Part shown: in pieces, positions 1-64,000 of the stretch
Position numbering within the stretch: the stretch's first letter is position 1
Layout of the letters: each line of letters opens with the position of its first letter
Assembly (NCBI GenBank): GCA_951406725.2
Contig: OX597815.1
Location: forward strand, 177,816,001 to 177,880,000
Direction of reading: 5' to 3'
Source of the DNA: Octopus vulgaris
Taxonomy: Eukaryota
DNA length: 64,000 bases
The notes under the pieces: model-generated
What the model was told of the DNA's origin: nothing
The model's input: the letters and a program-made list of their open reading frames with translations, nothing else
Databases searched by the model: none
Made by a program: the position numbers and the translations under genes

Positions 1-1391
1 ATTGTATTATATTCCGGCGAAACACATTCTAAGTGCTCGAAAACATTTTCTTTCTTTAACATATATTTGATAGATGCATTATGTGTGCGGAACGTGGTGT
101 TTAATTTGGAACACATTTAGAGGCAAATTAATGATCCTATGAAGGGATATATTGAGGTGAACATGTGAATTTACTTGAATAATGAATGCTAATGCGGATC
201 AACATTTAAGTACTTCTACACTCTTTGATTTAAAGGAAAATTTATCAAATAATGTGCACTATCAATAGCATTTGCTCTTTATCTTTTTGTATATTTTGCT
301 TGATTTTTGTCTCTATATTTACCGATAAAAAAGGTATCATAATTCTGGTTTCTTATGATACCGGTCTAATTAACTTATCAGGTATAGCCGTGTCCCATTA
401 ACCTTGCAGAACATTTACCTTTCACACGAGCGAAATTCTATTCAGTTAATAGGTACAGGCAATACTTCAGACACTCATTGATCTCATAAACTTCATAATG
501 CTGCTATATTGACCAAATCCTATTATATATGGACGTGTGTGTGTGCGTGTGTGTGTGTGCATGATGTTTATACTTTATGTGGGTGAGTATGTGTGGGTGT
601 GCCCCTACAAACTCATTTCGTTTCATTCGGATTATTCTTTAGAATGCATCAAAGTAGCACCAAATATTATTGCTTCAAATGTTAGAAGTCCAAGTAAATT
701 ACAAGAGATGAATCAATTCCTCCGCCTGCAGCGTATATAGTGCAAGTTATGACCTTTCGTCAATTCTAACATATCCTGATTACATTTCAAACGTCAATGT
801 GTATAATGATTATATCTTTCATTTTTTTCTGCAAATAAATAAATAAATAATCCTCAAAATATGTAAGCTAACTTCCTGGAATACGTTTGATTCCCAGGAC
901 ATCAATAATTCTTAGTGTGATTATTTTGCAGTGTAATCAGGATTGTCTGTTGAAAACAACGGCATTTTTTTTTTGGTATGTATAAGTTTGAACGACGTTA
1001 AACAGCTCATAAAATAGTCTTACGTTGAATAAATATTCCGGAGTCCAATTTTAGCGGGAGCATATACATGTCATTTGACGACGAACTAATTCTACACGGT
1101 GTTTTTTTTTCTAAATATTAAAAATACGGCACTCTTTAACATGACATTTCTCACAGCTTCATAACTACGTAGAAGTCCGTTATTGTATAGAATTAATGTG
1201 AGGATAATATAATACCAGGCTTTTATAGTAAAGCACAACATTTGTTTCTGCATTGGGCACCAGCTGAGTCCACCATTCTATATCATTATATAAGATTATT
1301 CTTTAGAATAATTATATAATTAAATGTCTGTCATAAATTGCCCTATATGGATGCTTTCTCGTGTGGAGTGCAATCAAGTTGTCACTGTATT

Positions 1392-1512
1392 TATTAGCTC
1401 CGCCTTCGCTAGGGCAGAGGTATTGTTTCCAGTCATGTTTGCTTGTTTGTTTGTCCGTGGACAAGATATCTCAAGAACCGCTGGATGGATTCGGATGAAA
1501 CTTTCAGGGATG
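1392..1512. mobile_element. Short Helentron/HINE-like non-autonomous element end
   Basis: Short hairpin ctccgcc..ggcagagg, then (gttt)n and 'accgctggatggattcggatgaaactttcaggga', the layout typical of HINE/DINE-1-like termini. Confidence 0.4.
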
Positions 1513-1587
1513 ATTGGAGAAGAAGGAGGAGAAGAAGAAGAAGAAGAAGAAGAAGAGGGGGGAGAAGGAGAAGGAGAATGCGGGAGT

Positions 1588-1925
1588 GCCATGATAGTAA
1601 TAGAATGTTAAATGGTCAAGTGCCCTGAAAGTGACTTGTTGTGGATGGTAGTAGTGATTAAATTCTTGAGACATCTCTTTTGAATGTATTGTATATAAAA
1701 TTTGCGTAGTGGTAAAGTTAGGAAGGAGGTGTCGGAGAGGGAGAAGACGAAGAAGAAGAATGTGAAAGATAAGGGTGAATAAGAAAGGAATATAAATGGT
1801 GTGATAGTAGTCGGATGTTAAATGGTCAAGTGACCTAAAAGTGACTCGTTATGGATTATAGCAGTGATTGGGACTGTTTTTTAATGAATTCTTGGAAATC
1901 GCTTGAGTGTATCGTTTTTAATATT
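1588..1925. repeat. Degenerate ~210-bp tandem duplication downstream of the Penelope ORF
   Basis: 'tgatagta..atgttaaatggtcaagtg..aaagtgact.gtt.tggat..tag.agtgatt' occurs at ~1592 and ~1802. Confidence 0.7.
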
Positions 1926-1946
1926 TGTGTGTGTGTTTGTTTTATT

Positions 1947-3143
1947 CTAAGGCCGTGATGGATATGTCGTTTGTTGTAGACGCGTTCAAAAGGGATCTGT
2001 ATTTTGTAATAAAGAGAGTCTTTTTACTAATTCTAATTTGTTGGCTCCAGGTTGCATCGTGCCTGAATTGGTAGAGGAGAAAACTTCTGAAGCTTAGATT
2101 TTTGTTATTGGCGCAAATGTCTATGTGTTGGCTGAATGCTATTTTTTCTGTTTTTGGGAATTTTGATCTGGAATCTGTGCAGAGCCATTCTTTACGTAGA
2201 CTGTTTTTTGTTTGGCCTATGTATTGCTCTTGAGCAGGTTAGTGCGTATATCAGGTTCTCCGAAGCGCATATGAAGCTGCTTTTCACTGTGAAACGTTGT
2301 CCCTATTTGAAGGAGAACCCTGATCCCTCAATTAAATTGACGCATATCCCACAGTTGGGTCTTCCACATTTTCTTACTGACGGCGTCTGTGTTGTTGAGC
2401 ATATTCGGGCTTGTGTTAGGTGACTTTTCATAGATTTGAACTGTCTCTTGCTTTTTATGATGGTGTGTGTTTGGAGGATTAAATTCATTCCATGGTCCCT
2501 TTTTAGTAGGGGAATATTTTGGAGGATGGTGTAGAAGGCTTCATTGTTAAGAGGGTTGTGTTTGGAAATGTATGGTAGGGCTCTTGGTTATAAATCCTTT
2601 ATTTTGGGATGTCTGACTTCCTGGATGTTGAGTTGAAGGGTACGTTGAAAGCATATGTCCATTAGTGAAGATGGGTAGTTCCTGGTGATGAGTGTATCCT
2701 TTAGTTAATGTAGTTGTGTGTCCCTGGTGCTTGTATTAGTAACTATAATACAAATCCTTTTTCCTAGGTCGAAGGGGATATTCATTCTCGTGTGTCTGGG
2801 GTGGCGTGATTTGAACGGTAGATATTGTTTGGAGTCCGTGGGTTTATAGTATATATCTGTTTCTATTACGTTATTATATTTCTTAATGAGGATGTCGAGG
2901 AAGGGAAATTGTTGCTGGCTATATTCCATCGTGAATTGAATGTTTACGTCAAGTTCATTTATAAGTGCTTTGATTTTTTTAAGTCTCTCTATACATTCAT
3001 ACCAAAGGATGAAACACTCATTCAGGTATCTCTTCCAGTTATTTTCTATGTAGAGGAATAATAGAACATTACGATAAAGACAAATGTCTAGATATCCCAT
3101 GACTATGTTAACAAAGGAGGAGGCCATTCTCGTACCACGGACC
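1947..3143 (-). pseudogene. Penelope-like retroelement, 5'-truncated and degenerate: RT C-terminus, linker and GIY-YIG endonuclease
   Basis: ORF 2705-3199 has GTRMAS..N..MG, WKRYLNE (RYxDD), IQFTME, FPFLDI, DIYYKPTDSKQYL..S.HP. ORF 2303-2488 has the CGRPNCGIC linker, followed by NLIYALTC. The C-terminus is ..FITKY...LN. Stops and frameshifts are present. Confidence 0.9.
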
Positions 3144-3436
3144 ACACACAAAAACACAAACACATGTATATACACACATAGAGACGTACACAGACACACA
3201 CACTCACACTATTCTGATCTCTAAGACCAGTACCAAAAACCACTGAACCATGAAAGACTAATCATGAAAGAGAAACAAAAAATCCTTTCAATTCCACTTT
3301 GCTCTTCCTTCCCCCCACGCCAACTAACCTCCCACACTGTCCCTTAAAATAGCAACTTGTAGCTTCACACAAAATATAAAATGCTAAAACAGGTCAGTTC
3401 ATCTCAAATTATTTGTAAACTCCTAAATACATCTCC

Positions 3437-3486
<50 letters not shown>

Positions 3487-3895
3487 TACCAAATATGACT
3501 TTTGGGAACTCCTAATACTTTTCTGTGTAGTATATAGATACTACCAAAGAAACATAATTTTTAAGTAACGCCTAATGTATATATGTATTTTAATATTTTG
3601 TGACAACCAGTACTTAACACAACAAAGTTTATAAAAAACGTTGAATTTTACTTTTGAATGCTCCATGTCACGTTGAAATATGTATTTTATTCAATGTAAG
3701 GTTTTTTCCTCGGATTTTATAATATTTATAAGTTTTTTTATATATATATACATATATTTTTGACCTTTTTGTTTATCGCTCGAAGATTGACCGTTTCTTC
3801 TAAAGGGCCAATCAAACAAGTCCATTTCTTTTTAAAGGTGTAGCGTTTGTAAGAGTCTAGATTGAATTGATATATCGGTTCCATTCTAGCAAAAA

Positions 3896-3933
3896 CTGTC
3901 TGATGAACGGCAACGAGAAACTCAGAGTAACAG
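3896..3933 (+). ncRNA. Minimal type I hammerhead ribozyme motif
   Basis: ctgt-CTGATGA-acg(gcaa)cga-GAAA-ctcagag-TA-acag. GUA cleavage triplet, aataaa just downstream, element flanked by (TA)n. Confidence 0.8.
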
Positions 3934-3967
3934 ATTTTGTTGAATTTTCTGCTGCTTAAAATAAAGT

Positions 3968-4138
<171 letters not shown>

Positions 4139-4884
4139 GCATTGCTCTGCACGAAATACCCATTTTGTTGAGCTTTTCGTTGTTTAATACAGAGGTTGTA
4201 AGATTTCACGAATTGAAAGCCTTTGCTAGATTATAATACCAAAGACAATCTTTAATTGATTCTGAAAGGATTATACAGGATGAACCTAGATAATTAATTT
4301 CGTTATGAGAATTAGATTACAAATTAAGAAGCGTTTCTGCTAAGTTATAAACGGAATAAGATATAGTAAAGCAATTCACACATCAATTAAGAATCAGAAT
4401 CTTTAATAAGAGATTGATTTTACTGTATTTTGAGTATAATCGAGGAGAATGGAATCGTGCCAACTAAAGACAGATTTGAGAAAATCCGGATGAAGAACTA
4501 GAGAGAGTGCAATCAAATGTTCTCAAATTCTAAGACGTATATTCAGTATTCAAGAAGGATGCTTGTGATAAAGTTTAATACGGATCCAAGACCTGCATGC
4601 AAAGCTAATACATATGGAACATAAAACATCGTAAGTGATGAAAAAGTAATGGAAAGATAAATAGAAAATAAAATTATTTATTTTCTCATAAGTGGAAAAC
4701 ACGAACCTTTAGTTTTTTTTTTCTTATCCATTAGAAAGTGAGCTCAAAATGCTTAAAAGATAACGTGTCTTTTGGCAAATAATTTTAGTGAGTTAAAAAA
4801 ATGTAGTTCTGAGAAGAGTAAATATTCGAGTGAACTTTATGATTATCTGCAATACATGACTTACATCTCTTTTATCCTTAATCT

Positions 4885-5810
<926 letters not shown>

Positions 5811-6094
5811 GCACCATACGACCCATTGTGGTTGGCAAAACCATACATTATCTGAATCAAACCAAAGCAGCAATTTCAACAAAGATATTTTGTGATTGGA
5901 GACAATTTCCAGGACAAACCTGAAACGGAAATAAAATACGAGAAAACTGAATTAAAACTGGAGGATTTGCTGGGACATATCCATGCAAACTATTTCACAG
6001 AGTAAACCTTTTAATCCTGGGAACTTTAAATAACTCATAGAGTTTGGTATTTTGAGATTTTACATTAACAGTAATGTTATTTTATAATAACGGT

Positions 6095-6280
6095 TTCAAA
6101 TGTTGGTCCCTGATCGGAAGTTTTTTTTTGTGGGAGGGGGGCAGTCCTTTACATCAATCTCAGTGTTCAACTGGTACTTATTTTAACAACCCCAAAACGT
6201 GGTGGAATTTGAACTCAGACCACTAAGACCGACCAAATCCGCTAATCATTTCGTCTGCTATGTTAACGGTTCCACCGACT
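6095..6280 (-). mobile_element. SINE family B, degenerate copy
   Basis: 'aactggtacttatttta', 'ggaatttgaactcaga' are the reverse complement of the 7833 copy. Confidence 0.6.
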
Positions 6281-7149
6281 GCATAATGGTAGTTTATAGT
6301 ATTTCAGATACAATAAAATTTATTCTGACAAAAAAAGCATCTAATGTAAGGAATAAAGAATAGATACATTTTATTATTATGTACAGTATTATATTTAATT
6401 ATCCTCCGACGACTAATCATTTCTTGACCCGCAACTGCATGCTGACCGAACTTGTCAACATTCCCGATATTATTATCGAGGAAAACTTTTGATAAATCAA
6501 GTAGTACGTTGGTTACTTTGCTCTACGACTATCTATGGAGAATTTACTTGAAATGCTGTGCAGCTGCTCATAAAGGTTACGTGAGCGCAGTCAATGAAAT
6601 AGTCTGTAATTCCCAGTTAAACCGGAAATAGCGACGTAATCGTTTCGCTGCAGCACGCTTATAGATAACGACCATTTTGTCGAAGTTTCCTTAACGATGC
6701 ATGAAATATTTAGACATATTTTGCTTTCTCTTCTGATTTAGATTTAGCGTCCGTGTATGGTTCAGCTTTCTTTCAGAGCAGCAGATACAATTATTCCGAT
6801 GTTATAATTTATTGATTTAATAGCAATTTCATTCCATAAATTTGAGCAATGATTATCGGAAATGATTCCAACATGACATATCGAGTTTCCCTTGCTGATG
6901 CATTACGCGTGTTTTCAAAGTTCATTTCATTTATATTTCAAATAACTAGGATAAATCACGACTGTGATTGTTTGTATTTCTGTTGAACGAGTTAAAGGGA
7001 ACTGCGTGTGTGTGTGTGGGGGGGTGTCAGATTCCAAAATATGTTGACTATTCGAAAAGGATGTCATATATAACTTATATTGTCATATATTTGAACAGTA
7101 AAATAAGGGGGAGTGAAACACGATGATCAGTAAATATATCAGGATTTGA

Positions 7150-7305
7150 TTTGCGGCATTTCGGCCGTCTTTAAGATCTGAGTTCAAATTCCGTCGTGGA
7201 CGACTTCGTCTTTCATCCTTTCGGTGTCGATAATATAAGCACCAGTTGCGTACTGGGGTCGATGTAATCGACTTGCTCCCTCCCCCAAAACTGCTGGCCT
7301 TGTAA
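7150..7305 (+). mobile_element. SINE family B, partial
   Basis: 'gagttcaaattcc..tttcatcctttcgg.gtcgata..accagtt..ctggggtcgatgtaatcgactt'. Confidence 0.75.
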
Positions 7306-7431
7306 GCTAATATCTCAAGTTTTGTAAAACCCCAAGTAAGGCGGTGCAGCAAATGTATCAAGTGGTTTAAATAGAGGTAACAGCTTGACAATAACGAGTG
7401 AATTATTAATATATATATATATATTAATATA

Positions 7432-7804
7432 CTAGCAGTATCGCCCGGCGTTGCTCTGGTTTGTAAGGGAAATAACTATAAAGCATTTTTAGAGAGTTAT
7501 AGCCAAAAAATGGAAAAAAATGATGGTAACTTTTTTTTGAGAGTAAAAAAAGGTGGAGTTGCGTCCCCTAGACAGTTTGCGGTTTGTGTTTCTGATTCTC
7601 GACCCCATGTCGAATTTATCGATTTTTTTCAGAACTGGGGGAACTTATCAAAATTTTCGCTGCGTTAGTTTTGAATTATGACATTGGGCTATGTGTGTGT
7701 CAAGTTTCATCAGAATCGGTTGAAAGCCGTGGTCAGGATGAGGGTACAAGCAAACAGACACACAGAAACACGCACAGACAAACTGCCGTTTATATAGAGA
7801 GAGA
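7432..7804 (-). mobile_element. Non-autonomous Helitron-like element
   Basis: On the minus strand it has a 5' TC start and a 3' GC-rich hairpin followed by CTAG. It sits between A and T with no TSD. Confidence 0.7.
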
Positions 7805-7832
7805 TATCGAAAGCGATATATATTTGCTAGAG

Positions 7833-8105
7833 AAGGCGGCAAGCCGGCAGAAACGTTAGCGCGCCGGGCGAAATGCTTAGCGGCATTTCGTCTGCCGTTA
7901 CGTTCTGAGTTCAAATTCCGCCGAGGTCGACTTTGCCTTTCATCCTTTCGGGGTCGATTAAATAAGTACCAGTTACGCGCTGGGGTCGATAAAATTGACT
8001 TAATCCGTTTGTCTGTCCTTGCTTGTCCCTTCAGTGATTAGCCCCTTGTGCGTAGTAAAAAATAGATATTTCGTCTGTCGTTATGTTCTGAGTTCAAATT
8101 CCGAC
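7833..8105 (+). mobile_element. tRNA-derived SINE family B (Nin-domain-like centre), near full length
   Basis: A-box-like 'ggcagaaacgttagc', B box 'gagttcaaattcc', central 'gcctttcatcctttcggggtcgat..taagtaccag'. Confidence 0.8.
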
Positions 8106-8181
8106 GAACGGTAACCTCATTCTTTGAGTTCCAGTTTTTGTTGATTTTTTTCCGCAGCTTTAATTAAAATTTTAAAAAGAA

Positions 8182-8243
<62 letters not shown>

Positions 8244-8354
8244 CCTGAGAGTAAATAACAGTAGCATTCGACTGCCACGTACTGTTGGCAAATAATCGTT
8301 ACTCTAGATTGCTGTTACTGAATGATTTACAAGTAGAACTTTTCTATTATATTC

Positions 8355-8389
<35 letters not shown>

Positions 8390-8794
8390 GCAGAAAATTG
8401 AGAAATCTTGATCTTATCCCTTAGATGCACACTCTAGAAACTTTGTATATATTTTTATCTAGAATATACTTATAATTAAGGACACCAAAGCCACTGTGCC
8501 TATATGCTAGAAGAAGACCACTACAATAGTCACTTCAATATTCCCATGTTGAAAGCGGAAAATGCGGACAAACCAAAATGTTCATAAAATAATTATCCGA
8601 ATTATTTTATGAATTTTGTCGTCTTTTTCTAGCAATGTCTTCTGCAGCCTTAGTTCCCTGCTATATAATTATATATCTATCTAGATTGCTTTGTATGACG
8701 GTCACTGATGAAATTAATTAATATTTAATGATTTTATCCTTTGATTATGTTTATATATGTGTGTATGAGTGTGTGTGTGTGTGTGCGTGTGTTT

Positions 8795-9315
8795 TATTGT
8801 TTCAGTAATTAGACTGCGGACATTTTGGTGAACCGTCTTGGGGAACTTTTAGTTGAATGACGAAATATTCGACCTAAGGACTTATTTTTAAAGCCTGGTG
8901 ATCGTTACATGGATATAAACACACCAACACCAGTTGTAAAAATGTGGAGCAGCCAAGCACAGATACAAAGAGACACAAGCACCGATATATATATATATAT
9001 CATATATATATAAATACACATATGTGTGTATCTACCTATATGTTTGTACGTATTTATTTATAGACAGATAGACAGATATATAGGCAGGCAGACAGAGATA
9101 CAAACAGAGAGACAGACAGATAGATAAATATATAGATAAATAAATAGATAGATTGTTATGGTGGGCTTCGTTCAGCTTTCGTTGTCCCAAATCCACTCAC
9201 AAGGCTTTGGTTGGTCCGAGGCTATAGTAGAAGTCGTAAGTCGAAGTTGTCACGCAACAGGAATGAACCCAGAGCCATGCGGTTGGGAAGGAAGCTTCTA
9301 AGCACACAGCCAGAC
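8795..9315 (-). mobile_element. SINE family A, near full length with internal microsatellites
   Basis: Shared consensus blocks with the other family A copies. Confidence 0.8.
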
Positions 9316-10223
9316 CTAAACAAGCTAAGCTTTGTATGTTAAATATGTATGTTAAGTCTGATGTTTATTGAATTTGTTTTTGATGGCTTCCAAGTAACAG
9401 TTATATACTTTAAGTCCAGGTAAACAACGAAGTAGCGTATCAATATCCGTCAAAATTATTCGCACAGCAAGAGAACCAAAAAATATGATATGAAAACATT
9501 TTGTAAGCGTTCGAATAGTTTTTGAACGCTACAATTAACGTAGCTAAACTCGGTAAAATCCAAACTATATAAATTAGCAAAAAGAAACTCAACAGTTGAT
9601 ATAAGATACGATATCTGCTTCGTGGAAAGTATTATGCAGAAACTTATGATAAAAATGCGATGTTTTCGTCGAAGAACTGTTTTCAAGGAATATATTTAAA
9701 TGAGTTACCGGTCGGTCAAGCATGAGATTTATAACATAAGGTTTAGCCATCTAGAAAGATAATGCAATAAATATGGCAAACTTTGATGAATTCAAGTCTT
9801 CAGTTTCTCAGTTTTACTTAGCTGTAGGCTTATCCGAGGCGAACGTTTGATTCGGTAAACAGATCAAAATGTCGTTGAATATTATATAAGTTTTTTTTTT
9901 ATTTTGGTTTGGTTTGGTATTTTCTTTTTTACCATAAAACAAGTAAAACTGATTATTTGCTGCCGTTCAAATGTTATTATTACTTACATTTCTCTTACTG
10001 AAATCATCTATGGTTTCTTACGTGACTACAAATTTAACTATTTATATCCCTCTTCACCCACAAATTATATATATATATATACATATATCGGTCTTATATA
10101 CATACGTATATATATATATACCGGAGTAAACGCATAAATGTGAAACAAGGTGGGAAAAGATTACTCAAATACCAGTGGTAGAGTAATATGCTTTATTTAA
10201 AGCTCCAGAAAATTCAACAAAAC

Positions 10224-10261
10224 CTGTTACTCTGATTTTCACGTTGCCGTTCGTCGGACAG
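10224..10261 (-). ncRNA. Type I hammerhead motif, same family as 3896, with core variant CCGACGA
   Basis: Reverse complement: ctgt-CCGACGA-acg(gcaa)cgt-GAAA-atcagag-TA-acag. Lies in a ~150-bp insert (10120-10272) between (TA)n tracts. Confidence 0.7.
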
Positions 10262-10270
10262 TTTTAGCTA

Positions 10271-10346
<76 letters not shown>

Positions 10347-10452
10347 ATGTATATATATGTATATATATACATATATATAGATATATATACATATATATAT
10401 ATATAGATAAATAGAAAGAGCTATCATATATATATATATATGTGTGTGTGCG

Positions 10453-10492
<40 letters not shown>

Positions 10493-11316
10493 TATACATG
10501 AACTCACAGACGCGTACATACATATACGTATATATATATAACTCCGTTCTATTGCTGACATTGTTGGCGTAGGTACGTTTGCGTAGGGCATATTTCATGT
10601 CAGTTGCTTTAACAATAAAAATGGAAGACGCCATGCAAAATACATTTACGAATATTTGAGCTTTCATTTGTACGTAAAATACATTATACGGAAAAGCATT
10701 AATATTTTTTGAGATTCATGTCATAGTAATTAGGTTTTCTGAAAATTATTAGTGTAAATCTAAGTTCTATACACTGCATGCAGGTACATTCAGCCTGACA
10801 AAGAAGATACTCTATATCATTCTAATTATTGGAAATTAGTCGTAGTAGAAAACATTAGCAAATTTGAAAGTATTTATGTATAGCAAATGTAACTGAATGG
10901 CTTGTAATTTAAGTGAATTTTCTAGAAGCATATTACAGTACTTAATACCTGACACCTATGTCATGCTGCAGAATACTTAAGCAACGTAATATGTGTCAGT
11001 TTACATTTATTTAATGCGTAATTATCCTTGCATAACGCTTACGATTGTATTTCTTGTCGACTGCAATTTTGTTATCCAACACAGTTGTCTACGAAAAAAT
11101 ACTTAGTGTTACATGAAATCTAGTATGAATGACGTCCGGGTTTGGTCTACATCCGGGCAGTAAATATGTAACGAATGCAAATTGTGAAAAGAATTTGGAC
11201 CAGAATCAAAAACAACTGCAAGCGGAAAACAAGATCGCTGTATTGCAGTGGAAAGAAAATGCAAACGTCATTATGTGCTGGGCTGTTATTCCTTGATTTG
11301 GCGGATAGATAGATAT

Positions 11317-11350
<34 letters not shown>

Positions 11351-11413
11351 GAACAGATAGATAAACAAATAGACAGACAGAAAGACATCTAGATAGGTTG
11401 GTAGGTACGTAGG

Positions 11414-11473
<60 letters not shown>

Positions 11474-11699
11474 GGGGTTGTGTGTATGTGTGTGTATGTA
11501 TGTATATTATTCAAGTGTTTACAAATAACACGGAAAAAATAAATTAACAGCTACCAGGGTAGCAAAAATTCACACAAATATCAAGGATATAACAGCTTAT
11601 TTATAAAGGTGGAAACTCTAGGTTTAGGTGAAATGTTTTGTATAATTTAGATAAATAAATAAATGGGGCTAAACGCAGCTGTTATTCAAATTCTTTTAC

Positions 11700-11785
11700 T
11701 TCCGACATATGTTTCAAAGACAACATTGGTATTATTCCAGAAGGATTAAAATGGCGTAAAACAATGCAATCTTCTCATCAGGGAA
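11700..11785 (-). ncRNA. Type I hammerhead motif with long helix II
   Basis: Reverse complement: ttcc-CTGATGA-gaagattgcattg...caatgttgtcttt-GAAA-catatg-TC-ggaa (GUC triplet). Confidence 0.8.
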
Positions 11786-12295
11786 AGAAAGAAACCAAAC
11801 ACATCAATAAGACATTTTATCAGAATGTGAACGTGATGAAGGGTACGCCATCATGCATTATATTTTTTTTAACTATTACTAGATATAACGTCAAAGTTGG
11901 TTTATAGAAAGAGAATTAGAAGAAGGAAAGAAATTAGCAGAAAACTAATAGCGGAGAGTTATAGAGCGATGGGTGAATTAGAATATACCTTTAGTTCCTA
12001 TAAGTGATTTCTACCATTCCATAAAATTGGACCTTTGACTGTCCTCTTACATTGCACTTCCACTAAATATATCTACTTCCATGTCTTTAAGCTTTATTCC
12101 TATTCACCCATCGCTCTCTATCTCTCCATTATTTGTTTTCTGCTAATTTCTTTCTTTCTTCTCCTTCTCTTTCTATAAACTACTTTTGACGTTGTATCTA
12201 CTAACGGTTTAAAAAAATTGATAGCGTTAACTTCATTATATACGCAGTCATGATGTTTTGTTAACATGTTTTATTGATGTGTTTGGTTTCTTTCT

Positions 12296-12381
12296 TTCCC
12301 TGATGAGAAGATTACATTGTTTTACACCCTTTTATTCTTTCTGGAATAATATCAATGTTGTCTTTGAAACAAACGTCGGAA
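12296..12381 (+). ncRNA. Type I hammerhead motif, mirror copy with altered helix III
   Basis: ttcc-CTGATGA-gaagat...gtcttt-GAAA-caaacg-TC-ggaa. Confidence 0.65.
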
Positions 12382-12782
12382 GTAAAAGAATTTGAATAAC
12401 ATATGCATTTAACTCCATATATATATATATATAATTTCAACAATTGAGGGTAAAATTAATTAATTAATTATTAATCAATTTCACCAAGTGTTCAGTATGT
12501 AAAGGGACCATTTAAGGCGAATTCAAATTACTACATTATATAAAAGGGCTTAGTAAAATAAATTACTTTGCCACATACTGAACTCATTAGAAATAGCAGC
12601 TAAAAGAGCATAGTGTTTACTGATTTTAACCCACGCTGGTGGAAAGGGGAGAGCAGAAATTCTTCGCTTGCATATTTTAGGTGTGCTGGCACTGTTAGTT
12701 TCGAGCAGATCTTCAGAAGCGATAAGAAGCCGAAAGGGTATGCTCCCACTTTCAGTGTTTTCAAATCCAAACCAAGGAGTTC

Positions 12783-12835
12783 TGAGCTGATGATAGAAAT
12801 GTCGAGTTTGACTAATCTTGAAACGTACGTTCTCA
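12783..12835 (+). ncRNA. Type I hammerhead motif (copy 1)
   Basis: tgag-CTGATGA-tagaaatgtcgagtttgactaatctt-GAAA-cgtacg-TT-ctca, with palindromic helix III ACGTACGT. Confidence 0.7.
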
Positions 12836-13345
12836 AATAACCTTTGCATTTGATTTTTTAATGTCTTTACCCCCATACTTTCGTGAGTTGAATTGAGCAA
12901 GCACTATATGAGAGAGATTTTCTTTAAGTATTAGAAATAGTTTTTAAAAAGTTTTTTTAGCTGCTATTTCTAATGAGTTCAGTATGTGGCAAAGTAATTT
13001 ATTTTACTAAGCCCTTTTATATAATGTAATAATTTGAATTCGCCTTAAATGGTCCCTTTACATACTGAACACTTGGTGAAATTGATTAATAATTAATTAA
13101 TTAATTTTACCCTCAATTGTTGAAATTATAATTCATCTCTCTCTATTTAATGTTTCGGATTTACCGAAAGAGCATAGTGTTTACTGATTTTAACCCACGC
13201 TGGTGGAAAGGGAGAGCAGAAATTCTTCGCTTGCATATTTTGGGTGTGCTGGCACTGTTAGTTTCGAGCAGATCTTCAGAAGCGATAAGAAGCCGAAAGG
13301 GTATGCTCCCACTTTCAGTGTTTTCAAATCCAAACCAAGGAGTTC

Positions 13346-13398
13346 TGAGCTGATGATAGAAATGTCGAGTTTGACTAATCTTGAAACGTACGTTCTCA
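13346..13398 (+). ncRNA. Type I hammerhead motif (copy 2)
   Basis: Identical to 12783-12835. Confidence 0.7.
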
Positions 13399-13580
13399 AA
13401 TAACCTTTGCATTTGATTTTTTAATGTCTTTACCCCCATACTTTCGTGAGTTGAATTGAGCAAGCACTATATGAGAGAGATTTTCTTTAAGTATTAGAAA
13501 TAGTTTTAAAAAAGTTTTTTTAGCTGCTATTTCTAATGAGTTCAGTATGTGGCAAAGTAATTTATTTTACTAAGCCCTTT

Positions 13581-13700
<120 letters not shown>

Positions 13701-13738
13701 GTGTGTGTGTTTGTGTGTAGAGGGAGAGAGTGATGTAT

Positions 13739-13791
<53 letters not shown>

Positions 13792-15119
13792 GGTTAGGAG
13801 AGGAGAGGCAGACATTACAGAAGGAAAACAATATCACGCAGGAAAATTACAATTTATACAATATATGGAATCTTCCGTGCTCGTATGACAGAATTTAGGA
13901 AATGAAGTGGCTGTTTCAATGTGTAAAATAATAATGAAGTGTGTGAATCGTGTGATTTTAACTGAAAATTTCAAAGTAATATTGTCATAATAGGATGCCA
14001 ATGTAATAGTTTGACATACGAATATAATTTAACGTAAATTAGATGCAATAAAGTAGGCCAGGTTTCACAAAGTATCATAGCTTCACAATTTGTAAAGATA
14101 TATCTAAACGCACGAATAGTGTTTCGCAAAGGAATTATTATAAAAACAAACGACTTTTGTTTACATTAAGATAAATATAATAAAACCAAAAGTATTTTAA
14201 TGCTGCGTTGAGTTTTTAGGCCAAGCCCAATACTGTTCCCTTCAGGCGAGTTAATATATATGATTATTTTTATTAACATCAACAATTTCCTATATTTAAT
14301 GCCTATGCAAGTCATCGACAAATATTCAGTAAAATGAAATTCTTTGAACGCAAATAAGAATGCTGTTTTTAGATAATTATAATGTTGCTTTTATAGATGC
14401 CACGATAGAATACAAATAATGGCTAAAGTATTATCAAATAGCAACAGCATTTTGATAAGAATATCCCGGTGTCTATTTTAAGCAACTTTAATTCAAAAAT
14501 ATACAAGCAGTTCGCATACATCCATGAAATATATGCTTTCAGGTAATTACAAATCAATATTCTAAATTTAAAAGAAAAGACAAGCTTGCGAACAATTCCC
14601 AATTGCTGATGTACGATCGAAATATTCTGCTCTAATTTAAACTGAGGTAATGAGAGGATTTTAGATGGTCTATGTACCTTCAAGGTATATGAACCAAATT
14701 CCACTGGGACCAGCGTGTTATCGTCTTAATATAAAGAAGCGAAGTAATTTGGATAAATATCTGGGTTACAATAATGTACTTATTTATTAGTCATACGTTT
14801 TGAAAGATTTCAACTGAATGTCTAATCGCTAATGTTTTCTCTTCATCAGAGAACCCCTACCCTTAAACGAGATGTGTTCATAGATATAATTCACGGATGT
14901 AAAGGGGCTCTGAGACACCATGATGATTGGAAATCATTGTATATCTTTGATGAATCCAACTAACGAAGGAGCGCATCTCTTGTTTCTAAAAATCAGCAAA
15001 CATGAATTTTACGCATATTTCCTAACGTCCGTAAAACAAGTAATTTCCTTTGATGCATGCGGAACATCGACAGTACCAGCAATAACCAATACATTCCTTC
15101 TGAACTCGTTATTGCAGAT

Positions 15120-15513
15120 TTGCCGATATTCCATGGTCCAAACTGCACATAGAGTTCACAGGACCGTGAAACCGATGATACTATGTAATAGTGATACATA
15201 GCTTTACTAAATGGCCAGAAATGTGTAAATGTAGAAAACCAACCTCCGCAGTTACAGTGGAGATTTTCGACGAACTTATTGCTAGGTATGGTGTCCCGGA
15301 TTCTATAGTCCCCTATGACGGCACACAATTCACGGTGGATGAATTTAAGGAGTTTTGCAAGTTGTACTCCGCTGAACATATCACTACATCTTCAATTCAC
15401 CCAAGACCAAACGGGCAAGGTTCGTGATACATTTAAAAGAGCATTAAAGAAATCAGGAGCCGAACTAGTTGATGACGCAACATTGACACAATTCTTGAGG
15501 GTTTATAGGATAA
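15120..15513 (+). pseudogene. Gypsy/Ty3 LTR retrotransposon integrase (rve) fragment
   Basis: PWSKLHIEFTGP, SFTKWPE, RYGVPDSIV.YDGTQF, HPRPNGQ, TFKRALKK; frameshifted. Confidence 0.85.
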
Positions 15514-16147
15514 TAAATATATATATATATATATACATTGACATATTATTATATGCATATATAAGTAGAGGGAGGGTGAGAGAGAGAGAGATATAATTTA
15601 TCTTTCTGAAGATAAACTTCCCGTGTGATGTGCATCTACGGATTACACTTATGGAGTGAGATCATATATTACCGTATACTGAAACATATGTAACAGGTGG
15701 AATGTAGGATTGGCAAGTTCAAGATCATGTTTCTTCTCTCATTGCATATATTTATATAAAACTAAATGTGACTAGGGTGTTAAGAAACACCTATATTTCT
15801 AGAAATAAAACCTAAACCGTATGAAAATATATACACTAACGGGGACCATAATCGTCCGAAAATTGCCGATCGAGAATTCTGAATACTACTTCCGCTAAAT
15901 TCTCCAGTTATTTGGATGACGAAAAAATAAGTACTAATAGTGAAACGAGTTCGGTAAGAGATGACGAGGCACGGGAAATTGCCGAAACTGACGTGCCTTT
16001 ATTAAAAATTCTCAATCGAAAAATTTTTGTCGTCTAACCGAGAAATTTACTGAACCTCCGACGGATACCAACCTCTGGAAAAATACTTCAGTTGGCCACC
16101 ACCTCTGCTCGCCCAAACATTCTACCAAACCAACACCTCACAGACAG

Positions 16148-16532
16148 TGCTAGAACATAAAAGAAACCAGGAAAGAACAATAGACTCAGCTGGACGTAAG
16201 CAGTGAATTTATTAAATTGTTTCCCAACGAAAGTTTTTGATAGGGAAATTGTAATACAAAATGACATTTCGAGCGTTCAAAAACCACATTATCTCCATCT
16301 TGCGGTCAGTTATTTCGCCATGTAACGACAAACGTACTTTTCCCTGAACTATCTGCTCCTTCCTTTTTCTCCTCTTCTCTGGATCCGTCAAAGCGCCACA
16401 CTCGAAATGCCATTTTCTACTACCATTTTCCCATCTAAAACTTACCTTTTAATATATTCACTGTTAAATTTAATATATTCCCTGCTTACGTCCAGCTGAG
16501 TCTATTGTTTTTTTCCTGGTTTATGTTCTAGC
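16148..16532. repeat. Degenerate inverted repeat, arms ~16148-16275 and ~16400-16532
   Basis: tgctagaacataaa..caatagactcagctggacgtaagcag versus ctgcttacgtccagctgagtctattg..tttatgttctagca. Confidence 0.8.
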
Positions 16533-16613
16533 ATTTGCCTACGTATACATATGCAAATACACACACATACACGCACACACATACACACACATACACATAC
16601 ATACATACACACA

Positions 16614-17035
16614 CAGGAGCTTTGGATATTGGTTAGAAACCGGCTTTTCCTCTATTAGCAAGAAATCTTGAAATAAAACAGAAGAATAATATGCATACAT
16701 ACATACATACATACATACACATCCGAAGACTACAGATCCAATCCAATACTGGAACTTTAAGAATGTGTAAAACTTTCCAGAAGTTTATCATTTAAATATA
16801 TATATGAGCATGTCTAGACATGTAACTATGTGCATGAGCATACATACATAAAACATACAAATCTTCACATACATACATACATCCATACATAGATACATAT
16901 ATACATACATACATGCATATATACTGAAAAAAACCTGTTGTTGATGATGTTGAAATTCCAAAGGAGGAGCCTTGGATCTAGGTTAGAAACCGATTCTTTC
17001 TCTATTGGCTAGAAATCTTGAATTACACTGAATAA
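16614..17035 (+). mobile_element. Two stacked 3' ends of an R4/Dong-like non-LTR element in (ATAC)n
   Basis: Encodes ..CKTFQKFII* and shares its 3' UTR with 24563-24995 and 20765-21060. Confidence 0.75.
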
Positions 17036-17039
17036 TGAC

Positions 17040-17262
17040 ATACATACATACGTACGTACATATATACATACATACATGCATACATACATACATACATACG
17101 TACGTAGGTACGTACATACATACATACATACATACATACATACATACATACATACGTACGTACGTACATACATACATACATACATACATACATACATACA
17201 TACATACATACATACATACATACATACATACATACATACATACATACGTACATACATGCATA
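17040..17262. repeat. (TACA)n microsatellite
   Basis: Direct reading. Confidence 0.97.
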
Positions 17263-17808
17263 CAGTGACACCCGTCGTAGTATTTCCCTTCCCATCGTCT
17301 GAATTTTTTTACTAAAAAAATTAGGGCAATTATAATATATTTTCTATCCATACGATATTGAGTTTTATAATAACGATTGATTTTTTTTTTTCTATTATAA
17401 AATATTTATTTTTTACATTTCGTTTTTGCAAAATTCTTAGAGTTTTATGCGCCACTTCAAGGCCGTCTGTTTGCACACACGGCTTCATAGTAATTATATA
17501 TTGTCACCTTGATCATTCTATTTCACAGGGCTCGTTAATTAGGTCGCACACTTATGCGTTGTTTCAAAATTAGTTTATCTTCAGTTATTTCATCTTGCTT
17601 TGATTAAGATTGGTAAATCAGTTTTGGAAAGATATTTTGTTTTAATGATTTAATTGCGTCAGTGATTACACTTCGGCCATGCTGGGGCACCGCTTTGAAC
17701 AATTTAACTTAGTAACCGCCAAGTTACGTGGATGTAAACACATTCACACCGGTGGTCAAGTAGTGGTCCTGCCAAATAGATACACACGCATATATACATA
17801 TATATATA

Positions 17809-17868
<60 letters not shown>

Positions 17869-18094
17869 TATATATATACGTCTAATATAGGATAAATGTT
17901 TTCGAAACAAAAAATATCAATGACCAGCATATTAAAAAATACCTTTAAAAGTTAAATTTATAAACAAGGGCAAAAAAAAAGAATTCTAATACCAAATATG
18001 CCGAAAATAGACAAATTGTCCATAACCATATAATTTATCACTACTAACATGCGCCCAGAAGTAAGCTGACAGAAATTTCTAAAAAGTTCCGTTA

Positions 18095-18155
18095 TTATCG
18101 TATTGGTCCCAATTTCAGAGTTAATTCATAAGAATTTTCTCCTCGTCAGCGATAA
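18095..18155 (-). ncRNA. Type I hammerhead motif, intact
   Basis: Reverse complement: ttatcg-CTGACGA-ggag.aattc(ttat)gaatt.ctct-GAAA-ttgggaccaa-TA-cgataa. Confidence 0.85.
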
Positions 18156-18268
18156 ATGCGTAAGACATAAATGAAATACTTACTCATACCCATGGAAAAA
18201 GCAAGCAATGACTGAGTGCTTGCTTTTTCCATGGGTATGAGTAAGTATTTGATTTATGTCTTCCGTGT

Positions 18269-18329
18269 TTATTGCTGACGAGGAGAAAATTCTTAAGAAT
18301 TAACTCTGAAATTGGAACCAAAAGGATAA
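18269..18329 (+). ncRNA. Hammerhead mirror copy with damaged cleavage site
   Basis: ttattg-CTGACGA-...-GAAA-ttggaaccaa-AA-ggataa; U16.1 is lost. Confidence 0.55.
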
Positions 18330-19014
18330 TAACGGAACTTTTAGAAATTTATGTCGGCTTACTTCGAGACGCATGTTAGTAGTGATAAATTATATGGTTA
18401 TTGACAATTTGTCTATTTTCGGCATATTTGGCATTAGAATTCTTTTCTTTTGCCCTTGTTTATAAGTTGTATGTATATATATGTATGCATGCGTACATGT
18501 ATGTATGTGCGTGTGTATGCTTGCGTGCGCGCGCATTTTACGTATACCTGTATAAGTGTGTGTGTGTGTCTTACTATCAATGTTCGTATCTGAGTCCACA
18601 ATTGACACACTCCTACAGAAAAGGATAAATTCACCTTGAAATTCTATACCATATTAAAATACATATATTGTGTGTACTATTCCAATTTTACCATTATATT
18701 TTAGACGAATTTCCCGTTTGTTTCTTTTTCGTTTTATTTCAGTTCTCTGTTTACACATGATGGAACAGAAACACTGAATTCCTAACTTGATTATATGCTT
18801 AATGTCTGTAAACGTGATTATTTTAAGCTCGTATTGTCGCTTTTACGCAAGTTTTCATATATTGTCACATCGATCAACGTTAATCGGCCACCTTCTTAAT
18901 TTCTTTCTATTCTCTAGCTGACAGGCATTGCTTAAAGCTTCTAATTGCGAAAGACATTTTGTAACGCCGAATACTGCGTTCGCAATAGTCAATTGTCATT
19001 AATGATTAGAAAAT

Positions 19015-19235
19015 GGAAGTCGGCAAACTGGCAGAATTGTTAGCATGCTCGGCATAATGCTAAGGGGCAACTTCGTCCATCTTTACAGTCAGAGGTTCAA
19101 ATTCCGGCGAGGCTGACTTTGCCAATCATCTTTTCGGAGGACGACTAGAATAAGTACCAGTTGAACACTGGGGTCGATGTAATCGACTTATTTCCCTTCC
19201 CTAAAATATATCTGGCCTCGACCCTAAAATTATAA
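19015..19235 (+). mobile_element. SINE family B, degenerate
   Basis: Consensus blocks as at 7833. Confidence 0.7.
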
Positions 19236-20521
19236 CTAATGTCTAGGAAATTGCAAAACATGCGTTCACAGACACACACTAAACACAGACACACACACAG
19301 ACACACACACACATACACACACACACACAAACACGCACCACAGTGTGCGTATTAGTGCTTGTACGTCATTATGTACGCTATGCATGGCTACATTTGTGCG
19401 TGCGTTCACCTTTATATGAAAGCAAGCATGAATATTCGTATAAACAAATGTTTCTTATTTATGGAATTGAAGTATTGACTGCTACACGTATGTAACTTAA
19501 TTTGGATTTCTATTTAAATACACGTACATTTCTGTGTATACAGACACACATATTTACACAGGTGTACGTGTATGTGTGTGAGTGTGTGTTCCTACAAATC
19601 TACTTATCTGTATAAATGTATTTGTAAACACAAACACACACATTTATATACGTCATGATACATAATTACATTTACGGGGAACTTTAGCGTACTCTGTTCA
19701 TTGCTTAGAGTGAAAGAGTAAACAATCACATTTTAGTTATCGTGACTACATTTTCCATGTAGAGCAATAGTGATTAATAATCAAACATTGAAATTACAAA
19801 TGTTTCACCGAAATATCTGCGCCGTATATGAATTATTATTTTAAATGGATTTCAGATTTCCGTAAACATTCAACTGAGCTGTAAATAAGTGAGAATTGTA
19901 ATAAATTTTACATTGTTACATACGAGTAATTTCCCCTTGAGTTGTTCCAAGATAATGAAGATGAGCTTCCAGTCAAATATGGCCAGATTAGGCGGATATA
20001 TAGAAAACTATTATAAGGAAACTAGGGAAATTCCTCCCAACAAATTGCTACAGGTTTTTACTGTGGCACTCCAATATGTGCCACTTTATTCATAGAATTC
20101 ACAAAGTACGCCTATTGGAAAGTTAACCAAATTTTGATATTCTGAATCAACCCAAAGTAACCCATAGATCCCCAATCGATATTAGTATATGTGTTGACCC
20201 CAAACTGTACTTTCCACCGCCAGTGTATGAATCCTGTGGACATCAAAGCGTTGAAATCATAAATATATTTAGGACTGTTGTTGGAGTCAGATACGTTTGA
20301 AATGTCGGGTCACAACTCTGGAGTTTTGAAATTGGAAATCCAATTTAGATATCGTGTTAACTTGTAGATAATATGTAACGATTTTATTATTTTATAATTA
20401 TGTTCTTATGTTTTGTTTTTTTAATGTTTGTGCCGATTTATTGCAAATATTTTAATACGAATTTATGAGTATGTGTGTGTCTATACATGTGTATGCATGT
20501 ATATATATATATATAAATGGT

Positions 20522-20737
20522 AAAGAACTCCTTCAGTCATGAATGACCATGGGGTCGCAGATAAAAGTTACCCTCCGAGGCAAAGTTTGAGGAAGGTTGC
20601 TTACGAATACATGCAGTCGTTCTTGTATACCAGCTTCCCCCTTTCCATGCCACAGATATTATCCAAAGGAAAGGCAAAGGCTGATACAGCTTGTCACCAG
20701 TGATATTGCAACACCTTTCTGCAGCAGAGCGAACTAG
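20522..20737. mobile_element. Interspersed repeat (SINE/RTE-related), second copy at 40925-41145
   Basis: Shared 'gcagtcg..c.tg.ataccagc.t.ccct.tcca..ccac.gat.ttatccaaagg.aaggcaaagg'. Confidence 0.65.
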
Positions 20738-20764
20738 TTATGTATGTATAGATGTATGTATGTA

Positions 20765-21060
20765 CTTATTCAGTTTATTTCAAGATTTCTTGCCAATATA
20801 GAAAGAATCGGTTTCTAACTTAGATTCAAGGCTCCTTCATTGGCATTTCAACAGGAAAAACAGGGTATTTTTCTGTAAGTATGTATGTATGTATGTATGC
20901 ATATATGTATGTATGGGCAGATGTGTATGTGCAGATTTGTATGTTCTATGTATGTATTCTGATGCATATAGTTACAGATCTAGACATGCTCATATATATT
21001 TAAATGATAAACGCTTGGTAAGTATTACAGACTTTTACAGTTGCAGTGATTGATTGGATC
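20765..21060 (-). mobile_element. R4/Dong-like 3' end in (TATG)n
   Basis: Reverse complement of 16722-17035. Confidence 0.75.
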
Positions 21061-21064
21061 TGTA

Positions 21065-21460
21065 GAGTATGTATATATGTATGTATGCATGTATGTATGC
21101 ATGTATGTATGTATGTATGCATGTCTGTAGGTCTGTATGTATGTATGTATGTATGCATGTATGTATGTAAGTATGTATGCATGCATGTATGTATTATGTA
21201 TATATCTATGTATGTATATGTGTATGTATGCATGTATGTATATATGTATGTATACATGCATGTATGTATTTATGCATGCATGCATGCATGTATGTATGTA
21301 TGTATGTATGTATGCATACATGCATGCATGTATGTATGTATGCATGCATGCATGCATGTATGTATGTATGCATGTATGTATGCATGCATGCATGTATGTA
21401 TGTATGCATGCATGCATGTATGTATGCATGCATGTATGTATGCATGCATGTATGTATATA
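21065..21460. repeat. Compound (TATG/CATG)n microsatellite
   Basis: Direct reading. Confidence 0.95.
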
Positions 21461-23035
21461 GAACTAGTGTTTGCTTATTTATTCTAGCCAGCTTCAAGCG
21501 CCAAATATGTCGGTCTCTGTATTAGTTATAAATAAACGCCGAAATCTTGCTTTGAGCTCGCGCTAACGGTGTAAGTGGTTGTTGAGCCGATTACATTCGA
21601 TAAGTGCTTAACAATGAGCTTCTCAAAAGCTCTACATCAATTTATTCGTTATTGGGATACGTTATAGGAGACTATGCAATCTTGTTTAATAAAAGGGAGG
21701 TAAGCGATGGGAACCAAAAGAGATTTTGTTTTGTTTTTTTTTTTTGAAATCTGGATTTCTGTTTTAAGATTTTAAAACATTTGATATCTACATAACAATT
21801 GTTGCACTCTGCTGATATTCTATCATATGTTTTTAGCTAATGAGTTTCAAATCTGTCTTAGCATGATTTATTAGCAAATATTCGAGATTAATAATTAAAA
21901 GCTTTCACTGAGGTCTTCGATTGTAAGTTAAACAAATTCTATCTTCTACACTATGTATATCAAATATTTTTTTCTACAATTTATTACATTCCATTCTATG
22001 ACGTACGCCATATGATATTACAGGATATGTGTGTGTTCGCCTATGCGTATATACATATATATACACACAAAGGCTGGAACGCGCACGTGCACACATATAT
22101 GATATATGCGTGGTACGAACTACACCACGAGGATCTAATCCGGTTTTTCTGAACAGAATCGTTTATTTGTTGTGTTGCTGAGGAGATGCTTTATGAAGTA
22201 TCTTTGCCTATGTATAGATTTTACTTAAATGTGCACGTAAATGTAGAAGTCTGTATCATACTCATATTACATCTCTCTTACAAAAGAAAAACTTCCTTTT
22301 TTTTTTCGCATTTTTAGTTCATCGAAATGTTCTTCATAGGCAAGTCAATGCAAGAATGCTTTGCTTCGATTTTCAAAATGGCTATTTTATACGCTGCATA
22401 TATTGCTATAAGTTTGCTTAGAGTATCCAACATATCATTGCGCAAATGAAAATTTTCTTCAACAATGCATTAGCATCGTTTGTGATATCAATATCGATAT
22501 TGAATCCAGCGAGACACTTAAAAAGGGCCATCATTTCTGCATTCTTTTATGTATTTTCTTTTGTTTGTATTTTGTTACTGGTTGGTTTTTAGTGCTATTT
22601 CAAGGAATCATTTGATATACTGCAACGATTTAGGATATGATTCCTCAGTATTTATCGAATAAAATTTCAGAACACGAATCAAAAGATTTGTCAGGCCATC
22701 TTAACTATAAACCTGGAAATAAAACACCTGACAAATCAATCTTCGGAAAGAAATAAATTTGTATTTCCAGAAGTTTCCATAACTTATAATAGTGTATCCG
22801 AAAATAATCAAGGCCACATATCTGAAGAAGGTGGGTAGAGCAGCTTTGCTTGAAATGAATGAAATAAATCGAGGTTGTTTTATTGATGTGGGAAATGAAA
22901 GGCCTTCAACCCAATATAAAATGTTGGAAATATGCAATGCATACGTAACTACCTACATAGTAATGTAAGTATGCCCGTAGGTTTTATATATATATATCTA
23001 CATAACGATATATACGCCTGTATGTAATGATACAT

Positions 23036-23119
<84 letters not shown>

Positions 23120-23264
23120 ATGTATGTATGTATGTATGTATGCATCATTACATACAGGCGTATAAATCGTTATGTAGATATAAACTCATATACATATATA
23201 CCTTCTTATACATATTTATATATGTGTCTCTGCATGGATATTTATGTATATACATGTTTAGACA

Positions 23265-23311
<47 letters not shown>

Positions 23312-23467
23312 CATATAGGTATACATATATATGAGTGTATATAAATACATACATATATAAAAAATGTATATATATACACACACACAGATAATATATGTAT
23401 ATCTGTATGTGGTGTATATATATATATATATATATATATTTGTGCATGTGTGTGTGTATGGTATATA

Positions 23468-23503
<36 letters not shown>

Positions 23504-24562
23504 GAGAGAGGAGGGATAAAGAGAGAAACATAATAATAAAAAACTGAGAGTTATGTTTTTAAAATTTTGTATTATTTCTTAAAACACATTTTCTATATTT
23601 TACATTCCGGCACGTGTTACTGCTGAAGAGGTGCCTTGAGGTCCTTCGATATAATGGTTTTGTCCATTTAGTCGGCTTATATTAAATCAATTTTAGTATA
23701 CGTACAAATCTATAGGTTGAGAGTACTACACAGGTAAAACTACAAAATACCATCCAAAACGTCACTGCCCTGGAAAGCGCGCAGAGAATCCACTTGATGA
23801 ATACATATATAAACATGAAGGCAGGAAATATCAGTGACTTTTTCAGACAAACATATATATATACATACATAGATGTGTACGTGGTGATTGCTCCGTCTTC
23901 CAAAATGATTACTGTCTCCTTGTGACTTCTTGTTGTCATTGGCATTTGTGACTTTTCACTCATGATCTCGCATCTGAGTATTCAGTTATAAACCTACATG
24001 GTTTATAAAGTTGAGCGAAAAATTTCTTACAGTTGAGAGACAAAATTTCTAACTTACTGTGCACTTCCATAAGACTTTAAGGAGACGGAATTACAAGCGA
24101 CATAACAAGCAAGCGACATCTGCACATCATTAGGTTATATCGATAAACGCTTGCACAAAACGAGTGCCGTTGTCTGAGTCACCCTGATTAAAACTTTGCG
24201 AAAGGCCTAAAGAAGATGACAATAATCACGGGAAGTCGCAGGATTTACTTCAGTGCGTTACGCACCTAGAGGGATGCTGTGACAATGGCTAAGGGTTCCA
24301 CAATCCCGGTGATTTCACTGCTCGCCTAGACCCCCAACCAAGTTCATTTTTGCGTCCCCGTGCTCGGAAGGAATGTTATCACATATGATCGTTAATTCAT
24401 AACTGGAACCCAGATATGAGCTAAACCAAAGTAAACCTGTAAATATTCGTGACTCATAGCTACTTCAACACTCCACGAAACCTCCGAAATTCCGGACGAG
24501 TACCTTTATACTGGATACAGTTCAAAATTCATACCCGAAGCTGAAATTTACAGTTACTCCAT

Positions 24563-24995
24563 TGAGATTACACGTTCAGTTTTGTACCTGTAATAATTGG
24601 GGCCCTGGGATATGTGACACACTGCCTAAATGCCAATCTTGAGAAAGTAGGCTTCTCAAAACCAGAAAGGAGAAAGCTGATTCGAAGACTACAGATCCAA
24701 TCCATCAATGGAACTGTTGTAATCTGTAAAACTTTGCAGAAGTTTATCATTTAAACATATATGAGCACGTATAGACATGTAACTATATGCATGAGTGTGC
24801 TTACATAAAGCATACAAATTTGCACATACATACATACATACATACATACATACATACATTCATACATACATATATACATACATACATAAAAGATACCCAG
24901 TTGTTGACGTTGAAATTCCAATGAAGGAGCCTTGGATCTAGGCTAGAAACCGCTTGTTTATTGGCAAGATATCTTGAAATATACTGAACAATGAT
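24563..24995 (+). mobile_element. R4/Dong-like (RLE-type) non-LTR element 3' end
   Basis: Translates DYTFSFVPVIIGALGYV...LQIQSINGTVVICKTLQKFII*. PxxxGALG is typical of the RLE-clade C-terminus. Confidence 0.8.
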
Positions 24996-25866
24996 ATACA
25001 TACTCACAGAAAGAATCACGAACGCTCGCCTGTTGAACTTCGCTCTATGAAATCCAGCTGAGATCAACATTGTCCTTCATCCGTCCGAGATAAAATTAGT
25101 ACATGTACGTAATAATTTCATCGTTTAACCGCCCCCATCTAAATCACCAAGAAATTAGCGTTCTTGTGTGCGATCATTATATTTCTCAAAGAATAACTAT
25201 ATTATACTGCTGTATAGTATTCGGCACATATATATATTTAAAATTTCTAAATAGTTAATTGTGTTTAAAAGAATACGTCATATAAATTTCGTTGAAGCTT
25301 AAGGCTGAATGAATTTGGAGAGCACGGAAATTAACGGTTTACAATCTGATTCTATAAAATCAATTCTGTGTGTGTGTGTGTGTGTCTGTGTGTGTGTGTG
25401 TGTGTGAGTGTATGTTTCTTCTACGTACGGCCAAATTTGGTATGAAGGATTTTCATTATTCGTGGAAGGTTCTGGGCGGGGGGTAAAACTTTGGTCCTTG
25501 CCCATGTAGCGGGCTTTGGCCCCGCTATAGACCTTTCTGAAGTTTTTTTCAGCAGTATAATACCGAATTCGGCGGGAAAGTTTTTTATTATTCGGGAAAC
25601 GTTCTAGTAACATAAAACTAGAGCAAGTTAATATTGATTTCAATATTGGCAAAAGACAGAAATTTGGTGGGGGGAGGGGAGAGGTTGATCGATATAATCG
25701 ATTAATCCCTTCCACAAAATTTGTCTGTCTAATGCCCAACTAGTTCTTATGTTTCTTGATCCTTAAAGATGAAAGGCAAAGTTAACATACATACACAAAG
25801 GCAAAGTTAACTAGATAAATAGATAGATAGATGATACAGAGGTAGGTAGGTAGGTAGGTAGGTAGG

Positions 25867-25966
<100 letters not shown>

Positions 25967-26049
25967 GAGACTGAAGCACAGGCAGAATCAACGTACTATT
26001 AAAATCATAGATGATGATACGAACCCATTTTTGTTAAAATACATTTATC

Positions 26050-26220
26050 TTCTGTTGTGTCTGGGGAGAGTCATTTTCTTTTTGTGCCTTATAATGTAAA
26101 ATTTCCACACATTTCTTATTTTTATTTTCCTAAAATGTTCGTTGCGTCTTGTAACCTTTTCAATAGTTTTGACTCTTATAAGGCACAAAAGGAAATGACT
26201 CTCCCCAGACACAACATAAT
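26050..26220. repeat. Inverted repeat with ~48-bp arms and ~75-bp spacer
   Basis: gttgtgtctggggagagtcattt..tttgtgccttataa / ttataaggcacaaaa..aaatgactctccccagacacaac. The spacer resembles 28460-28510. Confidence 0.85.
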
Positions 26221-26619
26221 ATGCTTCAGCACACGGACTCATATAAGGAATCTTGCAAAACAAATCCAAAAAGGAAACATTTATCTTCGCTGTGAAACTA
26301 GATCCCGTGGGCTCGCCATTGGAATATGAACAGCCACAGAAAAAAAAGTCTAATCGATTTGTAGATCTCCAACACAATGAACTTCAACGAACTTATTTTC
26401 TCATGAAACATTGTAGAAACTGATTCTGAAGCTAGATACCATCGTCTATAAAACTGGTTGTGATATGCTTCTAGTACTTTAAAATAAATCACATAAAAAC
26501 GTCAAATTTTAACTTTCATATCAAGTTCTATTAAAGTCTGTTTTCGAAAATTTGTGTCCATGTCTATTCTCAAGATCATAAGCATTGAATAATTAAAGTA
26601 ATTATTAACGATGAACGGG

Positions 26620-26762
26620 AGCATGTATTCGCTAGGAAGCTTGCTTGCCAACCACGTGGTTCCAGGTTCTGTCACACTGCGTGACATCTTGCTACTGTAG
26701 TATCGGGCCCACCAAAACCCTGTGAGCGGATTTCGTAGACTGAAACTGAAAGAAGTCCTTCG
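26620..26762 (+). mobile_element. SINE family A 5' half
   Basis: 'gaagcttgcttgccaaccacgtggttccaggttc..cactgcgtg..aaactgaaagaag'. Confidence 0.7.
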
Positions 26763-27045
26763 TATATATATATATATTTAAAATTAAAGTAAAAATGAGG
26801 GTGAAAAATTTGGATATTTATTTAATAACATCAATTTAACACCAGTGGTTTAGCGCATAAAAAACTGAGATTCAGTAAATATTATTAATGCATAAGTATG
26901 AGAGAGAATCCACTATGTAGACGCCCTTACGCTAAAAAGAGATCCGCATGAGTCTCAACCACTAAGAATTGTTTTCCGGAAAAAATTACCACACCATGAA
27001 CGTAAGCAAGCAGGACAAATGAAAAATAACAAAAATACAGATTAA

Positions 27046-27120
27046 CCCCATACAATTGTTTCACTGTTAATAAATTATGCAATTTTACTTACACAATTCA
27101 TCTGCTGATCATCAGTGAAG
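27046..27120 (-). ncRNA. Type I hammerhead motif; truncated mirror copy at 27273-27320 (+)
   Basis: Reverse complement: cttca-CTGATGA-...-GAAA-caattg-TA-tgggg. The mirror arm has cccca-CTGATGA-actg, restoring perfect helix I and II pairing. Confidence 0.75.
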
Positions 27121-27363
27121 TCCGTCATATAAAGATATAATTTGCCGAACTCCACGCCAGATATGGACACGAGGTCGAAAATACGTGTAGTTCGGCCATT
27201 TACATCCACGGTTATATTCAAACGTCCTCGTTCCAGCGTGGAGTTCGACAAATTATATCTTTATATGACGGACCCCACTGATGAACTGCAGATGAATTGT
27301 GTAAAAAGCTGCGTAACCATACTTACCATACTTACATTTCCTTTTGACTATTATTTTTATGAC

Positions 27364-27414
<51 letters not shown>

Positions 27415-27424
<10 letters not shown>

Positions 27425-27778
27425 TAAATTAGAGACAAAACCACTGTTATGCAAATCAAACAAAGGAAGACTTAAGCCAATACATAAAATAATTTATATA
27501 AATTAAAATTTAACATATGAATAACCACTACGATCGTTTCGTGTCAGCACACCTTAGACATTCTTCAGGTGGTTTCTTAGCGAGTTTTAATCTAGATTAA
27601 AACTCGCTAAGAAGGTTTTGAAACCACCTGAATGTCTAAGATGTGCTGACACGAAACGATCGTAGTGGTTATTCATATGTTAAATTTTAATTTATATAAA
27701 TTATTTTATGTATTGGCTTAAGTCTTTCTTTCTTTGATTTGCATAATAGTGGTTTTGTATCTAATTTAATATAATATA
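27415..27778. mobile_element. Fold-back element centred on a perfect 40-bp palindrome (27574-27613), in (TA)n
   Basis: The arms are reverse complements; centre ttcttagcgagttttaatct|agattaaaactcgctaagaa. Confidence 0.92.
27523..27574 (-). ncRNA. Type I hammerhead motif, intact; mirror copy 27622-27670 has a 3-nt core deletion
   Basis: Reverse complement: aaccac-CTGAAGA-atgtc...gacac-GAAA-cgatcg-TA-gtggtt. Confidence 0.88.
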
Positions 27779-27852
27779 ATATTTTACTATAAAATTGGAT
27801 TCAATCTTAAATCTGATTTTTCCTTGTAAATTTGGATTTATTCCCTAATATT

Positions 27853-27900
<48 letters not shown>

Positions 27901-27903
<3 letters not shown>

Positions 27904-28406
27904 GAAAATAGTAATGCAATACGAGAGTATTGCTTTCCAGTAAAGAATAGCCCGTGAGGGTAAAATTATACATAAAAGTAAATAAATGGTACAACGAAGT
28001 ACCGATATTTACTGGAAATAGCGAACGTAATAAATACGACGCTAATGTATAGCTTTACTGCGTATGTACTAGTAAAGATGCGTGTGTGCAACAAACATGA
28101 AAAAAATTGTCTTACATCTAGGAAGAACATCTGAAAAATGAAAAACCTAGATAACGGATAATGCAGTACCGGTTTCGGATTTTTCAAAATACGAATGCCA
28201 ATCGTATAATTGATTTATCCTCATCAGCTGCATAAACCTCAACAATATTTCAAATGTTGCCACATCAATACCAGTACACTCGTCTGAACGCCAAGACGTT
28301 AAAAGAGCGAGAACAGTGAAGAAGTTTGAGAACAATGAAAATAGTAATGCAATACGAGAGTATTGCTTTCCAGTAAAGAATAGCCCGTGAGGGTAAAATT
28401 ATACAT
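27901..28406 (-). mobile_element. Retrozyme-like monomer: 433-bp period with 73-bp terminal direct repeat, in (TA)n
   Basis: 27901-27973 is identical to 28334-28406, with an internal hammerhead. Confidence 0.8.
28161..28233 (-). ncRNA. Type I hammerhead motif, intact
   Basis: Reverse complement: atgcag-CTGATGA-ggat...atcc-GAAA-ccgg-TA-ctgcat. Confidence 0.9.
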
Positions 28407-28644
28407 ATATATATATACCGTTGTGTCTTTTAGTGGCTTATAATTTAACATTCTCACCGGTAAAATTTCCAATTATTTTTATTTTCCTAAAATTTTCGCT
28501 GGGTCTTGCAGTCTGTTATTTACACTGCGTTCTTTTTTGTTTGTTGAGCGGATGTGTGTGGGTCAGTGTGTGTGTGTGTGTCCCTATGCATGCATGTCTG
28601 AGTATGTATATATGGGTGTGTGTGTATGCATATGTATATATGTA

Positions 28645-29909
28645 CGAGGGGCGTTCAATAAGTAATGCCGCTAACCCACTTGCAGTTGTTTGATCTAGCT
28701 GAATTTTGCATGTGCACTTATTTATACCTCTATAGGTTAAGTGGCGAATTACAGCTCTGAACTAATTGTGGTTTCTGATTTACAGGTGTTTGAACTGAGT
28801 CAAGTGTGAACTGAGTCAAGAGCCTGTTGAGTGTCGAGCAGTGATCTGGTTTTTGTATTTGAAAGGACGCACACCACGGGAGACTTTTGATGAAATGAAA
28901 GTAACTTATGGTGATGATGCCCCATCATATGACCTTGTAAAACGCTGGCATTGTGAATTCAAACATAGTCGGAACTCTGTGGAAACAGCTCCCAGATCTG
29001 GTCGCCCCCTTCTGCCGTTGATGAGACGTCTGTCCGTCAAGTTGAGGCTGCCATTTTGGAAGGTCAACGCATAACTATTCGCCAAATAGCCCATAAGGTC
29101 AAGATTAGTACCGGGTCTGTGTAAACTATCATTCATGACCATTTGCATATGCAAAAGGTGTCTGCCAGATGGATTTCCAGGTTGCTCACACCTTTCCAGA
29201 AGCAAGAACGCGTTGAGTGCTCGAGGATGAATTTGGAGATGTGCCAAGAAGATGAGCCAACATTTTTCAAAAGACTGATCACACAGGATAAAACCTGGGT
29301 CCATCACTATGATCCATAGACCAAAACCCAGTCAATGCAGTGAAAGCACCGTGACTCACCTCCTCCAAAGAAGGCAAGGGTGCAGCCCTCCGCTGACAAG
29401 GTTATGCTCACAGTCTTCTGGGACCAGGACGGAGTAGTGATGACAAATTTCCTGGAAAAGGGTACCACAATTACAGGAGCCTATTATGCTTCACTTTTGA
29501 GGAAATTAAGAGAAGCTATCAAAATCAAGAGGCGGGACAAGATCAGCAAAGGCATCCTCCTCCTGCAGGAACGCTCCGGTCCACAACTCGCGTGTCGCCA
29601 GATCAGAAGCACGGGCGTGCAGCTATGAACTCCTCCCCCTTGCACCCTCTGATTTTCACCTCTTCCCAGCCATGAAGTTGATTTTGAAAGGAAAGCGTTT
29701 CCCAGATGATGCAGCCTTGATTTCTGAAGTCACGTCGTGGTTGGAGGACCAAGCTGGGGTCTTCTACAAAAACGGTCTCCAGAGCTGTATCAAACGATGC
29801 ATAACTCTGGGTAGTTCCTATGTAGGAAAAGACTAATAACTGTGCCAAGTGTCGTTGCTCTACTGCTATGGGAAGTGGGTCAGGGGCATTACTTATTGAA
29901 CACCCCTAG
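28645..29909 (+). mobile_element. Full-length mariner (DD34D-type) transposon with TA TSD
   Basis: TIRs cgaggggcgttcaataagtaatgcc / ggcattacttattgaacacccctag, each flanked by TA; ~1.27 kb. Confidence 0.93.
28820..29836 (+). pseudogene. Mariner transposase pseudogene
   Basis: HTH region (VKRWHCEFK..APRSGRP), ITQDKTWVHHYD, KVMLTVFWD, APSDFHLF; frameshifts and stops. Confidence 0.9.
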
Positions 29910-30887
29910 TATGTATGTGTGTGCATATGTATGTATGTATTCTGCATATTCATGTGCTTGCATGTCCGTATGTGTGTATTTTCTATGAATGTGTGTGTGA
30001 GTGTGAATTTTTATATGTATGCACCTCTGTCCCTTGTGTGTGCATGTCTGTGTGTGTTTTGCAACTGTGTACCATGTTTGTATGTATGGATATGCATTTC
30101 TTTTGCCGCCCTCGGATTTCACAATAAGCAAATATTACCTACAACAGACCCGAAAGTTCCACCCTTTAAAAATACTGCCCGGGTGGACCGCCCACCCCTC
30201 GCTATGATAATGGTCGTTTGCCAAAAGGTGCGGTATATTGCGAGAAGTGGAGATGAAGACAGCGTGGTACAAAGATAATTAACACCAGTACAGTATTTAT
30301 ACCGCAAGAGGCAGAGCAAACGCTGTGGAAGACGAGGCATTGTTTTTTTTTCGTAACGAGAAGCTCTGGGATGCGTCATGTGATATAACGTTACAGACTG
30401 AGATTTCTTTCTGAGACATGCCACTTCGAGAAACGCGCAATTATACAATTCCTCTTTCCTCAGAATTTTCTTTTTAACAATTCAGTTTCTTGTCCTTCAT
30501 AAAGGGTGTCACTTGAAGCATTTCATTCTTTGATGCATGAAGATTCAATGCACAATTCATTATTTGTTCCCTCTGATTTAGATTTCGACGATCTTCCCCT
30601 TCTTTGAGTCCATGTAATGTTTATTCTGTTAGCTTGTGTCCTCTGGGCCTCGTAAGTTATGCATGTTATTTGTGTGAGTTTAAATGTCTGTATGTCTGTA
30701 TGTCTGTCTGTCTGTCTGTCTGCCTGTCTATCTATCTATCTATCTATCAGTTTATCTGTCTGCCTGTCTGTTTTGTCTGCTTGCCTCTCTGTCTGTCTGT
30801 CTATCTATTTATCTATACATACATACATACATACGTACATACATACATACATGCATGCATACATACATACATACATACATACATACA

Positions 30888-30920
<33 letters not shown>

Positions 30921-31523
30921 GCATGTATGTGCGCATATACATGAATAATATAACAAAGATGTATGATTCGAAGCTTTAATAGTAGACCACAGCATTTGTT
31001 TCGTATATCATTATACAATATTATCCTCTATAATTACTATATATTTGAATATTTCCAGCAAGAGCCGTGTGTGAGCACTTAATCGAATGAAATATGCATT
31101 TATATATGATAATTCTTTTACTGGGCTGAAATCTCATTTGTAGATCCATGGCAAACGAACCTCTACCGAATAATCTGCCCATGCAAACTTGTCAATGCCA
31201 TGGAAGCCATAAGGTCTACAAATCTAACAGAAGGCTCATTTTACTATCTATAAGTGTCAGAACTTAACTGCAGCTCTTGGTTGTCCAAAGCAGAGATGCA
31301 ATTTATGTGGGTGTCTGATTTCGAAAACTACATCAGACACCATGCTAGATCTAAGGGGTAATTACAAGAGGCCGTCAAACTCTGCATAAAGAGTAGACAA
31401 CCACACACACAAACACACACACACACACACACATTTATTTATTTATTTAGTTATAAATGTATATATACTTACTTATTTCCGCATATGAATGTACATGTAT
31501 GTTTACATATGTATATACATACA

Positions 31524-32714
31524 TAAAAATTTTGGATCTTTTCTATTCTGAAGCCAGTTTTTTCAAATTTTTCCTACTGAACCAAACAATTTGAAACTTC
31601 GTATACTGGTAGAATGTGTCAAAAGTAAACTTAATTGTAAACCAGAATGAAAACGGAATTGTAACTTCTAAGTTTAACGTTGTTTAATAATTAGAATTTT
31701 AACCAATGATATTCCGTCATTCGGCTTTATTTTATTTACTCCGTCTCGACCACCAATTTCGTGACGTATTAAACATCTTAAATGTAAACAAGCGTGTGTG
31801 AAGAGACAGAGAGAGTAATGTGTGAAAGAGAGAGATAACTGAAATTTTTTACTCGGTGTATGTGTATATGTATGTCTGCATGTATGTGTGTGTGTATGTA
31901 TGTGTAAGTATGTGTGTGTGTGTATGTATGTGTGTGTGTGATGTATGTATGGCCGATTCATCGTAATTACGATGAATCGGCCATACATACATAGATACAT
32001 ACACACACACACATACATGCAGACATACATATACACATACACCGAGTAAAAAATTTCAGTTATCTCTCTCTTTCACACATTACTCTCTCTGTCTCTTCAC
32101 ACACACTAACAGAAGCACTTCACTTACACAACATACTGTCTCCCACACCCCATCAAACACACACACACACACACATGTACATCAATGCTTCCCCTAGACG
32201 GTAACTTCAAAGACAAACTTCCCTCGTCATAAAATCGCTTCCTCTTAGTCTCTTTCGCTCTCATTACTTATGTAAAAAAATAAAAGTTTTTTACGGAAAT
32301 CGACGGAAAACTTGTGCTACGACAAGCGAAACTTCGCCGAAATTTAATATTAAAAAAGCAAAGAGCTGGCAGAAACGTTAGCACGCCGGGCGAAATGCGT
32401 AGCCGTATTTCGTCTGCCGTTACGTTCTGTGTTTGTTTACAGTTTTCCGAACGTTAGTACGTCACAAAAGCGCTTTCTACGTCACACTAATAGAATGCAG
32501 TCAAGTTTTACACATGAAAACAAACAATCTGATTGGTTAAAATTCGCAGTTTTAATCTACGATTAAAGTCATAAAATAGATTTTTCTCAAATAAACTAGT
32601 TCCAACCTGTGTCTTGTTTTGCTAGACTCTATCAGCATACGAAGTTTCAGATTATTTAGTTAAGTAGAAAGATCTGTGGTCCTGGCTTCAGAATTGAAAA
32701 GATCCAAAATTTTA
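31524..32714. mobile_element. Non-autonomous DNA transposon/MITE-like element with long imperfect TIRs
   Basis: aaaattttggatcttttc.attctgaagccag at the left end versus ctggcttcagaattgaaaagatccaaaatttt at the right. Further matched blocks: aaacttcgtat, ttttaaccaat. Confidence 0.7.
31795..32104. repeat. Internal spacer-less palindrome centred at 31966/31967
   Basis: gtatggccgattcatcgtaa|ttacgatgaatcggccatac, plus matching outer arms. Confidence 0.9.
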
Positions 32715-33176
32715 AATACTCTTAGACTCATATTTATTCCGAAGACGACTAGGCATGCTGGGATGCAAAATATGCCGTTCGGATGTGGATCATGTCATAG
32801 GAGAAAGACTTTTAGATATAAGAACCGATCAGCAAACAATTTGTTCTCTATAACTATAAAGAAAACCAGGGTCTGTGTCTAGGTTCAAAGGTCAAGATAC
32901 TTTCGGCAGGTCAGAGACTCCGGGTTCCCAAAATATCACGCTTCAGTGAGTCAAGTGAGTCGAACACTTTGTCTCGCAAAAGGAAGAAGTTATTCTCCTC
33001 TTACAAAAAAATAAGGCGATTAGCATATGTTGCATGTGATCCTGTCTAGACATTTAACAATAAAAATCCGAATAATCGATCCGTATTTTGTACACGGTGG
33101 CAAATAACGATTTCACATACACACACACACACCACCCACGCACACACACGCACACGCGCACACATACACATATATG

Positions 33177-33245
<69 letters not shown>

Positions 33246-34044
33246 ATAGGTAGATAGATATATATGTATGTATATACACATGTATTTATTTCAGTACCTA
33301 TTTATATTTTATGCAAATGTAGAAATATATGTACGCGCGCGCACGTGTGTGTGTGTGTGTGTATGTGAGTGTGTGTGTGCGTATGTGTGTGTTTGGGTCT
33401 AATTTTATGAGAACACTAGAAAAGTATGCGTGCGCATTAATAACGGCAACATAAGTATGAGAAATAATACGCCGCATGTTTGCCCATAAATATGTTTCTA
33501 TAGATTCATATTTTCTCATTAAATGTGACAACCTGGCGATCTGTTTACGGCGTTGTGAATAAATCGGCATTTAATGTATACCCATCAGTGATACAATAAT
33601 AAAACGACAGCGAATATTAAAAATACACAAAAAATATATAAATATTTGAATGATTCATATTTGATCTGAGACAAGGGAAAGGTAGCAAGAAAAAACAAAA
33701 TTAAAAGCATCATGAATAACTTTTAACCAGCATTTATATATTTTTATGTTAGATTAGACCTGGAACATGTTACTTGTTTGAAATGGATTGATTAGAAAAT
33801 TGCACTAATTTATCTTGGGGACCGAATTGAAGTTAAAGTAAAAGGAGATAAAGATACGCCTACGTTATTATTTTATCAAGAACCTCGTTGTATTCAAGGG
33901 AAAACAGTTGTCAGTTATACAAGCTAAAGAAGCGCTGATCAATAATAGTGCCTACAACGGTAACCACGGGGCCATACAGAGTTCAACGTAATGAATACAG
34001 ATAGAATGAACCAACCGCTCATGCGTTTATTTTCCGCTAACGCT

Positions 34045-34240
34045 TGTTTCAGTCGTCAGACTGCGGCCATGCTAGTCGAATGAATTTAGTCGAATGAATT
34101 GACTCCAGTACTTGTAATTCTTAAGCTTCCTACTTATTCAATCGATCCTTTTTTTGCCGAAAGGCTAAGTTACGGGGAAGTAAACACATAGATACTAGCT
34201 GTCAAGCGATAGAGCGGATTAAACACAGACACAAACACAC
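34045..34240 (-). mobile_element. SINE family A 3' half
   Basis: 'gtttcagtc..gactgcggccatgct', 'gctaagttacgggga.gtaaacac'. Confidence 0.7.
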
Positions 34241-34359
34241 ACACACACACATATATATATATAAGGGAAAGTTTACGAAGATAAACAAAAGACGAAGGCA
34301 GGTGGAGTACAAACAACCAAATGTATTAGTATAGCGCTCAGGAATAGAAATAGAAACAG

Positions 34360-34397
34360 TCTTTTACGTTTCGAGCCTACGTTCTTCGACAGAAAGA
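34360..34397 (-). ncRNA. Hammerhead-like motif with non-canonical core
   Basis: Reverse complement: tcttt-CTGTCGAA-gaac(gtag)gctc-GAAA-cg-TA-aaaga. Confidence 0.45.
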
Positions 34398-34736
34398 TAC
34401 ACAGAAAAAACAAGGAGAGAAAAAAATAGGAGCTAAGGATCTATCATGGTGTCCTGACTTCATATAGAGATGGTATTATTAAAATACCGTCACGAGTGAC
34501 AAGCGAATTATCAGCCGTACAGGCAAATTAATAAAATATATACAAACAATATTAGATATGTACGTGTATAAACAAGGGCATTACATGAGCACCTACATTG
34601 CTAAAAATAGAAGTCAAAAATACATCTATGCCACCGAATAGTCCCAAATCTACTACAGACATGATGGGTAAAAAATTTCAGTGAACAATAATAACGTCTT
34701 AGAATAATAACGTCAGAACAAGTAATTCAGGTCAGC

Positions 34737-34792
34737 TTGGTACCGGTTTCGAAATTTAACGCCAAATAGGCGCCTGATTTGTTATCAGCCAA
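34737..34792 (-). ncRNA. Type I hammerhead motif with G8A core change
   Basis: Reverse complement: ttgg-CTGATAA-caaat..gcgcc..ggcgt..atttc-GAAA-ccgg-TA-ccaa. Lies between 24-bp direct repeats at 34470 and 34904. Confidence 0.65.
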
Positions 34793-34928
34793 TAGTCTGC
34801 CAGCTTTTACAACTAAAATTATCCTCGACCATGCCTGCAATAGTTGGTCAAGCGCTATGGAAACAAACGAAATGAGTTAAATTATTTATAAATAATTATA
34901 GGTATGGGATTATTAAAATACCATCACA

Positions 34929-35225
34929 TATTATGGCTGCCCCCTCGTTATCGAGTATGGCCATTGCACGAAGCTTAACTATTACTGGTGCTGTGATCGA
35001 ATGTGACTTTTTAGCCCAGCTAAAGATCTACAATATCTTGTACAAAATTGGCAACTAAAACCTTTACTGGTAATAGCCGGCAGTAGGTGTAACTGGGCTT
35101 CATGTACCTTTGCATGTCGTTTAAGTCCTCCTGCCGAATTACACTCTCTTCCACATGCCCGACAGATATGATTAGTTCGGTGTGTTACACCACCACCAGT
35201 GGCCAGGTTGTCACTCATCTGTTTT
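34929..35225 (-). mobile_element. LINE (RTE-like) 3' end encoding two C2H2 zinc fingers
   Basis: CRACGRECNSAGGLKRHAKVH and CQFCTRYCRSLAGLKSHIRSQH*. A near-identical shorter copy lies at 47491-47617. Confidence 0.7.
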
Positions 35226-35629
35226 CAGCGGATAAATATGTATACATAAATATGTGTATATAATGTGTATATAAATATGAGTATATAATGTTGTATTAAT
35301 CATGGAAACTAAGTAATTTTAGAGATCTTAAGAGACTACTATAAAAAAATTACTTCATCATTCTCCCAAAATAAAAATATAGGTCTAATTTATATATTTA
35401 TATGTATGTATGTATGTATGTATTTATATATGTATATATACACACATACATATAGATATATATATACACATATATACATACATATATATTACGGAGATGT
35501 ACTTGCATAACAAGTGATTTGAGCTGAGATCGTGTGCTTAAACGAAAACAATTGCAGCGTGGAAGGTGTTTGTAAGCCATTTAAGAAACACACAAAAGCC
35601 GTTCGATAAACTTCAACATTTAAGTTTAA

Positions 35630-35680
35630 TTTGTCAAAATATTTTCGTCGCTTTAAGACCGCGACTTGTTCACTGACAAA
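35630..35680 (-). ncRNA. Hammerhead-topology motif with atypical core
   Basis: Reverse complement: tttgtca-GTGAACAA-gtcgc(ggtcttaaa)gcgac-GAAA-atat-TT-tgacaaa. Element spans 35490-35695 in (TA)n; partial copy at 36296-36383. Confidence 0.45.
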
Positions 35681-35802
35681 AATCCGTGCTGCATCATATA
35701 TATATACATATATATATATATATAATCCATAATAACGCGAAGGATAAAACACAAGAAAAATAGGCAAAGTATTAACAGACGCCCGGGGAAGAACAGAAAA
35801 CT

Positions 35803-35839
35803 TGTTTCACGTTTCGAGTAAAGTTCTTCTTCAGAAACA
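35803..35839 (-). ncRNA. Minimal hammerhead motif, degenerate
   Basis: Reverse complement: tgttt-CTGAAGA-agaactttactc-GAAA-cg-TG-aaaca; H17 is G. Confidence 0.55.
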
Positions 35840-36120
35840 GGAGACAGAAGAAAGTCCAAGAGGAAAGGAAGACGGTGGACAAAATAAATCGTTGTTTTTT
35901 TTTCTTGCTGTGTGTTTTTATTCGTTTTCTTGGTGTGTGGGGGAATTAACAATTTACGGCACGCTAACACGGACCCCATATATCCGACTTGCTTTGGAGT
36001 ACATAATTCGTGGAATGCTTTCTATCATCGGATTACATTACCTTATTCATTCGGATTACGCCATCATTTCTGCACCTTGATTGTGGATTAATATATACAT
36101 ACACACACACACATATATAA

Positions 36121-36186
<66 letters not shown>

Positions 36187-36380
36187 GTATATATATACTT
36201 TGATACTTTGATACTTTGATAGGTTTCGGCCATTATTGGCCCAGGCCATGTCTAACTTAATAGCACCACCTGGTGAAGTCTTTCATATATATATACAATT
36301 GCAGCGTGGAAGGTGTTTATAAGCCATTTAAGAAACACACAAAAGCCGTTCGATTCACTTCAACATTTAAGTTTAATTTG

Positions 36381-36449
<69 letters not shown>

Positions 36450-37169
36450 CATATATATATATAGTATATGCGCATGTATTTATATTGCATACTGTTTCAC
36501 GAACCGGCCTAAATGATGCATAATTGCTTTGCATGTGTAAAGGGTGGGGTGTTCAAAACGCAGTTGTTTTAATTTATTTGGGCGGGCGTTTGTTTAGTAT
36601 CCTTCAGAAACCCAGAACTGAAATGACTTACACGAGATAACAGAAGATTGAATGCAATATACGGTAGCATACCAGTACCTGATTTCCGTTATACAGAAAG
36701 CACAACGCGATATAGGATGTGGACTATTTTGAATGGGGATAGTTGATGCTGCCACCTACAGTTGCTTCCGGAGCAAGAGAGGGAGACAGAGAGAGACAGA
36801 GAGAGACAAAGAGAAAGTAGAGGGTGAAGATCCCTTTAAGGGGAGAGAACTGCTTCAGAGTTTATATTTTCTTTGATAATTATTACAAGATGTAAGATGT
36901 GTAATACTAAAAATATATTAAACCTTAATTGCAGTCTGTAATTAATAGAACCAGTTAAATGAACATACATAGAGAGAACAAATATTTTAGTCGTATGCAT
37001 GTGTATTCTTGTCCGTCTGAGCTTCAATTTATGACCTTATTCGGAATTGAATGGTTTGATTTCAAAAGTGAATTTATAGAAAGAGCCCGAGAACAACTCG
37101 ATTCGTTTTGGGTATTCTTTGCCGACCATGCCTACTCAAACAGCATAACTAGATATAAAATCGTTGGTT

Positions 37170-37365
37170 TCAAATTTTGACACAAGGTAAGCATTTTCGG
37201 GCAGATGTTAAGTCGACCCAAGTGTATATCTGCTACCTTTTTGTTGATCCCGAAAAGTCTAAGATAAAGTCAACCTCGACAGAAGTTGAACGCAGAACGT
37301 AAAGACAGATGAAATAGAGCAGAGCATTTTGTCAGACGTATTAACGACTCCGCCCGCCGGCCACC
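37170..37365 (-). mobile_element. SINE family B, degenerate
   Basis: 'aaagtcaacctcgac.gaa.ttgaac.cagaacgtaaagacaga.gaaat'. Confidence 0.65.
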
Positions 37366-39954
37366 TCGACCAAATAATTATCAAACGTACACACATTTGT
37401 TTTGCGATGGTCGGCAGAACTGGCGAGTTGATTTCATAAATAAATTATTCTTTGTTACTCTCCTCTTCATAAATTTTCAATTCAGATGCTTTTGATCTAA
37501 TCAAAGGCGAAATTTTAACTAAGTACCACAATATCTTTAGCAGGTGCTGCAATAAATTTTGCCCGAGGTTTTAGCAATTCAGTTTATCCGCTTCCCTGAT
37601 ATATTATTGACTCCGAAAGAAGAGAGGCAATGTTGACCGCGTTTGGCTTTGAACTAAGAGGGCAGTGAGTTTCAAACACACTGCAAGGTATTATGTTTTA
37701 GGCTGTAGCGACACAGAGAAGTTGCTTTAAGAAATGCGACGACTGTGATATTTTGTTACGACTCTGGCCATACCCTGTATATATCTTACTTGACAATATC
37801 AACAATTGAATATAAAGGTAGACAACTAATAAATATTTGGCTAGAATGAGTTGGGAAAATGTTTTGTAATTCACCGCTAGTGATTTCAAATGAATTTGCT
37901 TTAATTTTCCTATCAACTAGAAGCAAATTCAATTCTTAATAATAGTAATAATAATAATAGTAATAATAATAATAATGTATAAAAGGTATGTTGTGTTTAG
38001 TTTTGTTCATTGTGGCTGTTGAGAATGATCTTATTTATTCCCATTCCACAAGAATGTTAAATTCGCTTTGTCATACATAAGAAGTTTTTGAGGTAAATAT
38101 TTCTCGTTCTAAATATTTAGCATTTTTCGTGTTTTTGTAAAAAAAATCATATATTATAGAACTAGATATCGTGAAAGTTGGGGCGGCGCTGAAAATACGC
38201 TGTTGGCCAGAAAAATCAGAGGGCTGAATTTGCGATATTTAAGTTGAAATCGCTTTTTAAATGTATATCACAATACCTGCTTTAAAAAGAGAGCTGCACA
38301 ACGATAGATTATCGATTTCAGCAGTGAATACGAAGCCCATTGTAGGAGAGAATATTTGATATATCATCAAATGATGTTACATATTTTTAACAAGATATCA
38401 TTCCATTTTATTGATAAAACGGTATTAGTAAATTAGAAAGAGATAAATGTTAGGTGAACGTTTATGGCACCCCGATGCTAGAGCAGGTTAAGTGACTAGA
38501 TTAGATTTCACTTGAGCTATTTTAGTGGAAGATACACCAAATCACAACATTGCGGACCGTCTTAGGAAAACAATCATTAATTCTCTGAGATGTGCAACAT
38601 GAGAATAAATAACAACTTAATGAGCTACAAAAACATCTCAAGTTTACCTGAATTAGGAAAAGAAAGAAGAAAAAAGAAACGCACGCAACTCATAATATTT
38701 AAAGTAAAAAGGAAATTGTTGCTTTTGTGGTGATAATTGATTAGTTCTTATTCTTACACTGTGGCCCCAAATCCTTTGTTGTGGTGACGGAATATGGTGG
38801 CCCATTGACAGAGTTGATTTCACATAAAATGCAAACGATATTAATCTCGTGACAATGGAAACATGTGAATCATAAATAAGAGAATTATTTTCATGAATAT
38901 AGAATATTATTCATAAAATAATATTTTTACAGCTAATCGACTAATTTTTAACAATCATAAAGAATTATTTAATGTCATTCCAACCTACCAGTCCTTTTCC
39001 AATGAGCTATGCTAGTAATTGAATTTAAAATTTCAATTAACAATTTCACATGATTATTTCGATTTAGAAATTTAAAATTTCTCTGGCAATTATATTTTAA
39101 TTGGATCTCAACATGACCACCCTTCAATTCTTGCACCATGCAGTATAAATTCTACGTATTCTTGAAAACTGAACCCCATTGTTTTCGTTAATATTTATTA
39201 CATGTTTTATTATAAATTATGCAAGTATGATAATGTAGTTTTTGCTTAAAGATCCATTATCGATTTTCAGTTTGATGCACTAAGCATCGGGGTCCTTCTG
39301 TACGTTTCTAATCCTTAGTCATTATGGTATTCGACAGAGGAAAAATTAATAATCCCAATGGTTTAAATTACGAGAAAATTTCCAAACTCAAGAAGATAGT
39401 ATTTCGCAGTCTTCAGACTGTTTCTTAATTTCAAGGACACATTACTAGTTTCACTATAGTATATTAGTATATATAGTATATATAGTCTAGTATTTTGTAT
39501 TACCGGTCATAAGACCATAAGACCAAAATAGACTATATACTCTTGATTTTAAAAGCTTTTGATGTGAACACTCGTCAGTTTGAATGAATCAAAGGCTTAT
39601 TTAATAAATATAGCTAAATATCAAACTGTGTCTCTGGATTTTCGCAGGTGGAAATCGTAAAAACCTCAATCATTAGTGAGTTTCCAGCTTATAAGTGGTA
39701 ACTAATTTTACACTGTTGCTAGAAACTAAGAAATTATCAAGAATGATGAGTGATTTGTATATAAAATAATTCCACATTGGTGCATCACATTTACGATATT
39801 CACAAAAGTATATTGCACTCGGTGGTCATGTTATGTATGCATGATAAGAACGTTTACAAATATCTCCATCAAATCTGAAATTATAATCGATTTCAATTGG
39901 TTTTCCTTGATCAAGACTGAGCAATTGATGGAGTAGGCATAATAAAAGGTCTGA

Positions 39955-39997
39955 TATACGACCGGTTCGAGCTCCTTCTACAACGCCATCAGGTCTT
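39955..39997 (-). ncRNA. Possible decayed hammerhead motif
   Basis: Reverse complement: aagac-CTGATGG-...-GAA-ccgg-TC-gtata; two core changes. Confidence 0.3.
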
Positions 39998-40049
39998 AAG
40001 AAATAGTAAGGGATGAAGATGCCCAGCATTCACTGAAATAGGGCTGGAT

Positions 40050-40310
40050 AGGCGCATGTGTGGTTGTGTGTTAAGAAGTTCGCTTCCCTACCACATGACA
40101 CAGGGTTCCGTCTCACTGAGTGACACCTTCAGATAGTGACGTCTACAATAGCCCCTCTTCAGGTTAAGCTCTACATTTTGAGTTAAAATTCTGCCAGGTC
40201 GACTTTCATCCTTTCGGGGCCGATAGAAACGTACCAGTCAAGCACTAGGGTCGATGTCATAGATTTACCACCACTCCTGCATTTGCTAGCCTTGTGCCAA
40301 ACTTTGAAAT
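40050..40310 (+). mobile_element. Adjacent SINE fragments (family A head, then family B body)
   Basis: Consensus blocks of both families. Confidence 0.65.
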
Positions 40311-40383
40311 TAGTATAAATTATTACGCGATTTATATCGTCATAAGTAACTTCATGACACACACAAACATAAATTCTCACTAG

Positions 40384-40483
<100 letters not shown>

Positions 40484-42354
40484 TGTATATATATACATAT
40501 ATATATATATAAGCACTTACATACACATACGCAGATATGTACGCGCATGTGGGAATATAGCCGTGTAGTCTAGTAATAATAAGTTTATCATTAATTGACG
40601 TGAGATGAAATTCAAGGCATTGATTTTGGATAAAACACAATATTTACATCTAACAAGAGCCTTCCGTAGCTCAAGTGTGCGACAGCATTGATTAAAATTT
40701 GACATCTTTCTGTCTGCAGACGAGTTCTACGCCAAACTTTTAACGAACTACCATAATGTTTGATCAGAGTGTGAGATTCAACTATTATTCTTCACTGATA
40801 ACTAGAGTAGAATATAAACGGACCTAAGTTTGTTACGTACCTCAAGAAGACTAGCAAGAAAACCGTAAGGATTCTGTGAGTGTGTGTGTCTGTGTCTGTG
40901 TCTGAAGAATAAAAACCCTGTTTACTCTTCACATGGAATTGCAGCTAGAATGTTCCCCTCCATGGCACAAGTCCGGGAATGGTTGTTTTCTGATGAACAG
41001 CAGTCGCCCATGCATACCAGCCTACCCTCTCCACACCACTGATGTTATCCAAAGGTAAGGCAAAGGGGCCGATAGAGTTTAGAACCAGTGACGTCACAAC
41101 TCACTTCTACAGCTGAGTGAAGTGGAGCAGCATAAAATAAAGTGGTCTGTCGGGGTTTTCCAAATGAATAAATTAATATCGAATCCTAAACTTTACCTAT
41201 GTTTTAATTACAAAGTATTGATTGGAATATAACATCGATTCCACTGATGTTTTCAACACTGAGACAACTTGAATAATAACTATTCTTAAATCATGGCTTT
41301 CACTTCCTTTAGCCTATGAAGTATTTACACTTCAAAATATAACCAGCCTTTTCGAATAATGTCCATGGGATATTTCAGCAGTTGATACAGATTTAGATTC
41401 GTCTGTTAGAAGAAATATTTCATTTAAAGTCACAGTTATCAGATCTGGTTTTCTGTGACAGAGCAATTACTGCATTTGACAAGATACTGGCATGTTCACG
41501 ATTTATCGAATGAAAAACAAGATTCATGCAGAATTGGAGCGACACTTATTGGGGGTGATATATAATCATGCCAATAACTCACGCTGGCTGACGTCAATTG
41601 CTAAAATCATCTGCAAACATGCAAATCGTCTAAAATTAAGAAATGCAAAAGTTCCTGATCGAATATGAAATGATGTTCAGTAAACCTCGTTAAATACATG
41701 ATATAAAAGATGAAAAGAGCTCTTAAACTGGGCAATGGTATATAAATGAAAAGTATTCTTCAATAAGTTTAATTTAGAACTAGATATTTCTCTTCGAGGA
41801 TATATTTGTTTCATTAAACGTATTTAGATAAAAGCTGAGAACGAATAAATGTAGGTGTATATATCTAGAAATTGCTATATGAACTGGGTCAATATTAAAT
41901 TTAGACTAATAATAGAAGCAGTAGATTTTAGGAGATGGGTTAAATATATGAAGTTAACACTTTGAGAATTGGTGAAATAAATGTTTGAATGAAAGAAAAT
42001 GTCAATGCAACGATGTTAAGATATGGATACATTATGGAGCAGAGAGAAAACAATTGACATTTTATATCTTATAGACATTTGCTATTTATTTATTTGCATT
42101 CACCCCAGAGGGTTTCATCAAGTCTGAGACGTATCCAATATTATTTTCGATATACTAAACGAAAATATTTATATTGATACCTCAGTTTATGATACCGTCC
42201 ACAATTCAATTCAATTTACATAGATACGTTGCCTAAAATTATCACAAAAGATTTTTGCCTTTCCTAAGAATATGTTCGCAACGTAAAATGAATTACCCAT
42301 CCATTAAAGGAAATATTCTTGTCATGATTTATTTTAATCCACTACAGAAAGGTG

Positions 42355-42498
<144 letters not shown>

Positions 42499-42559
42499 TC
42501 ACGCTATAAAAATAAAACTACTGAATAATAATAATAATAATAATGATGATGATGATGAT

Positions 42560-43120
42560 GATAAATGTCCTGATGCAGTACCAGGCAGTGACTCTCATGG
42601 CTTCTGATCTTAACTGACTGGGAGTGTTATCATGTACATTTTTTTGTCTTGGTATAAGAGATGGGCTACAGCAAATATTCTGCTCAATACCACAGACTTG
42701 CTTGTCAGTTGTTTGACCTTAACCAGTTGTCCATGTCTCTTAGTGGCTGACGATATGTGCATCTCTGATCACAAACAGAAGTAGTGGGTAAGCATCATAG
42801 CCGTGTGTTGAAAGGAATTCTTGGAAGTTTGGATAATTCACCTCTGGGAACATGTGTGGTTTGTTCAACATCCTTAAACAATCCTTATTCAGTGACCTTT
42901 TGAGTGGGATGGGCTACTCGACCAGAAGAAAATTCTAACTGGGCCCCAACTGCAAGGTCATGCGCTGTTTATCTTGATATGAGATCACCATGTCACGCAG
43001 ATATGGTTGTGATGCATGTGCCTAGTGTACCCTTATCAGACAGGTAGTCATGATGGGTATACTGCGCTTCGTATATTTTACCCCAGTGTCACTTTGATGG
43101 CATGCACTGCACTCTCACTC
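42560..43120 (+). mobile_element. Non-coding retroposon-like insert bounded by (AAT)n, possibly a Dong-type 3' region
   Basis: Higher-GC 560-bp block with (AAT)n on both sides and no credible ORF; the class is inferred. Confidence 0.45.
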
Positions 43121-43154
43121 AATAATAATAATTATAATAATAATAATAATACTC

Positions 43155-43335
43155 TTTACTCTTTTACTTGTTTCAGTCATTTTAACTGCGGCCATGCTGA
43201 AGCACCGCCTTTAGTCGAGCAAATCGATCCCAAGACTTATTCTTTGTAAGCCTAGTACTTATTCTATCGGCCGTTTTTGCCGCTAAGTTACAGGGATGTA
43301 AACACATCAGCATCGGTTGTCAAGCAATTTTGGGG

Positions 43336-43421
<86 letters not shown>

Positions 43422-44317
43422 GACGGGCTTCTTTCAGTTTCCGTCTAATAAATCCACCCACAAGGTTTTGGTCGGTCCGAGGCTATAGTAGAAGACACTT
43501 GCGCAAGTTACCACGCGGTGGGATTGAACCCAGAACCATGAGGTTAATAAGCAAGCTACTTTATTCTTTTTAAAAATTGCCATAAAGGCATGACACAGAA
43601 TAACTTCCGGGCTGGACAAAGACATTGATGAGGTGAATGATGAAAAGGACGACTTATAATAAGTAGGTAAGCAAGCTACCTTTATTCATTAAATTTGCCA
43701 TGTAGGCAACACATATATAAGGTAGCTTTACGGGCTGGACACAGACATTGATGAGGCAAATGATTATGATACAATAATGATAAAGATGATGGGAGAAGAC
43801 AGAAAGCGCCCGCCGACCCTCTGCTTCTCTAAAACATTGTTCTTTAAAAACGCATATACAGAGGTATTAACCCACTTACAATTTAAAATACAATATATTT
43901 GGATTAAAAATTCCATACAATTATAAAACAATTTATACAAAAATTAGAGACGATAAACCTCTACAATACTTCCCCGAGTACTTTTCCTGCAACTTGCAGG
44001 CATCCCTGCAACCGCAATTCCGGGCTCCAAAAAAGAGTTCTATAATTCTCGTATTTACACGAGTCAATTATATGTTCACAGTACTTTCTTTCCAATACCA
44101 GAGCAGCCACCTGCGGAGGCCACTCTGGGCTGTCAAAACAAGTCGGGTTTCCCAGGACCCGACTATCCATATTATTCTCCACGAAACTGTCAATAACCCC
44201 TCACCTGAAATAGAAGAGCATATATTCTTCATCACTTTCACTCGGAGGAGCCTCAACTCCCTCACTCGGTGGAAACTTGGTAGCAGTAAGCAAGCTATTT
44301 ACCACACAGCCACTCCT
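43155..44317 (-). mobile_element. SINE family A, full length, split in its tRNA head by two insertions
   Basis: Body runs 43155-43559; the head resumes at 44287-44317 ('taagcaagctatttaccacacagccactcct'). Confidence 0.85.
43560..44286 (-). mobile_element. Two related 5'-truncated retroelement insertions (43560-43667 and 43680-44286) at the same target
   Basis: taagcaagcta occurs three times (43548, 43668, 44287). Both inserts share a ~90-bp end terminating in AATAAA on the minus strand. Confidence 0.75.
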
Positions 44318-44374
44318 ATACCTATCTAACGACATTTTAAATAACATCAGTTGTATAACGAAATAACAAATCCG

Positions 44375-44740
44375 GTCAAATTCCCCCGAGGTCGACTCTG
44401 CCTTTCATCCTTTTGGCATCGATAGATTAATTACCTGTGAAACACTAGGGCCAATGTAATCGTCTAGTCACCTCCCCCAAAATTTCAGACATTGCGTCTA
44501 TAGTAGAAAGGATTATTTATGGCCTCGACCTGAAAGAATCTTTGACGAGCAAAATGCTTAGCGACATTTCGCCCGTCGTAACGTTCTTAGTTCAGATTTC
44601 GCCAAAGTCGATTTTGCTTTTCATCCTTTCGGGGTCGAAAAATTAAGTACCAGTGAAACACAAGGGTCGATGTAATAAATTAGGTCCCGCGCCCACCCAA
44701 AAATAAATTTCAGGCCTTATGCCTTTAGTAGAAAGGATTA
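44375..44740 (+). mobile_element. Two tandem SINE family B copies followed by an (ATT)n tail
   Basis: Consensus blocks; (att)n at 44737-44844. Confidence 0.75.
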
Positions 44741-44746
44741 TTATTA

Positions 44747-44846
<100 letters not shown>

Positions 44847-45344
44847 TATCAGTAGTAGTAGTAGTAGTAGTAGTAGTTGTTGTTGTACTGGTGGTAGAGG
44901 TAGTGGTGTTGGTGTTGCCAGAAACTGTAATATATACTTACTACTTTCATAGTACAAAACGACAGAATGCTTTTAATATCTGAATAATTAATGAACAGAA
45001 TGAAAAAGAAAAGACCTCTACTATTCTTTGCATCTTTGCACTTTGAAATGTTTGAGGAATTTTAAGAATAAGTGGTCTGGCAGAGATTTACTCAATTTTC
45101 TTTTTATGTTATTTTTCGAAACGAAGTCACAATTGCAATTTTGTATATACAACGTACAACGATAGAATCACCATATGCATACAGGCATTTATACACACAA
45201 TACTCAGACACGAACATATATACAAATATATCTATTTAATATATATCTATATATACACATACATAAATGCATACATATAAAAATACATAGATGCATATAT
45301 ATATATATATATACTTGTAGGTATATGCATATATATATACGTCT

Positions 45345-45390
<46 letters not shown>

Positions 45391-45493
45391 GCGTCTTACA
45401 CTTGTATGACGTTCTATCAATGGAAAAATGGTGAATGCCATCCTTTATCTCTCTCTGTATTTATCAGTATATACGTGTATGTGTATGTGTGTA

Positions 45494-45569
<76 letters not shown>

Positions 45570-45599
45570 AGTGTGTCTGCACGCGTATGTATGCGTGCC

Positions 45600-46260
45600 T
45601 ACATTGCTGTTAGCACAACGAGCAAGAGTCTTTTTCAAAAACCTGAATTCCACTCTGGCCAACTCCCGTCGTTTTCATGATGTCTCGGACTGCGCCACGT
45701 CTTCCCTCGTCTTTCATTTACTGTTTTGCTTCACTTCCGGCATCGACTCTATTGAGACGCTCGCATGTCTCTCCCAAAATAATGGAAGCATTATGGTTAG
45801 AAACCCACATCCGCTGCTTAACCGCCACATCCTGCAAGCTTCCAATGCTGGCGCTTCTCACCTCTTCGTTTCTTTTTCTATTCCACTAAGAGATGCCTAA
45901 GTTTTAACCAAATCTAAGTCTTCTTCAAAATTTAAGTCAGTAAATTTACCCGTTCTCCGCGATATCCTAAAACTGGAACTATAGATCTCTTTCTGCATAA
46001 TGAAATTAATAACTGCAAAGAACAGAAACGGCGGAAAGATGCAACCCTGTCTCACTTCGGTAGCAGTTTCAAACATCGGTCGTACCGCTGCTCGCATTCA
46101 CGCAGCACTGCGAGTTCCTTTGCAGAAACTTCAAGGTGTTGCTACACCTGCTGGGAATCAAAGAGACTCTCAAGATATTCCAGAGTGTATCTCCGTCAAC
46201 ACTGTTAAGTACCTTCTTAAATTCATATGCTTTCCTACTCTGTCTTTGTTTTCTCAGAGG
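45600..46260 (-). pseudogene. Decayed LINE (RTE-like) reverse transcriptase fragment
   Basis: EVRQGCIFPPFLF..INFIM...TDLNFEEDL corresponds to GVRQGCILSP / DLDFADD. Confidence 0.75.
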
Positions 46261-47490
46261 TTATCTGAGAAATGATATCCTTTATTAAAAAAGCAAAACA
46301 AAACAAAACAGAGAAACATGATAGTTTGGAGATTGAGGCTGGCATAGCATGCTATTTATAGCGAATGTACAGGCCATGTAGAAGCTCGTTCGTTGAATCA
46401 TGATTAAGCTTGAAGCGGTGAAAGTGTTTCAATGTTTCTGAAGTTGGTGAAATTCCTACTGGATAATCGGCAGTATGATTTATCTTTTCAATACTTTCTA
46501 TATAAACTTAATGCCTGAGTATAATTTAAGCAATTGCAAAATAGTAACGTGTGTTAGACACATGTTGCAGGTCTCATTAACGATCATGGTAGAAAGGAAT
46601 CGAGACGAAATCATAATCAATACAGGCCAAACCACGAGCTTTTAATAGAGTTTGGTCTTTAAGGAATTTCAACTTTTAGTAAATTATTCACGCTCGTTAA
46701 CCATGATTACAATTTTGCCGGCGATACCAGAATTAATAACTATTACGGCCTAATTAGGAAGTCTCTCGCAGACATTTGAGCTTGGAGACGTAACAACCCA
46801 ATTGCATTTTCGAAATTCGAAAGAGTTTATAATATATTCTGAGACTAACCATGCATGACAAGATGCAATGCCCATGATTAGTAAGAATTGGAATGTATGT
46901 CTTCTCAATTAGGTCGAATCTGAATTAAACAAATCCGTTGCATCAATTTCTTCATTATGTCGCTGTTCACTAATAAAAAAAAGTATATCCAAGTTTTGAC
47001 GAGTCACATGTATAATAGATATTCGTAGTTTTATCTTTTTTGCAAAACTCATCATTAAGTATATAAATTAAATGTGTATATTTGTGAATGTGTGTGTGTG
47101 GATGCTGCAAAAAAGAAATGGCAGAGGAATGAGAGAATTATAAAGAACTGAAAAAAGGAAATGGTAGAGCAATGGCGGAATTATAAAGAGTAAGATAAGA
47201 ATGAAAGACCTACTCTCGTTTATGGTTTGTTTCCTTCGGTCATTGGACTGTGTCCATGCTGGTGAAATGCTCTGAAGGAATTTACTCGGACATTCGTCTT
47301 TTAAGTCCGGTACCTATTCAACCGATTTCTTTTGCCAAAGCGCTAGGTAGCGGGGACGTAAACACACAAGTAGCGGCTAACTCGACAAAAATAATTTTAA
47401 TAAAATTTCTAAATTTTATCGTTTATGGACTTACCTGTCACTTCATTAAATACATTAACACCGGCAATATATACCTATACTAATATACAT

Positions 47491-47617
47491 TATTATGGCT
47501 GCCCCCTCGTTATCGAGTATGGCCATTGCACGAAGCTTAACTGTTACTGGTGCCGTGATCGAATGTGACTTTTTAGCCCAGCTAAAGATCTACAATGTCT
47601 TGTACAGAATTGGCAAC
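47491..47617 (-). mobile_element. Short copy of the zinc-finger LINE 3' end
   Basis: Near-identical to 34929-35056. Confidence 0.75.
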
Positions 47618-48404
47618 TAATACTAATATACATACATACATGCATACATACATACACACATATATACACACATACATACATTCTTACACACATATACATG
47701 CACACACATACATACACACATACATACACAAACACACATATATATACACATATATATATATATACATACATACATACATACATACATACATACATACATA
47801 CATACATACATACATACATACATACATACATACATACATACATAAATACAATAATGAATTTAAAACGGATATAGTGCTGTAAACATTATCAGCTGCAAAC
47901 ACTCAAAGTAAGTTTTGCTTGTTCAACGGTTCGCTGCGGTGTAGCCCTTGGCAGACTACACCCTCGTTATGTTGATCGTTCGAACACCTAAAATTAACAG
48001 ACAGGTGAGACAATTCTCGCCTCCGACCCCATTAAGGAGTGATGGAAACCGATATTTCCCCATTTTTGTCACTTATCAACATCACGTACCTGAATCAAAG
48101 CGGAGACGAAGCCCCAGTCTATGGCTCTATTCTTCTTGAATGAAGTGGGAGGCGAGTGATTTGATTCACCTGTCTATGATATTCATGTGTTTCAACACCT
48201 AATGTAATGAGGCAGTTCTCCCGCAGGAGCTATGCCCCAGCCGACCAGCGAACAAACAAAACACACCTATTGAGGACGTGCGCTTGATCATGCATGCACA
48301 CGCACAACCAGAAACATACATCCATACACACACTCGCACGCACATACACACACACAAGCACGCACACACACATGCACACATATGCACGCACACACATATA
48401 ACTA

Positions 48405-48590
48405 TTATGATGGTGTGTTTACGTTCCCGTAACTTGGCGGTTCGGCAAAAGAGACCGATATAATAAGTACTAAGCTTACAAAGTATAAGGCCTGGGGTCA
48501 ATTTGCTTGACTAAAGGCGGTGCTCCGGCAGGGCCACAGTGAAATGACTGAAACAAGTAAAAAAGAGTAAAAAGAGAAAGAGTAAAGAGA
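48405..48590 (+). mobile_element. SINE family A 3' half
   Basis: 'gtgtttacgt.cccgtaactt.gcggttcggcaaaagagaccgata..aaatgactgaaacaagtaaaa'. Confidence 0.75.
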
Positions 48591-48953
48591 TACAAATTTT
48601 ATAACGATACCTTTCTATGATCATTTTCTCTTCTTGTAAGACTTAGGCTGAAGATATAAATCTTGTCAACAAATGAAATTCCGTCGCAAATATTATTTGT
48701 ATTAACATTTTGTTGATTTTAAATGTTGTTTACTTCACGTAGCACATTTCTCTCTGTTGACATATTATCAAGGGGCTAATTACGTGTATTCTTTATTTCG
48801 TTCACATTGGAGCTAATTTCTATACACTTTTTTTTCAAAAAGCAGAGATTATTTTCAATATACAGCAAATAAAAGACGCAGTTATTTGAGAATGCATGAA
48901 TATTCTACATTACTTACACTTGGTGGATATTTGCCCTCATCTTCTTTGTTGTT

Positions 48954-48999
48954 AACACAACGTTTCAGCTCATATGCCCTCCAGCCTTCACCAGGTGTC
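48954..48999 (-). ncRNA. Type I hammerhead motif (A6G) downstream of a tRNA-like head
   Basis: Reverse complement: gacac-CTGGTGA-aggct...agct-GAAA-cg-TT-gtgtt. Confidence 0.6.
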
Positions 49000-49004
49000 T
49001 TGGA

Positions 49005-49075
49005 GAAACTTCGAACCTGTGTTCTCATTCCTAATCTTGGGTTAGTACCCCGTGCTCTTAACCACTACACCATAT
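49005..49075 (-). promoter_or_regulatory. tRNA-derived Pol III A-box and B-box-like head
   Basis: Reverse complement: TGGTGTAGTGGTTAAGAGCAC.GGGTACTAACCC...GGTTCGAAG. Confidence 0.55.
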
Positions 49076-49627
49076 GTCCGTGGGCAATTATGGAGTGAAT
49101 TTTAGGGCTTATAAATCTAATATTTTCCTATCTTTTTTTAATATAGAACACGAATATTCTCTTAATATCGAATATAAAATCCTTTCAACTCTAGGAACAA
49201 GGCTTGAAATTTTGAGAAGTTCACTGATCGCTGTTATCGATCACAGCGCTCACTTGATTCTTATTTTATCAACCCTGTAGGAATGAAAAGCAAACTTAGA
49301 ACATAGAGACGCATGAAATGTTGCGAAGAATGTTTGCCCGCCATGCAAACGATTCTGCCTGTTCGCCACCTAAATACAGAATGTAGCATCATTCCTCCGT
49401 AAAATCCACAAATATTTCTGCAACACCGATGACTCTTCCTTCTGATTTGGATACAGATCTGCAACGTATTTCAGACTGCATTCCAATGTAAAATAGTAAA
49501 GCATTCTCATTTTAAAATATTTAATTTCTCTTTCTTTCTTCTTTTTAATTCCAAACACTCTCTCCCTCTCGTGCGCTTTTCTTATACATACACACACACA
49601 CATACACACACACACATACACACACAA

Positions 49628-50396
49628 ACAAGAGGGCGGACTGAAAAGTTTAGACTGGCCATGAAGAAATGATACCAGATCGATGAAATTTTGCATTGTT
49701 TCTTTCGAGGTAAACCTTGTTTGGGGCAGATTCAACTGGTTTCCTTGAACGTTTCTTAACCCAAGATTTGAGCCAGAGACGAAGAAACAATCCATGCATT
49801 GGAAACACCCCTCCTCCTCACCAGCTCCAAAGAAGGTGAAGGTCATTTTATTTGCAGGGAAGGTGATGGCCTCCGTTTTTGGGATGCAAACGGTATTGCA
49901 TTTATTGAGTATTTTCAAAAACCTTCAAAGGTGCAACACGATTAATGATGAGCACTATGCAAACCTGCTGATGCATTTGTGATAGTCTATGAAGACAAAA
50001 CACCCAGGAAAACTGATACAAGGGGTCTTGTTTCATCAGGACAATACTCCAGCACACAAGGCCTTGCTTTCAATGGCTGTTGTGTGTGACTGTGGTTTGG
50101 AACTGGTTGATCCTCTTCCTTATTCTTCTGATTTTTCTCCATCTGGTAATCGTTTGATCCCCTACTTGGAAAGAATGATTGGGTGTGAATTAGTATCACA
50201 ATGAATGATGACGTCATAACTACTGTTGCAGTCAACAGGACGAAAGCTTCTTCACAAATGTGATCCAAGCACTGCAACACCGATGGGTGAATTTTGTGGA
50301 TTTCAAGGGAGCACCACGTTGAAAAAGAAACCTCAATTGTTCAAATTCCATGAGAGTAGCTTGGTCAACCTATCAATTTTTCAGTTGACCCTTGTG
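49628..50396 (+). mobile_element. Internally deleted, decayed mariner element
   Basis: QSMHWKH..APKK, GKVMASVF, LFHQDNTPAH, PYSSDFSPS. Imperfect TIRs: agggcggactgaaaagtt / aatttttcagttgaccct. Confidence 0.85.
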
Positions 50397-50433
50397 TTTG
50401 TGTATATAAATGTGTATGTGTGTGTGGGTCTGC

Positions 50434-50474
<41 letters not shown>

Positions 50475-50480
<6 letters not shown>

Positions 50481-51345
50481 CGTGCTAAATTTAACGACAT
50501 AATTTTATGTCTCCTTTTTCAGGAACACCTTGAAGTATTGTCAAACAGTCAACGGCGTTGGAGAGCATAAAAGAGGAAACCTGAGGTTGAGAAAACCTTG
50601 GCCGACTTTGACGACAAGAAGCAATCTTAATATTGGGAAAGAATTACCTGTATCACGACGATTCATCCCAGGCATCGAAATGACTGATGCTCAATGATCT
50701 GTGAATATTGTGAAGGTTGTAAAACATGGCATGAATTGCGGCCACAGAGACTATGAAATCATAGCCTGCAGGAAAGGACACAGCAGACCCTCTCTTTCCG
50801 TCGATATGCTATAATTCGTCTGACAACTATAGGACAGATTCTTAGGCTCAATTCAGCTGTTTGAGATTGTAGTCGATCCTGTTTGGAGAGGGTTGCTACT
50901 GGAATATTATGTGTGTGACAACAGGATTGAAACCTTTGCTACACCTCAGTAAAAAGCCAGAAGTGTTTATCGGCGAATTACGACAAGTTCATTACCCAAG
51001 ATTTCTGGCCTCCTAATTTCCCTGTTTGTAATCCGATTGATTATTATATGAAAGTAGTTGAGAAAGACACCCACCGCACTACTTGCAATATCCAGACAAA
51101 GCTACTAAGAACAAGCTGGTGTTTGAAGTTCTCCCCACAGACACAGTGAAGAATACATTCACAGTTTACGAATCATCTCGAAGCCGTGGCGGAAGCCGAG
51201 GGCGGCTTCTTTGTGTAAACTGTTAACTTCAAGCCATATTTTATTCGATATTTTTGAATTTATTAAAACTACTTTTATTTCTGAATGGCATATTGTGTTT
51301 ACTTTATTTTTATGCAAACTGTCGAATTTAACACGAACACCTTGT
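50475..51345 (+). mobile_element. Decayed Tc1/maT-like DNA transposon
   Basis: QQD.., FWPPNFPVCNPIDYY (WPPNSPDLNPLD-like). TIR remnants tgttcgtgctaaatt / aatttaacacgaaca. Confidence 0.75.
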
Positions 51346-52585
51346 GTGTCTGTATGTATGATGTATGTATGTATGTGTGGAGCGGTGGGATATATGTGAT
51401 TTAAATGAATGTCTCAAGTATACATATTCACATTAAGTGTAACAAGCTATATTATTCGAAACAAAATATCTGTCTTACTGTACGAAGTGTTAATTATTTG
51501 TTTACATGGTAGTACATGAAACCTGAATTTGAATTCACAAAGCAAGATTTATTTAAGATAAATCATTATATAATTTTTTTTAATTATATTTCGAAAACTG
51601 TAAGAATATCAGGTATATAAAATCACCAGAACATTGTTTATTACTAATTTACATTTAATGCGTCAAAGATCATTAAATATTAGCACGAATTGACGCCGCA
51701 TTCATAATTAGTCATGAAGGAATTAATCAGAATCGATAAACGAAAAACATATTTGATTAATTTTAAAATCGTATAAAAATTAATGACATAGAATAATGGA
51801 AGGAAGTGCAACTTTGCAGTTAATTTTTTTTTATTGTAATAGGTAAAAATTGTTGCTTTTTTCATAAAATTTTAATAATATCCTGGGAAAATTGCTCGAT
51901 ATATGTTCCTATTTCTTCATTAACATTATTATTCATATCATTCCAAAATATTAGAGTAGAAAAGAAAGTAGCTGTGGGATAAAATACCTGACCGGTATTC
52001 AATATCTAAGATTTTGAAAAGAATTCATGTACAAGGTGGATTCATTTTCATGTTTGCCAACAGAATAAAGGACACTGCAGCATCTTAATAAATGGACCAA
52101 AACCAATCGTGTATTACTTCTCAGAAGACAGAATGTCGGGGCATTTGTAAAATGTATATAGACAGTAATGGATAATAGAAAATCTAGTGTCCCTCGTCTT
52201 CCAGTGTTACAGACATCTTTTAATAATAAAGTAGATTTGCTTCACTTGTTTTCCAATAATCCTGTCTCCGATTCATCTCATCATGCTATTTCAGTTTTTT
52301 TTTCTTTCTGCTCGATATAATGTTCCTATATCTCACTTACGCAGAATTCCTAAGTCAGTTGGTAATATAATTTCTCTGAGTGGACACTTAAGCAGTTTCT
52401 AATCTCCATAATGTTGCTTTTGCTGTCTAAACACTTCAACAAATGCTTAGAGGTGTCTTCGTTTTCAAGCAACCGAAATTTACCTCTGTTGTTCTTCTTT
52501 TCAAAACTCTGTTGAATGTTTTGGTTCACGTAAATATCGACCGGTCAAATTTGTTCCACTACATTTTAAATAATCGGAATGTTGG

Positions 52586-52953
52586 AGTAAAGATTGTTTG
52601 CCAATATGACATGGCAGTCCTGGCTTAAGACGAATGTTGCTGTAATTTGACCCCAAGAACATCGTCTCCAGCTGGCTATATGACACAATCTGTGTCCTTA
52701 TATTTTCAAACAAGGGAATGTAGTACCCCCATTCAGCTCAAAACAATATCTGTGTATCGCGATTTCCAGGTAATTTCCCTTCATCAGCACAGATATTGTT
52801 TTGAACTGAGTGGGGGTGCTAGATTCCCTTGTTCGAAAATATAAGGACACATGTGTCGTATAGCCAGCTGGAGACATGTCTCGTGAGGCTAAATTACAGC
52901 AATATTCGTCCTAAACCAGGACTGCCATGTTATGTTAGCAAATAATCTTTACT
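52586..52953. mobile_element. Hairpin element with ~165-bp inverted arms (52586-52754 and 52788-52953)
   Basis: The arms are reverse complements with scattered substitutions. Confidence 0.92.
52741..52801 (-). ncRNA. Hammerhead ribozyme forming the apex of the long hairpin
   Basis: Reverse complement: aatatctgtg-CTGATGA-agg(gaaatta)cctg-GAAA-tcgcga-TA-cacagatatt. The 33-nt spacer is exactly the catalytic core plus helices II and III. Confidence 0.85.
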
Positions 52954-54995
52954 ACACAGTATTGTTGCTGAATATCTCAGGTTGTGAGGTTTAAAATAGT
53001 AATTTTCGAATCAGATCTTGTCGTACACCTCATTCACTGGCATGATTTCTGACAACTAGTACCATTTTCATAATTCATTCTACCAGTGGTGTTCGAACTG
53101 TGATAAGTACACGATTCTATAAGGCATTAGATGATTATCCGAAGGTAAGAATTATTGCCCTTGCATCGAAAGAATTGTGATTAGTTAAGAACTGTTGCTA
53201 TTATCATATATGTGTTTTCCATGCTGGTCTCCTCCAAACGCTTCAGTAATATTGTAAACTTGTGCTATTCTTGGAACCCTTGACTCTTTTGTAGAAAAAC
53301 CAAACATTAAAATTATTTGAAATAACCAACACTTTTCTACTTATTTCACCTCCGAATAACACCTTGTTTTACTTTGCCCTCTTTGCTCTCTGATTTGTTT
53401 CGTCGTTTCAATTGGTACCTTCTCTTAAGCTTGTCTCTTTATTCCTTGTATTTGGTGATGCCAAAACTAAGCTTTTTTTCATTATTTGAACTTTCATATT
53501 CTTATTCCAAGAATAAATTGTCAAGCTTTACTATTTCACTTAGTGTCCAGTTGAGAATATAATAGCTATAATTCAATTTCTTTCAAGTTCTTTTACCATA
53601 TCCAGAATCTCCACCATTTGTGTTGTTAGCTTTTGTACTCTTTGGCTAATTTTATGTATCCTAGTGTTCTCACGTAAGATATCTTTCTGAGATTGGGTGT
53701 TTTCTTTATACTATGGGTTAGATAAATTTTGTAGTCATAAACTTGCAATTTATAATCATGTCGTAGATGCGCGATACATTCTTGTATTCGTAGCAAATAT
53801 AATCAAAATCGAGTTTAGATGTAGAGATTATGTTTCATTTCGCTTTATCTAGTCTTCCTAATCACCTTCGCATCATGTTAGGAATATTACAAGCTATAAA
53901 TTAAAACCTCAATGTCTATTACGTTAGGTGTTCGTTTGTCTGTGCCACAAATATATTAATCTAATGCGTTTGTGATAATCATTCCTAACCCTAGATGTCA
54001 TTCGCGTCACATACACTGTATATGGTCTACCAATTTCTAAGTAAAACACAAATCTCTCTTTAGTACAATTCCCTTTTATATGATATGGTAGAGACATAGT
54101 TAATGATCTTCCCATTAACAATGTGACTTGATGATTTCCATCAAATCAGAGTTTATATTACTTCCGCTAATGAATCCTTGTAACAGAGTTTCAAGTTTCT
54201 GTTGATCTGTAATACGCAAGTTGAGGGCATTGATAAATAAAACACGATAGCATGAACTTGCATACAATCTTTTATATGACTGCCTGATTCGATATAACCT
54301 ACCGGCAACAATTGAGAGAAGGAAGTTCCACAAAATATTCTTCTTCTAGTAGAGTAAAAGACTAATTTTTTATAATTTGATCTATATCTGTAGCTGCAGA
54401 AATGTTTGTCTTTTAATACCTCGTTTTATAAACCTAATTATAACTGGCGCTGTCTTACTTTAGCAAATGTTGTTAGGAGACAACGGTGAGCCAGTTTGTT
54501 GAAAAGGTTCTGCTCATTAATCAACGTCATCATCAGAACTATAATTCTCCTATCATTTTAAGTCTTTATTGATCAGTAATTGATTTTACAGTCATAAGGT
54601 CCTTGGCTTCTGCGGGTATTTAATTTTATATTCCAGGTAAACATTAATCATCCGCGATGTTATTACAGTTATGGATTTTACTGTCTTTTCATATTTTGGT
54701 GGTTGGCAGTTTCGTTCTTCTTTGCGACTAAGATAATCTTTATTGCAGTGAGCCAGACTGTTTATCACAAGAATGGTTTTGCAGCTATACACACGCCTCT
54801 TCTGCCACCACACTGCCCCTCTTACAGACTATTACGAATGTCGATTTCCTGGTATATCTGTTTGGTTAGTGACAAAATCAGCGTCTTGTAACACGTAACG
54901 TCATGGTATTGTAGGCGTTGATAGGTATTTGTTTTTAAGATTGATCGTCAGTTTTTGCTTACTCGCAAACATACATCCACCCAGCCACTCACACA

Positions 54996-55032
<37 letters not shown>

Positions 55033-55223
55033 TCATACACTCAGACAAGTTCATATATAAAGTAATATTTCGAACTCTGTATAGACGCGAAAGCAGCAGA
55101 AAATTGAGTATTATTACCGTTGTATGACGGGGAAAAAATTGTCAACAAACAAACACTTTGTATGATACACATTCGACACTCCTAAATAACAAATATCAGT
55201 TTGTTTATATATATATATATATA

Positions 55224-55982
55224 CTAGCATTGCCGGGTCATAGTGCTAGTGCATGTATATATGTGTATATATATGTGTACATATTACATATACATCTATA
55301 TATATACATCTACACGTAAAATACAAAATACAAAGTTATATTTTGATATCGCTAGTGATAACAATACTGAAAATATATAACAAACTGGAATTGTAGGACT
55401 ATTCCATTTCCGCACGCTAATTTTATTTTTAATTTATTCCCATTCATGTGAAACCACTTATTCAAGTTCAAATCCTTGATGCAATTTTATACCAATTGCT
55501 ATTTTTACTTTTGTTATGTTACGATTATATTATAGTTTAGTTTGATTTTAATTATTACTTAATACATATAATTAAATTGTTATTATTATTTTTATTGTTA
55601 TCTGACATAAAATAGAGAAATGTTTTTGTTTCACTTTTAACATGTAATACTGAAATAGAAGATATGACATTGCTATGGGCTCGCCCTAGGCGAGAAGTTG
55701 AACATTTTTTTGCCCATGAAACTACATTGACCCTAAGTAAAGCATGTGTAAAATTTGAATAAAATTGGTTGTGTAGTTCTCGAGGTTTAGGGAATCGTAG
55801 TGGAGAAGATATGATATTGCTGTGGGCAAGAAGTTAAAATTTCTTTTTGCAGATGACACTCCCCGGACCCTAAGTAAGGCATGTGTAAAATTTGTAGAAA
55901 ATTGGTTGTGTAGTTCTCAAGTTTTAGGGAAACAGACAGACATACACACATACACACACACACATTCTCAGTTTATATATAC
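55224..55982 (-). mobile_element. Helitron-like non-autonomous element with an internal ~140-bp tandem duplication
   Basis: Begins a|ctag next to a GC-rich stretch in (TA)n. 'gaccctaagtaa.gcatgtgtaaaatttg..aaattggttgtgtagttctc' occurs twice. Confidence 0.55.
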
Positions 55983-55997
55983 ATTTATATATATATT

Positions 55998-56039
<42 letters not shown>

Positions 56040-56040
<1 letters not shown>

Positions 56041-56200
56041 GACGGGCTTCTATCAATTTCCGTTTACCAAGTTCACTCATAAGGCTTTGGTCGGCCTGAG
56101 GCTATAGAAGACACTTGCCCAAGGTGCCTCGCAGTGGGACTGAACCCAGAACCATGTAGATCGAAAGCAAACTTCTTAACCACAAAGCCACGCCGGCGCC
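56040..56200 (-). mobile_element. SINE family A 5' half
   Basis: 'agaagacacttgcccaaggtgcc.cgcagtgggactgaaccc'. Confidence 0.8.
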
Positions 56201-56553
56201 TACACAGTCAATCGTTGTTGTTATATATATATATATATGTGTGTTATTGTTGCATTTCTAAAAAAGCTATATATTTAGCGCCTAAAGTTGATGCAAATTG
56301 TTGTCAGCAGACAGTTTAGATTAATGGTAAAGTATTCAGCCGCTCTCTGGGATGCGGATTTGAGTCCCGTGGCTGTTTGTTGGCAACTTGTTCACGGCTT
56401 GCAAGAGCGATAATACCCAATTTTCTGCTGTTTTGCATGGCGATGCTGCGATCCAAATATTACTCTCTTATCTGTGTAATATGATACACATTCGATGCTT
56501 CTAAAAAACCAAAATTACGTTTGTTTATGAATAAGTTGTTGTTAAATATATGC

Positions 56554-56598
<45 letters not shown>

Positions 56599-56607
56599 GT
56601 GTGTGTG

Positions 56608-56642
<35 letters not shown>

Positions 56643-56654
56643 GTGTCTGTCTGT

Positions 56655-57580
56655 CTGTCTGTTTGAACTGGGAAATCCCAGAGGATTTTGCTAGTCTCCG
56701 ACCCGGCCCTTCTCTGCGGATTGCGCTCATAACACGTCGCGCCTCTCTCTAGACCCCCCTTTTCGCACAGTTTCCTATGTAGCACTTTCGATATCTCTTC
56801 GAGTCGCCACAGCTTGTAGTTATTTTGGGCAAGTCTAGGGCATTCGTTCGCGATATGGGCAATGGTTTCATCCACTCTATTGCAGATGCAGCACAGCGGA
56901 GACACTTGTTCATTCCTATGGTTGAATCCCCCGTTAGTGCCCAAAGCTGGGTCTTGCGCTGCCAATATATTTTAAGGGTTCCTTTCATCAGCCAATCCCA
57001 CCTATTTTTTATAGCAACTTCGGTTGGGGCTTCATGGAATTCATTGTGTTGTCCCTTTTTGCGTAATCTGCATGTCCTTTTTGTACTGCTTCCTTTGTTT
57101 TCCTTTTTTCCTTTCCTCTCAATATTCGTTCCTCACTGTCACTAGCAAAGTTTCCTTACTTTGGTCTAGGTATCTCATGAAGCTCTCGGGTTCGATACGT
57201 ACGAAGTCTTCCACACCTATCAGTCCCCTTCCTCCATTTGCACTCTTCAGGTATAGGCGAGCCGAGTCTGCGCGTGCATAATGGGCTCCAAGCATCGTTA
57301 GGAGCTTTCTTGCCTTCTTGTCCATCTCCTTTAGCTGCTTCTTTCTCCACCTCAGGATTCCAGCGCCATACCGAACTACCGTGACTGGGCGCGAGTGTAT
57401 TGTCGAAATCATGTTTCTGGTATTCAGTTTTGAAGCCAATATTTTCTTACTCGCCGCAGGAACTCCCTTTTTGTCTTGCCTTTCATGTAGTGGTGTTTGG
57501 TTCCATTTGCCTCAATGATTCCATGATATCTAAAGCTGGATTGAGATTGAACTGCCTTCATCATTTCACCGCTTGGTAAC
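56655..57580 (-). pseudogene. R4/Dong-clade non-LTR retrotransposon fragment (RT thumb, CCHC knuckle, start of RLE)
   Basis: YGAGILRW..L..MDKKARKLLTM.GAH...RLYL....GGRGL; AAQD.AL.T; CCIC...ETIAHIANEC; KILWDF..QTD. Confidence 0.88.
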
Positions 57581-58198
57581 CATCTGCCTTATGTCCATAC
57601 GTCTAATCGGATTCGGATTTTCACCATATTCGGCAGAAATGCTCATTGGATAACTGGACTGACTGCTTTAAATCTTGGTTTGATTATCCTCAAAACTGGC
57701 GGACAGGTGAATCAAACAATTTATTCTTTGTCATATATGCTTAAACGATAGGCATATCATAAACTCTTGGTGTCACTTTGTTTAAATATGAATTCAACTG
57801 AGAATATATTTATTGAATCAAGTTATATTTTATCCTTGTGTGCACGCAGGGTATGGATCACCTGCTCCGATGAACATTTTTATTCATTGCTCATCAATTT
57901 TCTTCCATAGAACTTTGTCGACTGAAATATAATTCCTCTTAAGTTCCATAGTAAAAATCTTTGAAGACATTTGTCGAAGGTATGTAGAGATTACAAGCGT
58001 TGTCAGAGAAAATATGAATATTAGGCGATAAATTATATAAAGCGAAATATACGGGTTTATCCATGTTTAGTTTTTTTATCTATTTTATCTATTTATACTT
58101 TTCTTTCCCATACTCTGTGTGCGTATGTATTTATGTATATATACATGTATATATAAATATATATATATATATATATACATATATATATCTGTGTGTAT

Positions 58199-58239
<41 letters not shown>

Positions 58240-58322
58240 TTGTGTGTGTATGGTATATATATATATATATACATATATGTTTACATACGCTAGATATATT
58301 CACTCACATATACATGTATATC

Positions 58323-58355
<33 letters not shown>

Positions 58356-61300
58356 GCGTTTGTGTATGTATATATAAATAAATCTGTATGTATCCATGTA
58401 CGTAAGTATGTATGTATATGTATGTATGTATGTATGTATGTACGTTCGTACGTATGTATGTATGTGTGTATGTAGGTATGTATGTACGTATGCATGTATA
58501 CACATTCTGCTATGTCGTGCGAGTACCACTCGTAACACATAATCCATCACAGCGTGGCACATGTTCAAATTATCCATAACTGAACGAGCAGAAATCCGAG
58601 ATAGCTTTGGGAGAAGAATTGTTTACGACTCAGCGAGAATGGAATATCACACTGTGTCGAAAGCACGAATGAACTTAACTTCTCTTCAACGACTGCCAAA
58701 TAATAGACGTGAAAGCAGAAGTAGACATATTAAAATCCTAAGTTAACTCGAGTTTTCAACAAAAATATTTTAAAATATCGCGGTCTCTCTACCAAATAAT
58801 ATGCATGCAACTCCTTTGTAGTTCAACAGGAAGTCTGAAATACATTCGATGCCATAATTGTGTACAATCACAGCTGATCTAATAGTCGGGTGGGAAGCAC
58901 ACATTTCCAGATTTTCTTAGAAATAATAAATTCGAAATATGAAAGACACTGATGAGAAAATCTTAACATAGATGTGGTGAATGTGTAATTTGAGGAAGAA
59001 ATATGGGAGACTATTAATAACATCTAAAAATCGTTTACAGATGATGATATAGAAACCTTATATGAAACCATACGCGATCGTCTGTATGATTCTTTTACTG
59101 AGCGTTGTACATAAATCACACAAGCTGTGCATTGTTCACATTGTGTCTTTCTCTAAAGATTTTGCCAAACACCTTGTGTTGGCCAGTTTGAGATTACTAA
59201 AGTCTGGCCGTGCAATAATGTAACAGAAAATCCAGAAACAGTGGACATATGTTATCTGAAAGTCTTTTGTGAAAATCTGAAAGCTATTCATCGATGAATG
59301 GTTTACTACAGATGCACAAATATCAGAACGATCTTTAAAGTGTGCTTAGAATTACAATGGTCTATAAAAGAACTAACAAAGCTGTTCTTGAGGATGAAAT
59401 AATTAAGTCCCTTCTTCAAGAGCCTCCATCTAAGGACAGTGTCATGTATCAAACAGTTGTTGAGGTTAAAGTGTTGTTACATAAACGTCCAATCGGCAAG
59501 GAATGTTTCACATATAATGACCTCAGAGATTTACAAATTTTACGCCGGTAAATTTTTGAGTGTTCACAAAATTTTTTACATGATCTTGGATTCTAGTACG
59601 GCCTCAAACAATACAAAGTTATGTCACTTTTCATATATGCCATAGTAAAAGCATACATCGATGTGCGACAGTCATGGCGTAATCCCACATTTATTAAATA
59701 ATCTCTTCACACGATATTTTGAATGCATTCAATACAGACCCAACTGGCTTCCTGAATTTCAAAAGTGCTTTCAAGCTCGACCTTGGGCAGTCGATATGAC
59801 TCTTGTATAAAGAGATGCTTGAGAGAAACATGCTCTGGAACACCACGTTCTATTACCAGATCTAACCAAAGTGTACTGTATCTTATGTAATGTTTTCTTC
59901 GAAGTTAGTATTCTAGATCAGATTAAAAACAACATTATATCATTTAAAAATTGGTCCATCTAAAATATGATTTCAATGATTGGTTCTTCTCTCTATAATG
60001 AACATTATTATATAAACAGATATTTCTAATCTATCAAATTCTGTTTTCCAATTTGCTTCTTTTTTATTAAGCAAATTTAATTTATTTATGGAAATTTTTA
60101 AATTGCCATTTCTCTCTAGAGCTGAAATAATAAAAGCTACTGTAGTTGTTGATGGTTAATATTCTGATCACTTTTATGTTCCAAATGGAACTAAAGAAGA
60201 CGCCGATATTTCTCCATGTTTCCATTTGTTACAAAAGTATGCATTTTATGAAAGTTTTAACAAGTTGAGCAAAATGAAAAATGAATAAAATATTTGATAA
60301 ATATCGAACCTGGGATAAAAATATCAATAATCAGATATGTACGACTACAAATATAACTTACTTAGGGGATATGAACATAACATTGATTTCAGGGATTTCA
60401 TGAAGTTTCGGATTTTGTACATTTTGGAATGTATTTTCGGAAAATGCATTCCGTACGGATTATCAAATCAGTTATTATGACATTATTTGATGAATCTAGG
60501 AAGAGAGAGACAGACTAATAAAATTAGAAACTTTCCCAAACCAGGCAGAAGCAATATAAAAGGGTCATATACTGAATATTCTACTCAAAAATTCTTAATT
60601 GAAGCTCAAGTCTAGTGGGAAAATGGAATAAGGTGTAGCAGGAATTATGAGCACGAAAAAAAATGAAGTCCTTTTAGGCCGCCGTGGTGTGAGGAGCTAA
60701 AGCTGTCTGGAAAATGAAGATAGATTAAGCAATAGCAGACATTAAACAGGAATCGAAAAGGAAGATAAAAGCAATGACAGCAATCAGACATCTGACAGAG
60801 AAGAGCGTTGAACATTAAACAGAATGGAAATACCACAGCGAAGAATATCATCTACAGAATGCTAAAGTTTGTGTTACTAAGGCAGAGTAGAAATGTGCAT
60901 GATCCTTTATTTGTTTCGGTCGAACTGTGGCTACCATGCAGCCCTATTTTGAAGAGTTTAGTTTTGAAGAGTTTCGGCCTGGTATTTATCTCTCAAATCT
61001 TTACTTACGCTATTGCACTTCCTTGTCAAATATATACGTTATAGGGACATAAATAAACCAGCATTGATTGTCAAGCATTCCTGGTAACAAGCACGAAATC
61101 ACGCACCTGTAAATAAATGTGTGTGTTTGTTGTAGTGTGTGAATATAAATGTCTATATGTATGCGTATGTGCACTATTGCAATTGAGTCTGGTTTTAGGA
61201 GGCTCGCTTCGAGAGTTGAATTCCCCCACGTTCGGTACATTGTGGTTATTATAGTAGTTTTGACTTTAAGAGTCCCTCTTAGCGTGAGGCATTTATGTAT

Positions 61301-63234
61301 AGTAATGCCCTTAATAATAAATATATTTATAAGGAATAATTAATTGTTTTCCTCATGGGGTTTTTTCAAGCTAACTATTTGATCAATTCTTATAAGATTT
61401 TTTATCCTATATTTAAATTATATATATATATATATATATACATATGTATGTATGTATTTATGTATGTATGCATGTATACGTATGTTTATAGGCGTGGCTG
61501 TGTGGTTGAGGTTAAGTCCTTTTTGTTTGTTTGTCCCTTGCTACTCCTTGACAACCGGTTTTGGTGTGTTTGTGTCCCCTGTTGGACTAGCAGAATAAGC
61601 ACCAGGAATTAAAAAAGTAAGTAGTGGTGTCGATTCGTTGGACCAAAGATGAGCCCGTGTGACCCTAAATATTTATTAATGATAAACAATTACCTAATCA
61701 TATTTATTGTCTTAAAAACTTTTCCTTTTCAAGGAACTGCACCGGTAGAACTGAGACAGGTAATATAATATAGCTTCATCAAACGGTAGTAATAAAATGA
61801 AAAACAAAAAAGACTTAACCGTTGACATAGAGAATTGAAATGTTCAAAGACGCTGGTAACTGCACATACAGTTAAGAAGCTCACTCGTAAGTTCATCGAA
61901 AACACATACTCACACGCACACGTATACGCATACGTTCATGCATATTTGTAAGAGTTTATGAGCAACAGTGTGTTTTTGTGTGTGTGTGTTTGTGTTTGGT
62001 CGGATCTTTTGTGTTTGGTCATCAACGCTTCACAAAACTACCGACCTAGTAAAATAGGACCAAAAAAATAGATATTCACTTTTCTTCAGTGTTTCAGCTG
62101 TTGTCGTTTTGCTGTGCGACATGGATGAAGTATTTTAGTCAATTGTTTATATCAGCGGTTGCTTGTAACCTGGTACTTCATTCATCGATCCCCTAATTAT
62201 GAAAGTGTTAAATGAAACAATTTTCAGGTAAAATTAACACACCCGAATTCATTTACATTTAACAACATCCTATATATAAATGCAAAGCACGCAGCCTACT
62301 CACACATACACACATACACACATACACATGCACACACACATTGAGAAATAGAAAGAGAGGCTTACAAACACTAAATAGAACTCAAATCAGAAAGCGTTAA
62401 CCAACCGGCGTCGAGGGTCATATTGCAGGACACTTCCTAAGTCGATACGCAATGGAAGCGAAACCGAAACGATACTGTTGCAAAGCGAATTTGGTAACCA
62501 CTGGTGCTCATATAATATATATATATACGTTAGGACATGCGTTTATTGTGCATATAAGCGATGTCACTTTGTAATTCAACGTTCTAATTAGATATGATGC
62601 GCATACCTATGAATAAATAACCTTCGCAGCTTTATGGCTTTTCATTTCTTCATATACTTGTCCATATCATTTCATGGGCTTTTATAATCGCGTTGTTTCA
62701 CCAATTCACGTTGTTCATTGCAGCTACTTCACAAAATGGAAAGAACTTAGTCATTAACAAGCTTCATTGAAATTTGCATTTTTATTCATGGCATTGATCT
62801 GGCAGGATTTTATTTAGGTTTTAATCTTCTGTTTTTACAGGAAGACGTCAGTTTCTAACATTTTCCATAAACAAATTAAATTTGTTTAATAAAAAGAAAA
62901 TAAATTTGTTAACAGAATTAAAAAACTGATAGATTACAAGTATCTGTTTATATAATACGGTTCTTTATAGAATGAGGAACCAATCATTGAAATCATATTT
63001 TAGATTGACGCCGTTTCTGGTTTTTTTTTATATATTTGCTTTCATTTTTGAAAAGGAATAAAACATTTCTCCGCGTCAATGAGTTCATTTATTCGTAGCC
63101 ATAAATTGAGGCATTATCTGCTTTTCAAAGATGGACGAATTTATGATTCAATTCACGAGAGAAAAAAATTGGTAATGTGAACAAAAAAATGAAACACGCA
63201 CGCACACGAACGCACGCGCACACACCCACACACG

Positions 63235-63273
<39 letters not shown>

Positions 63274-63788
63274 CGAATGAAGTGCTTGTAACAATTTGGT
63301 TAAGACAGGTATTTCATGGCACTCACATTATTAATTCGAAATATTGATGAAAAAATATCTTTTTTTTTCATCACCATATTTATCATTTGATGAATAAGAA
63401 TAATTAATAACTGATATTGTGTTACCTCCAAGTTTAATCTCGTTAAGGATACAAACATGTGTGACTATATGCGTATATATGCGTATATATATATTTGTGT
63501 GTATGTTAGTGTGTGTGTGTGTGCGTCAGTGGATGGGTGTTACATACGGAATGAGTGTATATATCATAACTTCAAACATAATTCCTACAACCGAAATATA
63601 TTGCAATATTTTATTTGGGAATAAATATAAACATTTAAATTCTATTCAGTGTTCAATGATTTTACTTATACACACACACACACGCATACGCATATGCACG
63701 CACACGCACACAAACATATATATATGTATATGAGTATATATATTTATGAATATATGTATGTATACAAATGAGTATATAAATTAATGAA

Positions 63789-63830
<42 letters not shown>

Positions 63831-64000
63831 TGAATTGAAGAAATGGAGCTGAACGCAGATTGAACAGAAATCGTTTTATTTCATTCTACACGTGTTTCGA
63901 AAGGCACAAATTACCAAAATCCGATTGAATAATGGGACCATATTGTGTCTTTGATTAATCTACTACAAGATTATTCATCTTTCTATTTCACATAATATAT

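What the first reader, a model, noticed from the sequence alone, without database searches (positions are those of the whole stretch)
52586..52953. Hammerhead sitting exactly at the apex of a ~165-bp hairpin
Seen: unlike the other fold-backs, which carry one HHR per arm, this element has a single HHR whose helix I is the whole inverted repeat. The 33-nt spacer is precisely CUGAUGA-helix II-GAAA-UCGCGA-UA on the minus strand, and the element is not in a (TA)n tract. Inference: self-cleavage would open the loop and leave a long dsRNA (a potential Dicer or ADAR substrate), or this is a rod-like, viroid-like or MITE-like unit with a ribozyme cap. Many arm differences are transitions, which could remain G-U pairs.
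Basis: partly seen in the sequence, partly recalled or inferred. Interest (0 to 1): 0.82.

Follow-up and report, generated by a model that had tools for sequence, protein, structure and literature searches.

The report
Back-to-back repeat joined at its ribozyme
This is one old, decaying copy of a very abundant animal repeat in which two back-to-back pieces meet exactly at a hammerhead-ribozyme motif, likely a by-product of how Penelope-type jumping genes insert rather than a purpose-built hairpin RNA, and self-cutting is untested and predicted to be weak.

Summary
Observation confirmed: arms 52583-52754 and 52788-52956 (150 matches, 18 mismatches, 5 gap columns) close a 33-nt minus-strand type I hammerhead core; cut site 52755/52754. 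Public contigs show a high-copy family whose ordinary form has a short helix I (6 bp, internal loop, 7 bp) and different upstream sequence, so the long arm is an inverted second copy of the downstream part, joined inside the 6-bp helix (52788-52793). That arm alone runs about 54 nt further (to 53007), the one-sided tail typical of Penelope-like insertions. The layout recurs: 6 of 32 listed contig pieces span it, 18 show the ordinary form; an earlier AI note of this scan (e1-9506604) reports it on other DNA of this genome. No sign of RNA-level selection: G-U versus A-C mismatches 7:8, arms as diverged as neutral flanks. Here the hairpin erases loop 1, G10.1-C11.1 has become G-U, and helix III is a palindrome that would need a partner, so cleavage is predicted weak. 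Verdict: a variant of the known inverted-pLTR layout. The viroid, MITE and Dicer/ADAR readings are unsupported. Its value is as a test of whether ribozyme cleavage sets Penelope inversion junctions.

The parts
52583..52754 (-). Direct copy: family sequence downstream of the ribozyme cut, ending at the near 3' end (52586, or 52583)
   Evidence: arm; pieces start at 52586/52587, loose end before 52582 in 26 contigs of X11; depth rises from the 52540-52583 bin
52755..52787 (-). Type I hammerhead core: C3-A9 at 52787-52781, extra A 52780, helix II 52779-52777 with 52770-52768, extra G 52767, GAAA 52766-52763, palindromic helix III 52763-52756, A17 at 52755; predicted cut 52755/52754
   Evidence: Read from the sequence; family letters table 3
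52788..52793 (.). Junction zone: 6 nt that are both the 5' strand of the ribozyme's inner helix I and the first 6 nt of the inverted copy (microhomology)
   Evidence: Loose ends behind 52793 in 40, 31, 33 contigs (X6, X9, X11) and 31, 34, 3, 4 contigs (X2, X11, X15, X17): ordinary copies leave the window sequence here
52788..52956 (+). Inverted copy of the downstream part, beginning at or within 6 nt of the cut site, without a core; passes the near end at 52953/52956
   Evidence: loose ends behind 52953 in 69, 94, 55, 65 contigs (4 of 4 runs) and behind 52956 in 33 (X1)
52954..53008 (+). One-sided tail of about 54 nt, ending at the family's far 3' end (53007/53008)
   Evidence: Loose ends behind 53007 in 45, 61, 40 contigs (X1, X6, X11 in the rows shown); summed depth stays high through the 52980-53023 bin; diverged relative at about 8243-8356 covers the same tail
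52572..52582 (+). Candidate left copy of a degenerate 10-11 bp target-site duplication (inconclusive)
   Evidence: Only 4 nt match exactly in the window; 7 nt with the G at 53013 seen in X9 and X11
53009..53018 (+). Candidate right copy of the degenerate target-site duplication (inconclusive)

Best explanation
This is a 425-bp copy of a high-copy hammerhead-bearing repeat in which a core-bearing piece and an inverted core-less piece meet inside the ribozyme's 6-bp helix I, likely because two reverse transcripts made by a Penelope-type enzyme were joined there; cleavage in this copy is untested and predicted to be weak. Steps. (1) Shown: the ordinary family member reads upstream sequence, short helix I, core, about 170 nt to a near end and about 54 nt more to a far end. 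(2) Inferred from the Anolis enzyme (PMC11167929): the enzyme nicks and extends both target strands and starts at two RNA sites, near and far. (3) Inferred: the near-start cDNA ran through the core into the 5' strand of helix I; the far-start cDNA stopped at, or switched template just below, the cut site. Because the two strands of helix I are complementary, the 3' ends of these two cDNAs are complementary too and would anneal, closing the insertion. (4) Shown: the result is a hairpin with one core at the tip and the tail on the core-less arm. (5) Shown or inferred: the insertion is older than the split of the sampled organisms, and each arm has since gathered its own substitutions and indels. 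Whether real cleavage fixed the end of the second cDNA, or complementarity alone did, is open (about 40:60).
For: Short native helix I and different upstream sequence: loose ends behind 52793 in 3 of 4 runs as shown and 4 of 4; 18 of 32 listed pieces cross the core and stop at 52790-52794. Two 3' ends, 52953/6 and 53007, with the tail on one arm only. Head-to-head inverted 5'-truncated copy plus optional tail is the Penelope layout (PMC8557442 passages; PMC3846280 passages, which also report palindromes and overlaps at inverted junctions and 8-10 bp TSDs). Tail = distance between two RT start sites, both strands extended (PMC11167929). Age: flank-anchored contigs of organisms C, D and E enter the element (records 9, 16, 17, 24, 25, 32). 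Decay: arm-arm 18 of 168 versus 72 of 974 in the two flank-anchored contigs of organism E (Fisher p = 0.16); arm-specific indels against the family near 52658, 52850-52852 and 52875 (table 4); G-U:A-C 7:8. Weak ribozyme: loop 1 absent here, and loop-1-less hammerheads fade at low magnesium (PMC3064770 passages); 52768 is C11.1 in 71% (X2) and 83% (X11) of depth but U here; monomer fold -2.2 versus -9.7 kcal/mol for a competing fold, helix III pair probability 0.0, palindrome dimer -10.1; AUA was the slowest of four triplets in PMC1636495 (abstract).
Against: No link to a Penelope RT/GIY-YIG ORF was shown: no genome was held and 0 of 10 window ORF pieces had a Pfam hit. The tail (54 nt) is longer than the 30-40 nt in the papers. 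The TSD is inconclusive. 6 of 32 listed pieces span the apex, 3 of them in runs guessed to be RNA, so the hairpin form may also have been amplified as a unit; I could not tell independent origin from copying. The core of this copy keeps every catalytic residue and both CpG pairs of helix III, where 9-16% of family depth in X2 differs at each of 52758-52761. ViennaRNA does not model the hammerhead core, so the energy gap overstates the case. In the other fold-backs of the window the junction is not at a ribozyme.
Confidence: 0.68

Rival explanations
1. The hairpin is a subfamily that moves as a unit: it arose once and was then copied as an arm-ribozyme-arm RNA or as a MITE-like DNA.
Against: 18 of 32 pieces and the largest loose-end groups show the ordinary short helix; the unit is asymmetric; no core on the plus strand; a cut at the tip would split the template in two.
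Confidence: 0.13
2. Snap-back self-priming: a single cDNA (or antisense template) folded back on helix I and copied itself.
For: Helix I is a ready-made priming stem; PMC3846280 argues for self-priming from palindromes at inverted junctions. This was my first reading.
Against: The inverted arm is about 54 nt longer than the core-bearing arm, so it cannot have been copied from it, unless the left end was trimmed afterwards to exactly the family's near end.
Confidence: 0.12
3. The host keeps this locus as a self-opening double-stranded RNA for Dicer or ADAR.
For: Very stable fold; the insertion is shared by several organisms; apex-spanning pieces of other copies occur in runs guessed to be RNA.
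Against: No strand bias in G-U pairs, equal folding on both strands, neutral-level arm divergence, 5 gap columns, loss of loop 1 and of the G-C pair at the base of helix II.
Confidence: 0.04
4. The second arm arose after insertion by a local template switch during DNA replication or repair at the short helix I palindrome.
For: Short inverted repeats are known seeds of such events (own knowledge, not from a call).
Against: The tail 52954-53007 is family sequence with no template on the left side; both outer ends coincide with family ends; the layout recurs.
Confidence: 0.03

Closest known systems
Endonuclease-positive Penelope-like elements with an inverted 5'-truncated pLTR (Adineta Pen2a/Pen2/Pen3a, PMC3846280; general layout in PMC8557442; Poseidon_Ac, PMC11167929)
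   Same: Head-to-head inverted copy, one-sided 3' tail, hammerhead about 170-220 nt upstream of the 3' ends, overlap or palindrome at the junction, possible 10-bp TSD.
   Different: No ORF in this copy; tail 54 nt; the junction lies in the ribozyme's helix I, at its cut site, which the passages I read do not describe.
Metazoan type I hammerheads and non-LTR retrozymes (PMC4209133; PMC7229834; bioRxiv 10.64898/2026.07.22.740005)
   Same: Type I core, 6-bp helix I with an internal loop in the ordinary family form, short palindromic helix III predicted to work as a dimer, extra base after A9, non-coding, high copy.
   Different: No tandem unit at this locus; helix II has only 3 bp with an extra base on both sides; here helix I is a continuous duplex of about 170 bp without loop 1.
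MITEs and fold-back DNA elements
   Same: Short, non-coding, long inverted arms, defined outer ends.
   Different: Arms are 3' parts of a retro-type unit, most copies are not inverted, one end carries a tail.
Hammerhead viroids and satellite RNAs (for example eggplant latent viroid, PMC1636495, abstract)
   Same: Rod-like fold, hammerhead, AUA triplet.
   Different: Chromosomal, shared by related organisms, core on one strand only, no sign of a circular monomer.

Membership tests
Type I hammerhead (metazoan) | Conserved core C3-A9, G12-A15.1, U16.1, H17 | tested here: met
   no family difference of 10% or more at these places
Type I hammerhead (metazoan) | Helix II closed by G10.1-C11.1 | tested here: not met
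   G-U in this copy; C in 71-83% of family depth; an extra base lies on each side; helix II pair probability 0.36
Type I hammerhead (metazoan) | Short palindromic helix III | tested here: met
   8-nt palindrome, dimer -10.1 kcal/mol, monomer pair probability 0.0
Type I hammerhead (metazoan) | Loop 1 available for the loop 1-loop 2 contact | tested here: not met
   22 continuous pairs here; ordinary copies have 6 bp, a 3x1 loop and 7 bp, read by eye from the loose-end consensus
Type I hammerhead (metazoan) | Self-cleavage | not testable with these tools
   Needs an in vitro assay; only contigs, no raw RNA reads, were listed
Penelope-like insertion | Inverted 5'-truncated copy joined head to head | tested here: met
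Penelope-like insertion | 3' tail on one end only | tested here: met
   Ends at 52953/6 and 53007; 54 nt versus 30-40 nt in print
Penelope-like insertion | Target-site duplication of about 8-10 bp (optional) | tested here: inconclusive
   4 nt exact in the window, 7 nt with the allele of organisms D and E
Penelope-like insertion | Sequence is the pLTR of, or is moved by, an RT-GIY-YIG element | not testable with these tools
   No genome held; 0 of 10 ORF pieces with a Pfam hit
Non-LTR retrozyme | Tandem units each with a hammerhead | tested here: inconclusive
   None at this locus; other copies could not be read whole
Non-LTR retrozyme | Circular RNA | not testable with these tools
   Contigs only
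MITE | Most copies are full units bounded by symmetric terminal inverted repeats | tested here: not met
   18 of 32 listed pieces ordinary versus 6 apex-spanning; one-sided tail
Hammerhead viroid-like RNA | Hammerheads in both polarities of a circular RNA | tested here: not met
   One core only in 52583-53008; chromosomal in several organisms
Known miRNA precursor | Rfam gathering score | tested here: not met
   11 matches, all below gathering, generic hairpin matches

The most novel reading that the evidence does not exclude
The hammerhead is the part that builds Penelope inversions: cleavage makes the RNA 5' end at which one cDNA runs off, and helix I is a built-in splint that pairs it with the second cDNA. 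Apex hairpins would then be a genomic record of cleavage in the animal and would give the Penelope hammerhead a role in integration; copies joined in the outer part of helix I would keep loop 1 and be active ribozymes capping a 170-bp duplex.
Probability: 0.28. Interest if true: 0.66.

Novelty: new variant of a known kind. Interest (0 to 1): 0.38.

Why it matters
How Penelope-like elements form their inverted ends, and what their hammerhead is for, are open: PMC8557442 calls its function unclear, and PMC11167929 found it dispensable for insertion in vitro and saw no RNA ends at the cut. A recurrent junction inside helix I makes this countable in a genome: junctions piled at the cut site would point to cleavage, junctions spread over both parts of helix I to plain complementarity. 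This single copy is probably a fossil without a role. Such insertions also add long potential duplexes to the genome, but every fold-back of this type does that.

Tried and rejected
No whole genome was held, so no genome-wide BLAST. Window self-search found one diverged relative, at 8270-8323, of the 3' end only. An 18-nt core pattern in metagenome contigs gave 21 loci; 0 of 21 align beyond 38 nt and none has the core in register, so they are chance. Rfam: 0 at gathering; 11 sub-threshold hairpin matches. Pfam: 0 of 10 ORF pieces. Sequence look-ups in the scan's notes found nothing (one search gave one unrelated note). No RNA holder listed; X15 and X17 are RNA only by guess and contigs give no strand or level, so expression is unknown. 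'Opposite strand' joints were dropped as evidence because a read can switch between the two arms; one of them (52747 to 52793, X1, 2 contigs) would fit a junction in the outer part of helix I but is ambiguous. Summed depth was not used as copy number. Compensatory changes cannot be seen by comparing the two arms alone, so that test was not done (my note 1 says 'no compensatory'; that is wrong). The 40-bp-arm rows contain non-standard pairs and were ignored. The 18-nt motif is absent from the one supplement file of PMC8557442 that was searched. Snap-back was my first reading and was lowered because of the tail.

Full report
What is there. The inverted repeat is real: arms 52583-52754 and 52788-52956, 150 complementary columns, 18 mismatches, 5 gap columns, spacer 33 nt. 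Both strands fold far better than shuffles (z -26.0 and -31.2). The minus-strand spacer is a type I hammerhead core with the predicted cut between 52755 and 52754. Such cores with six or more flanking pairs occur 4 times in the window against 0.01 in shuffles. Rfam does not detect it.

The family. No genome was held, so I used public contigs. Of 24 runs listed, 20 hold the stretch or part of it, under five organism codes. Laying four of them at 80% likeness placed 7064, 6322, 3539 and 4659 contigs, with flat single-contig depth in the flanks and a sharp rise only between about 52580 and 53010. Loose ends (24 of 1219 rows shown) mark two 3' ends: 52953 (4 of 4 runs; 52956 in X1) and 53007 (3 of 4 runs in the rows shown). 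The left arm stops at the near end, the right arm goes on to the far end. A diverged relative at about 8243-8356 has the same tail.

The ordinary form has a short helix I. Many contigs follow the window through the core to 52793 and then leave it for one shared sequence (40, 31, 33 contigs; 31, 34, 3, 4). Read by eye, that sequence gives a helix I of 6 bp, a 3x1 internal loop and 7 bp, the layout that PMC4209133 (parts 1-2 of 4 read) calls canonical for animals. So the right arm is not native: it is an inverted second copy of the downstream part, and the junction lies in 52788-52793, at or within 6 nt of the cut site.

The apex layout recurs but is not the rule. Of 32 pieces shown (of 2884, the longest favoured), 18 cross the core and stop at 52790-52794, 6 span core and at least 31 nt of right arm (X11 record 8, X15 13, X17 18 and 20, X2 25 and 26; three of them with 7-19 gap positions), and 8 say nothing. 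The six differ from the window at 6-20 letters, so most are other loci; the one from organism E could be the orthologue. This is no frequency: long pieces are favoured and near-perfect hairpins collapse in such contigs.

Age and decay. Contigs anchored in unique flank enter the element in organisms C, D and E. The arms differ at 18 of 168 columns, the two flank-anchored contigs of E differ from the window at 72 of 974 (Fisher p = 0.16). Each arm has its own indels against the family. Transitions dominate (15 of 18) but split 7 G-U to 8 A-C on the ribozyme strand. A 10-11 bp TSD is possible but inconclusive.

The ribozyme in this copy. All catalytic residues are present, and none varies by 10% or more in the family, which may reflect selection or only shared descent. 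Against activity here: loop 1 is replaced by continuous duplex, and hammerheads without it fade at low magnesium (PMC3064770, passages); C11.1 of the family is U here; helix III is an 8-nt palindrome that needs a partner (dimer model in PMC4209133 and PMC7229834, passages); a competing fold buries the core; AUA was the slowest triplet tested in PMC1636495 (abstract only). All of this is prediction.

Mechanism. An inverted 5'-truncated copy with a one-sided tail is the Penelope layout (PMC8557442, passages; PMC3846280, passages). The Anolis enzyme extends both target strands and starts at two RNA sites that bound the tail; its hammerhead cut only with protein present and was not needed for insertion (PMC11167929, parts 1-2 of 4). 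I infer two cDNAs, one from each start, whose 3' ends were complementary because they ended in opposite strands of helix I. Simple snap-back from the core-bearing copy fails because the other arm is longer. I saw the two-cDNA reading first in an earlier AI note (e1-9506604) and then checked it against the tail position and junction here. Whether cleavage fixed the junction is open: the rows shown give no pile of copies beginning at the cut, and one ambiguous joint fits the outer helix instead.

Literature. Searches: Penelope+hammerhead+inverted+pLTR, 5 papers; octopus+hammerhead ribozyme+Penelope, 2; Penelope+twin priming+inverted, 2, off topic by listing; hammerhead+helix I+inverted repeat+dsRNA+retrotransposon+genome, 1 review, listing only; Penelope+head-to-head+palindrome+hammerhead, 0. 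In the passages read I found no description of a junction inside helix I. The 2026 retrozyme preprint (part 1 of 5 and passages) ties animal retrozymes to pLTRs; the 2026 octopus repeat annotation has no mention of hammerhead or ribozyme in its main text (its supplement was listed, not read). Subscription papers, Repbase, the supplements of PMC4209133 and of the preprint were not seen and may hold this family or this layout.

Verdict. A real and recurrent variant of a known insertion layout; this copy is most likely a neutral fossil. Interest 0.38; the bolder reading, that the ribozyme builds the inversion, has probability about 0.28.

Noticed in passing
window 12430-13591: Young textbook Penelope-type insertion: 176-bp inverted copy (99%) plus 426-bp partial tandem (99%), with hammerhead-like cores at 12787 and 13350 on the plus strand, ending in a TA tract.
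   Followed up: partly
window 17955-18468 and 27410-27782: Two more head-to-head fold-backs with 9-nt and 6-nt spacers. The first has a core in each arm (18149 minus, 18275 plus); in the second only the minus core at 27568 is whole, the other has lost 3 nt.
   Followed up: partly
window 11638-12443, 27089-27304, 16148-16533, 26047-26222: Further, older or shorter fold-backs; the first two carry CUGAUGA in each arm without a clear rest of the core.
   Followed up: no
window 28227 (minus): A lone C3-G8 core with 6-bp helix I and long helices II and III.
   Followed up: no
window 8243-8356: Diverged 3' fragment related to the element, including the tail, wedged between a GT and a TA tract.
   Followed up: partly
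window 2705-3208 (minus): 167-aa frame that looks by recall like the C-terminal part of a Penelope-type reverse transcriptase; no Pfam hit at E 0.01.
   Followed up: partly
window 56525-57511 (minus) and 29510-29836 (plus): Frames that look by recall like a decayed LINE reverse-transcriptase end and a mariner transposase end; one of these frames (57119-57511) was scanned and had no Pfam hit.
   Followed up: no
table 5c, run X15, 52793 to 52739: One contig links 36 nt of native upstream sequence back to the arm, which may be a very short tandem or an inversion just upstream of the ribozyme.
   Followed up: no
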